Source of the DNA: Deferribacterales bacterium
GTDB taxonomy: Bacteria; Chrysiogenota; Deferribacteres; Deferribacterales; Geovibrionaceae
NCBI GenBank assembly: GCA_050253075.1
Contig: JBFWJS010000004.1
Span: 160,001 to 224,000, forward strand
Length of the DNA: 64,000 nt
Direction of reading: 5' to 3'
Below are positions 1 through 64,000 of the stretch, in pieces (positions within the stretch are counted from its first letter, which is position 1; each line of letters starts with the position of its first letter). The notes beneath the pieces were generated by a model, which saw only the letters and a program-made list of their open reading frames with translations, was not told the origin of the DNA and searched no databases. A program made the position numbers and the translations under genes.

Positions 1-454
1 AAAAAACAATGACTTTAGACGATCAAGAGCCGCAGCATGCAATATTATACCAACCTCAGCAGAAGCAGCTACCGCAGTAGGGAGGGTTATTCCTTCTTTA
101 GATGGCAAATTGCACGGTTCAGCTGTCAGAGTTCCAGTTCAAGCAGGATGTTACATAAATTTTATTGCTGAAATAGAAAGAAAAAATGTCTCAGCAAAAG
201 AACTTAATAATGTAATGAAATCAGCCTCCTCAGATTTCTTTGGATATACAGAGGAAGAATTAGTTTCTTCTGACATAATAGGTATTCGTTATGCATCACT
301 TTTTGATGCCACACAAACAGAAGTCTGTAGAACATCTCAAAATACTTTTCAGATAAAACTGTCAGCATGGTTTGACAACGAAAGCTCTTTTGTATCACAA
401 ATTATTCGCTGTTTAAGCATTGATGCTTTAAGGATTGACAAGACAAGACATTAA
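1..454 (+). CDS. gap: Type I glyceraldehyde-3-phosphate dehydrogenase-like protein, C-terminal part (starts before window)
   Basis: Frame open from base 2: DFRRSRAAACNIIPTS...GKLHGSAVRVP...FGYTEEELVSSDIIG...WFDNE, GAPDH C-terminal motifs. Confidence 0.85.
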   Translation, partial: KNNDFRRSRAAACNIIPTSAEAATAVGRVIPSLDGKLHGSAVRVPVQAGCYINFIAEIERKNVSAKELNNVMKSASSDFFGYTEEELVSSDIIGIRYASLFDATQTEVCRTSQNTFQIKLSAWFDNESSFVSQIIRCLSIDALRIDKTRH

Positions 455-676
455 CCAGCTAATTGTTTATATTTTTCCTGAAACTAATATGGAACATTTT
501 TCGTTCTAAATTAAATGTACTTTTAGACACAATAAACTGAAGTGGTACAAAAAGCCCATTGCTGTCGCCATAAACTACTGATAATGCTAGAGAAATTCTC
601 AAATACATTTTTTGGTACAATTTTTAGATTAACTTAAAGTTCAATATTATTAACAATTTAACTAATGTGTAACTTT

Positions 677-721
677 CTGAAAATCCCCGTGTCGATGGTT
701 CGATTCCGTCCCTGGGCACCA
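677..721 (+). mobile_element. 3' half of tRNA-Phe(GAA); probable att duplication at the end of an integrated element
   Basis: CTGAAAATCCCCGTGTCGATGGTTCGATTCCGTCCCTGGGCACCA = anticodon loop, T arm, acceptor 3' strand and CCA; upstream is AT-rich with no D arm or 5' acceptor strand. Confidence 0.8.
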
Positions 722-732
722 TTTAAAATAAT

Positions 733-761
733 AAAGGCTTCCCTTTTGGGAGGCCTTTTTT
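733..761 (+). terminator. Intrinsic terminator (possibly bidirectional)
   Basis: AAAGGCTTCCC-TTTT-GGGAGGCCTTT hairpin plus T run. Confidence 0.7.
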
Positions 762-796
762 GTTATATATATTGTCTAAGGAATTAAAGCCTGTGC

Positions 797-1648
797 TCAA
801 TCCCTGTTTATCAGCCAAAGAGATACAAATATTATTAATGCTCCGGCCAGCATATTCAGCGTAAATTTCTCATTCAAAAGAAATATGCCAAGCACTGAGG
901 CACTTACAGGTATCAGATATGTGACAAGCAGTAACTTAACTGCGCCAACCCTGAACAATAGAGTGAAATAGATGACATAGGCCATGGATGTAGACACTAA
1001 TGACAGCAATATCAGGTCTTTGAACTCATACAGGGATTCGACATGCAGACTGTTTATCGAAGTAAAGAATAAGCAGTACATTATTAATGCACTTGAGCTG
1101 AGCATACCGAATACATTTAATACAGGGTCGTAGCCCTTCAGTCTTTTCCCGAATATCCCCGCACAAGCATACGAGACCGCACCCATTATGGCAAACATAC
1201 CCGCTGACTCAAAGCTCCCAAATCCGCTAGGAAGCAGTAGAATCACCATCCCTGCAAAACCTGTCAGTATGCCCAGAGCTTTTAGTGGAGATATCTTTTC
1301 ATCTTTCGTGAGAACGTGTGCGAAAGCGGCGGTAAAGATGGGGGTTGTCGCATTGAACAAAGATGCCAGAGACGCCGTGATGCTCTCCTGAGCGTAGGTA
1401 ATGCCTAGGAAAGGAATGACATTATTTAAGCTGCCCATAATTAAGAACATCCCCCACAGCCTTAGGTCTAGGACTATCCTGACCCTTTTGACTATAAGGA
1501 CCGGCAGAATAAAAACAGCAGCAAATAGAACCCTGAAAAACACTACCTGCTCGAAGGCAAAATAAACCAGTGACTTCTCTATGAAATAAAATGATCCGCC
1601 CCATACTATAGACAGTGTTATCAAAAGCAGCCAGTTTCTGTAATTCAT
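797..1648 (-). CDS. DMT/EamA family transporter
   Basis: 283 aa, about 10 hydrophobic segments, WGGSF and ASLFNATTPIFT motifs. Confidence 0.9.
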   Translation of the reverse strand: MNYRNWLLLITLSIVWGGSFYFIEKSLVYFAFEQVVFFRVLFAAVFILPVLIVKRVRIVLDLRLWGMFLIMGSLNNVIPFLGITYAQESITASLASLFNATTPIFTAAFAHVLTKDEKISPLKALGILTGFAGMVILLLPSGFGSFESAGMFAIMGAVSYACAGIFGKRLKGYDPVLNVFGMLSSSALIMYCLFFTSINSLHVESLYEFKDLILLSLVSTSMAYVIYFTLLFRVGAVKLLLVTYLIPVSASVLGIFLLNEKFTLNMLAGALIIFVSLWLINRD

Positions 1649-1901
1649 ATCACACCCCTTTTTCCAATAATTATATTTTTATGGCGGGGTGGAACAATCC
1701 GATTCTTGCTGTTTTTGAACATTAACTGAAAGAAATTAAGCAGGTATACTTATATTGAACAAAAGACTTATTTTAAGCAATAATTACAACAATATGCAAT
1801 ATGACAAGATGATATATATCAAGGATATAAATGATATCTATGCCGGCTGAAAGTTAACAAAAATTAAAGCCTGCAATTCTAAAATAACAGAATACTGCTT
1901 A

Positions 1902-2681
1902 TTATTTATTTATTACCAACAGCTGCTGAATGCCTATACCCCCACCGTTATAGTTTTTCTGTATTTCATAAAACTGCTTATTAATGGGGTTGGAGTATCC
2001 TTCGAATGACTCATAATCCGTCACAAGCTCACGAAAAACTCTTGAGCCCATATAGTATATAGAGGAAATATCTTTGAAATTATAGTTATAGCCTTTGCTA
2101 TCTAGCCAGATTTTCAATCTTTCTTGTTTCAAATATCTATTAAAATCGTGTTCGACAAGTGGTTCCAAACCAAGTAACAATCTTATTGCATTCAGCCTCA
2201 TAAGAGGTTCCCAGAAACCTTCACAGAAGATGACTTTTCCGCCTTTTTTCACTACTCTGAGACACTCATTTATCCCATTAAGCTGTTCCTCCCATGTGGG
2301 GAGATTTATAATAACCCGTGTAGTATAAGCAATATCGAAAGATTCGTTACCAAACGGTAGCTTTCTGACATCTCCATTCTCAAAGGTAACGAGCTCTTGC
2401 TCATCTTTACTTAGAGTTTTCTTCCTCTCGTTAGCTCCTGCAACCATACTTTCTGAGAAATCTATACCTGTGATGGACTTTAATTTAGTAGCTTTAAGCT
2501 GCTGAATAGTTGAGTAACCGTTGGCACACCCAACGTCCAGGACTTTACATTCTGCATCAATATATTCTCTTATGTTTGATATCTCCAGGTCTATCATAAA
2601 GTTATCACCCCACGAAGCCCAATGAGAATCCTTAAATGTTTCTGCCTGGTTCTCCCAATATTCTTTTATATGATCAGTCAT
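1902..2681 (-). CDS. Class I SAM-dependent methyltransferase
   Basis: VLDVGCANG motif I, GIDFS, GDVRKLPF..SFD. Confidence 0.88.
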   Translation of the reverse strand: MTDHIKEYWENQAETFKDSHWASWGDNFMIDLEISNIREYIDAECKVLDVGCANGYSTIQQLKATKLKSITGIDFSESMVAGANERKKTLSKDEQELVTFENGDVRKLPFGNESFDIAYTTRVIINLPTWEEQLNGINECLRVVKKGGKVIFCEGFWEPLMRLNAIRLLLGLEPLVEHDFNRYLKQERLKIWLDSKGYNYNFKDISSIYYMGSRVFRELVTDYESFEGYSNPINKQFYEIQKNYNGGGIGIQQLLVINK

Positions 2682-2704
2682 CGCCTCACCTTTATCTCTA
2701 ATAA

Positions 2705-3634
2705 CTACTCGAATGTTGTTTCGGAAACAATATAAATTGGCCTACCTTTTATTTCATCAAACATCTTACCTATATATAAACCTAATATCCCCATGTTTGC
2801 GATTATCAACCCGCCTATAAAATAGATAGAAACCATAACACTAGCCCAGCCCTGTACAGGGATTCCATACGTAAAATACCTGAACACTAACCAAACAGTG
2901 TATAACAAGCTGAACAAAGAGGATATGAATCCGATTTTAACACTAATCACAAGTGGTTTATTAGATTGAGAAACAACACTTTCTATCGCAAAACCAATAA
3001 GTGCTGCGAAAGAATATGAGCTCTTCCCATACGTACGTGGAGCATGTTCTACATCAACACTTGCTGTTCTAAATCCAAGCCAATTGATCAGAAGATAGTA
3101 TGATCTTTGCTTTTCTTTTAACATGTTAAAAACATCGAGGACTTTTCTATTTATGATGCTGAAATTCGCAACCTTGTGGTCAACTTTATTATCAGCGAGA
3201 AAACCATATATTTTATAAAATAAGTAAGAAGACAGTCTCTTCGTAAAATTATCTTTACGGGACGAGCGTCTTGCAAAAACAATATCAAAGCCATCAGTTA
3301 TTTTCTTATAAAGTTTAAGAATTTCTTCAGGTTGGTCTTGCAGGTCACAATCCATCACAACGGTATACTCGCCTCTCGAATAATTGAGTCCGGCAGTAAT
3401 AGCTGAATGCTGTCCAAAATTTCTTGAGAGTCTGATACCCCTTATCTTCTTATTACTATCTACTTGAGCTTTTATCTCATCCCATGAATTATCCGGACAC
3501 ATATCATCAATGAGAATTATCTCATAATCCTCACTAATCTCACTTAATGTACCTGCTAACCTAGAACACAGTTCCGGCAATGCCTTTTTACACTTATACA
3601 CCGGGACAACAACAGATATATGGACACTACCCAT
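2705..3634 (-). CDS. GT2 glycosyltransferase (GtrB/ArnC-like polyprenyl-phosphate glycosyltransferase)
   Basis: ISVVVPVY, RNFGQHSAITAGL, MDCDLQD, two C-terminal TM helices, RPIYIV. Confidence 0.9.
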   Translation of the reverse strand: MGSVHISVVVPVYKCKKALPELCSRLAGTLSEISEDYEIILIDDMCPDNSWDEIKAQVDSNKKIRGIRLSRNFGQHSAITAGLNYSRGEYTVVMDCDLQDQPEEILKLYKKITDGFDIVFARRSSRKDNFTKRLSSYLFYKIYGFLADNKVDHKVANFSIINRKVLDVFNMLKEKQRSYYLLINWLGFRTASVDVEHAPRTYGKSSYSFAALIGFAIESVVSQSNKPLVISVKIGFISSLFSLLYTVWLVFRYFTYGIPVQGWASVMVSIYFIGGLIIANMGILGLYIGKMFDEIKGRPIYIVSETTFE

Positions 3635-3845
3635 AGCAACTCTCTCACTCTAACATCATTTTCACACTGTCTCTTAAATAGTTCTACATCATCATTATTA
3701 CCAATTCAACCTTTATAGCATTAAATAGGTTAATACCAAACATATCGAATAGATAAATCTGGACGAAACACAGTAACTTTAGACTACTTTCTACATTTGA
3801 AAACAATTAGCAGACACGCAACTTAAGTTATTTTAATGTATACAC

Positions 3846-4277
3846 CTATGATGCGATGTGGTTACCTCGTGCTTTCTTAGCGAGGAAGGTGAGGTTTTCT
3901 TCGGTGTGGAGGCTGGCACGCAGTCTGCCCGACATGATGCCGTTTAAAACTGCTTTCACGAGGTTCAGCGTTATCGGCTTTGGTATCACGTTTACGTCGA
4001 GGGATCTGACCCAGTCCATAGCCGAGACGATAACGACGGGCGTCTTTTTATCCAGCTTACGTATTTTGGATATCAGCTCGCAGCCTGTCATACCGGGCAT
4101 GTCGAGGTCGGTAAAGATGATATCGGGCTTATATTTAATGAAATACTCATAAGCATCTGCACCGTTGTGCTCCGCATGCACATGGTCAGAAACGAGACTC
4201 AGGACGGATACGCCCATCTTATTAGCAAATCTACTGTCTTCGACGTACAGTATTTTAAGGTCTTTATACAGTTTCAT
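3846..4277 (-). CDS. Single-domain response regulator
   Basis: ILYVED, IIFTDLDMPGMTG, VSA and KP receiver motifs. Confidence 0.85.
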   Translation of the reverse strand: MKLYKDLKILYVEDSRFANKMGVSVLSLVSDHVHAEHNGADAYEYFIKYKPDIIFTDLDMPGMTGCELISKIRKLDKKTPVVIVSAMDWVRSLDVNVIPKPITLNLVKAVLNGIMSGRLRASLHTEENLTFLAKKARGNHIAS

Positions 4278-4428
4278 AATCAGCTCTTCAATAATATTGT
4301 GTATTTATTGTGTTTCCCCTAAGTTACCTTTTTTCCTACATATTCCTAGAGTAAAATTTATTTACACAACTATCGAATCACCATATATCTCTATATACAC
4401 AACGAAATGTTTATAATAAAATGGATTT

Positions 4429-4797
4429 ATGAGTGATTTAATAACCGAAATAAAAACAGACTGCGCCACATGCAGGCTCAGAAAAAGCGAGGCGGACATT
4501 TTGCTGACAGGGGACTGTAAGCTATTCGAATGCTTAAAGTTCCGCAATGAGCACTGCCGTAAAAAAATGGCCTTTGAAATAATTAATAGTCAGGACAGCA
4601 TAATCACTCAGACTTGGTTTGACGATTCTAACTTCATCGTCCACATCACTCATAAATATAAGACCTTAGATGATATCATCCTTCTCCTTAACAAGCTGAT
4701 CGATATCTGGGGCAATCTGGAGGGCGACGGCTGCGACTGTCCTTTCGAAGATGTGATAAAAGAGCTTATAACCAAGATATCCGCCAAATCAGCCTAA
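4429..4797 (+). CDS. Hypothetical Cys-rich protein
   Basis: 122-aa ORF filling the gap; stop overlaps the stop of the convergent kinase; no recognised family. Confidence 0.55.
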   Translation: MSDLITEIKTDCATCRLRKSEADILLTGDCKLFECLKFRNEHCRKKMAFEIINSQDSIITQTWFDDSNFIVHITHKYKTLDDIILLLNKLIDIWGNLEGDGCDCPFEDVIKELITKISAKSA

Positions 4798-7016
4798 GCC
4801 TTCGGCATTCTGACCACAACCTCTATACCGTTCTCAATATTTGAAATGTTTATATCCCCGCCCATTTTATTAATCATCTGACCGCACATATACATGCCGA
4901 TGCCTGTACCTGTACTGCTTTTTGTAGTGTTATACGGCTCAAACATCTTTTCCATGACGCTTTCGGGGATGCCTCCGCAGTTGTCTCTGTATATGATAAC
5001 GAGCATGTCGCTCTCAGCATCTATAGACACCTGTATATCACCGCTGACTATAGGCTCGTATTCCTTCAGATGCCTTCTCTCCAGATACGCATCCTTTGAG
5101 TTATTAAAGAGGTTAAGGAATATCTGCTTCAGATCATTCGGGCTGCCTGTTATCTCCTCATCCGATTTGATCTCTATATGCATAGAGAGCCCTGCGGAGC
5201 TGTACTGATACTCCATCATCTTAAACAGTTTTGTGATAACGGCTGCAGGAGAATATTGTCTTACGTCGCTGGCAGGTTTAAAGAAATTTGAAAAATCGTC
5301 TATGGTGTCAGAGAGAAATTCGACCTGTTCGCCCATTTTCGAAACATAGTCCTGCAGGTCTTCTATACATCCCCCCCTCCCCTTCATAGTATCTTCGATG
5401 CATTCCTCCATCAGCCCTGATATAAGGCTCATGACATTGAGCGGCTGTTTCCACTGGTGAGTGATGGAGCGTATCATCTCGCCCATAGCAGACAGCTTTG
5501 CCTGCTGGGTTATTATTTGTTCTTTAAGTATGTTTTCGCTTTCGAGCTGTTTCCTGTCTGTCACGTCTCTTATAGATGTAAAGACCATCCTCTTGCCCTG
5601 ATAGTCGATAACCTTCGAGTGCAGCTCAGCTATAAAGACAGTGCCGTCCTTACGAAGCAGATCAGCTTCGAAATCGAGATAGCCCTGCTCGTGTATGAGG
5701 TTCGCAGTGGCACTCAGCTCTTCTGTAATGTCCATTGTATGAAGGTTTATGGGTTTCAGCTTCATCAATTCTTCTCTGCTGTAGCCGAACATTTCGACCA
5801 TCCTGTCATTCACCTCGATGAACTCTGTCGGCAGGTTTTCATCGTCGAAGTAATGTATGCAGAACCCTTCCGCCATACTGTTGAAAAGGTATTCATAACG
5901 CTTTTCAGAATCTGTTCTTTTTAAAACCTCAGCCTCAACCATCTTTTCCAGCTTATGCTGATAGCTCTCCAGCAGGGTTATATCGATGAATGAGACCACA
6001 TAAAGCGGCTTTTCACTGTCTATCTCCGTACCTTTTACACAAAAGATATGCTCTGCTCCCCCTTTCATCATCTTTACTTTATAGTCCACGCCTTCGTTTT
6101 TTATAATCTTTGTGACCCACCTGCCATCTTTCTTATCTTCACCCGTGAGGAAGTCTTTGCCTTCGGCTTCCTGGAAATAATCACAAATGCACAGCCCGCT
6201 CTCTACAAAAGCGGCGACATCCTTATACTGAGGGAAAAACTCGAAAAAGCAGGTATTGGTATCTATAAGAGTGTTACCCGTTGTGACCAGCACTATGTCC
6301 TTTTGTGCATCCAGAACGCTCCTTATGAACTGGTTCTTATCCTGATGCTCTTCTATGCTGTTTTGTATTGAACACCGTACACGTTCGAATTCTTTCAGGG
6401 AAAAGTTGGGCATCGTGCCTGCCGTGCCTTCGATAAAGCCTGCGATATTTTTTATAGGCACTATGATCAGCTTGTATTCCAGGAGTATGATGATAATAAA
6501 GACTACAACCCCGCCGATAAATACATACAGCAGGGAATGATGTGTATAGTAGAGCACTTCTTCGCGGAAATAATCCTTTTCCATCTGTCCGGTAATGTAA
6601 TACACGTCGACCTTTCCGTCGTGTTCATACACCACAGGCATAAAGTATTTCACATTGCTGAAGAGGTTCTCCATAGTGATATCGTTAATGTCGATAAGGT
6701 CGGAATCGCATTTCAGGTTCAGCCTGTTCCTTGTGGTGGAGAGCATTATGGTCTTTTCACTATCCAGCACATTTATCTCCTGAAGATACTGATTCACATT
6801 CTTCACTTCGTCCATCTTAGGCAGAAAGGACTGTATCTTCCCTGAATATAGATAGTCAGAGAATGTATAATTCAGTTCGTAGAATTCACGTTTAACATCG
6901 CTGATGACATGCCTTTTGAATATGGTCTGGCTGGATTCATAGTAATAGAACATGATGAGCACGAATCCGGCGATGAGAGCAAAGTATACAAGGAACCTAT
7001 AACGTATATATGTCAT
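4794..7016 (-). CDS. Membrane PAS-domain sensor histidine kinase
   Basis: Two TM helices, PAS (EVNDRMVEMFGYSREEL), H-box SITHQWKQPL, GTGIGMY G-box. Confidence 0.9.
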   Translation of the reverse strand: MTYIRYRFLVYFALIAGFVLIMFYYYESSQTIFKRHVISDVKREFYELNYTFSDYLYSGKIQSFLPKMDEVKNVNQYLQEINVLDSEKTIMLSTTRNRLNLKCDSDLIDINDITMENLFSNVKYFMPVVYEHDGKVDVYYITGQMEKDYFREEVLYYTHHSLLYVFIGGVVVFIIIILLEYKLIIVPIKNIAGFIEGTAGTMPNFSLKEFERVRCSIQNSIEEHQDKNQFIRSVLDAQKDIVLVTTGNTLIDTNTCFFEFFPQYKDVAAFVESGLCICDYFQEAEGKDFLTGEDKKDGRWVTKIIKNEGVDYKVKMMKGGAEHIFCVKGTEIDSEKPLYVVSFIDITLLESYQHKLEKMVEAEVLKRTDSEKRYEYLFNSMAEGFCIHYFDDENLPTEFIEVNDRMVEMFGYSREELMKLKPINLHTMDITEELSATANLIHEQGYLDFEADLLRKDGTVFIAELHSKVIDYQGKRMVFTSIRDVTDRKQLESENILKEQIITQQAKLSAMGEMIRSITHQWKQPLNVMSLISGLMEECIEDTMKGRGGCIEDLQDYVSKMGEQVEFLSDTIDDFSNFFKPASDVRQYSPAAVITKLFKMMEYQYSSAGLSMHIEIKSDEEITGSPNDLKQIFLNLFNNSKDAYLERRHLKEYEPIVSGDIQVSIDAESDMLVIIYRDNCGGIPESVMEKMFEPYNTTKSSTGTGIGMYMCGQMINKMGGDINISNIENGIEVVVRMPKA

Positions 7017-7755
7017 TTCAGCACCTTGTCATACGGCATACCGATCATATCCAGCCCTTTTTTAAGGCTGTCGTTCAGCTCTCCGGTTATCCACTCAATA
7101 TCATCTAAAGACTCAAAGAATTCATCATATGTCAGCCCGTCCAGATAAGGCAGAACTGTGATGTAGTACTCCATCGGATCATTTTTCAAGACATCCAGAG
7201 CCCTGTTGAATAGGGTTCATATGTAACCATGATGAGTTTATCAGCCGCAGGCTGCAGCTTAGAGATATTGAACTGATTCATGTTTATAAGGTTCAGCTCA
7301 CAGTCGCCCAGATCATACTTCTCGACAAACCGCTGAAATATAATGGAGTTTATCGTCTGCAGCTCCAGATAAACGTCTATCCTGCCGTGCAGGTTGTCCT
7401 TATCTGTTATATCAAAGTTACTGAGGACAACATCGCCCCCTTTAGAGACCTCTATGAGTATCACAGGCACTGTGGATTCTTTAAGCAGGTTTGAGTGACG
7501 GTATTCGTATTGGGTTCCGCAGAAGCCGTCTGTTATCCCAGCCTGAAACATCTTAACGCTCTCCTCCAGTGAAACCACGCTGTGAAACTCTATCTCGCTG
7601 TCCATCCAGCCCTTCTCTTTTACATAATACACAGGGGAATAGCCTATCCAGCTATTGAGAGATATCCGCAGCTTGCTTTCGTTATGATTTCCGCAGCCGT
7701 ATATAAAAAAAACAGACATGCATAAACATAATAATAATATATATAGTCTTCTCAT
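7013..7755 (-). pseudogene. ABC-type (NitT/TauT-like) solute-binding lipoprotein, frameshifted, probably by internal deletion
   Basis: Lipobox IYGC, NSWIGYSP, VTYEPYS, then premature stop at 7186; another frame continues FNRALDVLKNDPMEYY...DKVLK* with TGA overlapping the kinase ATG (7013-7016). Confidence 0.7.
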
Positions 7756-7876
7756 AACCCACCTTGTGTATATATTAATATTTTACCACTTATAGAATAT
7801 TTAACAAATTATTCATGTGTATTAATTAACATCGTAAGTATTGGTCAGATAAGAGAATGATTTACAAAAATAGGAC

Positions 7877-7906
7877 AAAAAAAGCCCGTTCAAACGAACG
7901 GGCTTT
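7877..7906 (-). terminator. Intrinsic terminator after secF
   Basis: AAAGCCCGTTC-AAAC-GAACGGGCTTT hairpin, T run on minus strand. Confidence 0.8.
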
Positions 7907-7934
7907 CTCTAAATATTAATATGTATCAAACAGT

Positions 7935-8852
7935 CTATTCGGCTGCTTCAGCCTTAAGCTGTTTCTTCTTTGCGAGGAGATAAACGAACGCACTGGCGAT
8001 ACCTATGGAAGAGTATGTACCGACAATAATACCGATAAGCAGTGCGAAAGCAAATCCGTTGATAACAGCTCCGCCGAAGATGTAAAGAGATGCAACGGCA
8101 AGAAGTGTCGTACCGGATGTAAGTATCGTACGGCTGAGGGTTTCGTTTATCGATCTGTTGATGATAGCCTTAAACCCGACCTGACCTTTTGTCTCTTTCA
8201 TATTTTCACGGATACGGTCAAACACAACGATGGTGTCGTTCAGCGAGTAACCAACGATGGTAAGGAGCGCAGCGATGATAGTAAGGCTGATCTCTTTACC
8301 CGCAAGGCTGAAAATACCGAGCGTGATGATAACGTCGTGAGTAAGCGCAAGCACGGCACCGACAGCAAAAGCAAGCTGGAATCTAAAAGCGATGTATATA
8401 AGAACACCGATAAGTGAATAGATAACAGCGTATGTAGCTTTGCTCTTCAGCTCAGAGCCGACCTGCGGACCGACCTGCTCTACCCTTTCCACGATGAACT
8501 TGTTCTCGGGAAAAGTTGTAGTAAGGCTGTCCTTTATGTTGTTTGCGACTTTGTTAAGGTCGCCTTCGTTCTTTTCAACACGGATGAGGATCTCTTCGGG
8601 AGCACCGAAGTTCTGGATCACTACCTCACCGAGCTTAAGCTCGTCCATAGTCTTTCTGATATCGTCCACATTGGGGGCAGTCTCGAATTGCAGCTGGATG
8701 ATAGTACCACCGGCGAAATCGATACCAAAGTTAAATCCCTTTGTTACCACGATACCTATACTAAGAACACATACAAGACCTGATATGATGAAGAATATCT
8801 TGGCCTTGGACATGAAATCAAATCTTGTTCCTTGTTTTATCAACTCAAACAT
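7935..8852 (-). CDS. secF: Protein translocase subunit SecF
   Basis: GIDFAGG, VGPQVG, GYSLNDTIVVFDRIRE. Confidence 0.97.
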   Translation of the reverse strand: MFELIKQGTRFDFMSKAKIFFIISGLVCVLSIGIVVTKGFNFGIDFAGGTIIQLQFETAPNVDDIRKTMDELKLGEVVIQNFGAPEEILIRVEKNEGDLNKVANNIKDSLTTTFPENKFIVERVEQVGPQVGSELKSKATYAVIYSLIGVLIYIAFRFQLAFAVGAVLALTHDVIITLGIFSLAGKEISLTIIAALLTIVGYSLNDTIVVFDRIRENMKETKGQVGFKAIINRSINETLSRTILTSGTTLLAVASLYIFGGAVINGFAFALLIGIIVGTYSSIGIASAFVYLLAKKKQLKAEAAE

Positions 8853-8867
8853 TATTTATACCTCGAC

Positions 8868-10412
8868 CTAGATACTCAGTTTATTCACATCTTTGCCGGT
8901 CAGGAATGTCCAGAAGACAGCCTTAGTGACGAAGATAGCCGTGAACAGCGATGCCAGGATACCGATAGACAGTGTAACGGCAAATCCTTTAATAGGACCT
9001 GTACCGAACTGGAACAGTACGATGGCAGCGATGATTGTTGTTATGTTTGCATCCATAATGGTGGAGAAGGCTTTCTCGTAGCCGTACTCCAGAGCATTAA
9101 GAGGCGTACGCCCCATACGGAGCTCTTCACGCACACGCTCAAAGATAAGAACGTTCGCATCCACAGACATACCGATGGTCAGGATGATACCTGCGATACC
9201 GGGGAGCGTCAGTGTAGCGCCGAACTGGCTCATTATACCGAGGATAATGATAAAGTTTGTGGCGAGCGCGATGTTAGCAACCAGACCTGAAAGACGGTAG
9301 TATATAGCCATGAATATAACGATAAGTGCGAGACCGATACCGGCCGCCTTTATACCGCTATTGATGGAGTCCTGACCGAGGGATGGTCCTACTGTCCTGT
9401 TTTCCTCGATGGAAACAGGAGCAGGGAGAGAACCGGCTCTCAGAACGATAGCGAGGTCTTTAGCCTCTGCCAGAGTATCTATACCGTCGATGTATGCAGA
9501 GCCTCCGGGTATCCGAGAACGGATAACGGGAGCAGAGTATACGTTGTCGTCAAGGACGATGGCCATACGGTTGCCTATGTTGTCTGCTGTGATCTCTTCG
9601 AAGAGTTTGCTGCCTGCTGCGTCCAGGCTGAACTGAACGATAGGCGTGTTGTAAGAGTTGCTGAAGCTGACCTCAGCATCCACAAGATACTCTCCTGTGA
9701 GCACGGCATCCTTTTTAACCACGAAAGGCACACGTCCGATAGTGTTCCCCTGTGCGTCTGTCTGCTTCTGATAGAGGATGATATCGTCAAAGGGGATATT
9801 CCCGCCCTCAGCTTCCTGAGCGCTGACGTTGTCGTCCACTATATAGAATTTAAGCTGTGCAGTCTTACCGATGAGGCCGATAGCCCTGTCCGGGTCAGTA
9901 ACACCGGGGAGCTGTACCACAACGGAGCTCTTGCCCTGTCTCTGAATGATGGGTTCGGACACGCCGAATTCGTCGATACGGTTACGTACGACCTCGAGAG
10001 ACTGATCAACAGCATATTCTCTAACCCTGTCGACTGTCTGGGAATCGAGCATAAAGGAGAGTGTGTTCTCCTTGCCTATGCTGATGTCCTGAAGCGACGG
10101 ATAATTATCTGCTATAAGTGCCTTTGCTTTTTCAAAAGCCTCCGGTGATTTCAGAGAGACTGAAAGGCTCTTCATGTCTGTTTTCTGTACGAAAGCAAAA
10201 TCAATTTTTTCTGTAGCCAGCTCTTTTCTGAGCTGATTGGCGATGGCTTCGACCTTTGCCTCAACGGCTTTGTCTGTGTCCACCCCGAGCACAACATGCA
10301 TACCGCCCTGAAGGTCAAGACCGAGCTTGAGCTTCTCGTTCAGCGGAAACATGGAAAAGATGGTCCACGCCAGGACTACGATAATAAATGCCCAACGGAG
10401 TTTGAGGTTCAT
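8868..10412 (-). CDS. secD: Protein translocase subunit SecD
   Basis: LGLDLQGG, RIDEFGVSEP, VGPSLG, DANVLIFERVREE. Confidence 0.97.
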   Translation of the reverse strand: MNLKLRWAFIIVVLAWTIFSMFPLNEKLKLGLDLQGGMHVVLGVDTDKAVEAKVEAIANQLRKELATEKIDFAFVQKTDMKSLSVSLKSPEAFEKAKALIADNYPSLQDISIGKENTLSFMLDSQTVDRVREYAVDQSLEVVRNRIDEFGVSEPIIQRQGKSSVVVQLPGVTDPDRAIGLIGKTAQLKFYIVDDNVSAQEAEGGNIPFDDIILYQKQTDAQGNTIGRVPFVVKKDAVLTGEYLVDAEVSFSNSYNTPIVQFSLDAAGSKLFEEITADNIGNRMAIVLDDNVYSAPVIRSRIPGGSAYIDGIDTLAEAKDLAIVLRAGSLPAPVSIEENRTVGPSLGQDSINSGIKAAGIGLALIVIFMAIYYRLSGLVANIALATNFIIILGIMSQFGATLTLPGIAGIILTIGMSVDANVLIFERVREELRMGRTPLNALEYGYEKAFSTIMDANITTIIAAIVLFQFGTGPIKGFAVTLSIGILASLFTAIFVTKAVFWTFLTGKDVNKLSI

Positions 10413-10414
10413 AC

Positions 10415-10744
10415 TTACTTTTTCTCCTCTGCGGTTTCGCCGTTTACCTTCTGGGCGATACCGTTCTTAGCAAGTTTGATAGTAACGCCAGCGGCGATCT
10501 CTACTATGTATGTATTGTTGTCTATTACTTTCAGAACTTTGCCGTAGATGCCGCCTCCTGTCATGATCTCATCGCCTGCTGCGATAGAGTTAAGCATGCT
10601 CATGTGCTGCTTCTGCTTTTTCTGCTGTGGTCTGATAAGCAAAAAGTAGAAAATTGCGAATATAAGGATAAGTGGAATGAATGGAGCGAACGGGCTTCCC
10701 TGTGCTGCTGCACCGTCTGCTGCGTATGCGATACTGTTAAACAT
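10415..10744 (-). CDS. yajC: Preprotein translocase subunit YajC
   Basis: FYFLLIRPQQKK, GDEIMTGGGIYG; tgt-yajC-secD-secF order. Confidence 0.95.
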   Translation of the reverse strand: MFNSIAYAADGAAAQGSPFAPFIPLILIFAIFYFLLIRPQQKKQKQHMSMLNSIAAGDEIMTGGGIYGKVLKVIDNNTYIVEIAAGVTIKLAKNGIAQKVNGETAEEKK

Positions 10745-11914
<1,170 letters not shown>

Positions 11915-11994
11915 TTATTTATTTTCTATCAGGCGACCGTAGGAAGCCGTTAAGTCTGCAAATTTAAAATGCGTTCACAGTGTTGTGTCATGCC

Positions 11995-13089
11995 TCAAGG
12001 CGCTGCCTTGATATACATTGCATCGCCGTAGCTGAAGAATTTATATCCGTTCGCCTTGGCGTGTTCGTATGCTTTCAGCATGTTTTCCCTGCCTGCCAGC
12101 TGGCTCACCAGCACGAAGAGTGTGGACTTGGGCAGATGGAAGTTAGTGATAAGCTCACTTATCACCTGAAATCTGTATCCGGGTTTGATGAAGAGGTTAG
12201 TCTCTCCGTACCCTGCTTTTATCATACCATTTTCGGCAGAGGATTCCAGCGCACGCACAGCAGTCGTCCCCACGGCGACGAGCTTCTTCCCCTCTTTTAA
12301 GAGACAGTTGATACGCTCGGAAGTTTCCTCGGATATATAGTATTTCTCCGTATGCATGTCGTGGTCTTCGAGATAGTGTGCTTTAACAGGGCGGAATGTA
12401 CCTATCCCTATATTCAGCGTAACTTCGAGAACCTCTATCCCCTTTGCCTTCACGGCGGACATTATCTCCGGAGTGAAGTGCAGCCCGGCCGTCGGCGCAG
12501 CCACAGAGCCCTCATCCTTTGAGTATATCGTCTGATAGCGTTCCGCATCGGATTCATTATCCGAACGCTCTATATAAGGAGGCAGAGGCATGTGCCCGCA
12601 CTCCTCCATGACACTGCTCACATCCGAGTCGAACTCTATTATGCGTGAGCCGTCTTCGAGTATCTCTGTAACTGTTGCTTTATATTTATCGACGAGAACT
12701 TCCGTCCCCTCTTTGACCTTGCCTTTGGTGATGGCCATCGCCCTGTTTTCAGACAGCTTTTCCAGGATGAGTATCTCTACCTGTCCGCCGGTCGGCTTAT
12801 TGCCGTATATACGGGCCTTCATGACCTTTGTGCTGTTCACCACGAGGAAAGAATTTTCATCTATAAGGTCTACGATATCCGTAAATACCTTATCGGAAAA
12901 GTCATTCTGAACAGGGTGAAGAGTCTGCTTTTCAAATGTTTCAGATCCTTCGGGTATCCCCTCAGGATGACTGTTTTTATTCACGACGAGCAGCTTAGAC
13001 ATCCCCCTCTTTTCAGCGGGGAACTGGGCTATCATCTCATCAGGCAGTTCAAAATCGAAGTCTGATATCGGTGTTCTTATCTCAGACAT
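11995..13089 (-). CDS. queA: S-adenosylmethionine:tRNA ribosyltransferase-isomerase with an in-frame repeat insertion
   Basis: DFDFELP, PLPPYI, GSVAAPTAGLHFT, TNFHLPKSTL, FFSYGDAM. Confidence 0.96.
   Translation of the reverse strand: MSEIRTPISDFDFELPDEMIAQFPAEKRGMSKLLVVNKNSHPEGIPEGSETFEKQTLHPVQNDFSDKVFTDIVDLIDENSFLVVNSTKVMKARIYGNKPTGGQVEILILEKLSENRAMAITKGKVKEGTEVLVDKYKATVTEILEDGSRIIEFDSDVSSVMEECGHMPLPPYIERSDNESDAERYQTIYSKDEGSVAAPTAGLHFTPEIMSAVKAKGIEVLEVTLNIGIGTFRPVKAHYLEDHDMHTEKYYISEETSERINCLLKEGKKLVAVGTTAVRALESSAENGMIKAGYGETNLFIKPGYRFQVISELITNFHLPKSTLFVLVSQLAGRENMLKAYEHAKANGYKFFSYGDAMYIKAAP
12901..12971. repeat. Palindromic GTCAT..ATGAC repeat, copy inside queA
   Basis: GTCATTCTGA...GAAGAGTCTG...CAGATCCTTC...TCAGGATGAC; same architecture as the intergenic copies. 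Confidence 0.85.
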
Positions 13090-14455
13090 TAGAGGCAACG
13101 AATTCCTTCACCTTATCCAGATCGTTCTCTATCACGGAGCATCTTTTCTCCAGCGATTCCAGCTTTGCTATCCCTTCAGGCTTTTCGGGTGCTTTGCCTG
13201 TGGCTTTTACAACCACATCGGGGAATTTCGCAGGGTGCGCAGTAGAGAGACAGACATAGTCTGCATCAGCCAGCTCAAGTGCCGCCGCCACACCGCAGGC
13301 AGTGTGAGGGTCGAGAACGTATCCTGTGGATTCGTAGAATGATTTTATTGTTGATTCTGTCAGTTCGTTTGATGTGGAGAATGTGCCGAATTCAGCGTGA
13401 ACCTTCTCCATGTCACTGTCAGAAAATGTTATTTTTCCGTTTGCTTTCAGCTCTGCCATCTTTTCACGGATGACTGCGGAGTCTTTTCCGTAGAGGAAGT
13501 AGAGATATCTCTCAAAGTTTGAAGCTATCTGTATATCCATAGACGGGCTGTATGTCTGCACCACTTCCTTTGTGCTGTAGTCGCCGTCTTTGATGAACCT
13601 TGCAAGGATGTTGTTCTCGTTTGTGGCGAGTATCATCTTATCCAGAGGGAGCCCCATCTGCTTTGCAAAGTATCCTGCGAATATATTGCCGAAGTTGCCT
13701 GTGGGAACGATGAAGCGAACCTTCTCCGCACCCTGCTTCTGCGCCTGAAAGTATCCGTAGAAGTAATATACTATCTGTGCCAGCACACGTGCCCAGTTTA
13801 TGGAGTTCACTGCGCCCAGCTTATATTTCTTTTTATAGTCTATGTCGCCGAATGCCGCTTTAACGATATCCTGCGCATCGTCGAACGTCCCTTCGATGGC
13901 GAGGTTATAAACGTTTGCATCGGTGACGGATGTCATCTGCATCTCCTGCACTGCGCTCACACGTCCTTTCGGATGCAGGATAAAGATGTTTATATTATCC
14001 TTTCCTCTGACGCCGTATATAGCAGCAGAGCCTGTATCGCCGGATGTAGCTCCGATGATGTTGAGCTGCTCGTTGCGCTCTTTGAGGATGTATTCAAACA
14101 GATTACCCAGAAGCTGAAGAGCGACATCTTTGAAAGCGAATGTCGGCCCGTGGAAGAGCTCCTGAATGTATACGCCCCCCTTTTTCACAACTGGTGCGAC
14201 CTCAGGGGTTTCAAATGTTGAGTAGCTTTTCTCTATCAGCGTTCTCAGGTCAGATTCAGGGATGTCGGTGGCAAAGAGGGATATGATCTCATAAGCCAGC
14301 TCTTTATACGAGAGCGTGGCGAGCTTATCCAGCTTTTCTGCGACAGACGGGACAGTCTCGGGGAGGAGGAGTCCTCCGTCCTCTGCGAGCCCCATCATAA
14401 CGGCATCTTTGAAAGAAACCTTCTCAGTTTTTCCTCTTGTGCTGATATATTTCAT
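13082..14455 (-). CDS. thrC: Threonine synthase
   Basis: MKYISTRG, ELFHGPTFAFKD, ATSGDTG, NSINWAR, VPTGNFGN. Confidence 0.96.
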   Translation of the reverse strand: MKYISTRGKTEKVSFKDAVMMGLAEDGGLLLPETVPSVAEKLDKLATLSYKELAYEIISLFATDIPESDLRTLIEKSYSTFETPEVAPVVKKGGVYIQELFHGPTFAFKDVALQLLGNLFEYILKERNEQLNIIGATSGDTGSAAIYGVRGKDNINIFILHPKGRVSAVQEMQMTSVTDANVYNLAIEGTFDDAQDIVKAAFGDIDYKKKYKLGAVNSINWARVLAQIVYYFYGYFQAQKQGAEKVRFIVPTGNFGNIFAGYFAKQMGLPLDKMILATNENNILARFIKDGDYSTKEVVQTYSPSMDIQIASNFERYLYFLYGKDSAVIREKMAELKANGKITFSDSDMEKVHAEFGTFSTSNELTESTIKSFYESTGYVLDPHTACGVAAALELADADYVCLSTAHPAKFPDVVVKATGKAPEKPEGIAKLESLEKRCSVIENDLDKVKEFVASNV

Positions 14456-14477
14456 TTGAAACCTCATTAAACAGTTA

Positions 14478-14499
14478 GAGGGGACATCTCTGTCCCCTC
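14478..14499. promoter_or_regulatory. GC-rich hairpin in the thrC leader
   Basis: GAGGGGACA-TCTC-TGTCCCCTC perfect 9-bp stem without a U tract; function unknown. Confidence 0.35.
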
Positions 14500-14522
14500 G
14501 TTTATATAGCATATAAATTATT

Positions 14523-14600
14523 GTCATTCTGAGGAATATCATGACGAAGAATCTAAAAGCAACAGAGTGCCCAGATCCTTCGCTTATCGCTCAGGATGAC
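14523..14600. repeat. Palindromic GTCAT..ATGAC repeat (thrC-ndk intergenic)
   Basis: GTCATTCTGAG...CGAAGAATCT...AGATCCTTCG...CTCAGGATGAC. Confidence 0.85.
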
Positions 14601-14613
14601 GTTTTATATAGTC

Positions 14614-15027
14614 TTAGACCAGTTCGAGTTCGGAGAAGAAGAAAGCCATCTCGTAAGCGGCTGTCTCAGGAGCATCAGAACCGTGTGTTGCGTTGTTGTC
14701 GATGCTTACGCCGAATTCTTTTCTAAGTGTGCCTTCTGCAGCGTCTTTAGGGTTTGTAGCACCCATAAGGTCTCTCCATGCTTTGATAGCGCCCTCTTTC
14801 TCAAGTATCATAACGACACAAGGACCGGAGCACATGAAATCTGTGAGCTCGCCGTAGAATGGTCTCTCTTTATGTACAGCGTAGAAGCCTTCAGCCTCTT
14901 TTTTAGAAAGGTGGATCTTTTTAAGTCCGATAACTTTGAATCCTTCTTTCTCGATTCTTGTGAGGATAGCTCCTGCGTTGCCTGCTGCTGTAGCATCAGG
15001 TTTGATGATTGCGAATGTTCTTTCCAT
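14614..15027 (-). CDS. ndk: Nucleoside diphosphate kinase
   Basis: [23 protein letters not shown]. Confidence 0.97.
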
Positions 15028-15128
15028 TATCTTAACCTCTAAAAGTGTAATTATTTTATTAAGCTCAGATTCATTAGCATACTGAACGTCTATAATCAAG
15101 ACATATATATTTCAAGCCTCGGCAATGG

Positions 15129-15201
15129 GGCATCCTGAATGAAATGAAGGATCTGATACCGATTTTCGAAACAGATTCTTCGCCTTTCGTCTCAGAATGA
15201 C
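15129..15201. repeat. Palindromic GTCAT..ATGAC repeat
   Basis: GGCATCCTGAA...GAAGGATCTG...CAGATTCTTC...CTCAGAATGAC. Confidence 0.8.
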
Positions 15202-15211
15202 AAAAACTGAC

Positions 15212-15559
15212 CTAGTGCTTTACTATAAGCGCAAGGAATGTGAGCGGTTCGAGGGTGTCGTTTTCCAGAGAGTGATTCTCACCGTCTTTGGTAACGGTGA
15301 GGTCGCCTGCTGTGACTCTCTCTAACTGGCCGTTGTCGTTAAATCTGCCTTCTCCGTCAAGGATAAGGTAAAACTCCATATCACCGCTGTGTCCGTGATA
15401 TCCTATAGAACTGCCAGGCTCGAGCTGCATCATGGCGAAGTTTGTTATCTCGCCGTTGAATCCTGCCGCCGCTTCATAAGCCATACGCATAGCTTTGCCT
15501 GTTCCGCCTCTGGGCTTTTCCATAGTCTGCTGTTCGAGTTCCTGTCCTCTTATTATCAC
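15212..15559 (-). CDS. Cupin domain protein
   Basis: GSSIGYHGH..EFYLILDGEG, GENHSLEN; GTG start after AGGAG. Confidence 0.85.
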   Translation of the reverse strand: MIIRGQELEQQTMEKPRGGTGKAMRMAYEAAAGFNGEITNFAMMQLEPGSSIGYHGHSGDMEFYLILDGEGRFNDNGQLERVTAGDLTVTKDGENHSLENDTLEPLTFLALIVKH

Positions 15560-15627
15560 GATAATGCTCCTCAAGTATCAGTTTAGTATTGTTATATTAA
15601 TGTATGGCTGATTTGTAAAGTTGAGAT

Positions 15628-15704
15628 GTTGCCATGAGTAAAACGAAGGACCTGAACCCGATGCGAGCTTTCAGATTCTTCGTCATGCCATTCCTCAGAA
15701 TGAC
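15628..15704. repeat. Palindromic GTCAT..ATGAC repeat (degenerate left arm)
   Basis: Right arm AGATTCTTCGTCATGCCATTCCTCAGAATGAC is nearly the reverse complement of the left arm of the 14523 copy. Confidence 0.8.
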
Positions 15705-15718
15705 TTTAAATAAAGGCT

Positions 15719-16114
15719 TTACCTTGCCTCTCCTGCTTTCTTTAATGCCCACTTGAACCCAATAGACACTGATTAATCAAAAGCTAATTCTCAATCCTAG
15801 AGAATTAGCTCTACACTCAGCAGGAACAAGTACCTGCCTCGTTTACGCTCCATTAAAACCTGCGGTTCATTCCGCAAGGCACATCCTGTGGCTTATCGGG
15901 CCTCTCCTGCTTTTTTGAGTGCCCATTTGAACCCAATAGGCACTGATTAATCTAGAGCTAATTCTCAATCCTAGAGAATTAGCTCTACACTCCGCAGGAA
16001 CAAGTACCTGCCTCGTTTACGCTCCATTAAAACCTGCGGTTCATTCCGCGAGGCACATCCTGTGCCTTATCGGGCCTCTCCTGCTTTTTTGAGTGCCCAT
16101 TTAAACCCAATAGG
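15719..16114 (-). repeat. Tandem 174-bp units: three 48-bp copies of the antiporter 3' end separated by two 126-bp hairpin-rich spacers
   Basis: Copies 16067-16114, 15893-15940 and 15719-15766 all read (P/S)IGFKWALKKAGEAR*; spacers 15941-16066 and 15767-15892 differ at about 5 positions. Confidence 0.95.
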
Positions 16115-17317
16115 CCCGATGATCTGGTTTATGGCGACGATGGCGAGGATGAGTGTCTGGAGCTGTATGCCCCAGTCGCCGAAATTCGCCCCGATTATCT
16201 TCGCAAAGCCTATGCTGACACCCGCCTGACCTATAAAGCCGAGGAACGAATATTTCTTAATATTATCCCCCTCTCTGATGATCATCCCGCCGATGTAGCA
16301 CCCTGCGAATGTCGCAAATGTCCTGAGTAAGACTATGGCAATGGCAGCCGCCCACATAACCTTCAAAGCGGTGAGGTCAACCACAGTGCCTGCGATGAAA
16401 AAGAATATAAGGTATATTATCCCCGAATTATCCTCGACATTCTTCACCAGTGAATGACCGTATTTCGAGAAGTTGTTAACGCCTATCCCCACAAAGAGGA
16501 AAACCAGCAGCGGATTAAGGTGCAGACTCTTCGCCAGCCATGTCATAGATATGGTGAAAAGGATGATGAAGACACCCTGATTCGCCTTTATATACTGTTT
16601 ATAAGATACGACAACAAGGCTGAGCGCCAGCCCCGCCAGTATCGATAAAAACTCCTCCAGCACAACACCCGTAACGGTGACCTCGCCGTCTGAGCTGTAT
16701 AAAGACAGCACAAAGGCAAAGAGTATGATGATGATAATATCCTTTATGATGGCACTGGTGAGTGTATAGTCCGTCATCTTGCCTTTTGCTTCGGACTCTA
16801 TTATCACGGCGACGGTCGTCGCAGGGGATTTCGCATTTGCTATAACGCTCATGAATATAATGGCTGTCATACCCGCAAAAACTGCATTAGGGAACATATC
16901 CCTGAAAAAGTACAGAAACACAAATACAATGCTGAATGTGATGACTATCTGCGACGCCACAAAGGTGAAAACTTTCCGCAGGTCTATACGGCTGTTGCGG
17001 AAGTGTATCTCTCCCCCTGCCGTCATGGCTATGATGCTGAGAGCAACATCATCTATGAAGCGGAGCTCGCTTATCATATCCGTGGTGAAGACGTTCATCA
17101 CATACGGCCCCAGCAGTATCCCCATGATGAGGAAGCTGGTGATGGTGGGCAGTCCGAACCTGCTGAGCAGTCTGCCCGAAACAAACGCCATGAAAAGCGC
17201 AAAGCCGAAAACCATAAATAGCGATTCAGGGCGAGCGGATATGCCCGACGTCTGTATTATATATAATATTGTAAGTCCTGCCGTCAGAGACAGCGCATCA
17301 ATCAGTTTTTCTTTCAT
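16067..17317 (-). CDS. Cation:proton antiporter family membrane protein
   Basis: GILLGP, KSPATTVAVI, IKD, GFIGQAGVSIG, IIGPIG; many TM helices. Confidence 0.85.
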   Translation of the reverse strand: MKEKLIDALSLTAGLTILYIIQTSGISARPESLFMVFGFALFMAFVSGRLLSRFGLPTITSFLIMGILLGPYVMNVFTTDMISELRFIDDVALSIIAMTAGGEIHFRNSRIDLRKVFTFVASQIVITFSIVFVFLYFFRDMFPNAVFAGMTAIIFMSVIANAKSPATTVAVIIESEAKGKMTDYTLTSAIIKDIIIIILFAFVLSLYSSDGEVTVTGVVLEEFLSILAGLALSLVVVSYKQYIKANQGVFIILFTISMTWLAKSLHLNPLLVFLFVGIGVNNFSKYGHSLVKNVEDNSGIIYLIFFFIAGTVVDLTALKVMWAAAIAIVLLRTFATFAGCYIGGMIIREGDNIKKYSFLGFIGQAGVSIGFAKIIGANFGDWGIQLQTLILAIVAINQIIGPIGFKWALKKAGEAR

Positions 17318-18410
17318 TTTTCATCATTAAATATGTAGTGATCTCTGTGGCCAAATGCACGAGGAAGAACGGACCGAAAAGCCCCGCAACAGACTCGTAC
17401 CCATGACGTGAGCCAAAGTCAAGGAGCATCACGGCGGGGAGTATCCCCGTGGATACCAGCATTATCAGCTCGCCCTTTGTGGGCATCAGCCTTTCCGCCA
17501 GCACCTTTGCCATTACCATACGCACCAGCATAAAGCAGACGTATATCCCACCTGCGGTTATCACAACCTCAAAGCTGAAGGTGAAGCCGTAAGCCAGCAT
17601 TACACCCAGAGCGACGTAAAAGAATATATAAAGTATGCGCTCGAACGTGATGGACATATTCTGAAAGATGTTGCCGTATTTCGTATCCGAAGTGACAAAC
17701 CCCACGAGGAAGCCGAGCACCAGCGGAGATATCTTATAAAAAACAGCTATCCCCGATATCAGCACCACGAAGAGTATGCTGAGGTTATGCACGCTCTTCT
17801 TCGAGCGTATCTTTCCGTAATGGAGAAATACAGCGGCGAGAGCCAGCGCAGACACAAACGACTTCATAAAATCCACCGGACGGTAGTCCTCCACCCCTGC
17901 GGCAAATGTGTATGCGAGGAGCGTTATCAGGGGGAACAGCGAAGCCGTCAGGTTCGATATAAAGACCTTATCCTTCGGCACACGGAAGAGCTTCATAGTC
18001 AGATTCACCGAATAAGGCATAAGCGTGTTCAAAGCGATGCTCATCATCAGCGGATACCTACACTTCAGATTCAGCAGTACTATGTATAAAAGAGGGATCA
18101 TCACAATGTATATGATGCCCGAGAATATGAAAAATCTGTACGGCACAGTCATCAGCAGCTTTATGCTGAAATGCGTCCCCAATGCCAGCCCCATAAAGGC
18201 AAGGAGCAGATACATTATGCCGTTCATCGTCGTTATTGGTATCGGCAGCTTATCCGTAAGAAAGAAAAGCACAATCCCCACAATAACATACTCAAGCTCT
18301 AGGTTTATCAGATAGCTGAACAGAGACTCACGCTTCTTCTTTCTACTGTAAAGAAGACTGGCGGTGAAAAGGAATACAAAAAATATTATAAGTGTCTCTA
18401 TCTCGCTCAT
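17298..18410 (-). CDS. Polytopic membrane protein, degenerate cation/H+ exchanger-like
   Basis: 370 aa, highly hydrophobic, ISPLVLGFLVG; overlaps the antiporter start. Confidence 0.65.
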   Translation of the reverse strand: MSEIETLIIFFVFLFTASLLYSRKKKRESLFSYLINLELEYVIVGIVLFFLTDKLPIPITTMNGIMYLLLAFMGLALGTHFSIKLLMTVPYRFFIFSGIIYIVMIPLLYIVLLNLKCRYPLMMSIALNTLMPYSVNLTMKLFRVPKDKVFISNLTASLFPLITLLAYTFAAGVEDYRPVDFMKSFVSALALAAVFLHYGKIRSKKSVHNLSILFVVLISGIAVFYKISPLVLGFLVGFVTSDTKYGNIFQNMSITFERILYIFFYVALGVMLAYGFTFSFEVVITAGGIYVCFMLVRMVMAKVLAERLMPTKGELIMLVSTGILPAVMLLDFGSRHGYESVAGLFGPFFLVHLATEITTYLMMKNERKTD

Positions 18411-18457
18411 TAAGACATTCTACAGTAACTTTTAAACCTCTGCTACTAATTAACAAC

Positions 18458-19066
18458 CTATCCAAAAGCAAGGAACACCCCAAGGGTGATAATGACGAAT
18501 CCCGACATCTGTTCGATGCGGTATGTATATGCATTCAGCATCCCCTTTATCTTTTTATTCCCCACGGAAAAGGCAATGAACATATCCCAGAAAAGTACGG
18601 CGGAGAACATCCATAAACCGTAAAGAAACTGTATGTGCACCCCTGTGGTTCGGCTGATGAAGAGACTGTAGAGGCTGAGATAGAATATCGGATTCTTCGG
18701 ATTCAGTATCGCAGACATAAAGCCCGTCATGAACAGCTTCCCTGCCGAGTCTCTCATCTGCACGGCATCTGCACCGATAAATAACTCCCTTTTGCTCGAG
18801 CGCAAAAGCATAAAGCCGATATAGCAGAGGAATGCCGCTCCGCCCACCTTCATAACCGTCAGCAGCCATGTGTGCTCCCGCACGACGGAAAAGCCCACCA
18901 GGGCAAATATGATATAGACACCGTTTGCGACGGCTATGCCGAGACATGTGAAAAAGGCTCTGGCGGAACCGTTCCGCAAAGACATGGATATAATGATGAA
19001 AAAGTCGGGCCCCGGACTGATAAGTGCGAGAAAATGTGCAAGCGCAACCGCTATGAATTCTGCCAT
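18458..19066 (-). CDS. LysE/RhtB family exporter
   Basis: ISPGPDF, ILNPKN motifs. Confidence 0.9.
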   Translation of the reverse strand: MAEFIAVALAHFLALISPGPDFFIIISMSLRNGSARAFFTCLGIAVANGVYIIFALVGFSVVREHTWLLTVMKVGGAAFLCYIGFMLLRSSKRELFIGADAVQMRDSAGKLFMTGFMSAILNPKNPIFYLSLYSLFISRTTGVHIQFLYGLWMFSAVLFWDMFIAFSVGNKKIKGMLNAYTYRIEQMSGFVIITLGVFLAFG

Positions 19067-19120
19067 GTGCATCCTCCTGATGAGTGAAGATGCCCGAAAG
19101 GCGTTTAAAAATATTGTATA

Positions 19121-19915
19121 TTATTGACGATATTCGCCCGGAGTCGCCGCTGTTATCTTTTTAAATATGCGGTGAAAGTGGCTCTGGTCTGTGAATCCGG
19201 TGTCTGCGGCGGTGTCTGCTATGGACTTTCCGCTTTTCAGCATGTCTTTTGCCCGCTCTATGCGGATGTTCATCTGATATGCGTGGGGAGGCAGTCCATA
19301 TGTGTTGCGGAAACAGCGTAAAAGGTGAAATCTGTTCTGCCTGAATTTATCCGCCAGCTCTTCCAGAGTTATATTTTCAAATGGGTTTTCCTCGATGTAT
19401 TCCGCCACTTCTTTCAGGATTACGGACGGTATCTCGTCCAGAGGCTTTTCCGTGCAGTATTTTTCGAATATCCTAGTGACTATGCGTATCAGCTCGTATT
19501 CGCCGTCGTAATATTCCTCTTCATCCATTACGGCACGGCAGTAATTACAGAAATCGCCGAAGAGCTCCTCGTCTGTGACACATCCAGACACAAGGGGGAC
19601 AAAGCTATCCGAGCCGAACATCTCTCTCTGCATGTCCTCGCACCATTTCACATCCAGATGCATCATCCAGTATGACCTGCTCTTCTTATTTATAGGGTTA
19701 CAGCTATGTGGGTCGTTCGGGTTAAAAAAAACGAGCATACCCGCAGAGACGACACTATCCTCTCCGCAGCAGTTCATCACTGTTTCCCCGCCGTCCACTG
19801 CGCCGATGGAGAGGTATTCCACATGAGAGTGCGATTTATACGGCACATTGCTCATGTCCGTTCTGCGTATTTCCATATGCGGGAGCTTTTCGCTCCGCCA
19901 GAAGTTATTGCTCAT
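19121..19915 (-). CDS. AraC family transcriptional regulator
   Basis: Cupin HSH N-terminus; GLPPHAY, GFTDQSHFHRIFKK..TPGEYR. Confidence 0.93.
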   Translation of the reverse strand: MSNNFWRSEKLPHMEIRRTDMSNVPYKSHSHVEYLSIGAVDGGETVMNCCGEDSVVSAGMLVFFNPNDPHSCNPINKKSRSYWMMHLDVKWCEDMQREMFGSDSFVPLVSGCVTDEELFGDFCNYCRAVMDEEEYYDGEYELIRIVTRIFEKYCTEKPLDEIPSVILKEVAEYIEENPFENITLEELADKFRQNRFHLLRCFRNTYGLPPHAYQMNIRIERAKDMLKSGKSIADTAADTGFTDQSHFHRIFKKITAATPGEYRQ

Positions 19916-19916
19916 A

Positions 19917-21830
19917 TTATGATTTCAGCAGACCGCCCATCTTAGTTATATCTTTATCACTGCCCATCACGAGCAGTTCGTCACGCTCTATTATAGTAAA
20001 GTCGCACGGAGGATTGCTCATCACCTTTGCGCCTCTGGTGACAGACAGCACCGTCACGCCGTGCTTATAGCGCAGGTCGAGTGTACGGAGGTTTTTACCT
20101 GTTATCTTCGAGCCCACGGGCACGGTTATCCTGCGTACCTCCACGCCTGAGAGCGCATTGCCCATATCTTTCACGCCTGATTCCTCATAGCGCCCCATCA
20201 CCTCTGCCACCAGCTTATTGGCCGATTCTATCTCTTCGGAAATTACGGCATTTGCGCCCAGCTTTTTCAGCGGAGCCAGCTCCAGAGCATATCTGGTACG
20301 TGCCACGATGTGTATGTACGGGTGTTCCTTTCTGGCGGTTTCGACTATCTTTCTCACTGCCACAGGGTCGGGCACGGTTATGGCTATCGCACGGGCAGAG
20401 TCGAGGTGTGCGTGTTCCAGCACCTCTATGCTCGATGCGTCTCCGTACATTATATCTGTCCCTTTTGCGTGTTCGTTCTTCACCGTTTCGGGGTTCATCT
20501 CTATTGCGATGAACTTCACCCCTTCCTTACGGCAGGATGCCGCTAGCCTGCGCCCTGCGAGTCCGTAGCCCACTATCACTATATGATCTTCGAAAACAGT
20601 AGCGGGACGTGTCACTATGCTCTGTGTACCTTCACGGAGCTGTTCAGATACGGGGAGCTTTAAGACCAGCGCAGCCACCTTGTCTCCGTAGCGTATCATG
20701 AAGGGGGCGACAGCCATCGTAAGCACTATCACAGCCACTGCGAATTTATAATGGTCGTCTGTGAGCACACCTGCGTTCACGCCTGTTTTCGCCATGATGA
20801 ATGAGAATTCTCCCACCTGACCAAGGGCGAGACCAGTCACCACGGCGGTCTTCAGCGGATATTTCAATATCAGTATCGACAGAGCCGAGAGTACGGATTT
20901 ACCAAACAGTATCAAAAGGGCAGTGCATACGATCAGTGTCGGATACGCCGCATATATCTGAAAATCTATCAGCATGCCGATAGAAACAAAGAAGAATCCT
21001 GTGAAAATATCCTTGAAAGGGATAACGCTGGAAAGAGCCTGCTGACCATAGCCCGACTCGCTCACCATGATGCCCGCAAGGAATGCTCCGAGCGCAAGGG
21101 ACAGCCCCGCCTTGTATGTCAGCGATGCAGTGCCCAGCCCCGCCAGTACCACGACAAGGAGGAAGAGCTCACGGTTTTTCGAAGCGGCTACATAATACAA
21201 CACCTTCGGCACGAGGGTACGTGCGCCTATAAAAACTGCTGCAACTATCACAACAGCCTTCAGCCCGGTGAAGCCTAGCTCAGCATAAACATTGCCCCCC
21301 TGACCGGCCATAACAGGGATAGCGAGCATCATCGGAATAACTGCTATATCCTGAAATATCAGCACGGCCGTGGAGAGGCGTCCGTGGGGAGAGTCTGTCT
21401 CACCCCTGCCCGCCAGCACCTTCAGCACTATGGCAGTGGAAGAGAGCGAAACCATCATACCCGATATCACCGCAAGGGAGAGGTTGTTATCTGAAAGATA
21501 ATAGACCACCCCGCCTGTGACTATACCCGTGGCAAAGACCTGAAAGCCTCCGCCGAGCAGAGCGGGCTTCTTCAAAGCTAACAGATGCGAAAGTGAAAAT
21601 TCGAGCCCCACCGCAAAAAGGAGAAGGACAACGCCTATCTCCGCCATCATCTCTACCTCGTGCAGAGCGTGTATCACCGAGAGCCCGTTCGGCCCGAGTA
21701 GTACGCCTGTAATAAGGTAGCCAAGTATCTCAGGCACGTTCAGCCTGGAACATATAGCGAGAGAAACGGCAGCAGTAGCAAATATTACTGTAATATCAGC
21801 CAAAATAGGTATTTCCATATCCACATCCAT
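19917..21830 (-). CDS. Kef-type CPA2 K+/H+ antiporter with TrkA-N and TrkA-C domains
   Basis: AEIGVVLLLFAVGLE, SSTAIV, FQD, GEFSF, IVIVGYG, YGDAS. Confidence 0.9.
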   Translation of the reverse strand: MDVDMEIPILADITVIFATAAVSLAICSRLNVPEILGYLITGVLLGPNGLSVIHALHEVEMMAEIGVVLLLFAVGLEFSLSHLLALKKPALLGGGFQVFATGIVTGGVVYYLSDNNLSLAVISGMMVSLSSTAIVLKVLAGRGETDSPHGRLSTAVLIFQDIAVIPMMLAIPVMAGQGGNVYAELGFTGLKAVVIVAAVFIGARTLVPKVLYYVAASKNRELFLLVVVLAGLGTASLTYKAGLSLALGAFLAGIMVSESGYGQQALSSVIPFKDIFTGFFFVSIGMLIDFQIYAAYPTLIVCTALLILFGKSVLSALSILILKYPLKTAVVTGLALGQVGEFSFIMAKTGVNAGVLTDDHYKFAVAVIVLTMAVAPFMIRYGDKVAALVLKLPVSEQLREGTQSIVTRPATVFEDHIVIVGYGLAGRRLAASCRKEGVKFIAIEMNPETVKNEHAKGTDIMYGDASSIEVLEHAHLDSARAIAITVPDPVAVRKIVETARKEHPYIHIVARTRYALELAPLKKLGANAVISEEIESANKLVAEVMGRYEESGVKDMGNALSGVEVRRITVPVGSKITGKNLRTLDLRYKHGVTVLSVTRGAKVMSNPPCDFTIIERDELLVMGSDKDITKMGGLLKS

Positions 21831-21907
21831 CAGAATAATTTTTATTGATAGAATATCAGGCTTTTGATCTTATGTAAAATACTGTATATCTATCTATGAG
21901 GGAATTT

Positions 21908-22387
21908 ATGAAGATAAAGACCGGCATCGGATTCGACGCACACAGATTTAAGGCGGACAGAGATATGATCATCGGCGGGGTGAAGATCGACGCTCCTTAC
22001 GGGCTCGACGGACACAGCGATGCCGATGTGCTCATACACGCCGTAATAGACGCCCTTGCGGGGCCTTCCCTCGGCAGAGATATCGGAAATCTATTCCCCG
22101 ACACTGACGATAAATATAAGGGTATCGACTCAAAGATACTTTTGAAAGACGCCGTAAAGCTCATCCGAGAAGCCGGCTACGACATATCAAATATAGATGC
22201 GCAGATAATAGCCCAGAAACCGAAGATGGCGAAATACATCCCCGAAATGCGTAAAATCATGGCTGAGATAATAGGCATCGAATTCGACGACATCACTGTC
22301 AAAGCCACCACCACAGAAAAAATGGGCTTTACAGGCAGAGGCGAAGGTATCGCAGCTCTCGCAACTTGCACGCTAATCAAACCTTAA
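21908..22387 (+). CDS. ispF: 2-C-methyl-D-erythritol 2,4-cyclodiphosphate synthase
   Basis: GIGFDAH, GHSDADVLIHA, KATTTEKMGFTGRGEG. Confidence 0.97.
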   Translation: MKIKTGIGFDAHRFKADRDMIIGGVKIDAPYGLDGHSDADVLIHAVIDALAGPSLGRDIGNLFPDTDDKYKGIDSKILLKDAVKLIREAGYDISNIDAQIIAQKPKMAKYIPEMRKIMAEIIGIEFDDITVKATTTEKMGFTGRGEGIAALATCTLIKP

Positions 22388-22409
22388 CAGCACACAATAG
22401 TATTGTAAT

Positions 22410-22620
22410 GAGACTCCTACGCTGACATATGTCAGCTCAGAGTGACGCATAAACACACACAAGGTGCAAGGACGCACCTCACGCAGTGAAAGCGAGGCAG
22501 ATCACACATGGGTTTGTGTTCAGAAGCGAGTAGTTCTAGGCGGCTTTTAATATAAATTTTCTGAGCATACATAGAGTATGTGATGAAAATTTTATTAAAA
22601 ACAACGAAGAAATACGAAGG
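22410..22620. repeat. Composite intergenic cluster of hairpin repeats
   Basis: Half-copy of the GTCAT family (22410-22446), a hairpin module resembling the 126-bp spacer (22463-22521) and a long imperfect stem-loop (22526-22620). Confidence 0.5.
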
Positions 22621-22827
22621 TTATGCTAGGAGATCGATGTTAGAACCTGTGGGGTTCCCGGCCTGCGCCTTATTAACGTCTCCGCCCTCTAAAAGGCTGA
22701 GTACTGATCTCCCTGTCTGTTCCTGAACATCCAGAGCATTTTTCATAACCTTTACACTGGCTTCATACTGTGTTTTCTCAGCTTTCATTGCTGATATGTC
22801 GTTCACGAGTCCTGTCATAAGGTCCAT
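22621..22827 (-). CDS. YjfB-like putative motility protein
   Basis: 68 aa, ASVKVMKNALD...GSNIDL; AAGGAG RBS; sigma28-like promoter. Confidence 0.75.
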   Translation of the reverse strand: MDLMTGLVNDISAMKAEKTQYEASVKVMKNALDVQEQTGRSVLSLLEGGDVNKAQAGNPTGSNIDLLA

Positions 22828-22848
22828 AGTATATTCTCCTTAATCGTA

Positions 22849-22874
22849 TAATCGGCAGTCTGCCGAAAACTTTA
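22849..22874 (-). promoter_or_regulatory. Sigma28-like promoter
   Basis: TAAAGTTT-N10-GCCGATTA on minus strand (spacer one shorter than consensus). Confidence 0.6.
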
Positions 22875-23036
22875 AATAAAAAATAAAAAAAATGATTTAA
22901 TTTCACTAAACACTGTTTAATTTTATGAAAAAATAGTGTATGGTTGAAAACTTTCCCGATGAGATAATCAGCGAAAGTTAAAATTTGAACTACAAGTTAT
23001 AATGTTAACTGAAGATAAGTTTTTTTTGGAGGTTTT

Positions 23037-24155
23037 ATGAAAAAGTTACTCATGCTCATCATTATCACAGCTTTTGCCTGCAGCGCATACGCTGAGATCA
23101 GGCTCGGAGCTCTCTTTGCCGTTACAGGCGGAGCCAGCTTCCTCGGAGATCCTGAAAAAAGGACTCTTGAAATGCTGGTGGATGAAGCAAACGCCGCCGG
23201 AGGCATCAACGGAGAGAAGATAAAGCTCTTCCTCTATGATACTCAGGGACGTGAAGACAGAGCGATCAACTACCTGAACAGGCTCGCACAGAAAGATAAG
23301 GTACTCGCCATCATCGGACCTTCCACAACAGGCGAATCCCTCGCTGTAAAAGACCGTGCGGCATCTTTCAAAGTTCCGCTCATATCCTGCGCAGCATCTG
23401 CAAAGATCGTGACACCTGCCAACGTGTTCGTATATAAGACACCTCAGTCTGACGTACACATCGTGGAGCGTCTTTTCAGCTACCTCCAGTCACAGGGGAA
23501 AAAGACCGTGGCACTCATCTCCGTACAGAACGGTTTCGGCCAGACAGGACGTGACGCAGTGCTCGAAACAGCCCCTAAATACGGCATAGAGGTTGTCGCA
23601 GACGAAAAATACATGGACAAAGACAAGGACGTAACCGTTCAGCTTTCAAAAATAAAAGATACTAACGCAGACGCTGTACTCTGCTGGGCTGCGGGCGGTT
23701 CACCTGCCATCGTAGCCAGAAACGCAGCACAGCTCGGCATCACAAATATGTATATGTCACACGGTGTTGCATCACCTAAATTCATACAGCTCGCAGGGGA
23801 TGCGGCAAACGGCATAAAGCTCGCAGCAGGCCGTATCGTCGTAACCGATAAACTCGACGAAGGCGACAGATACAAAGCTCTCCTGACAAAATATACTCAG
23901 GACTATGAAAAAACAACGAGCAACCCTGTGTCTCAGTTCGGCGGGTATGCATACGACGGCTTCGAACTCTTCAAAGCCGCATACGCCACAGCAGGCAACG
24001 ACAGAGTTAAACTGGCGGAAGCACTGCAGGAGCTGAAAGGAATAGTATCCGTAACAGGCGAGTTCAACATGACAGAAGACGACCACAACGGTCTTTCAAA
24101 AGAAGCAGCGATCATGCTCGAGATCAAAGACGGACAGTTCCAGCCGCTTAAATAA
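23037..24155 (+). CDS. Branched-chain amino acid ABC transporter substrate-binding protein (LivK-like), copy 1
   Basis: Signal peptide, GGINGEKIKL..YDT, AIIGP, YAYD. Confidence 0.9.
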   Translation: MKKLLMLIIITAFACSAYAEIRLGALFAVTGGASFLGDPEKRTLEMLVDEANAAGGINGEKIKLFLYDTQGREDRAINYLNRLAQKDKVLAIIGPSTTGESLAVKDRAASFKVPLISCAASAKIVTPANVFVYKTPQSDVHIVERLFSYLQSQGKKTVALISVQNGFGQTGRDAVLETAPKYGIEVVADEKYMDKDKDVTVQLSKIKDTNADAVLCWAAGGSPAIVARNAAQLGITNMYMSHGVASPKFIQLAGDAANGIKLAAGRIVVTDKLDEGDRYKALLTKYTQDYEKTTSNPVSQFGGYAYDGFELFKAAYATAGNDRVKLAEALQELKGIVSVTGEFNMTEDDHNGLSKEAAIMLEIKDGQFQPLK

Positions 24156-24178
24156 GCATCAATTTGTTCACTATAGAT

Positions 24179-24207
24179 AAAAGCAGGCGCAAAAACGCCT
24201 GCTTTTT
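24179..24207 (+). terminator. Intrinsic terminator
   Basis: AAAAGCAGGCG-loop-CGCCTGCTTTTT. Confidence 0.8.
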
Positions 24208-24419
24208 CAATTTAACACTGTTTAGTCTGATTATACTTTCAGCCTTTAAATAAAATAATTCTCTCTCTGTGATACCTATTAATAGCTGATAAAATAGTTT
24301 ACACACAAAATTAATTGTATACTCTAATCAAAAAAGATATAGAATTTAACTTTTCAACACACACCTCTTGGTGTATAACTAATGCTAACCATATTAAGAT
24401 TCGTACTTATGGAGTTGTT

Positions 24420-25538
24420 ATGAAAAAGTTACTTCTTGTTGCGCTTATGCTGTGCTTTTCCCTTACAGCATTTGCTGAAATCAGACTTGGCGGGCTTTTC
24501 TCTGTTACCGGCCCTGCCAGCTTTCTGGGAAACCCTGAGAAACTTACAGCCGAGATGCTCGTAGACGAGATAAACGCCGCAGGCGGCATCAACGGCGAAA
24601 AGATCAAACTCTTCGTTTACGACACACAAGGACGCGAAGACAGAGCCATCTCTTACTTCAAAAGACTGGTGACAAAAGATAAGGTAATTGCTGTCCTCGG
24701 GCCTAGCCGTACAGGATGCGCACTCGCCATCAAAGACCTCGCAATCAAATTTAAAGTTCCTCTCATCGCATGCGCAGCCAGCGCAAAAATCGTCGAGCCT
24801 TCCACTCCTTATGTATATAAGACACCTCAGTCTGACATACACGTAGCAGAGAAGCTCTTCGACTATCTCAAAAGCCACGGCAAAACAAACGTAGCACTCA
24901 TCTCTGCTTCCAGCGGATACGGCGCTACAGGGCGTGATGCTGTCCTTGAGAACGCTGAGAGATTCGGCATAAATATCATAGCTGACGAAAAATTCATGGA
25001 CACAGATAAGGAAATGACTGCTCAGCTTTCAAAGATAAAATCTAAGAACCCTGATGCTATCATCTGCTGGGCTGCGGGCGCTGCCCCTGCCATCGTCGCC
25101 AGAAACGCTCAGGCGCTCGGCATCGACAATCTTTACATGACACAAGGCATCGCATCCAAAAAGTTCATAGAGCTCGCGGGAGACGCTGCTAACGGCGTGA
25201 AGCTCACAGCGGGCAGACTCATTGTGGCAGATAAACTTTCCGATGACGACAGATTCAAGCCTATGCTTATGAAATATAAAACAGACTACGAGACAAAATT
25301 CGGGACAGCAGTATCTGTCTTCGGCGGACACGCTTACGATGCTTTCGGTCTCTTCGCCGCTGCATATGCTAAATCCGGAAACGACTCTGAAAAGCTCGCT
25401 CAGGCTCTTCAGCAGGTGAAAGGATATATGGGAACAGCGGGTGAGTTCAACATGACAGAAGACGACCACACAGGTCTCTCAATGGACTCATTCATCATTG
25501 CCGAGATAAAGAATGGAGAATTTGTTCCTGCGGAATAA
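24420..25538 (+). CDS. Branched-chain amino acid ABC transporter substrate-binding protein (LivK-like), copy 2
   Basis: Colinear paralog of 23037-24155; GGAG RBS before ATG 24420. Confidence 0.9.
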   Translation: MKKLLLVALMLCFSLTAFAEIRLGGLFSVTGPASFLGNPEKLTAEMLVDEINAAGGINGEKIKLFVYDTQGREDRAISYFKRLVTKDKVIAVLGPSRTGCALAIKDLAIKFKVPLIACAASAKIVEPSTPYVYKTPQSDIHVAEKLFDYLKSHGKTNVALISASSGYGATGRDAVLENAERFGINIIADEKFMDTDKEMTAQLSKIKSKNPDAIICWAAGAAPAIVARNAQALGIDNLYMTQGIASKKFIELAGDAANGVKLTAGRLIVADKLSDDDRFKPMLMKYKTDYETKFGTAVSVFGGHAYDAFGLFAAAYAKSGNDSEKLAQALQQVKGYMGTAGEFNMTEDDHTGLSMDSFIIAEIKNGEFVPAE

Positions 25539-25546
25539 GTTTTTTG

Positions 25547-25575
25547 TTGACTGACTATAAAAGATAGGGTATAAA
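25547..25575 (+). promoter_or_regulatory. Sigma70 promoter of tRNA-Met
   Basis: TTGACT-N17-TATAAA. Confidence 0.7.
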
Positions 25576-25587
25576 ATCATCCCTGTC

Positions 25588-25661
25588 GGCGGTGTAGCTC
25601 AGGTGGTTAGAGCATGCGGCTCATATCCGCAGTGTCCGGGGTTCAAGTCCCTGCACCGCCA
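25588..25661 (+). tRNA. tRNA with CAT anticodon, most likely elongator Met; CCA not encoded
   Basis: GGCGGTG/CACCGCC acceptor stem, TGCGG-CTCATAT-CCGCA anticodon arm, GGTTCAAGTCC T arm; paired position 1 argues against initiator. Confidence 0.93.
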
Positions 25662-25672
25662 TATGATGAGAG

Positions 25673-25705
25673 AAAGGGGTTCAGATTTATCTGAGCCCCT
25701 TTTTT
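25673..25705. terminator. Bidirectional intrinsic terminator
   Basis: AAAGGGGTTCAGAT-TT-ATCTGAGCCCCTTTTTT between convergent genes. Confidence 0.8.
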
Positions 25706-25714
25706 ATTGTCTGA

Positions 25715-26797
25715 TTAATTATCTCTGACACATTTAGCCGACGGAACAGTCGTCGTAAATGCATTCAGCGCTGTAACATTGCCTTCCACAGGAAATGTTG
25801 AAAAGAAATACGTTACATTCTGCGCACTTGCACCAATGACGAATTCATTGTAAAACCAGTCATTATCAGTATCATTCCCTGAAACTGAAGTCGGCATAAG
25901 GATTGTATTTCCGCTGAAATCAACTGTCACAGCACCAGGTTCTGCCACAGAAGTATCCTGCACGGAAGAAGACCAATAGTTTTCCATACCATCATTCACA
26001 AAAACACCATACATTCCGGTATTTTCAGCATCGAGTATGCTTTTCAGCTCACGCACATTTGGAAGCCTCCAGTCTGAATAGCCACCCAGATCAAGATTTT
26101 CGCAATAGTTCACAGCATCTGCAAAGAGTATGTTTTCTGAGGCTGCATCGGCATTATCCTGCCACATAAGTCCTGTCTCGTCGGAATAAACTATTTCTGA
26201 TGATGATATGCGGGTATAAGAGATATCTACATCATTGCCTTTACGAACGCATCTCGCAGGCATTTCAGTTGTTTTAGCAGCAATTGTATCTGACAAACCT
26301 GCCATATTCATGAACTGAAACCTAGCTGTACCTGCACCTGTATAAACCCATGCTGTATTATCCACAGACTCTGTAGCCGTCCATGAAGATGAAAGGTTTT
26401 CAAACGCCCCTGCAAGAGAATGCAGGCCGTAATCTAGTGCAGACTCAAACTCGTCTATCTCAGGAAGACGCCAGTCGCTGTATCCTGCATAAACTAAATT
26501 GTCACAATATCCTACTGCTCCGACCCATGTGTATTTTACATTGCTGGTATTACTGCTGTCCTGCCACATGAAACCGTTCAGATCGTCTTTGACGACACCG
26601 TCGGCAGCGTCCCTTACAAACTGGCTGTCTTCGCCTTTCCGGTAGTAGCCGTCGTCATAGTTTATGTATGATGACGTAATACCTGTCTTAGTCAGTTTGA
26701 ATTCAGCATTCTTATAAACTGCGTCATCCTCGCCCCCGCATGCCGTGAGAAGGATCGAAAAAGAAATGCCCAATACACACATCAATAATTTCCTCAT
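25715..26797 (-). CDS. DUF1566/Lcl-like tandem-domain lipoprotein
   Basis: Lipobox LLTAC; two repeats of GxMWQ...YC.NL..GYSDWRLP...W...CVR. Confidence 0.85.
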   Translation of the reverse strand: MRKLLMCVLGISFSILLTACGGEDDAVYKNAEFKLTKTGITSSYINYDDGYYRKGEDSQFVRDAADGVVKDDLNGFMWQDSSNTSNVKYTWVGAVGYCDNLVYAGYSDWRLPEIDEFESALDYGLHSLAGAFENLSSSWTATESVDNTAWVYTGAGTARFQFMNMAGLSDTIAAKTTEMPARCVRKGNDVDISYTRISSSEIVYSDETGLMWQDNADAASENILFADAVNYCENLDLGGYSDWRLPNVRELKSILDAENTGMYGVFVNDGMENYWSSSVQDTSVAEPGAVTVDFSGNTILMPTSVSGNDTDNDWFYNEFVIGASAQNVTYFFSTFPVEGNVTALNAFTTTVPSAKCVRDN

Positions 26798-26910
26798 AAA
26801 CCTCTCCATATTCTGTTATTTACCTAATAATAAAAATAATTATTATATTACTTTCTATTCTAACAGACAAAAATAATTACACAAGGTTCATTAAGTGTGA
26901 ATTATCCCTA

Positions 26911-29502
26911 TTATGAAGAAATAATTACGAAGGAAGACCAGTAGTAAGGGTTGCTGTACCCTTTGAATTCTCTCTGAGTGTGTGATTTGGATTTGATAGC
27001 CCTGTCTTCCGAGGCACCGTCGGCAGACGCTGACTGAAGCAGTTTTTTCGCTTTATAAAGCGCATCGGACACATTCATGCCATTTGCTACATTTTTATAA
27101 AAAAGCTCCATAAGGCTCTTTGTCGCCATCGAGTCCACAGGCCATAACGAAGCGACAACAGTGTCTGCCCCCGCCAGTTTAAAAGCTCTGGCGATTCCTG
27201 TGACCCCCTCACCCCTGAAATACTGCCCGCTGCCCGTATTACAGGCCGACAGCACCACAAGACTGGAATCCAGCTTAAGAGAGGCTATCTCGGACGCAGT
27301 AAGGAGAGAATCCTCACCCTTTTCACCGGAAAGCACAAGAGCAGGCTCATCCATGTCTGGCAGTTCACCGCCGAGTATGCCGTGGGTGGCGAAGTGTATC
27401 ACGCTGTATTTCGAAAGAGGCATAGACTTTAAAAGGCTCTCAGAGGCATCCTTTCCCAGGAGGAAATCCGCACTGATCATGCCTGCGGCGACGGCTTTGA
27501 CCTCTTCTCTTGTCTCAGGCAGCGGAGCGAAATAGCCCGCAATGGCTGCGGAACGCTTAAGCGTCACCTGCACCCGAGATATCTCTTGCGGTTTAGTGTC
27601 ATACACAGGGTCTGCAACCCCGAGAAAAGTAAGGCGTGTGTCGCTATCTGCTTTCTTCAGCTTATCCAGTGTTACCATATAGTCCACCTTATAATCCTCA
27701 AAAAGCATCTTCCCGCCTATGGGGTATATATCCAGCGGGAGAATCGACAGCTCTCCGTCTATGACGGCGTGTATATTACCCTTTGATCTATACGATGCAA
27801 TGGGCTCTATTATCTCTGATGTCAGTTTTTTCAGCACATCCATGTCATAGACATTCTGATTTATAAGCTTATCCTTGAATACCTTAAGCGACTTGCCGAA
27901 TCCTTTCGGTTTACTGATAATGCTTATCCCTTTATCCGTATTTGTGATGCCCGCCGTGATTATCTTATCCTCTGCGTCTATCACCATGTATATAAGGTCA
28001 TCATCACCGAGGGATGCCTGTATAGCATGTATATCTGCCACAGTCTGCTGACCGCTCAGCTCTCTGAACTGTCTGGAGTTCATCATCTCCACAGCATTCA
28101 GGAAAGACTCAAAGCCCGCAGTATCTTTACGAACCATAAAAGCCATAGCACGGTTTTCGATCAGTCCTATATATGCATTCTTAGAATAACCTCTGAAAAA
28201 TCCTCGTCTGAGCTGTACAGGAAGGCTCTCACGCACTTTCTCATAATAATTTATCAGCTCGGTGTATGTGCCGTCTGCCAAGGCAAAATTCATCCTGCGT
28301 TTGGCCACTAGTGCTTTTGAAAGTATCTGCATCGGAAAGTCATCATCTATCTTATCTATATATGAATACTCTTTTGGGAGTTCACTATAGTACATTTGCA
28401 TTTCGTTGTATCTTTTTTCAGCTTTTTCAAGCTCTTTGGCTGATTCATCGTAATTTCCGAGTTCTGAGAGTATTTCAGCCCTGTAAACGCTTTCCAGATA
28501 TGCATAGCGCACAGAGATCCTTTGAACTACACTGGTCTCAGTCGACGTGGTTCCGCCTGCTCTATGTATCTCTTTGCTAGGTATATTATTAGCGTCCAGA
28601 ATCGAAAGACTGCCGCTGCCGTTGGACCTTACAGCCTTTTCAGCTTCAGAAAGAGCTCTCAGGGCGCGTTCTTTGTCACCGTTTACAGCAAAAAATCTGG
28701 CAAAATTATACATAACCTCATAATTAGTGTAGTAATGTTCATATGCTATATTTTTTTTGGAATAACTTATAAAGGACGTCTCTGAAGACATCACTCCGGC
28801 GAGCTGCATAAAAGGCATGTAATAATACTTATCATACGACCGGATAAGTATATCAAAAATTTTCTGTTTATCAGCAAGTAGCTTATGCGAATCACCCTCT
28901 ATGAGGGCAAGTCTGATAAGCGCTTTGCAGTATTCAGCATAAACTATTATCGAGTACGGGTCTGATTCCTCGATATCATCCGCATCAGTGATAAAAAAGT
29001 CATCAATTACAGCTTTCAGGCTGCTTATAAGTTCTTTTGCAGCTTCTGCCTGTCCCAATGTTAAGTAGATGTCGATGAGCCGGATAGAAGATTCGGCCTG
29101 TACATCAACCAGATATATTCTGGCCGAGTCATCAACCAGACTTCGAAGATAGGGGACGGATTTATATATCCGCCCCACTGAATTGTAATATGCGACCACC
29201 GCATCACACAGGTTTCTATAACCATACTGGGATGCTATCATAAATTGCTGTTTTGCCCCTTCTGCCTGCCAAAGTTCGCTCCCTCTGTCGAAAAGAGCCC
29301 TGATGCGCTCATCTTGAGCATCGCCGTCATTCATAGGGTTCAGCTTTGTGATGTCTATCACCACCTGATCAAAGCTGAGTGCCGTATCAGAATAGATTCC
29401 GGTACGTTTCTTAATGTCCAACTGATACTCAAAACCTGTTTCAGCATAAACATTTATGCCAAGAAACAAGCAGAAGGTAATGGCAAAAGCAATTTTACTC
29501 AT
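26911..29502 (-). CDS. Exported CHAT-domain (caspase-like) protein with helical/TPR-like N-terminus
   Basis: Signal peptide ...NVYA; LPETREEV, IHFATHG, LVVLSACNTG, ASLWPVD, NPYYWSSF. Confidence 0.88.
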   Translation of the reverse strand: MSKIAFAITFCLFLGINVYAETGFEYQLDIKKRTGIYSDTALSFDQVVIDITKLNPMNDGDAQDERIRALFDRGSELWQAEGAKQQFMIASQYGYRNLCDAVVAYYNSVGRIYKSVPYLRSLVDDSARIYLVDVQAESSIRLIDIYLTLGQAEAAKELISSLKAVIDDFFITDADDIEESDPYSIIVYAEYCKALIRLALIEGDSHKLLADKQKIFDILIRSYDKYYYMPFMQLAGVMSSETSFISYSKKNIAYEHYYTNYEVMYNFARFFAVNGDKERALRALSEAEKAVRSNGSGSLSILDANNIPSKEIHRAGGTTSTETSVVQRISVRYAYLESVYRAEILSELGNYDESAKELEKAEKRYNEMQMYYSELPKEYSYIDKIDDDFPMQILSKALVAKRRMNFALADGTYTELINYYEKVRESLPVQLRRGFFRGYSKNAYIGLIENRAMAFMVRKDTAGFESFLNAVEMMNSRQFRELSGQQTVADIHAIQASLGDDDLIYMVIDAEDKIITAGITNTDKGISIISKPKGFGKSLKVFKDKLINQNVYDMDVLKKLTSEIIEPIASYRSKGNIHAVIDGELSILPLDIYPIGGKMLFEDYKVDYMVTLDKLKKADSDTRLTFLGVADPVYDTKPQEISRVQVTLKRSAAIAGYFAPLPETREEVKAVAAGMISADFLLGKDASESLLKSMPLSKYSVIHFATHGILGGELPDMDEPALVLSGEKGEDSLLTASEIASLKLDSSLVVLSACNTGSGQYFRGEGVTGIARAFKLAGADTVVASLWPVDSMATKSLMELFYKNVANGMNVSDALYKAKKLLQSASADGASEDRAIKSKSHTQREFKGYSNPYYWSSFVIISS

Positions 29503-30454
29503 ATTCCATCTTCATCATATTGAGGATGATTGAGCCATCTTCATTTTTAACCACTACACTAAAAGTACTAGGCATATTTTTAGGTCCGATATTGCCGGAT
29601 TTAGTACTCCATGAATACTTATAGAAAGTTATCGCATCATCACTGTTATCTGCGCTGTCTCTCTTTTTCTCAAAATATGCGAGCATATTTTCATTCTTTT
29701 CAAGGTCTCTCTTGACCCTGTCAGTGTAATCCTTCATCTTTGGATTGTCGCCATAGTCCTCGAGCTGTTTCTTTTGGAGAGCGATAGTGTCTTTCATTGT
29801 TTCGATTGCATCCTCATTGGACTGCTTAACCAGGTTATCTGTTTTAGTCCATTTATCGCTTTGCAAAAGAAAAGAATCGATGGCTGCTTTGATATCCTCT
29901 TTGACCTTACCAGGGTTTGCCGTATCCATAGGGAACATGAAGTACAGATACTTGCTTGTCTTTCTGGAAAGATACTGAGTTGTGTTTCCCTGTATTTCTC
30001 TGATAATACCGATAGAAGCACCTTCTGGAAGATCTGCAACTTCCCAATAAGGACGCTTGAGATCCTCTTCAGTACTTTTTATCATCTGAGCCAGCATAGC
30101 CTTGTTCATGCCTGATTGTTTCGCTGACTTCATCAGACCTCTTCTGGCAAGTGCAATATCTTTTTCATACTGGGCTGCCGCTTCAGGGTTAGTAGCAGGA
30201 TCCATATATTTAGCAGGTATTGCATCAGGGTTAGAGCTTACACCATCAATGTAATAAAACAGCTTCTTTGCCAGAGGGGTCTGAGCGTACTGCTCAAGAG
30301 GCTTCAGGTCAGGCGGTGTCGACTGCAGATTAAGCCTTGTGGCATTCTTTTTCTTAATTTTCTGAACGTTGTTATATGCCATCATTGTAGTGCCGCATCC
30401 GACAAGCAATGTTGACATCATTAATAAAACAAGAAACACGGTAATTCTTTTCAT
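29495..30454 (-). CDS. Hypothetical lipoprotein
   Basis: Lipobox LLVGC, AGGAGG RBS, stop overlaps CHAT gene start. Confidence 0.8.
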   Translation of the reverse strand: MKRITVFLVLLMMSTLLVGCGTTMMAYNNVQKIKKKNATRLNLQSTPPDLKPLEQYAQTPLAKKLFYYIDGVSSNPDAIPAKYMDPATNPEAAAQYEKDIALARRGLMKSAKQSGMNKAMLAQMIKSTEEDLKRPYWEVADLPEGASIGIIREIQGNTTQYLSRKTSKYLYFMFPMDTANPGKVKEDIKAAIDSFLLQSDKWTKTDNLVKQSNEDAIETMKDTIALQKKQLEDYGDNPKMKDYTDRVKRDLEKNENMLAYFEKKRDSADNSDDAITFYKYSWSTKSGNIGPKNMPSTFSVVVKNEDGSIILNMMKMEYE

Positions 30455-30550
30455 ATTTTCCTCCTAGATATTTACACTTTGTAACAATACCATATATGCA
30501 TTTATACATGTATGCAAATTTCAAAATAGCGGTAATTTTCACAAAGGCAT

Positions 30551-30577
30551 AAAAAAAGGGCAGCCGAAGCTGCCCTT
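30551..30577 (-). terminator. Intrinsic terminator after ugd
   Basis: AAGGGCAGC-CGAA-GCTGCCCTT with T run on minus strand. Confidence 0.85.
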
Positions 30578-30585
30578 GTGGTTGA

Positions 30586-31917
30586 TTATTTAGGCTGAAC
30601 ACCTATCTGGAAGTAATCGAAGCCGAGCTCTTTCAGTCGCTTTCCGCTGTACTGGTTTCGTCCGTCGAATATCACAGGGTTCTTAAGTCTCTTTTTGATC
30701 TCTTCGAAATCAGGGCTTCTGAACTCTTTCCACTCGGTGACGAGTATCATAGCATCGCACCCTGTGAGAGCAGTATACTTGCTGTCGAGGTACTCTATCT
30801 CCTTCACATCTTTCAGATAGCATGTCTGAGCTTCGTGGTATGCTTTCGGGTCATATGCCTTGATTTTTGCGCCTTTAGCCACCAGTTCTTTGATAATGGT
30901 GATAGATGCCGCATCGCGCATATCGTCTGTCTCAGGCTTAAATGAAAGCCCCCAAACGGCAAATGTCATACCGCTGAGGTCTTCGCCGAATTTCTTGATG
31001 ATCTTTTTAGGGATGCTCTTCTTCTGCTCATAGTTTACTTCCTCCACAGAGGCAAGCAGTTTCGGCTCGTATCCGTTAACCTTTGCAGTGCGCACGAGAG
31101 CCTGAACATCTTTAGGAAAGCAGCTTCCGCCGTATCCGCATCCCGGGTAGATGAAGCTGTATCCGATACGGGAGTCGCTTCCTATACCGATGCGAACCTT
31201 ATTAACGTCTGCGCCTACGAGCTCGCAAATGTTTGCTATCTCGTTCATGAAGGATATCTTTGTGGCGAGCATAGAGTTCGCCGCATATTTTGTCATCTCG
31301 GATGAACGCACATCCATAGAGATAAATCTTTCGTGGTTTACAGTAAACGGAGCGTAGAGCTCTTTCATCACTTCGAGAGCGCCTTCGTTGTCGGTACCGA
31401 CGACAACCCTGTCGGGCTTCATAAAGTCCGCAACTGCCGCACCCTCTTTGAGGAATTCAGGGTTTGATATCACGTCGAAAGTGATGTTCGCACCACGCTC
31501 TGCGAGAGCTTTTGAAACAGCCTCACGCACTTTATCCGCTGTGCCCACGGGCACTGTCGATTTGTTTATGATGTAGGTGTGCTTTGTGATGTGTCGGCCT
31601 ATCTCGGAGGCAACAGCCAGCACATACTGAAGATCTGCGCTTCCGTCCTCACCCATAGGTGTACCAACTGCGATGAAGCAGATGTCTGTCTTGTCCAGAG
31701 CACCCTTTATATCAGTGGTGAAGTTGAGCCTCTCAGCCTTGTTATTCTCTATCACCATGCGCTCGAGCCCGGGCTCGTATATTGGGATGATGCCTTCGTT
31801 CAGCTTATCGATCTTATCTTTGTTAACATCGACGCATATTACATAGTTTCCCATCTCTGCAAAACATGTTCCTGTTACGAGACCAACGTATCCCGTTCCT
31901 ACTACTGAGATATTCAT
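30586..31917 (-). CDS. ugd: UDP-glucose 6-dehydrogenase
   Basis: GTGYVG, SNPEFLKEG, GYGGSCFPKD, FKPETDDMR. Confidence 0.95.
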   Translation of the reverse strand: MNISVVGTGYVGLVTGTCFAEMGNYVICVDVNKDKIDKLNEGIIPIYEPGLERMVIENNKAERLNFTTDIKGALDKTDICFIAVGTPMGEDGSADLQYVLAVASEIGRHITKHTYIINKSTVPVGTADKVREAVSKALAERGANITFDVISNPEFLKEGAAVADFMKPDRVVVGTDNEGALEVMKELYAPFTVNHERFISMDVRSSEMTKYAANSMLATKISFMNEIANICELVGADVNKVRIGIGSDSRIGYSFIYPGCGYGGSCFPKDVQALVRTAKVNGYEPKLLASVEEVNYEQKKSIPKKIIKKFGEDLSGMTFAVWGLSFKPETDDMRDAASITIIKELVAKGAKIKAYDPKAYHEAQTCYLKDVKEIEYLDSKYTALTGCDAMILVTEWKEFRSPDFEEIKKRLKNPVIFDGRNQYSGKRLKELGFDYFQIGVQPK

Positions 31918-32867
31918 TACATTCCACCTTTCTCTTTCAATAATCTGTCAAAGTATTCGACAGTTTTCACAAGCCCCTCTTCCAGCATGATAGAAGGCTC
32001 CCAACCGAGCTCTTTCTTAGCCAGAGTGATGTCGGGCTTCCTCTGCATAGGGTCATCCTGCGGCAGAGGTTTGAAAATTATGTTATTTTTATTTCCAATA
32101 ATCTTTATGACAAGTTCAGCAAGTTGTAAAATTGTAAATTCGTTAGGATTTCCGAGGTTCACAGGTCCTGTGAAGTCCTTCGGCTTTTCCATCATTTTGA
32201 GGAAACCGCTCACCATGTCGTCCACATAGCAGAAGCTGCGTGTCTGTTTTCCGTCGCCGTAGATGGTGATGTCTTCGCCCCGGAGAGCCTGCATGATGAA
32301 GTTGCTCACCACTCGCCCGTCCTGCGGGTGCATGCGAGGGCCGTATGTGTTGAATATTCTTACAACTTTTATGTTCAGGTCGTGCTGACGCTTATAATCG
32401 AAAAAGAGCGTCTCTGCGCATCTCTTCCCTTCGTCGTAGCAAGCTCTGATTCCGATGGGGTTTACAGAGCCTTTATATGTCTCGGGCTGCGGGTGAACCT
32501 CAGGGTCGCCGTACACTTCGGACGTACTCGCCTGCATCACGGGTATCTTGAGCCTTTTCGCCAGACCGAGCATGTTTATGGCACCCATCACGGATGTCTT
32601 CGTGGTCTGCACAGGGTCAAACTGATAATGTATAGGGCTCGCAGGGCATGCGAGGTTATATATCTGATCCACCTCTACAAACAGAGGGAATGTCACGTCA
32701 TGACGCATGAACTCGAAGTTCTTGTCATCCATGAGCGCTTTTATATTATCCTTTCTGCTGGTGAACAGATTGTCCACACAGAGCACCTCGTGCCCCTGTT
32801 TCAGCAGTCTTTCGCACAGATGGCTCCCCAAAAAACCCGCACCGCCTGTTACTAATATCCTCTTCAT
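31917..32867 (-). CDS. UDP-glucuronate decarboxylase (UDP-xylose synthase)
   Basis: [38 protein letters not shown]. Confidence 0.92.
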
Positions 32868-32877
32868 AAGTTCTCCG

Positions 32878-34176
32878 TTATCCCGCTACGGGAAAGATGT
32901 TATACGCATGGGGGACATAAGCTGTGTTCTCAGCCTCTCCCGCCATTCTGACGGCTTCATCTATGCTTTCCAGTTTTTTAAAGCCCATCCTCTCGCAGTC
33001 GGCCTTGTCAAAATCTGAATAGAGATAAACATCGAAAGCCTCCAGTCTTGAGCGGAGGTTATAAGCCGTCTGTCTGTTTATCTGATAGTCATTTAAAAGC
33101 TCTTCCAGCATGACATCGGCCGATGCCCTGTCGAAGAAGTCTTTAAAATAGTCGTTTCCGTATCCGTCGGCGCACTCCGCAAAGAAGAAGACCTTCGCCC
33201 CTTCTTTCAGCATGGGTGCTATCCTGTCGAGGGATTTCTGTGCCTGCACCATGTTGATATCCTTAGGATACCCGCCGGCAGAGAGAAATACCGCATCGTA
33301 CTTCTTATCTATTTTAACAGATGAAATGCCGTCCAGCTCTTCCGCTGCCTTCAGATGAGACATGAAGAGGTCTCCGCAGACCATATCTATTATGCCGCCG
33401 CTGTTGTCCAGCAGAGTGTTCACCGCAAAGAATGTGTGTGTGGAGCGGGATATCATCAGTGCATCGACAATGTCGTCGTGCACGGGGTTGTTCTTCAGAT
33501 TTCCTGTGACAGCCTTGTCGTCACGCTTTCTGGTGAGGCTGTTCAGGGCGAGCTTGTGGTTTGCCATTATGCTCTTTTTACCGCCGAGACCGGGCATGAT
33601 GAGCTTTCGCCCGCCGCCGTACCCTGCGAAGTAATGATAGCTCACTGAGCCTATTGTGATGATGGTGTCGTGCTCACGGTATGCCTTGTTTATCAGCACT
33701 GTCGTCTTGCGCTTTGTCACGCCGTAGAAGTCGTGAGTGTCATAATCGTCACTGTTATGAGAGAGCAGTTTATCTTTATGCGCTTCGTAAATGTCGGGTG
33801 TCAGTATAGTTTTTAGTTCATCTTCCGTCGGCTGCCTGTGCGTGCCTACGGCAATTATCAGATGAAATTCCTTCCCGTGCTTTATGATGGTGTCGATAAT
33901 GTAAGGAAGCATGCGCTCTGCGCCGGATTTGCGTGTGGCATCGGGCAGGATGAGCAGAATCTTATCCGCATCCTCGACGACCTCGTTCAGCCCGTAGCTG
34001 TACACGGCATTATTCTCCAGCTTTTCCTTTATCGCCTCATCTGTAAGGGGAGCTTTATCTATATGGACATCAATGATATCGACAGGTTTTGAAAGTGTTA
34101 CATCAACAGCACCTTTACCGCATGCTATGGTGAGCTTATCCGCCGATCTTTGACATGGTTCGTTTGTATCCGTCAT
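32878..34176 (-). CDS. LarA-family nickel-pincer racemase/epimerase
   Basis: [32 protein letters not shown]; start uncertain. Confidence 0.82.
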
Positions 34177-35131
34177 TCCTCTTCTCCGAAAGTACCGCGT
34201 GTTCCTGCTCTTTAATATTCAAGCCCTCGATTATGGCTTCACGCAGAGCCTTAGCATCCCCCGCCTTTATAGCGGGTACAAGGTCTATCTCTTTGTCTGA
34301 AAGGAGGCACGGACGCAGTTTGCCGTCGGCTGTGAGCCTCAGCTTGTCGCATTCATGGCAGAAGTGGTTTGATATAGGGGTAATGACGCCTATCATAGCG
34401 CCGTTATCCAGCTCAAAGTTCTGAGCAGGGCCGCCCAGCTTCGCCTTTTTCACCTCTTTCAGGGTGTACTTGCTTTTAATAATCTCTAGTATATCCTTAC
34501 CGAAGAGGATATTCTCCTCTTTCCATTCGCTGAAGTTGCCCACGGGCATAAACTCTATGAACCTAGTAATGATTTTGTTTTTAGCAGAAAATTCACAAAA
34601 ATCTAAGATCTCGTCATCATTATACCCTTTTATAACCACCATATTGGTCTTAACGGGGCCGATGCCCGATCTCTGGGCATGCTTTATACCGTCGATGATC
34701 TTATCCAGGCTGAATCCGCCTGTGATCTCGTTAAATCTTTCGGGCTTAAGGGAATCAAGACTTACGTTTACCCTTTGTATCCCTGCGTTCTTGATCTGAT
34801 CGGTAAATTTTTTCAGCAGTGCGCCGTTTGTGGTAAGGGTTACCTCTTTCAGCTTTTCCAAATGTCCGAGCTCTTCGAGAAACTCGCCGATACCCTTGCG
34901 CACGAGGGGCTCGCCCCCTGTCACACGCACCTTCTGAACGCCGATATCACAAAAAACTTTAATGGCGAACAGTATATCTTCGTATCTGAGTATATCGCTA
35001 TGGGACATGCACTTGAACTGGTCGGTAGGCATGCAGTATTTGCATCTGAAATTACATCTGTCTGTGACAGAGACACGGAGATATTTTATCTCGCGTCCGA
35101 ATCTGTCTTTCATTTTATCAGGCATAGACAT
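34136..35131 (-). CDS. moaA: GTP 3',8-cyclase MoaA
   Basis: YLRVSVTDRCNFRCKYCMP, FCHECDKLRLTADG, MSKIGG C-terminus; start among nearby ATGs uncertain. Confidence 0.96.
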   Translation of the reverse strand: MSMPDKMKDRFGREIKYLRVSVTDRCNFRCKYCMPTDQFKCMSHSDILRYEDILFAIKVFCDIGVQKVRVTGGEPLVRKGIGEFLEELGHLEKLKEVTLTTNGALLKKFTDQIKNAGIQRVNVSLDSLKPERFNEITGGFSLDKIIDGIKHAQRSGIGPVKTNMVVIKGYNDDEILDFCEFSAKNKIITRFIEFMPVGNFSEWKEENILFGKDILEIIKSKYTLKEVKKAKLGGPAQNFELDNGAMIGVITPISNHFCHECDKLRLTADGKLRPCLLSDKEIDLVPAIKAGDAKALREAIIEGLNIKEQEHAVLSEKRNDGYKRTMSKIGG

Positions 35132-35891
35132 CTTCTTCTTTAATTTCGCGTTTGCGTCCGAATGTCTTAGCAACGATAACGCTGAATTCGTAAAGAACTA
35201 TCATCGGACCGGACATCATAAGCTGTGTGAAAACATCCGGCGGTGTAAGTATAGCTGAAAAGACGACGATGCCGAAATAAGCATAGCGTCTGTGTTTTTT
35301 CATCATCTCGGCTGTCAGTATCCCCATCTTTGCGAGGAAAAGTACGAAAACAGGCATCTCGAAAACAATGCCGAAAGCCATGATAAGTCTTGTGACAAAG
35401 CTGAGGTACCATTGTATCGACAGGTTAGCCGTTACATATCCCTCTGCATATCCGAGGAAAAATTTGAACCCGAATGGGAATACTACGTAGTAAGCAAAGC
35501 TGGCACCGAGGAAGAAAAGCAGAGAGGACATCAGCACAAAGGAGAAGACATACTTCTTTTCCTGTGCGTAGAGCCCGGGTGCGATAAACTTCCACCCCTG
35601 ATAAAAGATGAACGGCATAGCAAAGAAAACTGATACCAGAGCAGACAGCTTCAGCTCTGTGAAGAAGCCCTCGGTCAGTTTCAAAAGCGCCATGCTGGAA
35701 TTCTCGGGGAGTATCGGCACTATGGGAGCAGTAATAAAGTCCATGAATATCTTGCTCTTCCAGTAGACAAGGCAGAAAACGACAATGAGAACGGCAATGA
35801 CGTATATCAGCCTTTTACGCAGCTCTTCCAGATGTGTGGTAAGGGGGAGAGCCTGTTCGACGCCCTGGTCCTTATCCTTATCCTTCGACAT
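35118..35891 (-). CDS. tatC: Twin-arginine translocase subunit TatC
   Basis: [25 protein letters not shown]. Confidence 0.96.
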
Positions 35892-36225
35892 TCTTCTTTA
35901 CCTCCGGCTCGGCCTCTGTCTCTGCCGATGCTGTGGATACAGTCTCGGTCTCTGCCTTTTCGGCAGTTTCTTCAGGCTTTTCCGCCGTCATCTCTTTGTA
36001 GTGTTCTTCGTAAACCTCGGCAGCCTTTTTAGGTGCTGCGGGCTTTTTAGGTTTATCGTCGTCAAAGTCTACGTTAACCGCATCTTTGAAGTCGTTCATA
36101 TATTTTTTGAATTCCGCGTATCCTTTACCCAGCCCTTTAGCAACTTCCGGGAGCTTTTTCGGGCCTATAACAATGAGGGCTACTGCAAGTATAAGGATGA
36201 TTTCTGACATTCCGAGTCCGAACAT
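35878..36225 (-). CDS. tatB: Twin-arginine translocase TatB (TatA/B family)
   Basis: MFGLGMSE...IVIGPKKLP; directly upstream of tatC. Confidence 0.8.
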
Positions 36226-36373
36226 GTTAACCTCTTAATGAATATATCTTGCACCATACAGATGGCTATTTTGATAATATTAAAATTCAGCTAAAAAGCA
36301 AGATGTATATCAATTATTAAGGATTCGCAAACCCTGTTTACACATATTGTATGCCCTGTTATATTATTGGCAT

Positions 36374-37039
36374 ATGAAAGAACACTATCACGGCCACAGA
36401 GACCGTCTGAAAAAACGCTTTAAGAAAGAGCCCGAATCGCTCTATGACTATGAGGTCGTCGAGCTGCTGCTGGGCTATGTACTGCGGGGGCGTGATGTTA
36501 AACCGCAGGCGAAGGAACTGCTGGAAAAAGCGGGGAGCATGAGCGGCATACTCGGCTTCGACCCTGCAAAGGTGAAGGGGCTGGGCGAAGAGGCTCAGAT
36601 ATTCTTCGGCGCCGTGCGGGAGTTCTTCTCCAGAGTGGAATATGAAGAGCTAGACCGTGAGGCCATCATCATAGACAAGCCTGAAAAGGCGTCCGCATTC
36701 CTGAAGTATAAGATAGGCTACGACACAAAAGAGCACTTCGTCGCACTCTTTCTGGATGTGAATAAGAAGCTCGTCGGGTTTGACAACCTCTTTAAAGGTA
36801 CGGTGGACAGGCTCGCCGTTTACCCGCGTGAGATAGCTGAAAAGGCTCTGGGATATAAAGCGACCAGCGTGATAGTGGCGCATAACCACCCATCGGGGAA
36901 CATGCAGCCCTCAGAGGCCGACATACAGCTCACGGACAAGCTGATAAATGCCCTTGCGGCACTTGATATAAATCTCGCAGATCATATTATTATTACTACC
37001 AAAGGATTCTACAGTTTCAAACGCGAACAGGTGATTTAA
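36374..37039 (+). CDS. radC: RadC/JAB domain protein
   Basis: HYHGHRDRL, VYPREI, AHNHPSG..PSEAD, DHII. Confidence 0.92.
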   Translation: MKEHYHGHRDRLKKRFKKEPESLYDYEVVELLLGYVLRGRDVKPQAKELLEKAGSMSGILGFDPAKVKGLGEEAQIFFGAVREFFSRVEYEELDREAIIIDKPEKASAFLKYKIGYDTKEHFVALFLDVNKKLVGFDNLFKGTVDRLAVYPREIAEKALGYKATSVIVAHNHPSGNMQPSEADIQLTDKLINALAALDINLADHIIITTKGFYSFKREQVI

Positions 37040-37054
37040 AAAACGGAGCTTATT

Positions 37055-37939
37055 ATGAAACGTGTTCTAGTGACCGGCGCAACAGGATTTGTAGGCAATG
37101 CAGTGGTTGAATCCCTTATCAACAACGGCTATCAGCCAGTGGCTCTCGTACGTGAAGGGAGCGAATCCAAGCTGAAGCACAAGGCGGAAATAGCCCACGG
37201 CGACGTACTCGATAAGGAAAGCCTCACAGCGGCTCTAGAAGGGGTCTATGCCGTGATACACCTTGTAGGTATCATCAGAGAATACCCGAAAAAGGGCGTG
37301 ACATTTGAAAACATGCACCACATTGCCACAAAGAACATAGTGGAAGCCTGTAAAGAAAAACACGTTAAACGATACATACACATGTCTGCAAACGGCACAA
37401 GGTCAAACGCCGTGAGCATGTATCATAAAACAAAATACGAAGCCGAAGAGGAAGTGCGCAAAAGCGGACTGGAGTACACTATATTCCGTCCATCCCTCAT
37501 ATACGGTCCGGATGACAGCTTTATAAACATGCTGGCGGGATACATGAAGGGCACGCCGATATTCACATACTTCGGCGACGGCTCATACCCTATGGCGCCT
37601 GTATACGTTAGCGACGTAGCGGACTGCTTTGTTAAATCCATCGATAAACCCGAAACAGCAGGGATGATATATCCTCTCTGCGGGGAAAAGGTATACACAT
37701 ACAAAGAAGTGCTGAAGCTAGTGGGCAAGGCTCTGGGGAAAAATATCATACTCCTCCCAGTGCCGGAATTCGCCATCAGCCTCGGCATATCGCTCCTCGG
37801 AAAGACTGACTGGTTCCCTATTACAAGGGATCAGTTCATCATGCTGACCGAGGGAAATACATGCGACACAAACGATGCTTTTAAGATATTAAAAATAAAT
37901 AGAAGTGATTTTTTTGAAAAAATTGATTCTTACTTATGA
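37055..37939 (+). CDS. NAD(P)-binding SDR, NDUFA9-like
   Basis: TGATGFVG, HMSANG, YHKTK, RPSLIYG. Confidence 0.85.
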   Translation: MKRVLVTGATGFVGNAVVESLINNGYQPVALVREGSESKLKHKAEIAHGDVLDKESLTAALEGVYAVIHLVGIIREYPKKGVTFENMHHIATKNIVEACKEKHVKRYIHMSANGTRSNAVSMYHKTKYEAEEEVRKSGLEYTIFRPSLIYGPDDSFINMLAGYMKGTPIFTYFGDGSYPMAPVYVSDVADCFVKSIDKPETAGMIYPLCGEKVYTYKEVLKLVGKALGKNIILLPVPEFAISLGISLLGKTDWFPITRDQFIMLTEGNTCDTNDAFKILKINRSDFFEKIDSYL

Positions 37940-38007
37940 AAATCTATTGAAAACCATCGTTCGTTTTCCTATCATAAGCCACATCAAAAATCTGGAGATT
38001 ATTTAGT

Positions 38008-38487
38008 ATGAAAAGAGTCCTAATAGCAATGCTTATCATGATATTCGCAGTAGCCTGCGGAGACAATTCTGCAAAAAACTCTGCGGCATCAGCAGATATA
38101 CAGACAGTTTCAAAGGGTTTCATAGAACAGCTTAAGGCTGAACACGCCGGTAAGGTCATGATAGTGAACTTCTTCGCTTCATGGTGCCCGCCGTGCAGAG
38201 GCGAAACACCCGACTTCGTAGAAGCATACGAAAAACACAAAGACGGCAATTTCGTCATCGTCGGTCTCTCTGTGGATAAAAAGGCCGAAGACGCAGTGAA
38301 ATTCATCGATGAATACAAAATCACATACCCGGTGTATCTGGCGGACAACTCCCTCGGAGCAGAGATGAACATCAGCACCATCCCTACATCCATCATATAC
38401 AAGCCTGACGGAAAGCTCTTTGACATAGTTGTCGGACCGCTCACATCAAAAGAGCTCGACATTATCGCCGGAAGCTTTAACAACTAA
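38008..38487 (+). CDS. TlpA-family thiol:disulfide oxidoreductase lipoprotein
   Basis: Lipobox AVAC; NFFASWCPPC. Confidence 0.9.
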   Translation: MKRVLIAMLIMIFAVACGDNSAKNSAASADIQTVSKGFIEQLKAEHAGKVMIVNFFASWCPPCRGETPDFVEAYEKHKDGNFVIVGLSVDKKAEDAVKFIDEYKITYPVYLADNSLGAEMNISTIPTSIIYKPDGKLFDIVVGPLTSKELDIIAGSFNN

Positions 38488-38568
38488 AATAATTTTCTAT
38501 TGCACTATAAAGTAACAGCGTTATTTTAATATCTGTCGAACGATTTATGGTGTGGAGGCTGAAGAAGA

Positions 38569-39048
38569 ATGATAGAGACATCGGTTAAATGCGTGATAAA
38601 AGATCCGCTTACATCCAGATATATTCTGGTGCTTGAGACACTGTGCGGACACTACCTTGTACCCGTTTACATCGGAGCTTTCGAGGCTGAATCTATCTAC
38701 TGCATAATCAACAGGATAAAGTCCCCACGCCCCATGACGTTCGATTTCATATCCGGCATCCTCGGATTCATAGACGAAGTAAACATCGACAGAGTCGTCA
38801 TAGACAGATACGAAGACGGGCTTTACAAAGCAAGCGTCTTCGTAAACTGTAATAAGGTCGAAAAGCGCATAGACTGCCGTCCGACGGACGCCGTATCCCT
38901 CGCCCTGCAGATGGATGTGCCTGTTTACGTAGAGGATGACATCATCTCCTGCAAGTGCGTGAACAGAACCACCATGAACGAAATGGACAACAAGACACTG
39001 GGAACACTGATAGACAACGACCACGGTTCTATCTTCTGGAACGTATAA
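38569..39048 (+). CDS. Bifunctional nuclease (DUF151) family protein
   Basis: PVYIGAFEA, PRPMTFD, IDCRPTDAVSLAL. Confidence 0.88.
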   Translation: MIETSVKCVIKDPLTSRYILVLETLCGHYLVPVYIGAFEAESIYCIINRIKSPRPMTFDFISGILGFIDEVNIDRVVIDRYEDGLYKASVFVNCNKVEKRIDCRPTDAVSLALQMDVPVYVEDDIISCKCVNRTTMNEMDNKTLGTLIDNDHGSIFWNV

Positions 39049-39169
39049 GTCCATACTGTTTCGCTGTTTTTGCACTTAATATCGTTTACAAGTTTAATCT
39101 TTCTTTAACATTCCTTCGTGTATAATTCCCGAAAGTGTTAAAATAGAATAAATTCATTACGGCGGACGC

Positions 39170-40705
39170 ATGAGACAGATCTTCTATGCACCAATTTTTT
39201 TCTTTATTTTATTCATCGCATTTCTCATATCTTTTGAGCTGTATCAGGGTCGTCAGAACTATAACCGTATACTGGAGAGCAAAGCCAGAGAGCTGGTGAA
39301 CGCCACCATAACCTTCCGCAAATGGGCAGCCCGTGTGGAGAACCTATATGCCGACACGGACAAAGTAGCCCCAAACCCGTACCTCGCATGGCGTGACGAC
39401 AGAGACATAAACACCGACGGATACCATCTGACAATGGTAAACCCATCATACATGACACGTCTTGTTTCAGAAATATTTGCCGAGAGTGACGGCGTACAGA
39501 TACGCATGGTCGGGGTGAACCCACTGAACCATGCTAACGCTCCCGAAGAATGGGAAGAAGAAGGTCTAGAAGCATTCCGCAATGGTGCAAAATCATTTTC
39601 GATACATTCCAGTGCACCATTTTTCAACAGCACATACAGATATATTTCGCCTTTATATGTGGATGAAAGCTGCCTCTCATGCCACGCCAGAGACGGATAT
39701 GAGGAAAATGAGCTCATCGGCGGGATAAGCGTCACTATTCCCGAGAGTAAAATATCCTATGTAATGCTGAGAGGTACGGTGAGGAATGTCACAGTATATG
39801 CCATGATATCTCTGGTGCTGATAATAACCGTAACACTGCTGCAAAAGAAAGTTTTCATGCTGACACAGGAGCAGGAAAAAGCGATAGACGACCTGAACGC
39901 AGAGATAAAGCACAGAGAGATGACAGAAAACGCCCTCATGCGACAGACACGCATAGCATCGCAGGGCGAGCTGCTCACCCTCGTCTCCCACCACTGGAGA
40001 CAGCCTCTGAACGCTATCTCGCTCACATTCGACATGATCAAAGACGAACTGGCACAAATGAAAATGTCCGACAAGGACACATATGAAAACATCGGACACT
40101 CACAGGAGCTCATACAGGAACTGAGCGGATCGATAGACATGTTCAAGCAGAGCTTCGCCTCCACCGAAAACAGTGAGTTCAGCCTGACACAGGCATTGAT
40201 AACAGCCACAAACGCATTCGAGCCGATACTCTATTCATCCTCTATAAAGCTGTGGCTGAAGTGCAGCTCCGGATACGCCTTAGAGGACATCTGCATATGT
40301 TCGTCCAAAAAGCGCGCCCTGATGAAATGCCCTTTCAAAGACCTGAAGATAAAAGGGAACGAGAGCGAATTCAACCAGATAATCCTCGCCCTTCTGAAAA
40401 ACGCATATGAAGCCATAATGGAATACAGAGCCTCCGGCGGAGATGTCCGCAGCGGATACATAGCCATAGACATGCAGATAGAGGAAGAGCAGATAAGGAT
40501 ATCTGTCACAGACAACGGCATAGGCATATCAGACGAAAATGCCGACAAGGTTTTCGACCCTTACTATACATCAAAAGGCTATGAATACGGCAGAGGGATG
40601 GGGCTCTATTTCGCAAAGGTTCTGGCGAAGCACTTCGGCGGCGGGGACATCTCGCTCATCAGAGGTGAAGAGCATACGGAATTCATTGTGACTATAGGGG
40701 GCTGA
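39170..40705 (+). CDS. Sensor histidine kinase with periplasmic c-type heme (DUF3365-like) domain
   Basis: NPSYMTR, CLSCH, H-box SHHWRQPL, DNGIG, GRGMGL. Confidence 0.88.
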   Translation: MRQIFYAPIFFFILFIAFLISFELYQGRQNYNRILESKARELVNATITFRKWAARVENLYADTDKVAPNPYLAWRDDRDINTDGYHLTMVNPSYMTRLVSEIFAESDGVQIRMVGVNPLNHANAPEEWEEEGLEAFRNGAKSFSIHSSAPFFNSTYRYISPLYVDESCLSCHARDGYEENELIGGISVTIPESKISYVMLRGTVRNVTVYAMISLVLIITVTLLQKKVFMLTQEQEKAIDDLNAEIKHREMTENALMRQTRIASQGELLTLVSHHWRQPLNAISLTFDMIKDELAQMKMSDKDTYENIGHSQELIQELSGSIDMFKQSFASTENSEFSLTQALITATNAFEPILYSSSIKLWLKCSSGYALEDICICSSKKRALMKCPFKDLKIKGNESEFNQIILALLKNAYEAIMEYRASGGDVRSGYIAIDMQIEEEQIRISVTDNGIGISDENADKVFDPYYTSKGYEYGRGMGLYFAKVLAKHFGGGDISLIRGEEHTEFIVTIGG

Positions 40706-40706
40706 C

Positions 40707-41174
40707 CTATTTAGACTTCTGCTTTTCCAGCTCTACCTGAAGGATGATATTCAGCATATTCTGAAATGTAATGGACTGGAGCACCTTATCATACTCTTCG
40801 GAAAGGGCTGTCTCCTTCGCTATCATCACACGAAACTCAGGGCGTGACAGGAGCTTTATGTATGCCTCGATCTCTTCGTATGTGTAATTAGAGCGGTAGA
40901 ATTTATATACGGCGGGTTTTATGTTTTCCCATTTGAACTCGGCTATCACCTTATCGGCGACACGCACAGCCTTATCTTTATTCTTCACTTTAAAGTTTCC
41001 GCCGTCCAGCATAGCTGCCAGAGGCATGTATATGGATGCCATAGCAGAGTCATAGCAGTGGGGCGCACCTTTAAGTGTAAAGAATTGGTCGAGCTGTTCG
41101 TCCGTGGGCTCTTTTGCGTATGCAGAGGTAAAGGCGGATATTGCGACGATGAGCAGTAATACTCTGAAAAACAT
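40707..41174 (-). CDS. Exported hypothetical protein (DUF2059-like)
   Basis: Signal peptide ...SAYA; FYRSNYTYEEIEAYI. Confidence 0.65.
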   Translation of the reverse strand: MFFRVLLLIVAISAFTSAYAKEPTDEQLDQFFTLKGAPHCYDSAMASIYMPLAAMLDGGNFKVKNKDKAVRVADKVIAEFKWENIKPAVYKFYRSNYTYEEIEAYIKLLSRPEFRVMIAKETALSEEYDKVLQSITFQNMLNIILQVELEKQKSK

Positions 41175-41175
41175 A

Positions 41176-41409
41176 TTAATCTTTATTCTGCTGTTTAAAG
41201 AAATCAATGAAAGACACGAGGTTTTCTTTTTTGGTCGCTTCGATATTCTCATTTAATATCGCCTCATAGACTTCTTTACGATGGACGCTCACATCCTTTG
41301 GAGCGTCAATTCCGATCTTAACATTGCGACCGGATACATCGACGATTTTCACCTCGATACCGTCACCGATAACGATGCTTTCATTTATCTTCCGTGATAA
41401 TACAAGCAT
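41176..41409 (-). CDS. csrA: Carbon storage regulator CsrA
   Basis: [28 protein letters not shown]. Confidence 0.95.
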
Positions 41410-41852
41410 TATTTTTCCTGATTTTGAAATAGCGGCGACTTGATCTGCCACTTGTCATCTTCAAGTATAACCTGTTTTGCTAACTTTTTCTCCATATTTA
41501 ATACAAGAGGAGCGCGTAAATTTACCGTAGCGTTCTTCGGCTGATCCGGTACCACCACGATGCCGAACACCTTGACCCCTTTGTTCTCTTCAACACTGAG
41601 TATCTTGATGTCCCTTTTGCTCACTTCGGGTTTGTAGTCAGGGAAAAATATCTCCGGCTCCACAAGTATGAAACAGATATTAACGTCCTGAACCGACTGA
41701 AACCATAAGAATGGATATGATTTCTCATTGGAGATAAGGATAAAGTCGTTCAGTTCGGGGAATCCCAGCATAGGTGCTGAAAGCGTAATTATGTCGGATT
41801 CCTGAAACTCGATCTCACCGAGCTTGCCTGATACAATCTTCCGGGTTTCCAT
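41409..41852 (-). CDS. fliW: Flagellar assembly factor FliW
   Basis: [25 protein letters not shown]; fliW-csrA pair. Confidence 0.93.
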
Positions 41853-41905
41853 TTTTTCCTCGCATCTTTTTACTGAGCTAACACTCATTTTTCGCTCCTA
41901 TAACC

Positions 41906-44900
41906 TTACAGATAGTTCATGATACTAAGCTGCAGTATCTCGGCAGTGGAACTAAGCGCAGCCTGATAAACTGTCTGTGCGACGGTATACTTTGTCGCAG
42001 ACTCTGTCTGGTGCAGTGTCGTAGAACCTGTATACTCTGCTTTCAGCTGCTCATAGTTTGTTATCAGCGATTCGTTAAATGCGATCGCCGATTCCGCTCT
42101 GTTCTCTCTGTTACCGACAGTGGTGAGTGCGCCGTGAATCTGAGATTCTGCCTGTTCCAGTACGGGAAGCTCATATTCAATACCCGAGCCGACAGCCGCT
42201 GTGTAAGAGTCTGTCGCTGCGATAGTACCTTCGTCATAGTGATGATAGACACCGTCTGCGACATAGTACTTCTCATTTGCAGTATCAACGAGATAACTGC
42301 TGATAAGCGTACCGTCGCTTCCTGTGACCTTCATCCTCGCTATGTCACCGCCGTCCTCGATGCCGAGAGTGCCTGTGTGGTCTCCGGAGACGTGCATGCT
42401 GGTATAGTTGACACCGTCAAAGCTGAACTTAAGCTGGTCTTCACCCATTCTGGATGCTGATACATCAGGGTAGAGACCTTCAGCAGTCAGTTTTTCGTTG
42501 ATGTTGTCTATCAGATCGTCAATGCTCTGAAAGTTTTCTTTATCAACGATGATGCTTGTGGCTGTCATTGTACCCGAGCCGTCATCGGTATAGAAGGTCA
42601 GCGTACGCTCGTCCAGAGCCTTTTCGCTCAGGTCGAGGGTGGCCGCTGTCTTCGTCTCGATGGTGTTCGCCTCTATCACAGGATAGAATCCGAGCTCGCC
42701 GTGATCGTCACCGGATACTACTATATCGTCAAAAGCTGCAGTATTCTTAATAACAATTGTTCCGCCCTCTGTCATTTCTGCATACATATCGCCCGCCAAG
42801 AAGCCGTCTGCGATGAGCGCAGCGTCGAGCTGAGTGTTTATATCAGCTATCAGAGCGGCATTATCTGCATAAACAGATCCAGCAGGCAGAGTGATGGATA
42901 TAGGGGATACTGTCTCCCACGCACCGCCTGATTCGTAAAAGACTGTGAGTGAGGAATCGTTCTCCAGCTCCAGATTAGGTATCTGGGTTCCTGTTGTGTC
43001 CTTGCCTGTCTCGCCGAACATGAAGGCTGTCTCTGTATTGTTATAGTTAACTGTTATCTCTGTGTTACCCGAACCGGAATCTATGCGCAGGCTTCCGTCT
43101 TCCATGTATGCCTGTACGCCCAGTTTCTGAAGGTCGGGGTCGCTGTTTATCTGGCGGATCAGTTCGTCTGTAAGGAGTGTCGCATCACCTGCATATGTGG
43201 CAAGTGGTACGGACACGGACTTAGTGAAGAAGCCGTCCGCAGATGTTATAGAGTCTGACTCAAGCACTATGTCGAAAGACACGGGGTCCACGCTGTCATA
43301 CATTGTGAGCGCATCAGACTTCCAGAACTGCTCAGACTGAATGTAGTATTCTGACTGGTCGCCGTAATACTCCACTTCGAAATTGAGCAGGTCGTTGTAG
43401 TTACCTCTGAATTCACCGTCGAGGTAAGGTGTGGCTGTGGAGTTCAGACTGTCGTCGCTCCATTCGCTCGGTGCACCGATACCGCTGTCGGGGATATTCA
43501 GGTTAAGCGCATCGTAAAGATTCATCAGCGATGTGAAGACGTTTACGTTGCTGCCGTTCTCTATTACGTTCAGGTCACCGAAGCTAAGGTTTGAATTAGC
43601 TGTGAGATCCACTGTGAACGATGAGCTGACTAGGTCGCCGAGCACTATGCTCACACCCTGGTTCAGATATATCGGATCGCCTGTATACGCAGATGCAGAA
43701 AGCGGGCTGGAAGAGTTGTCGAAGAGAACTGTTCCGTCTGAGTCTGTAACGGTAATGACCATGTCATCACCCACAACAGAAACGTTAACACCCCATGAAT
43801 CATCTGCTGTACCGCTGTATCTTCCCTCAAGTGTTACATTCGGCTGAAGCATCGCATAGCCTATACCAGTGTTATCTTCGTCTATGCTGAATGTAAGTTT
43901 GCTGCTGCCGCTGCGGATATCTGTGACCTGGAGTTTTCCGTCCACCAGCTCAGCAGAGACTGCGTTATTATAAAGGTTTTCGATGAAGTCGAGCATGTCG
44001 CTGACTGTCTTTTCCTCTTCGGTCGGATAGTCAGAACCCTTCGCAGAGTCATACTGATACTCATTTGCACCCTCGTCTATGCGAGTGGTGATGTATGTAT
44101 CTTTTGTATAGTTCTGGTTTACCAGTGTAAAGGTAAGGTCGTAACCGCCGAAGCCGTCATCGGCAACTGTGGCATCCACTTCAAACTCGAACCCTTCGCT
44201 CTTAAGAGCGGCGTTGATCTTGTTCTGGATGTCTGCTGCCGTATCTGTATCGTATACGGTAAACTTGATCTCCTCACCCTGAATGTTGTACGAGTGCTCA
44301 GTACCGCCCGGCGTACCTGCTATTGCGAGACCGTTATAAACTGTCTGCACAGGGCCTGAGTAGTTAGAGTAAGAGAAGTCGAATGTAGTATCGCTGCCTG
44401 TGGCATACAGAGGAGTATCGCCGAATCCGAGCGTGCTGTAGTCGGAGCCTGTGATGCCTATCCTGACGCCTTCACCCGCTTTGTTTGATATAAACATCAG
44501 CTTGTCGCCGTCGTTCACTGCTGTCATCTCGCCGCCGAGCCCTTCGTTTTCGAGGAGTCTGTTGACGTTGTATACCACCTCATCCATATCGCTGTAACCC
44601 TGCTGGTCGAGGGTGATGCTGTAGTTCTTGCCTGCGTAGGATATGTTGAGTGTTCTCTGCTCTTCTGTAGCGTTTGTCATGTCGAGGTCTACGTTCGCAG
44701 GGCTTGTCACTCTGGCTGTACCGATACGGTATCCGTTGTGGTCTGTACCTGTGAACGTAACGCTGTCAGACGCCGCTGCATTCGCTCCGTCTATCTTGGT
44801 GAACTTTGTGGTCTGTGATATAGAGAGACCGTTCGCCGTGTTCGGCATTGTGCCGAGTATGGTTTTATGTGTTTCCATAAAGATATCCTGACCGGATACG

Positions 44901-45772
44901 TTTATGGTTACGTTCTGGCTGTCGCCTATCTTGGTAGTGATCTCTCCGTCGTCGCCGACATACTGGATGTCGTCGCCCGGCTGATAGTAGAAAGACATCT
45001 TAAGTGTCTCGCCCACAACCATATCTTCAGGAATCTTAACACTGACGCCTCGGCCTGTATTTATAACCTGACCGGGGAGGAACTCTGTCACCAGAGTATC
45101 AGTTGTAAGGTTTCCGTTTTCTGTTGATTCGTCACTGCCGTTACTGTCAAGGATAACTGTTTTATTATTCGCATCAACGAGAGAAACTTCGACTACGCCC
45201 CCTGAGAGAGCCTGTACTGTCACGGTATATGAGCCCTCGCCGAGGTCTGGCATGTCAGAGTAGAGTCTGGCTGCGAAAGCCTGTCCGCCGTCTTTATTAG
45301 ACACCACAGATGTTACCTGTCTGTTGCCCGATGTAAACGGTGCATCGTCTGTCTCGTATCCTGCAAAGATGTATCTGTCCATGTACTGAGAGTTTGCTAT
45401 GTCGAGCATCGCTTCATAGATGTTCAGAACCTCTCCTGCGAGAGCCTTGCGGCTGTCTGCATCCTGAGAGTCGTTTATACCCTGAATGGCGAGCTCGTCC
45501 TTTGCTCTGGAGAGTATCTCAGATGCTGTCTGGAGCTCTGAGTCTGCATTTGAAAGCCATGTAAGGGCGTTATTTGCGTTTCTCGAATACTGGGTGGCAT
45601 CATCTACCGTACGCTGAATGTTAAACGCTGTGAGATAGTTTACCGCGTCATCCTCAGGGTCGAGGAGCTGACGTCCGGACGTAACCTCTTCACTCGCTTT
45701 AACGAGATTATTCAGCGTCTGGTTGACACCGTTCAGATACTTCATAGTCATAAAGTTATATGTGATTCTCAT
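41906..45772 (-). CDS. flgL: Flagellar hook-associated protein 3, very large (1288 aa)
   Basis: MRIT N-terminus, AN..YMDRYIFAG, YQAAL...LSIMNYL C-terminus; follows flgK. Confidence 0.9.
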   Translation of the reverse strand: MRITYNFMTMKYLNGVNQTLNNLVKASEEVTSGRQLLDPEDDAVNYLTAFNIQRTVDDATQYSRNANNALTWLSNADSELQTASEILSRAKDELAIQGINDSQDADSRKALAGEVLNIYEAMLDIANSQYMDRYIFAGYETDDAPFTSGNRQVTSVVSNKDGGQAFAARLYSDMPDLGEGSYTVTVQALSGGVVEVSLVDANNKTVILDSNGSDESTENGNLTTDTLVTEFLPGQVINTGRGVSVKIPEDMVVGETLKMSFYYQPGDDIQYVGDDGEITTKIGDSQNVTINVSGQDIFMETHKTILGTMPNTANGLSISQTTKFTKIDGANAAASDSVTFTGTDHNGYRIGTARVTSPANVDLDMTNATEEQRTLNISYAGKNYSITLDQQGYSDMDEVVYNVNRLLENEGLGGEMTAVNDGDKLMFISNKAGEGVRIGITGSDYSTLGFGDTPLYATGSDTTFDFSYSNYSGPVQTVYNGLAIAGTPGGTEHSYNIQGEEIKFTVYDTDTAADIQNKINAALKSEGFEFEVDATVADDGFGGYDLTFTLVNQNYTKDTYITTRIDEGANEYQYDSAKGSDYPTEEEKTVSDMLDFIENLYNNAVSAELVDGKLQVTDIRSGSSKLTFSIDEDNTGIGYAMLQPNVTLEGRYSGTADDSWGVNVSVVGDDMVITVTDSDGTVLFDNSSSPLSASAYTGDPIYLNQGVSIVLGDLVSSSFTVDLTANSNLSFGDLNVIENGSNVNVFTSLMNLYDALNLNIPDSGIGAPSEWSDDSLNSTATPYLDGEFRGNYNDLLNFEVEYYGDQSEYYIQSEQFWKSDALTMYDSVDPVSFDIVLESDSITSADGFFTKSVSVPLATYAGDATLLTDELIRQINSDPDLQKLGVQAYMEDGSLRIDSGSGNTEITVNYNNTETAFMFGETGKDTTGTQIPNLELENDSSLTVFYESGGAWETVSPISITLPAGSVYADNAALIADINTQLDAALIADGFLAGDMYAEMTEGGTIVIKNTAAFDDIVVSGDDHGELGFYPVIEANTIETKTAATLDLSEKALDERTLTFYTDDGSGTMTATSIIVDKENFQSIDDLIDNINEKLTAEGLYPDVSASRMGEDQLKFSFDGVNYTSMHVSGDHTGTLGIEDGGDIARMKVTGSDGTLISSYLVDTANEKYYVADGVYHHYDEGTIAATDSYTAAVGSGIEYELPVLEQAESQIHGALTTVGNRENRAESAIAFNESLITNYEQLKAEYTGSTTLHQTESATKYTVAQTVYQAALSSTAEILQLSIMNYL

Positions 45773-45794
45773 GCTGTTATCCTCTCACCGGGTC

Positions 45795-47537
45795 CTAACT
45801 GCCCAGATTATTGATGAGATCTTCGAGCATCTCATCAACTGCGGAGATAAATCTTGAACTTGCTTCAAACGAACGCTGAAACTTCATAAGGTTTGTCATC
45901 TCTTCGTCCATAGACACACCTTTTACCTCTTCCAGCTTAAGTTCAAGTTCGCTGACCGCTTCCGTCTTTGTAGATACATAGATGTCTGCGGTCGCTTTGT
46001 CGCTACCTATAGTCGCTGCGAAATATGCATAGAACTCATCGACTGTGACATCCATGGACTCCATGATGTCCTCATCTTTGATGTTTGCTATCGCTGCTGC
46101 GTTCTGGTTGTCCCCTTCTGCACCTGTGACAGAAGTGGCGATGTATGCGTTGTTAGACATTATCAGGCTGGATACTGCCATGTCGGATGCGTCACTGCCT
46201 GAGAAGAATCCGTAAGTACCGGATGCCACAAGGAAGTTTGATGTATCCTCTGCAAATGTGAAATCATAGCCTGAGCCTGCCGTAATCTTTATGGTATTAC
46301 CGCTCGAAATGGATGCCTGTATCATACCGCCGTTCGGGTTGCCGTCTGCTGCGGATATCTTGGCTATCACAGAGTTCAGGTTGTCCTTTTTAGGGTCTAT
46401 CTCTATGTCCAGGTCGTCCACATGGTTTCCCTGATCGTCGTATACGGCGATACGCAGCGTGCCTTCTCTTATCTCAGTGGGGAAAGCACCCGCCTCTTCG
46501 GCGAATGTGTATGTCGGGTTCGGTACACCCTGAGATGATGTTATCTGTGTGAGCCTTTCGATACCCTGACCGAGAGCGTGGATCTCGTTTGTCGCTGTGA
46601 TCAGCGAAGATGCCATCTCGTTCAGTGTGTCCATATAGCCGTTTATGAGCTCGTCACGCACATACAGCTCACCTGCGATCTCTCCGCTGGTGAATGATGA
46701 TGTGATGTCTACGAGGTCTCTTGTCTGGCCTTCGGTTCCCCACATGATGTTAAGTTTGCCTGTGTCTTCATCTGTGACAGTGGAGAGCTCGAAAGTCTTA
46801 CCCTCATCCACGAGGGCGTTACCGTTGATATAAACAGCCACCTGACCGTTTGTTCTCTCTGTCACCGAGATGTTGGACATCTCTGCCAGCTGGTTAAGCA
46901 GAACTTCTCTCTGGTCTCTGAAGTCATTGGCAGTGTTCCCGTTGGCTTCGATCAGAGCAATGTTCTTATTCAGGTATGCGATGTTTGATGTTATCTCGTT
47001 GATCTCGTCAACATAGTTAGATATCAGATAGTCGCTTTCTGCCTGAATACCATCAAGTGCGTCATAGCCGGCATTCATCTTTGAAGCCAGCACCTGTGCA
47101 CTCTCCAGAAGGGTCTGTCTTTTGATAAGACCTTCATCGGATTCGTCTGTTGCTGTGTTTGCGAGGTCACTCCATGCGTCGAAATAGTCCTGCATTGCCT
47201 CACCCAGCCCCGAGCCGTCCTCAAGCTCATTGAAGTAAATCTCCACCTTGGTAAGAGCTGTCTGAACAGTCTTATAATAAGCAAGGTCAGAGCTTTCGCT
47301 TCTGATATTGGCCGCAAGGATATCGTCATAGATACGTTCAACTGTCTCTATGTCTACTCCTCGTCCGAACACTCCGTCTGCGTAAACGGCAGACTGCTGG
47401 GTGTCGAGCACCACTCGCTGTCTGGAGTATCCTTCGGTGTTTACGTTCGCAATGTTGTTACCGGTAACGTCGATCCCCGCCTGAGAAGCGAAAAGACCGG
47501 ACACACCGGTAGAAAAAATATGCATCAAATTAGACAT
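45795..47537 (-). CDS. flgK: Flagellar hook-associated protein 1
   Basis: NNIANVNTEGYSRQRV, GVSMDEE, FQRSFEASSR. Confidence 0.95.
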   Translation of the reverse strand: MSNLMHIFSTGVSGLFASQAGIDVTGNNIANVNTEGYSRQRVVLDTQQSAVYADGVFGRGVDIETVERIYDDILAANIRSESSDLAYYKTVQTALTKVEIYFNELEDGSGLGEAMQDYFDAWSDLANTATDESDEGLIKRQTLLESAQVLASKMNAGYDALDGIQAESDYLISNYVDEINEITSNIAYLNKNIALIEANGNTANDFRDQREVLLNQLAEMSNISVTERTNGQVAVYINGNALVDEGKTFELSTVTDEDTGKLNIMWGTEGQTRDLVDITSSFTSGEIAGELYVRDELINGYMDTLNEMASSLITATNEIHALGQGIERLTQITSSQGVPNPTYTFAEEAGAFPTEIREGTLRIAVYDDQGNHVDDLDIEIDPKKDNLNSVIAKISAADGNPNGGMIQASISSGNTIKITAGSGYDFTFAEDTSNFLVASGTYGFFSGSDASDMAVSSLIMSNNAYIATSVTGAEGDNQNAAAIANIKDEDIMESMDVTVDEFYAYFAATIGSDKATADIYVSTKTEAVSELELKLEEVKGVSMDEEMTNLMKFQRSFEASSRFISAVDEMLEDLINNLGS

Positions 47538-47567
47538 GGTCTGCCTCCGGCTTTATCTTAAAGCCTG

Positions 47568-48047
47568 TTATCCTGTTTGGCTGATGGTGGATGTTCTGCC
47601 TTTTGCGTATCCTTTGTTGATACCGTATGTGTGCTTTCCGGCTATACCGAGACGGCCGAATACACCTTCGATCAGCGAAACATTAGTCTTGTAAAGGATT
47701 TTAAGTGATTCATTCAGACGTCCTACCTCTTTCACAAGTGCGATAAGGCGCTTGCGGGCTTCGGACATCTCCTGATAAAGTTCGCCTGCATATTCTTCGG
47801 GTATATCCTGAACACGGACGCTGTCCAGCTCCAGATCTTTGGCTATACGCTTAAGACTGGCTCTGAATGCCTCATCCAGGACTCTTTCTTTATATGCAAG
47901 GGTATCTTTCTTTTTTACCAGTTCGATAGTTCTGTTAGCGTCCCAAGTGACAACGCACTCAGTCTCCTGTTCGAGAATGGTCTTCATCTCTTCGTACAGG
48001 GTTTCCTGCGAACTAAGAATGTCTAAAAGATCTTTAACGGATTCCAT
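47568..48047 (-). CDS. flgN: Flagellar export chaperone FlgN
   Basis: Helical 159 aa between flgM and flgK; called mainly by position. Confidence 0.75.
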   Translation of the reverse strand: MESVKDLLDILSSQETLYEEMKTILEQETECVVTWDANRTIELVKKKDTLAYKERVLDEAFRASLKRIAKDLELDSVRVQDIPEEYAGELYQEMSEARKRLIALVKEVGRLNESLKILYKTNVSLIEGVFGRLGIAGKHTYGINKGYAKGRTSTISQTG

Positions 48048-48117
48048 CTCATTCCTCCGAGTATTTCGGCAGTTATGAGGAGCGGAAGTATTAAATAGGG
48101 TGTGTTAGGATATGATC

Positions 48118-48414
48118 TTAGAAAAGATCGTCAATAGCTGTCTGTACTATTCTTTCGGCGATATCTTTGCCTGAGACGTTGTACTGACCGCTTTCGATCT
48201 TGACTTTAAGCTCCTGAACGAGCTCGACTCTGATCTCCGGAGCACCTTTTACAGCTTCTGTCACATTAGCAGCGTCTTTCGCACTGCTGGAAAGAGAGAC
48301 ACTGTCGCTGGAAGATGAGTCGGAGCTAGAGGCGGACTTAGAAGAGGATTTCTTCTTAGTGTCTGTCTCGTTCAGCCTGTTCATATCAAATTTGAACTTA
48401 TCATCAATTCTCAT
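48118..48414 (-). CDS. flgM: Anti-sigma28 factor FlgM
   Basis: DSVSLS, R.ELVQELK.KIESGQYNV...IAE. Confidence 0.9.
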   Translation of the reverse strand: MRIDDKFKFDMNRLNETDTKKKSSSKSASSSDSSSSDSVSLSSSAKDAANVTEAVKGAPEIRVELVQELKVKIESGQYNVSGKDIAERIVQTAIDDLF

Positions 48415-48437
48415 CAATAGCCTCCGGTACATTCAGG

Positions 48438-48464
48438 TAATCGTCGAAATCCTAAAAAACTTTA
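48438..48464 (-). promoter_or_regulatory. Sigma28 promoter of flgM
   Basis: TAAAGTTT-N11-GACGATTA on minus strand. Confidence 0.7.
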
Positions 48465-48519
48465 GCAGTTTTTACCTGGTTGTTCCAGTGAAAAAGCCTT
48501 TTTCCCTATTCACTCGCTC

Positions 48520-48915
48520 TCATAATTTACTATTTATTTTAGAAGCAACATCTGTGCCATTCAGACTCCTTTGTAAATCAAGGAATTTCTGCGTATCCAC
48601 AGTACTGTTTTTTCCTGTCGGGAAATTATTTCCATCGGCATTCTGGAGATATTTGCTCATAGAGTCGTAAAGCATCTTTGAAAGACCCATCCCCTGACCT
48701 TCGGATGACTGCTTCGCTACTTCGGAGTCCAGCATGTCTGTGAAGATCTCTTCGCCCATGTTCTTTTTAACGAGACCGCTGTCTTCGATAGAGTCTCTCA
48801 TGCTTTTGAACATCTTAGACATGAAAAGCGCTTCGAACTCCTCGCATGTCTTTTTGAGCTTTGTGCTCTGGTCTTTTGTATAGTTCAGGTCTGTGCTTAC
48901 TACTTCTGTATACAT
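48520..48915 (-). CDS. flgJ: FlgJ rod-binding domain only (no muramidase)
   Basis: CEEFEALF..MFKSMR, FTDMLD, GMGLSKM. Confidence 0.85.
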   Translation of the reverse strand: MYTEVVSTDLNYTKDQSTKLKKTCEEFEALFMSKMFKSMRDSIEDSGLVKKNMGEEIFTDMLDSEVAKQSSEGQGMGLSKMLYDSMSKYLQNADGNNFPTGKNSTVDTQKFLDLQRSLNGTDVASKINSKL

Positions 48916-50000
48916 TACATCACCTGTAATTCGCCGTGGAGAGCACCTGCGGACTTGATAGCCTGAAGTATGGATATCAGGTCTCTAGGTGTCACACCGA
49001 TGGAGTTGAGAGCTTTCACAAGGTCGCTTATGCTGACCCCTTCAGGCACTACCATCAGTTTTGCGTTTTCTTCCTGTACTGTTATCTGTGTCTCCTGTGT
49101 GGTCTGTCCGCCGTCGCCGAGGAAGTTCGGGTCCTGCACCTGCACAGTAGAGTTTATAGTAATGGTCAGGTTACCGTGTGAGACTGCCACAGTGTTCAGC
49201 CTTACGTCTGCGCCCATTACTATTGTTCCTGTTCTTTCGTCTACGACAACCCTTGCGAGGTTTGTAGGCTCTATCTCTGTGCTGAGTATCTTATCGAGAT
49301 AAACGTAAAAGTTATTCTTCTGATTCTCAGGCACAGCCACTTCCATTGTGGAAGGAGATGTTATCTTTGCCACGCTGAGTCCGGTCATGCCGTTTATAGC
49401 GTCTTTTGCTTTTACAAGGTCAGTGAGGTTTCTGTGTTTAAATGTGAGCACGATCTCGTTCTCGTCCATATTGAAAGGAACTTCCTGCTCCACGATCCCC
49501 CCGTTCGGTATCATACCCACTGTCGGGTGGTTTTTTATAGCTCCTGCGCCTGCTGCGGATACGTTCATACCGCCCACGGATATCGGCCCCTGAGCCACGG
49601 CATAAACCTGTCCGTTTGCAGCGGAAAGAGGTGTCATGAGGAGCGTACCGCCCTCAAGGCTCTTTGCATCACCTACGGATGAAACAACAACATCCACCAT
49701 AGTACCGGGGCGGGCATACGGCGGGAGCTTTGCCGTTACCATAACTGCGGCGACGTTTTTTACGCTCACTGCGTTCTGATCAACAGTGATGCCCATTCTG
49801 TCTATCATGTTTACGAGGGACTGCACGGTGAATTCCGTACCGCTCTTATCGCCTGTTCCGTTCAGACCGACGATCAGACCGTATCCTATCAACTGGTTGT
49901 CCCTGATGCCTTCTACATTGGAGATATCTCTTATCTTAACCATCGCAAAGGATGTGTTTGCTATCAGTGCTATTATCAGTGTTATCAGTATTCTTCTCAT
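48915..50000 (-). CDS. flgI: Flagellar P-ring protein
   Basis: NQLIGYGLIVGLNGTGD, SLEGGTLL, ERTGTIV. Confidence 0.96.
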   Translation of the reverse strand: MRRILITLIIALIANTSFAMVKIRDISNVEGIRDNQLIGYGLIVGLNGTGDKSGTEFTVQSLVNMIDRMGITVDQNAVSVKNVAAVMVTAKLPPYARPGTMVDVVVSSVGDAKSLEGGTLLMTPLSAANGQVYAVAQGPISVGGMNVSAAGAGAIKNHPTVGMIPNGGIVEQEVPFNMDENEIVLTFKHRNLTDLVKAKDAINGMTGLSVAKITSPSTMEVAVPENQKNNFYVYLDKILSTEIEPTNLARVVVDERTGTIVMGADVRLNTVAVSHGNLTITINSTVQVQDPNFLGDGGQTTQETQITVQEENAKLMVVPEGVSISDLVKALNSIGVTPRDLISILQAIKSAGALHGELQVM

Positions 50001-50016
50001 CTCTTTACCTCTCCCC

Positions 50017-50736
50017 TTAGAACGGCATGATCCAGCTGAGCAATGTCATCAGCCAGCCCGGTTTGTTAGAGTCTGAAAGCTGCCCCTGACCGCTGTATGC
50101 TATCTTTGCATCTGCTATGGATGTGGACTGCACAGTATTGGTGGCGTTCACGTCCTTCTGGCGGACGATACCGCTGAGTGTGATGGTCTGCTTCTCATTA
50201 TCCACGATGATCTCTCTGTGGCCCTCTATCACAAGGTTACCCGAAGGGAGCACATCTGTGATCCTTGTGGCGATGGTACCTGTGACGGTGTCTGCCTTAG
50301 ATTTTGACCCGCTGCCTGAGAATGCGCTGGATGAGCTCAGAGAGTTATCAAGGTTAAGCGCGTTTCCTGTGCCGAGCAGGTTTGTTATACCCATATCAAG
50401 CGGAAGCCCGAGCACGTTGCCCAGTGTGGAATCTGCACTCTGAGACTTCGATGTGGATGTACTGTTTGAATTGGTGGCTGATGAGCTCTCCACTATCTCT
50501 ACGATAATGATGTCGCCCACGTGACGGCCTTTATAGTCAAGGAACAGACTGCCCTTTGCAGAAGCCTCCATCCAGAGGGACGGCGTCGGCTTTCTCGCAT
50601 CGAGCTGTCTTTTATATTCTTCGAGTTCTTTTTGATAGCTGTTTTGAAGTGACTGGTTGTCAAAGTCGGGTTTTTTCGCACAGCCTGTGGTAAGGAGGAG
50701 CGCTGCTGCTATAAGAAGAAGAATTCTGATTTTCAT
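50017..50736 (-). CDS. flgH: Flagellar L-ring lipoprotein
   Basis: Lipobox TTGC, VGDII, GNLVIEG, GIVR, PGWL...PF. Confidence 0.94.
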   Translation of the reverse strand: MKIRILLLIAAALLLTTGCAKKPDFDNQSLQNSYQKELEEYKRQLDARKPTPSLWMEASAKGSLFLDYKGRHVGDIIIVEIVESSSATNSNSTSTSKSQSADSTLGNVLGLPLDMGITNLLGTGNALNLDNSLSSSSAFSGSGSKSKADTVTGTIATRITDVLPSGNLVIEGHREIIVDNEKQTITLSGIVRQKDVNATNTVQSTSIADAKIAYSGQGQLSDSNKPGWLMTLLSWIMPF

Positions 50737-50776
50737 ATCATTTCTCCGGCAATTTTTTTCACTTACCGGGTTAAAT

Positions 50777-50793
50777 AACAAGAAGTGTGCCAA
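50777..50793 (-). promoter_or_regulatory. Possible sigma54 promoter of flgH
   Basis: TTGGCAC-ACTTC-TTGT (GG-N10-GT, imperfect -12). Confidence 0.5.
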
Positions 50794-50829
50794 ATATAGA
50801 GAAACTATGAAGGGGTTGACATCCAAGTA

Positions 50830-51687
50830 TTACTGAGCGTTTACGAAGACCTTACGTCCTTCGGCGTATGTTCCGCGGACAATTTTGCCGCTGGTAGCAT
50901 TTTTCACCCGGACATTTTTTCCGATGTAGGCATCCTCTTCCAGCTCTCCCGTTGTGCTGACATTCAGCCCGCCGGAGTTATAAACTATCTGAACCGTAGA
51001 GCCGGCAAAAGCATCTGGCTTCTGCACTACATCGCCTGTTGTGACGGGTCTGCCTGCGCTGATGTTTCTGATGGCGATATAGCCTTTGACATCTTTCACC
51101 GGGTCGCCGTGGATGCGTCCGAGCTCAAAGCGTTCTTGATGCACGAGCCCTTCGATGTCCTGACCTTTCTTTATGGAGCTGCCTGCCACATAGACATCAC
51201 CAAAGGCGGTGAGAGTGACGGTATAGTTGTATTTTCTGATGCCGTTATCCACAGAGACGGACACATTGCCGAATCTGTTTCTAGGCAGGTCGATATTATA
51301 CCCGTCCGCTTCGGAGTAATAGAAAGGCCTGCCCATGCGTATCCTGTCTATCTCCACGTCTATCTTCCCGTACATAACGGAAAGGAGGTCGGCTATGTCT
51401 TTCTGAAATCTTTCTTCGGTGAGCTCCACTCCACGTCTGCGGAATGTAACTTCGCCGGGACGTGCACCTGCAATATTATATTTATTAATAATATACATAG
51501 ACATCTGGCGGTTTATTGTTTTCTCCTCGCCATAGTCCAGCCCGCAGGCCACCTCATCTTTTATACCTATCCCGGGGAATATATCCTCCAGCATCACACA
51601 CTCGGTGTCGATGAGTATCGCGTCATCGGCAAAGGCGGAAAAAGCTGTCAGAAAGAGCATCATTCCCAGCAGAACAGTTCTAAGCAT
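50830..51687 (-). CDS. flgA: Flagellar P-ring chaperone FlgA
   Basis: SAF-like region, G.LEEDAYIGKNVRVKN..SGKIV. Confidence 0.85.
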   Translation of the reverse strand: MLRTVLLGMMLFLTAFSAFADDAILIDTECVMLEDIFPGIGIKDEVACGLDYGEEKTINRQMSMYIINKYNIAGARPGEVTFRRRGVELTEERFQKDIADLLSVMYGKIDVEIDRIRMGRPFYYSEADGYNIDLPRNRFGNVSVSVDNGIRKYNYTVTLTAFGDVYVAGSSIKKGQDIEGLVHQERFELGRIHGDPVKDVKGYIAIRNISAGRPVTTGDVVQKPDAFAGSTVQIVYNSGGLNVSTTGELEEDAYIGKNVRVKNATSGKIVRGTYAEGRKVFVNAQ

Positions 51688-51689
51688 TA

Positions 51690-52478
51690 TTACCTCTTAA
51701 GGTTATTAACTATCTGGAGCATCTCGTCACCTGTCTGCACAGCCTTAGAGTTTATCTCATAGGCACGCTGTCCGGTGATCATGTTTACCATTTCATCTAC
51801 CACACTGACGTTAGACATTTCAAGTATGTTTTGCGCAATGGAGCCGTATCCGTCTGCATCAGGCACGCCTGTCACAGGCTCACCGCTTGATCCGGTAGGG
51901 AGGAAGAGGTTCTTACCTATCGCCTTCAGACCCGCAGGGTTGATGAATCTAGCCAGCTCTATCTGACCAATCTCCTGAGCTTCTTCCTGACCGGGGAGTG
52001 TCACGCTTATGGTACCGTCCTCACCGAATGCGATGTCTGTGGCATCCTCCGGCACGGTCACCGCAGGCTCGAGGTAATATCCGTTTGAGTTAACGAGGTT
52101 ACCGTCTGCATCTGTTTTAAGAGAACCGTTTCTGGTGTATGCGATGTCACCGTTCGGCATGGTGAACTGAAAGTATCCGTCACCTTCCACGGCGATATCG
52201 AGGCTGACGCCTGTATACTGGAACGAACCCTGTGTGTGTACCTTCTCAATAGCAGAGACCTTCGAACCGAGACCGACCTGTATGCCTGTCGGGTGTGTCA
52301 TGCCTGCTGCCGATATTGCACCGGCGGGTTTAATCTCCTGATAGATCAGGTCTTCGAAATGCGCACGGCTCTTTTTGTATCCGATGTTATTTACGTTCGC
52401 AAGGTTGTTCGCGATTGTATCAATGTTTGTCTGCTGTGTTGTCATGCCGGTGGCGGCTGTCCATAATGTTCTGAACAT
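51690..52478 (-). CDS. flgG: Flagellar distal rod protein FlgG
   Basis: ANNLANVN..GYKK, YTRNG, EMSNV..V.EMV..I..QRAYE. Confidence 0.96.
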   Translation of the reverse strand: MFRTLWTAATGMTTQQTNIDTIANNLANVNNIGYKKSRAHFEDLIYQEIKPAGAISAAGMTHPTGIQVGLGSKVSAIEKVHTQGSFQYTGVSLDIAVEGDGYFQFTMPNGDIAYTRNGSLKTDADGNLVNSNGYYLEPAVTVPEDATDIAFGEDGTISVTLPGQEEAQEIGQIELARFINPAGLKAIGKNLFLPTGSSGEPVTGVPDADGYGSIAQNILEMSNVSVVDEMVNMITGQRAYEINSKAVQTGDEMLQIVNNLKR

Positions 52479-52489
52479 TACTTCACTCC

Positions 52490-53248
52490 TTAGCTGACTT
52501 TGCCGACTTCAGTAGCGGCTTTGCTGTTCAGCTCGTCAAATGTCTGTATTATCTTTGAATATGTCTCAAAGCCTCTGGAGGCTTCTATCATTTTTACCAT
52601 CTCATCCACGGGGTTCACATTGCTCCCCTCGAGGTATCCTGTATACAGTCCGGGGTTCTCCGCCGCTTCGGGGAGAGCGTCCACGGCCACGTAAAGGTTG
52701 TGTCCTGTTTTCTGCAGATTAGCCGTATCGGGGAACTGCACTATCTCTATGTTGTTCACGGGGGCACCGTTCACAAGCATTGTGCCGTCCTCTGTGATCG
52801 TTGCTCCTTCCACCATCTGCACAGGCTGCATGGAGTCCATGTTGCTAACTACTTTATATCCTTCCATTGTGGTCAGCTCATTCTGATCATTAACCGTGAA
52901 TTCGCCGTTTCTGGTGAACCTGATGCCGAACGGAGTATCCACGGCAAAGAATGCGTTAGGATTTGTCAGAGCCATATCCATGTCGTTTGCTGTTTCTTTC
53001 AGGTAACCCTGCTCAAAGCTCGTCTTTATATCGTAAAGCCTTACGGTGGAGTTTATCATCTGGTTATAGTCGCTGTTACGGATCACATCATCAGGAGTCT
53101 CCGATGCATTCGCTATATATTCCGCAAATACGGGAACCTCTTTCTTATGCCCGATGGTGTTCAGGTTTGCGAGGTTCTGTGATATGACATCCAGTCTCTT
53201 CTGCTGCATTGCCATACCGCTTGTTGCAGTGTACAGTCCGTTTATCAT
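52490..53248 (-). CDS. flgF: Flagellar rod protein FlgF
   Basis: NLANLNT.GHK, FTRNGEF, LEGSNVN.V.EM; upstream of flgG. Confidence 0.88.
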   Translation of the reverse strand: MINGLYTATSGMAMQQKRLDVISQNLANLNTIGHKKEVPVFAEYIANASETPDDVIRNSDYNQMINSTVRLYDIKTSFEQGYLKETANDMDMALTNPNAFFAVDTPFGIRFTRNGEFTVNDQNELTTMEGYKVVSNMDSMQPVQMVEGATITEDGTMLVNGAPVNNIEIVQFPDTANLQKTGHNLYVAVDALPEAAENPGLYTGYLEGSNVNPVDEMVKMIEASRGFETYSKIIQTFDELNSKAATEVGKVS

Positions 53249-53249
53249 C

Positions 53250-53984
53250 TTATTTCTCCTTGTATTCAGCTAACTTCTTTTTCGCATAGGCGGTGAGGAA
53301 GCCCTCTTCGCCGTGCACCTTAGGCAGACCGTCAGCCATGATCTTTGTCAGCCCTTTCATAGTGAGCTGATCGACGGGTCTTGCTTTCTTGGTCTCGTAG
53401 TACCAGAAGTTTCTGTCCGATTTGCTCTCCACCCTGATATCGGCGAGGAATATCGGCAGGTCGAATTTATCCATTATGCTTAATGAAACCGTTGAGTAGT
53501 TTGTTCCGTAGAACTTGCTCAGGGATTCATTTATATTCGTAACAACTATGTATTCGGCGTCCCTTGCGTCTGTGACGGGGAGCCCGTATTTGGCAACAGT
53601 CAGATAGTTTCTGATCATACTGCCCATCTCTTCGTCGTATTCATATGTTTCGCCGTTTGATACTTTCGGCGGGATGACAAAGAAAAAACTTCCGGGCTTA
53701 AGCTTCTTAAGCACCTGTACATCGTAGGAGGTTATTTTCTCTTTCGTCTTGTCTATTACCAATGAAGAAATATTAGAGTTGATCTCCAAAGCTATGAGGA
53801 AATATGTGTATCCATAAGACGGATTTATCAGCTTTGAAAATCCCTGCTGGCCGAGCAGTACTTTGTCGTCTATGAATGTCTCGACCTTATCGGGGGTGAC
53901 GGATTCATAAGCACCTGTCACAGCCTTCGTCACGCATCCCTGCAAAAAAACCATAATTAATAGAAAGGGAAATAATTTCTTCAT
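53250..53984 (-). CDS. Hypothetical lipoprotein heading the flagellar operon
   Basis: Lipobox LQGC; AGGAG RBS; abuts flgF. Confidence 0.8.
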   Translation of the reverse strand: MKKLFPFLLIMVFLQGCVTKAVTGAYESVTPDKVETFIDDKVLLGQQGFSKLINPSYGYTYFLIALEINSNISSLVIDKTKEKITSYDVQVLKKLKPGSFFFVIPPKVSNGETYEYDEEMGSMIRNYLTVAKYGLPVTDARDAEYIVVTNINESLSKFYGTNYSTVSLSIMDKFDLPIFLADIRVESKSDRNFWYYETKKARPVDQLTMKGLTKIMADGLPKVHGEEGFLTAYAKKKLAEYKEK

Positions 53985-54008
53985 AATTCACTCCTACGCC
54001 TCTTAACA

Positions 54009-54025
54009 AGCAACAGCCGTGCCAG
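54009..54025 (-). promoter_or_regulatory. Sigma54 promoter
   Basis: CTGGCACGGCTGTTGCT = consensus TGGCAC-N5-TTGC. Confidence 0.8.
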
Positions 54026-54100
54026 ATTACTTAAGATAATTTTTCTATCCTTAAAAAGACAGTCAGCAGAAATAATGCAGTCTGTATACAAACACAAAAC

Positions 54101-54121
54101 ACTTGCAAATGATTTGCAAGT
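54101..54121. promoter_or_regulatory. Zur/Fur-family operator overlapping the promoter
   Basis: Perfect palindrome ACTTGCAAAT-G-ATTTGCAAGT upstream of zur-znuA. Confidence 0.75.
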
Positions 54122-54137
54122 ATGTAATATTCTGATC

Positions 54138-54560
54138 ATGGAAAAATGTATAGCAACAGAGCTCTTAAAGAGCACAAATACCAAAACAACAGAGGCGAGA
54201 AGCAGGATCCTCGACCTGATACTGGACAGCAGATCACCGCAAACAGCAAATGATTTGCACAAACAGCTTTCAGACGATACATCCATAGACCTCGCCACAG
54301 TATACCGCTCCCTGAAGGTCTTTAACGAAAAGGGGCTGGTACGCACCATCCACATAGACGGCGACACCGCCTATTACGAAAAATCATGCAGACACAACCC
54401 GCTCCACGCACATTTCCACTGTGAGTCCTGCGGAGCTGTCGAGTGCCTTGACCCTTTCGGATTTGACGAAAGCAGTGCCTTCATACGCATGGCACAGGGG
54501 AAAGAGATATCAAAAGTAGAACTAGTAATAAAAGGGAGATGTTCCGAATGCGCATCATAA
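54138..54560 (+). CDS. zur: Fur-family regulator, probably Zur
   Basis: ATVYRSL, HAHFHCESCG, C-terminal CSEC; coupled to znuA. Confidence 0.8.
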   Translation: MEKCIATELLKSTNTKTTEARSRILDLILDSRSPQTANDLHKQLSDDTSIDLATVYRSLKVFNEKGLVRTIHIDGDTAYYEKSCRHNPLHAHFHCESCGAVECLDPFGFDESSAFIRMAQGKEISKVELVIKGRCSECAS

Positions 54561-55498
54561 TAATTATTTCCATGCTGCTCACAGCGGCAGTTTCATACGC
54601 AAAGCCGAATATATACGTAAGCATCCTGCCTCAGAAAACATTTGTGAAAGAGATAGCAGGCGACAGGGCAAACGTAAACGTTATGGTTATGCCGGGCGCC
54701 AGCCCTGCAACATATGAGCCGAAGCCGAAACAGATGGCTCAGCTTTCAGAGACAGACATATATTTCTCTATCGGAGTACCATTCGAGAGGGTCTGGCTGG
54801 ATAAATTCGCATCTATCAATAAGAATATGAAGATCGTCCACACTGATGAAGGCATAAAAAAACGCACGGTGGAAAAACACGTGCACCATGACGAAGAGGG
54901 CGAAGACCACGACGAACACGGCGAAGAGCAAGGTCATGACGACCATGATGACCACGACAAGCATGCAGAGCACGATGATCACGACCATGAAGGCGAGCAT
55001 GACGACCACGACGGGATAAAAGATCCCCACGTTTGGCTCGACCCTATCCTTGTAATCAAACAGGTAGAGATTATCACAGAAGAGCTGTGTAAAGCAGATA
55101 AAGACTCTTGCGGCTTTTACACAGAGAATAAGAATAAATTCATTCAAAATGCAGAGCTGCTCGATGCGGAGCTTCATAAGATATTCAAAGGGAAAGATGA
55201 TGTGCACTTTATGGTATTTCACCCTTCATGGGGCTACTTCGCCGACAGATACGGACTGCACCAGATACCCGTGGAGCTCGAAGGCAAGGAGCCGAAGCCC
55301 GCAGACCTGAAAAAGTTCGTAGACACTGTTAAAAAGCTGAAGCTGAACTCCATCTTCATACAGCCGCAGTTTTCAAAGAAAGCAGCAGAGCTCATCGCAG
55401 ATGAAACAGGCGCAAAGGTGATAGCCGTCGACCCTCTGGCTGAGGACTGGCACGACAACCTCGTCTATGCGGCAAAGCTCATAGCAGGAACCCTTTAG
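54548..55498 (+). CDS. znuA: Zinc ABC transporter substrate-binding protein with His/Asp-rich loop
   Basis: PATYEP, long HD/HE loop, DPHVWLDP, HPSWGYF. Confidence 0.88.
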   Translation: MRIIIIISMLLTAAVSYAKPNIYVSILPQKTFVKEIAGDRANVNVMVMPGASPATYEPKPKQMAQLSETDIYFSIGVPFERVWLDKFASINKNMKIVHTDEGIKKRTVEKHVHHDEEGEDHDEHGEEQGHDDHDDHDKHAEHDDHDHEGEHDDHDGIKDPHVWLDPILVIKQVEIITEELCKADKDSCGFYTENKNKFIQNAELLDAELHKIFKGKDDVHFMVFHPSWGYFADRYGLHQIPVELEGKEPKPADLKKFVDTVKKLKLNSIFIQPQFSKKAAELIADETGAKVIAVDPLAEDWHDNLVYAAKLIAGTL

Positions 55499-56439
55499 GA
55501 ATAAAAGTAAAATTTCTCTCCATTGTGTTCGGTGATCTTAAGATGTGATGCATCGAGAGCAGAGATGGTCTCTGCCACCTTCTGAACGTCAACGCCGAAC
55601 ACTCTGGAGATATCGCCCGCAGAGCATGGACGCATACTTATCAGCCTCTCCAGATGGCTCACTGTCAGCCCGCCCCCCGAAAGCTCTTTTATATAATTGC
55701 CCACAGGCTCTACATTTATCCCTTCAGATTTGAAATACAGCGCAGTGTCCAGCAGTGTTTTTTCGCTAACGGCCTTTGCCCTGCTGAATGCAGGCGGACG
55801 GTGTACTGTGTTCAGCTGAACCACGTCATACTTACATCTCTTTATCACAGACGCTATCTTCGTCAGCTCTTCCATGCTGTCGTTCATCCCCTCGCAAAGT
55901 AAAACCTCGATGAGCATCCTCCCCTGAAATCTATGGGAGAACTTAACCACGGCTTCGTTTATCGCCTCGATATCCAGCGACCTTTCCGGTGCGCACACTT
56001 TGCGGTACGCCTCTTCCGTTGCTGCATCTATGCTGGGCACCAGCACGTCCAGAGGCATAAGCTCGTCACACACGGCTTCATCCGTCAGCAGTGTGCTGTT
56101 GGTGAGGACTGCCACAGGGTGTCCGCTTATCTTCTTCACCTCTTTTATGATGTATCCGAGGTCAAGGTTCAGCGTGGGTTCACCCGCCCCTGTTATGGTG
56201 ACGATGTCCAGACCGTCCTTCAGGCTTGGATAGTTTTCTCTGAACTCTGCGATTATCTCGTCGGGGTTTTCAAACTTCTGCCTTTTGACAATACAGTCGG
56301 TCGTGCGCCCTACTTCGCAATAAACACAGTTCAGCGTGCATATTTTATGGGGAATAATATCTATGCCGAGAGACCTGCCCAGTCTGCGTGAGGGGACGGG
56401 TCCGAAAAGATATCTGTATCTGTCTGTATAAACACTCAT
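55495..56439 (-). CDS. Radical SAM protein
   Basis: FGPVPSRRLGRSLG, CTLNCVYC, GEPTL. Confidence 0.9.
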   Translation of the reverse strand: MSVYTDRYRYLFGPVPSRRLGRSLGIDIIPHKICTLNCVYCEVGRTTDCIVKRQKFENPDEIIAEFRENYPSLKDGLDIVTITGAGEPTLNLDLGYIIKEVKKISGHPVAVLTNSTLLTDEAVCDELMPLDVLVPSIDAATEEAYRKVCAPERSLDIEAINEAVVKFSHRFQGRMLIEVLLCEGMNDSMEELTKIASVIKRCKYDVVQLNTVHRPPAFSRAKAVSEKTLLDTALYFKSEGINVEPVGNYIKELSGGGLTVSHLERLISMRPCSAGDISRVFGVDVQKVAETISALDASHLKITEHNGEKFYFYS

Positions 56440-56682
56440 ATTTTATCTCCGAAACATAATAATAGCCCCAATAAATCAAAATGCAAGTGAGCGGAGCAGA
56501 CTATTTTTACAACCCCTTTCAGCAGTACATTTACTTGCGTCTTGTTAAAACATCTGTTTAAATAAGTATAAGAGCTATAGTTCAATAAAAAAGGTATGAA
56601 AATTGAACTAATGCTTAAGACGTTAAACGCCTAATTAACTCATACTTAAACGTATTACTCAGATACAACCGGAGGTTTTATA

Positions 56683-57777
56683 ATGAGCCTTAAAGACATT
56701 CTAAGGAGTTACGATGTCAGCAGAAGGGACTTCATGAAATACTGCACTGCCCTCAGTGCGACCCTTGCTCTTCCTCCTGCTCTAGCACCGCAGATAGCGG
56801 AAGCCCTCGAAAATGAAGACAACAGACCGCCTGTTATCTGGATGGAGTTCCAGAGCTGCTCGGGAGATTCCGAGTCTATACTCCGTTCCGGCAGGCCGAA
56901 GGTCGGCGACCTTATCCTCGATGTCATATCACTCGACTATATGGAAGTAGTGATGGCAGCGTCGGGACACCTCGCCGAAGAAGCGAAAGAAAACACGATG
57001 GAACACTATAAAGGCAAGTATCTGCTCATCATCGAAGGTGCGATACCTCTCGAGGACGACGGTGCCTGCTGCTGTGTCGCCGGAGACTCAGCCGTAAACC
57101 ATCTGAAAAAAGCTGCCGAAGGTGCCGCCGCTATCATAGCAGTGGGCAACTGCGCATGCTTTGGCGGTATACCTGCGGGTCATCCAAACCCTACGGGCGC
57201 CACAGGCGTGCAGAACATCATCAGCGGAAAGCCTATCATAAACCTGCCGGGCTGCCCGATGAACTGTGACAACCTCACAGCACTCATCGTGCATTACCTC
57301 GTTTTCGGCTCTCTCCCTGCTGTGGACAGACATCTCCGTCCGAAATTCGCATACGGAAAGCGCATCCACGACAACTGCGAACGCAGAGGTCACTTCGATG
57401 CGGGCCAGTATGTAGACAAATGGGGCGACGAAGGACACCGCAACGGCTGGTGTCTGTATAAAATGGGCTGTAAAGGCCCCGAGACATTCCACAACTGTCC
57501 GACACTCCGCTTCAACGACGGTCTCAGCTGGCCTGTTATGGCAGGGCACGGATGCGTCGGCTGCGCAGAGCCGGGATTCATGGACACTATGGCTCCGTTC
57601 TACCGCAGGCTTCCTGCCGTACCGGGATTCGGCGTGGAATCCACCGCTACAAAGCTCGGCCTTAAAGTGCTCGGCATATCTGCGGCGGTATTCACTGCTC
57701 ACGGTATCATAAACATGTTCCGCAATAAGAATATAGTCAAAGAGGTCGAGAGCGAACATCTCGACAATAAGGAGTAG
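56683..57777 (+). CDS. Group 1 [NiFe] hydrogenase small subunit (Tat-exported, C-terminal anchor)
   Basis: SRRDFMK, CACFGG, PGCP, HDNCERR, CLYKMGCKGP, CVGC. Confidence 0.95.
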   Translation: MSLKDILRSYDVSRRDFMKYCTALSATLALPPALAPQIAEALENEDNRPPVIWMEFQSCSGDSESILRSGRPKVGDLILDVISLDYMEVVMAASGHLAEEAKENTMEHYKGKYLLIIEGAIPLEDDGACCCVAGDSAVNHLKKAAEGAAAIIAVGNCACFGGIPAGHPNPTGATGVQNIISGKPIINLPGCPMNCDNLTALIVHYLVFGSLPAVDRHLRPKFAYGKRIHDNCERRGHFDAGQYVDKWGDEGHRNGWCLYKMGCKGPETFHNCPTLRFNDGLSWPVMAGHGCVGCAEPGFMDTMAPFYRRLPAVPGFGVESTATKLGLKVLGISAAVFTAHGIINMFRNKNIVKEVESEHLDNKE

Positions 57778-57782
57778 TAAAC

Positions 57783-59483
57783 ATGGCTGAAAGGATAGTG
57801 GTAGACCCCATCACCAGAATAGAGGGGCATCTTAGAATAGAAGCCAAGGTTGAAAACGGAAAGATCGTGGACGCCTGGTCCAGCGGTACTATGTTCCGCG
57901 GTATCGAAAAGATACTGCAGGGGCGTGACCCGCGCGACGCATGGTATATCACACAGAGATTCTGCGGTGTCTGCACCACAGTACACTCCATTGCATCCAT
58001 ACGTGCCGTTGAAAACGCACTTGGCATAAAGATTCCGTATAATGCGGAACTCATCAGAAATATCATTATGGGCTCTCAGTATGTGCAGGACCACGTGATA
58101 CACTTTTATCACCTGCACGCACTCGACTGGGTGGACATCACATCCGCTCTGAAAGCAGACCCTAAAAAAACAGCAGCTCTCCAGCAGTCTATATCCGACT
58201 GGAAATACAGCTCCGAGGACTACTTCAGAGGTGTTCAGGAGCGCATAGCCGCATTCGCAAAAACAGGCCGTCTCGGACCTTTCGCAAATGCATACTGGGG
58301 ACACAGCGCATACAAACTGCCGCCTGAGGCAAACCTCATGGCGACAGCTCACTACCTTCAGGCTCTCGAGCTTCAGAAGGAGATAATAAAGATCCATGCC
58401 GTGCTCGGTTCTAAGAACCCGCACCCGCAGACATTCCTTGTGGGAGGTATGGCGATACCTATCGACCCGAACAGCCAGAACGCCATCAACGCTGACAAGA
58501 TAGCTATGATGCTGGAATACAACAAGCTCGCAAAAGAATTTGTCGAGCAGGTATACATTCCGGATGTTCTCGCTGTTGCGCCTTTCTACCTCGACTGGGC
58601 AGGCATAGGCGCAGGGCATAAGAACTATATGTCCTACGGCGAATTCCCTGAAACACAGAAGGGCTACCCTAATGATATGTGGCTCCCTTCAGGAATAATA
58701 AAGGGGGGAGACCTCTCAAACATTATCCCTGTGGATCAGTCGAAGATAGCCGAAGACTCCGCACACTCATGGTATGTGGATAAATCTGCGAAGCACCCCT
58801 ACGACGGCACATCGGACAAGAACTACACAGGGCCGAAGCCGCCGTATGACTATCTCGACGTAGATAAGGAATACACATTTGTCAAAGCTCCTCGCTATGA
58901 AGGCGAACCTATGGAAGTAGGCCCGCTGGCGAGGATGCTCGTCGCATACGCAAAAGGTCACCCAGAGGTGAAAGCTGTCGTGGATGCCGTGCTCGGTAAG
59001 CTGGGTGCAGGGCCGGAGGTTCTCTTCTCCACACTCGGACGTACAGCAGCCAGAGCCATCGAAACACTCGTGACAGTGAAGCGTGTGGATAAATGGATAA
59101 TGGATCTCGCCACAAATATAAAAGCGGGCGACTATCAGACCCACGCAGGCGAAAAGTGGGAACCTGCCGCATGGCCTGCCACAGCGAAAGGCTACGGCTG
59201 GCACGAAGCTCCTAGAGGCGCTCTCGGCCACTGGATAGTCATCGAAAACGGACAGATAAAGAACTATCAGGCTGTCGTGCCTTCCACATGGAACGCAGGT
59301 CCTATGGACAAAGGCGATGTACACGGCCCATACGAACAGTCACTTATCGGCACACCGATAGCAGACCCTGACAAGCCCCTTGAGATACTGCGTACCATAC
59401 ACTCATTCGACCCTTGTCTGGCCTGTGCTATACATCTCTACGATGAAAAGGATAATCTCCGCTCTAAAGTGAAGGTTCTCTAA
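57783..59483 (+). CDS. Group 1 [NiFe] hydrogenase large subunit
   Basis: RIEGH, QRFCGVC (L1), DPCLACAIH (L2) plus cleavable tail. Confidence 0.96.
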   Translation: MAERIVVDPITRIEGHLRIEAKVENGKIVDAWSSGTMFRGIEKILQGRDPRDAWYITQRFCGVCTTVHSIASIRAVENALGIKIPYNAELIRNIIMGSQYVQDHVIHFYHLHALDWVDITSALKADPKKTAALQQSISDWKYSSEDYFRGVQERIAAFAKTGRLGPFANAYWGHSAYKLPPEANLMATAHYLQALELQKEIIKIHAVLGSKNPHPQTFLVGGMAIPIDPNSQNAINADKIAMMLEYNKLAKEFVEQVYIPDVLAVAPFYLDWAGIGAGHKNYMSYGEFPETQKGYPNDMWLPSGIIKGGDLSNIIPVDQSKIAEDSAHSWYVDKSAKHPYDGTSDKNYTGPKPPYDYLDVDKEYTFVKAPRYEGEPMEVGPLARMLVAYAKGHPEVKAVVDAVLGKLGAGPEVLFSTLGRTAARAIETLVTVKRVDKWIMDLATNIKAGDYQTHAGEKWEPAAWPATAKGYGWHEAPRGALGHWIVIENGQIKNYQAVVPSTWNAGPMDKGDVHGPYEQSLIGTPIADPDKPLEILRTIHSFDPCLACAIHLYDEKDNLRSKVKVL

Positions 59484-59509
59484 CAAAAGCAACACACACT
59501 AATTAATTT

Positions 59510-59540
59510 AAAAGCCGGATGCTTTCTGTATCCGGCTTTT
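59510..59540 (+). terminator. Intrinsic terminator
   Basis: AAAAGCCGGAT...ATCCGGCTTTT. Confidence 0.75.
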
Positions 59541-59556
59541 ATTCTATAGGTAACAA

Positions 59557-60036
59557 ATGAATCTACTCGTACTCGGAATAGGAAACCTCGTGATGAATGA
59601 CGACGCTGCCGGTGTCCTTGCGGCACAGGAGCTCGCACCTAAATATAACAACAAACGTGAAGACCTCCTCGTTCTCGACGGAGGTACACTCGGGCTTGAT
59701 CTGCTAGGGTATATCGAATGGGCTGACAGGCTCGTCCTTGTGGATGCCGTGGAGCTCGACATGGAGCCAGGCACAGTGGTAAAGCTCGAAGGGGACGACA
59801 TAGACACCGCCTTCGAAAGCAAGCTGTCCGCACACCAGATGGGGATGAAGGATATGCTGCTCACCGCAGAGCTAATGGGGCACAGACCGCCCGAGATAGT
59901 CTTTTACGGCATACAGGCGGGGACGGTGCAGATGGAGATGGAGCTATCCGAAGCGGTAAAGGCAAACATGCCGAAGCTGATAAGCCATGTGGAAGCAGAG
60001 ATAAAAGACTTTTTAAATAACGCTGACAATTTGTAA
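59557..60036 (+). CDS. Hydrogenase maturation protease (HyaD/HybD family)
   Basis: LGIGN..MNDD..G, DGGTLG, VDAV, SAHQ. Confidence 0.93.
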   Translation: MNLLVLGIGNLVMNDDAAGVLAAQELAPKYNNKREDLLVLDGGTLGLDLLGYIEWADRLVLVDAVELDMEPGTVVKLEGDDIDTAFESKLSAHQMGMKDMLLTAELMGHRPPEIVFYGIQAGTVQMEMELSEAVKANMPKLISHVEAEIKDFLNNADNL

Positions 60037-60085
60037 AATAAATCTTCCTGTGTTATCCTGATTAAAAAATTTCGGGGTCTTTTCT

Positions 60086-61618
60086 ATGAAACAGTTAAAT
60101 ATCAAAGAAGCCTTCCAGTTAGCTATGCAGTATCACCAGAAGGGAAACTTGGAAAAAGCGGAATATCTTTATTCTGCCGTTCTGCAGTTAGACCCGAACA
60201 ATGCGGACGCTCTGCACTATATCGGCGTGATATACGCAGGTAAAGGCATGATAGAAGAGGCCATTGACCATATCAGAAGAGCTGTGGAATACGACAAGAC
60301 AAACGCCATATATCATAACAACCTCGGAGAGATATACCGACAGAGGGGGCTGATGGAGCACGCAGAGTTTCACCTCAGTGCAGCATGCGAGCTGAAGCCT
60401 GACTACTCTGACGCATTTTCAAACCTCGGTCTGGTATATAAAGAGAAAGGGCTCATAAACGATGCAAAATACTGCTTCGCCGAGGCGCTCGCCAAAGACC
60501 CGAGGAATGTGAACGCACTGATAAACACGGGTAACCTCTTTGTCACCGAAAAGAATTACGAAGACGCCGTGCAGTGCTACGAAGCAGCTATACAGCTCTC
60601 CCCCGATAATCCGAACGCACTCGCCAGTGCGGCATCATCTTACTATGAAATGGGCGAATATAACTCCTCAGCAAAATACTACAGCAGACTGGTGAACACT
60701 CACCCCGACCTGCACAGAGACAAGGTAAACCTTGCCCTGATAACACTGAGAAACAAAGACTTCCGCAAGGGATTACAGCTTTTCGAGGCTCGCTTCCACA
60801 CTGTCGACACCCTCGAAGGGGACAGAGACACGCTGTGGCGAGGCGTAAACATGAAAGGCAAAACCCTTTATGTATATAACGAAAAACAGGGGCTCTCAGG
60901 CTACGGCGATACTATAATGTTTGCCCGATACCTGACAGAGCTGGATAAATATGAACCTGCGAAGGTCGTCTTCCGTGTTCAGCCTGAGCTGGTCGACCTG
61001 TTAAAAGGCATGATGCCCGAATATGTCGAGGTCACATCAGAAGACTGTACAGAATTTGATGCGCACTGCCCTCTGCTCAGCCTCTTATTCGTGCTGAATG
61101 CCAGAGCAAAGACCATCCCGCTCGTTGACGGATATATAAAGGCAGACGAGTCTAAAATAGCATCATTTGCATCGATGATGGACACGCCGAAGACAAAGAT
61201 CGGGCTGGTTTTCCAGACGAGCAGATCCCACGTAAAGCATGAGGAACGCTCCATCCCGCAGGATGCCTTTACACCGCTGTACGGCAACGACACAATCCAG
61301 CTGTATTACATCAGTAAGGAAGAGCCCGACCAGCCTCTGCACGAAGGCATAACAGACCTGCGTGACAGCATAAACGATTTCTCCGACACTGCCGCCGTGA
61401 TAGCAAACCTCGACGTGGTTATCACAGCCGACACATCCGTTGCGCACCTCGCAGGGGCAATGGGTAAAAAGACAGTTCTACTGCTTAATCACCTCCACGA
61501 CTGGAGATGGTTCAGCGCCAAGACAGGCAAGGCGAGCGAGTGGTATTCCAGTGTCATTTTTCACATCAAAGAAAAGGGCTCCGACTGGCTTGATGTGGTA
61601 TCATCTATTAAGTTCTGA
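60086..61618 (+). CDS. TPR protein with C-terminal GT9-like glycosyltransferase domain
   Basis: Multiple TPRs; GYGDTIMFARY, DFSDTAAVIANLDVVITADTSVAHLAGAMG, WRW. Confidence 0.88.
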   Translation: MKQLNIKEAFQLAMQYHQKGNLEKAEYLYSAVLQLDPNNADALHYIGVIYAGKGMIEEAIDHIRRAVEYDKTNAIYHNNLGEIYRQRGLMEHAEFHLSAACELKPDYSDAFSNLGLVYKEKGLINDAKYCFAEALAKDPRNVNALINTGNLFVTEKNYEDAVQCYEAAIQLSPDNPNALASAASSYYEMGEYNSSAKYYSRLVNTHPDLHRDKVNLALITLRNKDFRKGLQLFEARFHTVDTLEGDRDTLWRGVNMKGKTLYVYNEKQGLSGYGDTIMFARYLTELDKYEPAKVVFRVQPELVDLLKGMMPEYVEVTSEDCTEFDAHCPLLSLLFVLNARAKTIPLVDGYIKADESKIASFASMMDTPKTKIGLVFQTSRSHVKHEERSIPQDAFTPLYGNDTIQLYYISKEEPDQPLHEGITDLRDSINDFSDTAAVIANLDVVITADTSVAHLAGAMGKKTVLLLNHLHDWRWFSAKTGKASEWYSSVIFHIKEKGSDWLDVVSSIKF

Positions 61619-61636
61619 CACCGACGGGAGGTTACT

Positions 61637-62896
61637 TTGAGCAGTTTTAACTACAAAGACGAAACCCTCTTTTGCGAGGGGGTATCACTGAAACAGATAG
61701 CCGAAGAGGTGGGGACACCTTTTTATGTATATAGCGCAAAAGAACTGCGCACACAGTATAATCATTTCTATAACGCTTTTAAACACGCCGACCGCATAGT
61801 ATGCTTCGCCGTGAAAGCATGCGGAAACATAGGCGTGCTGTCTCTCCTCGGTGCCGAGGGGTGCGGTGCGGATATCGTATCGGGCGGAGAGCTCCACAGA
61901 GCGCTCAAAGCCGGGATAGACAACAGCAAGATAGTCTTCGCAGGGGTTGGCAAACAGCCCCACGAGATAAGATACGGCATAGACTCAAATATCCTGATGT
62001 TCAATGTTGAATCCCGTCAGGAGATGGATCTCATCAACGAGATAGCAGGCGAAATGGGTAAAAAGGCACGCATAGCCATACGTGTGAACCCGAACGTGGA
62101 TGCTAAGACACATCCATACATCTCCACAGGGCTGAAAAAGAATAAATTCGGCATCCCCGCTGAGATAGTCACCGAAGAATACATCTATGCATCAAAACTG
62201 CCGAACATTGAGCCCGTTGGGATACACTGCCACATAGGCTCACAGCTAACAGACATAGCTCCTTTCAGAGACGCCACAGAGATACTGGTAAACCTCGTGA
62301 AGGATCTGCGTAAAAATAAGATAAACATAAGATACCTCGACCTCGGCGGAGGGCTGGGCATAAGATATAATGCAGAAAACCCGCCGAACCACAACGAATA
62401 CGCAGCAGCTATATGCGAAGCCGTTAAGGGCGAAGACCTCACGCTGATATTCGAACCGGGGAGAAACATAGCGGGCAACTCAGGTGCGCTCATCACAAAG
62501 GTGCTCTATACCAAAGACACCGAGGAGAAGCACTTTAAGATCGTCGATGCCGCCATGAACGACCTCGCCAGACCGTCTCTTTACGACTCTTACCACGAGG
62601 TAAAAGCTGTCGAAAAAACAGACAAGACCATCAAGGGCGACATAGTCGGCCCCATATGCGAATCGAGCGACTTCCTCGCTAAAGACAGAGAGCTCCCCGA
62701 CATAGACAGAGACGGACTGTACGCTCTTATGTCTGCAGGCGCATACGGCATGACAATGTCCTCAAACTATAATTCACGCCCGAGAGCTCCCGAAATACTT
62801 GTGGACGGAGAGAATTATCATATAGTAAGAAGACGTGAGATATATAACGACCTCACGGGGCCGGAGATGGTTCCTGAGTATCTGAGGAAACAATGA
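61637..62896 (+). CDS. lysA: Diaminopimelate decarboxylase
   Basis: GTPFYVY, FAVKAC, HCHIGSQ, EPGR, GPICESSD, GAYG. Confidence 0.96.
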   Translation: MSSFNYKDETLFCEGVSLKQIAEEVGTPFYVYSAKELRTQYNHFYNAFKHADRIVCFAVKACGNIGVLSLLGAEGCGADIVSGGELHRALKAGIDNSKIVFAGVGKQPHEIRYGIDSNILMFNVESRQEMDLINEIAGEMGKKARIAIRVNPNVDAKTHPYISTGLKKNKFGIPAEIVTEEYIYASKLPNIEPVGIHCHIGSQLTDIAPFRDATEILVNLVKDLRKNKINIRYLDLGGGLGIRYNAENPPNHNEYAAAICEAVKGEDLTLIFEPGRNIAGNSGALITKVLYTKDTEEKHFKIVDAAMNDLARPSLYDSYHEVKAVEKTDKTIKGDIVGPICESSDFLAKDRELPDIDRDGLYALMSAGAYGMTMSSNYNSRPRAPEILVDGENYHIVRRREIYNDLTGPEMVPEYLRKQ

Positions 62897-63705
62897 ACAT
62901 ACCATTTTACAAAATGAGCGGTGCCGGAAACGACTTCATCTTCATAGACAACCGTGACGGCAAAGCAAACGGCATAGACAGACAGACACTAGTGACCAAA
63001 GCATGTGCGAGAAATATCTCCGCAGGTGCAGACGGCATGATGCTGATAGAGAACTCCGACAAGGCAGACTTCAAATGGCGCTTTTACAACTGCGACGGCT
63101 CCGAGGCGGAGATGTGCGGTAACGGAGCGAGGTGCGCAGGCAGATTTGCCTATCTGAACGGCATAGCGGGCAAGACCATGAGGTTCGAAACCCTCGCAGG
63201 CATCATAGAGGCAGAGGTAAAGGACGGGGTGAATGTTAAAGTTCAGCTCACCGAGCCAATCAACAAACGTGAAAATTATCAGATAAAACTCGACGGAGAA
63301 ACTCTCAGCGTCGACAGTATAAATACGGGCGTCCCCCACGCTGTCATGTTCACCGACAGCATAGAGGAGCTCGATGTTATGAAATACGGCAGCGGTATTC
63401 GTTATCACGACGAATACAAGCCTGCGGGCACCAACGCAAACTTCTGTAAGATGCTTGACGACGGGTTCCTGCGGGTTCGCACCTATGAAAGAGGGGTGGA
63501 AGGCGAAACGATGGCATGCGGAACAGGATGTGTGGCGAGTGCTATCTTTGCCGTTGGTAAGGGACTGGCTCAAAGCCCTGTGAAATGCAGGACCACAAGC
63601 GGTCTTATCCTCACCGTTTATCTTGAAAAAGGCAAAGTTTATCTTGAAGGTGAGGCGAGAGTGGTTTATAAAGGTGAACTTACTGAAGAAGCTATAAACT
63701 ATTAA
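62893..63705 (+). CDS. dapF: Diaminopimelate epimerase
   Basis: KMSGAGNDF, EMCGNGARC, ERGVEGETMACGTG. Confidence 0.96.
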   Translation: MNIPFYKMSGAGNDFIFIDNRDGKANGIDRQTLVTKACARNISAGADGMMLIENSDKADFKWRFYNCDGSEAEMCGNGARCAGRFAYLNGIAGKTMRFETLAGIIEAEVKDGVNVKVQLTEPINKRENYQIKLDGETLSVDSINTGVPHAVMFTDSIEELDVMKYGSGIRYHDEYKPAGTNANFCKMLDDGFLRVRTYERGVEGETMACGTGCVASAIFAVGKGLAQSPVKCRTTSGLILTVYLEKGKVYLEGEARVVYKGELTEEAINY

Positions 63706-63720
63706 CTTTTTTAACTAATA

Positions 63721-63784
63721 GTCATCCTGAACATTTATGTGAAGGATCTGAAACCCACAGATTTTTCACTCTGCTCAGAATGAC
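63721..63784. repeat. Palindromic GTCAT..ATGAC repeat (dapF-dapA intergenic)
   Basis: GTCATCCTGAAC...GAAGGATCTG...CAGATTTTTC...CTCAGAATGAC. Confidence 0.85.
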
Positions 63785-63820
63785 CCAATGAATATAGATA
63801 CGGAATTTGGAGGCAAATAT

Positions 63821-64000
63821 ATGTTTAACGGAAGTTACGTTGCCATAGTCACGCCATTTCTCGATGGAAAAGTAGACGAGGCGACACTCAGAAAACTGGT
63901 TGACTACCAGATCGAAAAAGGGACAGACGGCATTGTGCCATGCGGTACATCAGGCGAGTCTGCCACACTCACACACGAAGAACACTGTCAGGTCATCGAC
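63821..64000 (+). CDS. dapA: 4-hydroxy-tetrahydrodipicolinate synthase, N-terminal part (runs off window; not in ORF track)
   Basis: [13 protein letters not shown]...[23 protein letters not shown]. Confidence 0.93.

Follow-up and report, generated by a model that had tools for sequence, protein, structure and literature searches.

Short structured repeats between duplicated gene ends in a Deferribacterales genome and its relatives

REP/BIME, ERIC, Correia and BOX elements as well as MITEs are short, structured, intergenic and multi-copy sequences that often lie at gene ends and form small tandem arrays; we know of no description of long duplications of coding gene ends as a feature of these families. 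The repeat family analyzed here is likewise short, structured, intergenic and multi-copy, with arrays at gene ends. Unlike these repeats, it lacks inverted repeats at its ends and a short target duplication of constant length, and the genome has no match to a RAYT or Y1 transposase; its copies are also strongly diverged, with compensatory changes in the stems.

A duplicated gene end is better known from integrative elements. Phage 21 and e14 integrate in icd, where they target the 3′-end of the gene and restore it with a copy of their own. One account (PMC5704250) places ICEs, IMEs and integrase-less remnants (CIMEs) at gene 3′-ends, with attL and attR kept. Similarly to the 3′-end integrative elements and CIMEs, our family shows the gene end twice as direct repeats, mainly silent differences in the displaced copy, and tandem accretion. 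In contrast to integrative elements, its insert is 100–145 nt long and carries no genes; dozens of genes per genome are involved, each with its own tail; the length of the repeat and the junctions vary, and no integrase has been linked to the family.

Some features also recall the CsrB, RsmY and RsmZ small RNAs, as these are presented in PMC4347634: a size of ∼100–145 nt, GGAs in hairpin and internal loops, a hairpin 1 fitting the SELEX consensus and a terminator-like 3′ hairpin. The family differs from them in reaching about 57 matches per genome rather than 1–5 and in the position of its elements, directly behind stop codons, with no recognised promoter belonging to the element and no Rfam match. 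To our knowledge, no CsrA antagonist RNA has been described in this phylum, and a literature search found none; nor did it bring up any account of repeats lying between duplicates of gene ends that have kept their coding character, or of such a family in the phylum. Overall, the family lacks the defining features of MITEs, REP/RAYT systems, retroposons and fixed-core integrative elements, and shares with Csr-type RNAs the motif alone.

Finally, in homology-facilitated illegitimate recombination one end of the incoming DNA recombines homologously and the other one joins illegitimately (PMC3240628). Such an event would yield a live tail (from the donor), an element and a distal tail (from the recipient), with a microhomology junction. 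The process is a general one that is not known to be tied to any particular repeat family; that it acted here is what we infer.

The antiporter locus and the repeat family

The window, i.e. the whole stretch of 64 000 nt that was analyzed, belongs to a genome assembly of 17 contigs that is 99.9% complete. On its minus strand it carries a Na+/H+ exchanger gene with a duplicated 3′-end (16067..17317; 416 aa ORF; PF00999, E 1.2e-21), the C-terminus of which is PIGFKWALKKAGEAR before the stop. A preliminary description, made from the letters of the sequence, had noted that the last 48 nt of the antiporter gene are present three times with two 126-nt spacers between them, and the coordinates on the minus strand bear this out. 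The live tail (tail X1; final 15 codons and TAA) at 16067..16114 is followed by element copy 2 at 15941..16066 (126 nt; match of the covariance model R1 at 15949-16075, 111 bits), the middle tail (tail X2) at 15893..15940, element copy 1 at 15767..15892 (126 nt; R1 match at 15775-15901, 103 bits; RNA fold) and the distal tail (tail X3), SIGFKWALKKAGEAR before its stop, at 15719..15766, all on the minus strand. In element copy 2, hairpin 1 with GGA in its loop is located at 16052-16066 (minus strand), and the terminal hairpin at 15954-15986 (minus strand) is followed by the 3′ linker GATTAATCAGTG. Tandem Repeats Finder (TRF) reported the region 15726-16115 as a tandem repeat with period 174, 2.2 copies and 94% matches; the 174-nt unit is composed of a family element of ∼126 nt and a 48-nt duplicate of the antiporter 3′-end. 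The layout can thus be written as tail-(element-tail)n, with n = 2 in the window.

The details of the three tails were described correctly as well. The middle tail has a single silent difference from the live one (TTT>TTC), and the spacers 15941-16066 and 15767-15892, for which about five differences had been given, differ at 5 sites. The distal tail is changed at 9 of 48 nt; eight of the changes are silent, CTC>TTA and CGA>AGG included, and the sole non-silent change is CCT>TCT (P>S) in the first codon, at the junction. The distal tail is likely the displaced former end of the gene, once working. A small in-frame ORF over the distal tail was considered and rejected: there is a TAA two codons upstream, and the one possible start before it, a GTG, lacks a ribosome-binding site.

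Directly behind the distal tail there is a second, unrelated short repeat of the TCATTCTGAGG...GAAGAATC type (15674..15706, no strand assigned), which marks the old downstream flank; many metagenome contigs end or branch at it. The next gene downstream, a cupin gene (15212..15574, minus strand), stands in the same order as in the element-free alleles of genomes G001 and G002. Reading of ORFs and Pfam domains in the surroundings of the antiporter locus revealed no enzyme gene, in agreement with the preliminary description. Repeats of the TCATTCTGAGG...GAAGAATC type were also seen behind other distal tails. They form, together with the GTCATTGCGAGG...GCAATC type, a second abundant family of short repeats, which frequently follows distal tails directly and has arrays of up to 5.7 units, found besides the window site 15674-15706 at C6:154590-155285, C3:84942-85357 and C2:254027-254363 of genome G000. 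Elsewhere in the window, a pair of short tandem repeats with periods of 21 and 27 (54885-55012) is rich in CAC, GAC and GAA codons and probably represents a His/Asp-rich coding repeat.

The preliminary description allowed that the spacer might be unique, which would have spoken against its reading; instead, the spacer is a member of a dispersed family of structured elements of 100–145 nt. Searching the whole genome with the spacer led to a related 121-nt tandem repeat on another contig, and TRF found intergenic tandem repeats of 100–176 nt in 1.8–5.7 copies, five of which share the modules of the window unit. A profile of 12 units detected 31 family copies in the genome (nhmmer, E up to 1e-3); model R1, built from 20 copies, produced 46 matches. 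Beyond this genome, R1 matched 19 of 41 relatives and 32 of 68 genomes of the phylum (14/15 in family f1, 16/21 in f7, 1/7 in f5; seven other families had no match), with up to about 57 matches per genome. A weak extra R1 match is present in the window at 22454-22602 (plus strand; 26 bits, E 1.2e-5). Three family copies in G000 lie directly before tRNA genes (C4:125478-125581, C6:248914-249012 and C8:38846-38949; loci L036, L040 and L042), and at L042 the tRNA start is inside the repeated leader TATAAGG|GCC.

The family consensus starts with the leader TAWAAGG, followed by hairpin 1, whose loop has the motif CA(N)GGA(N)G; it continues through TCNCGGAGCG, a variable hairpin, GCGGAGNGGGAG and a hairpin with the loop GTACTTGTTC, and ends with a hairpin of the form A-run/stem/YAGGAC/stem/T-run and the linker GNTTAATCAGTG. 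One window unit folds into four hairpins (z = -3.8; 0/200 shuffles fold equally well), and these include all four hairpins named in the preliminary description, which had also proposed a covariation check. Two modelled hairpins indeed covary strongly among 103 distinct sequences: 96.9% of cells pair versus 61.3% in shuffles, changes on both sides occur in 525 cells versus 144, and the covariation score is 0.82 versus 0.19 in shuffles and at most 0.16 in slid controls, all in an alignment fitted to the model, which favours structure. For the middle helix, a CTCNC/GN'GAG regular expression found 39 of 70 scored pairs to be Watson-Crick; this test is crude, as it left 57 of 127 sequences unmatched. 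A pattern seen by eye in this helix (TCGC/GCGG, TCTC/GAGA, TCAC/GTGA) may serve as a lead. No Rfam match to the element was found, either in window positions 15500-16300 and locus L003 at E up to 10 or at 20 genome loci at E up to 5; the scan of element loci returned tRNAs and chance-level hits, nothing else. The pattern CAGGATG-N5-TCNCGGAGNG, searched in genome contigs, was too loose: there were single matches in unrelated phyla, and none of the 80 matches listed was R1-positive.

Gene-end duplicates at other loci and in populations

As the preliminary description had suggested, we looked for other spacer copies between duplicated gene tails. The layout is present at three loci of the genome: the window locus, C1:723690 and C2:557815. 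At C1:723690, behind a class-II aldolase (fba-type) gene, the distal copy encodes YKAKNENILGSANRV and a stop, and differs from the live tail by V>I, one silent change and TAG>TGA; at C2:557815, behind an arsR-type gene, the tail copies are identical (34/34 nt). The sample from relatives included 93 of 107 R1 matches, on 86 loci of seven genomes, after exclusion of 4 same-place duplicates and 10 partial second matches of at most 38 bits. A flanking direct repeat was observed at 51 of these 93 elements. For 26 of the 93 it was of the gene-tail type: the second copy begins just behind the element, the first copy is, in 25 of the 26 cases, the end of a co-directional ORF, and the length varies from 21 to 123 nt (median about 53). 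Pfam domains reach up to the C-termini in 22 of 26 tail-duplicated ORFs, two loci of the genome included, with Lon, ParB, FliG, IlvD, MraW/RsmH, sugar transferase, response regulator, NifZ and HSP20 among the domains. The duplicated gene ends, with loci L094, L087, L093, L092 and L028 among them, include those of lon, parB, fliG, ilvD and class-II fructose-bisphosphate aldolase (in relatives and G000). The tail-element-tail layout is a recurrent hallmark of the family, always with the upstream gene running in the same direction, and both the observation of the repeat and its generality across loci are solid.

Another 25 of the 93 elements are flanked differently, by an additional upstream copy of their own terminal hairpin, a hairpin type almost confined to the family (15/17). 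The model favoured below gives no clear account of this form, which counts against it, as does a crude ORF test of gene ends beside the 93 elements, with convergent cases as frequent as co-directional ones (46 versus 43). Behind an antiporter orthologue at L015 (G003:C11:1-195) we saw another tandem repeat of ∼118 nt with no R1 match, which also copies the last 15 nt of the gene (GGTGAAGCAAAGTAA, then GGTGAAGCTAAGTAG, with a third start at the contig end), the tail copies differing by one silent change and TAA>TAG. As this repeat is outside the R1 family, duplication of gene tails is not confined to one repeat family.

The distal tails have kept a coding signature. Codon differences between tail copies at 23 loci in relatives were silent in 40 cases and non-silent in 18; with the genome's own loci added, 47 of 67 differences were silent. 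None of the 23 tail alignments was gapped; the stop codons of the two copies were aligned in 22 of 23, and in eight their identity differed. Random single changes in these tails would be silent in 21% of cases; a silent share of 35% is expected if the live tail accepts silent changes only and the spare tail decays freely. The P-value for 47/67 against this expectation, ∼6e-9, is too small, since the sample includes orthologous loci counted repeatedly (rsmH three times, L058 with L133, L047 with the C2 locus); despite this overlap, the direction of the silent bias is clear. By our own reasoning, gene conversion between tail copies should leave the 35% expectation unchanged. This supports the view of the preliminary description that the silent recoding cannot be the product of simple slippage and subsequent neutral decay. 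The silent bias and the kept frame and stop argue that the two tails diverged while both were gene ends, in different alleles or lineages.

In some cases the protein itself was affected: at L065, L081 and L092 the live C-terminus and the displaced one differ by 3–7 residues, which means that the element changed the end of the protein. At 16 loci in relatives and 2–3 in the genome, a clean distal tail passes directly into the former downstream flank. Judging by eye from three sister species, the live antiporter tail, not the distal one, appears closer to the genus. A degenerate pattern for any tail that encodes WALKKAGEAR and a stop had 0 hits in metagenome contigs, and neither a donor lineage with a distal-type live tail nor an element-free antiporter allele of close strains was found. 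An empty allele ending in the distal tail had been anticipated in the preliminary description; element-free alleles do exist in the sister species G001 and G002, which have the antiporter-cupin-ndk order without the element, but none with a distal-type live tail was found.

Gain of elements is seen at rsmH, for which 21 loci were found and 13 loci of family f1 were inspected. The element follows the rsmH stop codon in G002, G008, G010 and G012, while the site is empty in 9 of the 13 and then reads TAA followed by AG(G/A); the rsmH element is also present in G013 (L120). By eye, rsmH elements fall into three subtypes in different lineages, indicating independent gains.

Copy number varies in natural populations. 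Metagenome runs X3, X4 and X7, from three independent studies, contain contigs with the live tail, an element and a diverged distal tail; this one-unit allele lacks exactly 174 nt. Since contigs of three studies share the layout, the window structure is no assembly artefact, and the mis-assembly that the preliminary description named as a refutation does not account for it. The element of the one-unit allele is copy-1-like at the terminal-hairpin side and copy-2-like at the hairpin-1 side; such a chimera fits unequal recombination between the two copies. One copy versus two is thus explained by unequal homologous recombination, in place of the two insertions (or one insertion, then duplication) postulated earlier. 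In run X1 a short contig specific for the middle tail had depth 6.4, a contig of the chimeric variant 9.7 and the flanks 17, indicating that two-unit and one-unit alleles coexist there; the two-unit form is only indirectly supported by these depths, with no contig or long read across both units.

The distal tail in X3, X4 and X7 differs from that of the window at 3 of 48 sites (15727, 15752 and 15766), two of which turn its 5′ part into live-tail sequence; in the 520 nt left of the distal tail these runs have merely 3–5 differences. The 18 sites that vary in 16265-16544 all fall on third codon positions, and each of the three runs has two antiporter haplotype contigs, 5 and 9–14 sites off the window. 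We conclude from the third-position variation that diverged antiporter alleles co-occur and recombine in the metagenome populations.

Predicted RNA role of the element

We predict from the sequence and its folds that the element acts as RNA on the strand of the gene, as a module behind the stop codon that would bind CsrA via exposed GGAs. Of 127 copies, 106 have CA(N)GGA(N)G in hairpin 1, and in the 20-copy alignment the invariant columns of this hairpin are CA, GGA and G. The mean GGA count per element is 4.25 on the gene's strand, whereas shuffles have 2.79 and the opposite strand has 0.64; in predicted folds GGA is exposed in hairpin 1, on both sides of the internal loop and in the terminal loop. 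According to PMC4347634, the CsrA SELEX consensus is RUACARGGAUGU, with ACA and GGA invariant and GGA in a hairpin loop. Hairpin 1 fits this consensus, which is a resemblance only. A csrA gene is present in the window (at about 41257-41409) and in 36 of 41 relatives.

Some observations count against this prediction. The motif of the terminal loop is frequently CGA or TGA, not GGA. The window copy has no T-run behind the terminal hairpin, and a terminator scan found no canonical terminator at this hairpin. Rfam models of CsrB, CsrC and RsmX/Y/Z had no match in the window region (E = 10) or at 20 genome loci (E = 5). Counts of G-U versus A-C in two hairpins did not single out either strand. As to the neighbourhood of csrA, which we do not take as evidence, in one genus an element lies ∼75 nt from the csrA 3′-end, in convergent orientation (G010:C19:55667-56043 and G012:C2:189330-189709; L076 and L136); no element is beside csrA in G006, G015 and the window, and in G004 a weak match is located 235 nt behind csrA.

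Origin of the layout and its meaning

The junctions are informative with respect to the mechanism. As a rule the live tail extends to the stop codon, which is often inside the leader motif, and the 5′ junction is 0–25 nt before hairpin 1, or else the repeat takes in hairpin 1. On the other side the 3′ linker is cut at varying points, though always within about 20 nt behind the terminal hairpin; this regularity could equally indicate a site-specific enzyme, and is the best argument for one. At L047, L050, L081, L101 and in the window the distal copy begins with the linker version and the live copy with the gene version of the sequence (at L047, GCTTAATCAGTG versus GCCTAAACAGTG); microhomology at junctions was judged by eye. 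The search for mobility enzymes gave no Y1 transposase (PF01797 Y1_Tnp) in the genome, with the control genomes detected, and no reverse transcriptase (PF00078 RVT_1) in the genome; of 19 element-positive genomes, only 4 have the latter. Elements of different loci are at best 70–86% similar, over at most 133 nt; for the window element the best match elsewhere is 78% over 63 nt, and for those of L065 and L091 no close paralogue exists in four genomes of the genus. With close paralogues missing even though many of the tail pairs are identical, a recent jump from a locus of the same genome is unlikely.

The variable junctions, the outcome of the enzyme search and the lack of a close paralogue favour an illegitimate join at short homology. 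To the resulting explanation, in which the tail-element-tail layout is made by an illegitimate microhomology-guided join, reshaped by unequal homologous recombination and allelic exchange, with the element as a predicted CsrA-binding RNA, we give about even chances. The first join would connect the GNTTAATCAGTG-like linker of the element to a sequence resembling it that lies a few dozen nt into the gene end; with the leader TAWAAGG joined at the stop codon on the other side, two copies of the tail would result. The stable terminal hairpin may set the position of the join. The join itself could be made by homology-facilitated illegitimate recombination of an incoming element-bearing allele or by a template switch. 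Unequal homologous recombination between copies of the tail or of the element would then shift n among 0, 1 and 2. Silent differences would reflect the descent of tails from different working alleles, either because an element-bearing allele was imported from a diverged lineage or because recombination with other alleles subsequently replaced one of the tails.

One could speculate further, though we regard this extension as rather doubtful, that the element is an enzyme-free homing cassette, a structured RNA element spreading among orthologous genes of different lineages, with the ends of housekeeping genes swapped as a by-product of the spread of a CsrA-binding module. Its hairpin-protected 3′-end would set the illegitimate join, and the duplicated tail would permit clean loss. 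Being flanked by the gene and the duplicated tail, such a cassette could be carried by ordinary recombination, along with a foreign gene end, into relatives.

The alternatives involving a dedicated enzyme have to account for the same junctions. The preliminary description favoured a 174-bp non-coding integrative element with its own copy of the tail, integrated site-specifically in the tail by a recombinase acting in trans. The formula tail-(element-tail)n would be the outcome of repeated integration of a circle at an att site, and several observations agree with it: attL/attR-like direct repeats containing the gene 3′-end are present, distal tails resemble former working ends, the end motifs TAWAAGG and GNTTAATCAGTG are conserved, and the join is always near the 3′ side of the terminal hairpin. 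Integrase-less CIMEs and tandem accretion at gene 3′-ends are known as well (PMC5704250). Still, we consider this origin unlikely. Fixed ends, as expected of a defined integrative mini-element, were not observed; with a repeat of 21–123 nt and both junctions varying within the element, there is no fixed core or crossover. Each locus would require an element with the tail of that very gene, and the altered live C-termini of L065, L081 and L092 amount to an unfaithful replacement. No copy has a near-identical paralogue at another locus, which also tells against the mobility assumed earlier, no recombinase has been linked to the family, and none is encoded near the locus.

An active MITE-like non-autonomous transposon, moved by a transposase whose widely staggered cuts make long target duplications that include gene ends, would explain a dispersed family with end motifs, the duplicated target sequence that flanks 26 of the 93 elements as direct repeats, and repeated insertion in the TAA-AGG stop context of rsmH. 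We rate it as quite improbable: the ends TAWAAGG and GNTTAATCAGTG are not inverted repeats, the duplications have no constant length (21–123 nt), and the genome has no Y1 transposase match. Moreover, copies only 70–86% alike leave no room for a recent burst, though many duplications are (nearly) identical, and a silent-biased divergence is unexpected of target-site duplications. Even less credence can be given to a SINE-like retroposon, with element RNA copied into the gene end by target-primed reverse transcription. It would account for the varying duplication length and 5′ boundary, and the element does resemble a small RNA gene; against it, RVT_1 is absent from the genome and from 15 of 19 element-positive genomes, the element continues beyond the terminator-like hairpin and there are no recent copies, so that the probability is very small.

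Another scenario, replication slippage that duplicates the tail together with the element, after which the last element copy would be lost and the spare tail would decay neutrally, has a low probability. Forms with a full tandem or an internally deleted second element do occur (L050, L097, L104, L113, L047, rsmH of G012 and C2:557815), and copy number changes by recombination. However, slippage yields (tail-element)2, not tail-element-tail; the clean distal tails at 16 loci in relatives and 2–3 in the genome run directly into the old flank; those with a different C-terminus (L065, L081, L092) cannot be copies of the live one; and the silent share of 47/67 exceeds the expected 0.35. Least probable of all, to the point of being hardly credible, is an assembly artefact or a mixture of strains with no biological repeat. 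The assembly does consist of 17 contigs, run X1 mixes forms and no read spans two units; against this, tail, element and diverged tail are found in contigs of three other studies, and the layout recurs in many genomes, single-contig ones included (G002, loci L047, L067 and L091). Readings as a DGR, integron attC, Xer/dif or CRISPR-type system were tried and rejected: the changes are not confined to adenines, the search for an RT was negative, and the architecture of the site does not agree with these systems.

If the favoured explanation, the illegitimate join followed by recombination and allelic exchange, is true, the family would represent repeats with an unusual mark, namely gene ends that are duplicated and still look like coding sequence, and would show at which places and by what route small structured elements are gained and lost at gene ends with no dedicated enzyme. 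The last codons of core genes (lon, parB, fliG, ilvD, rsmH, fba) would be replaceable along with the element. For annotation of these genomes, it would account for many of the small tandem repeats found behind genes and for many contig breaks there; and the phylum would possess many candidate CsrA-binding RNAs.
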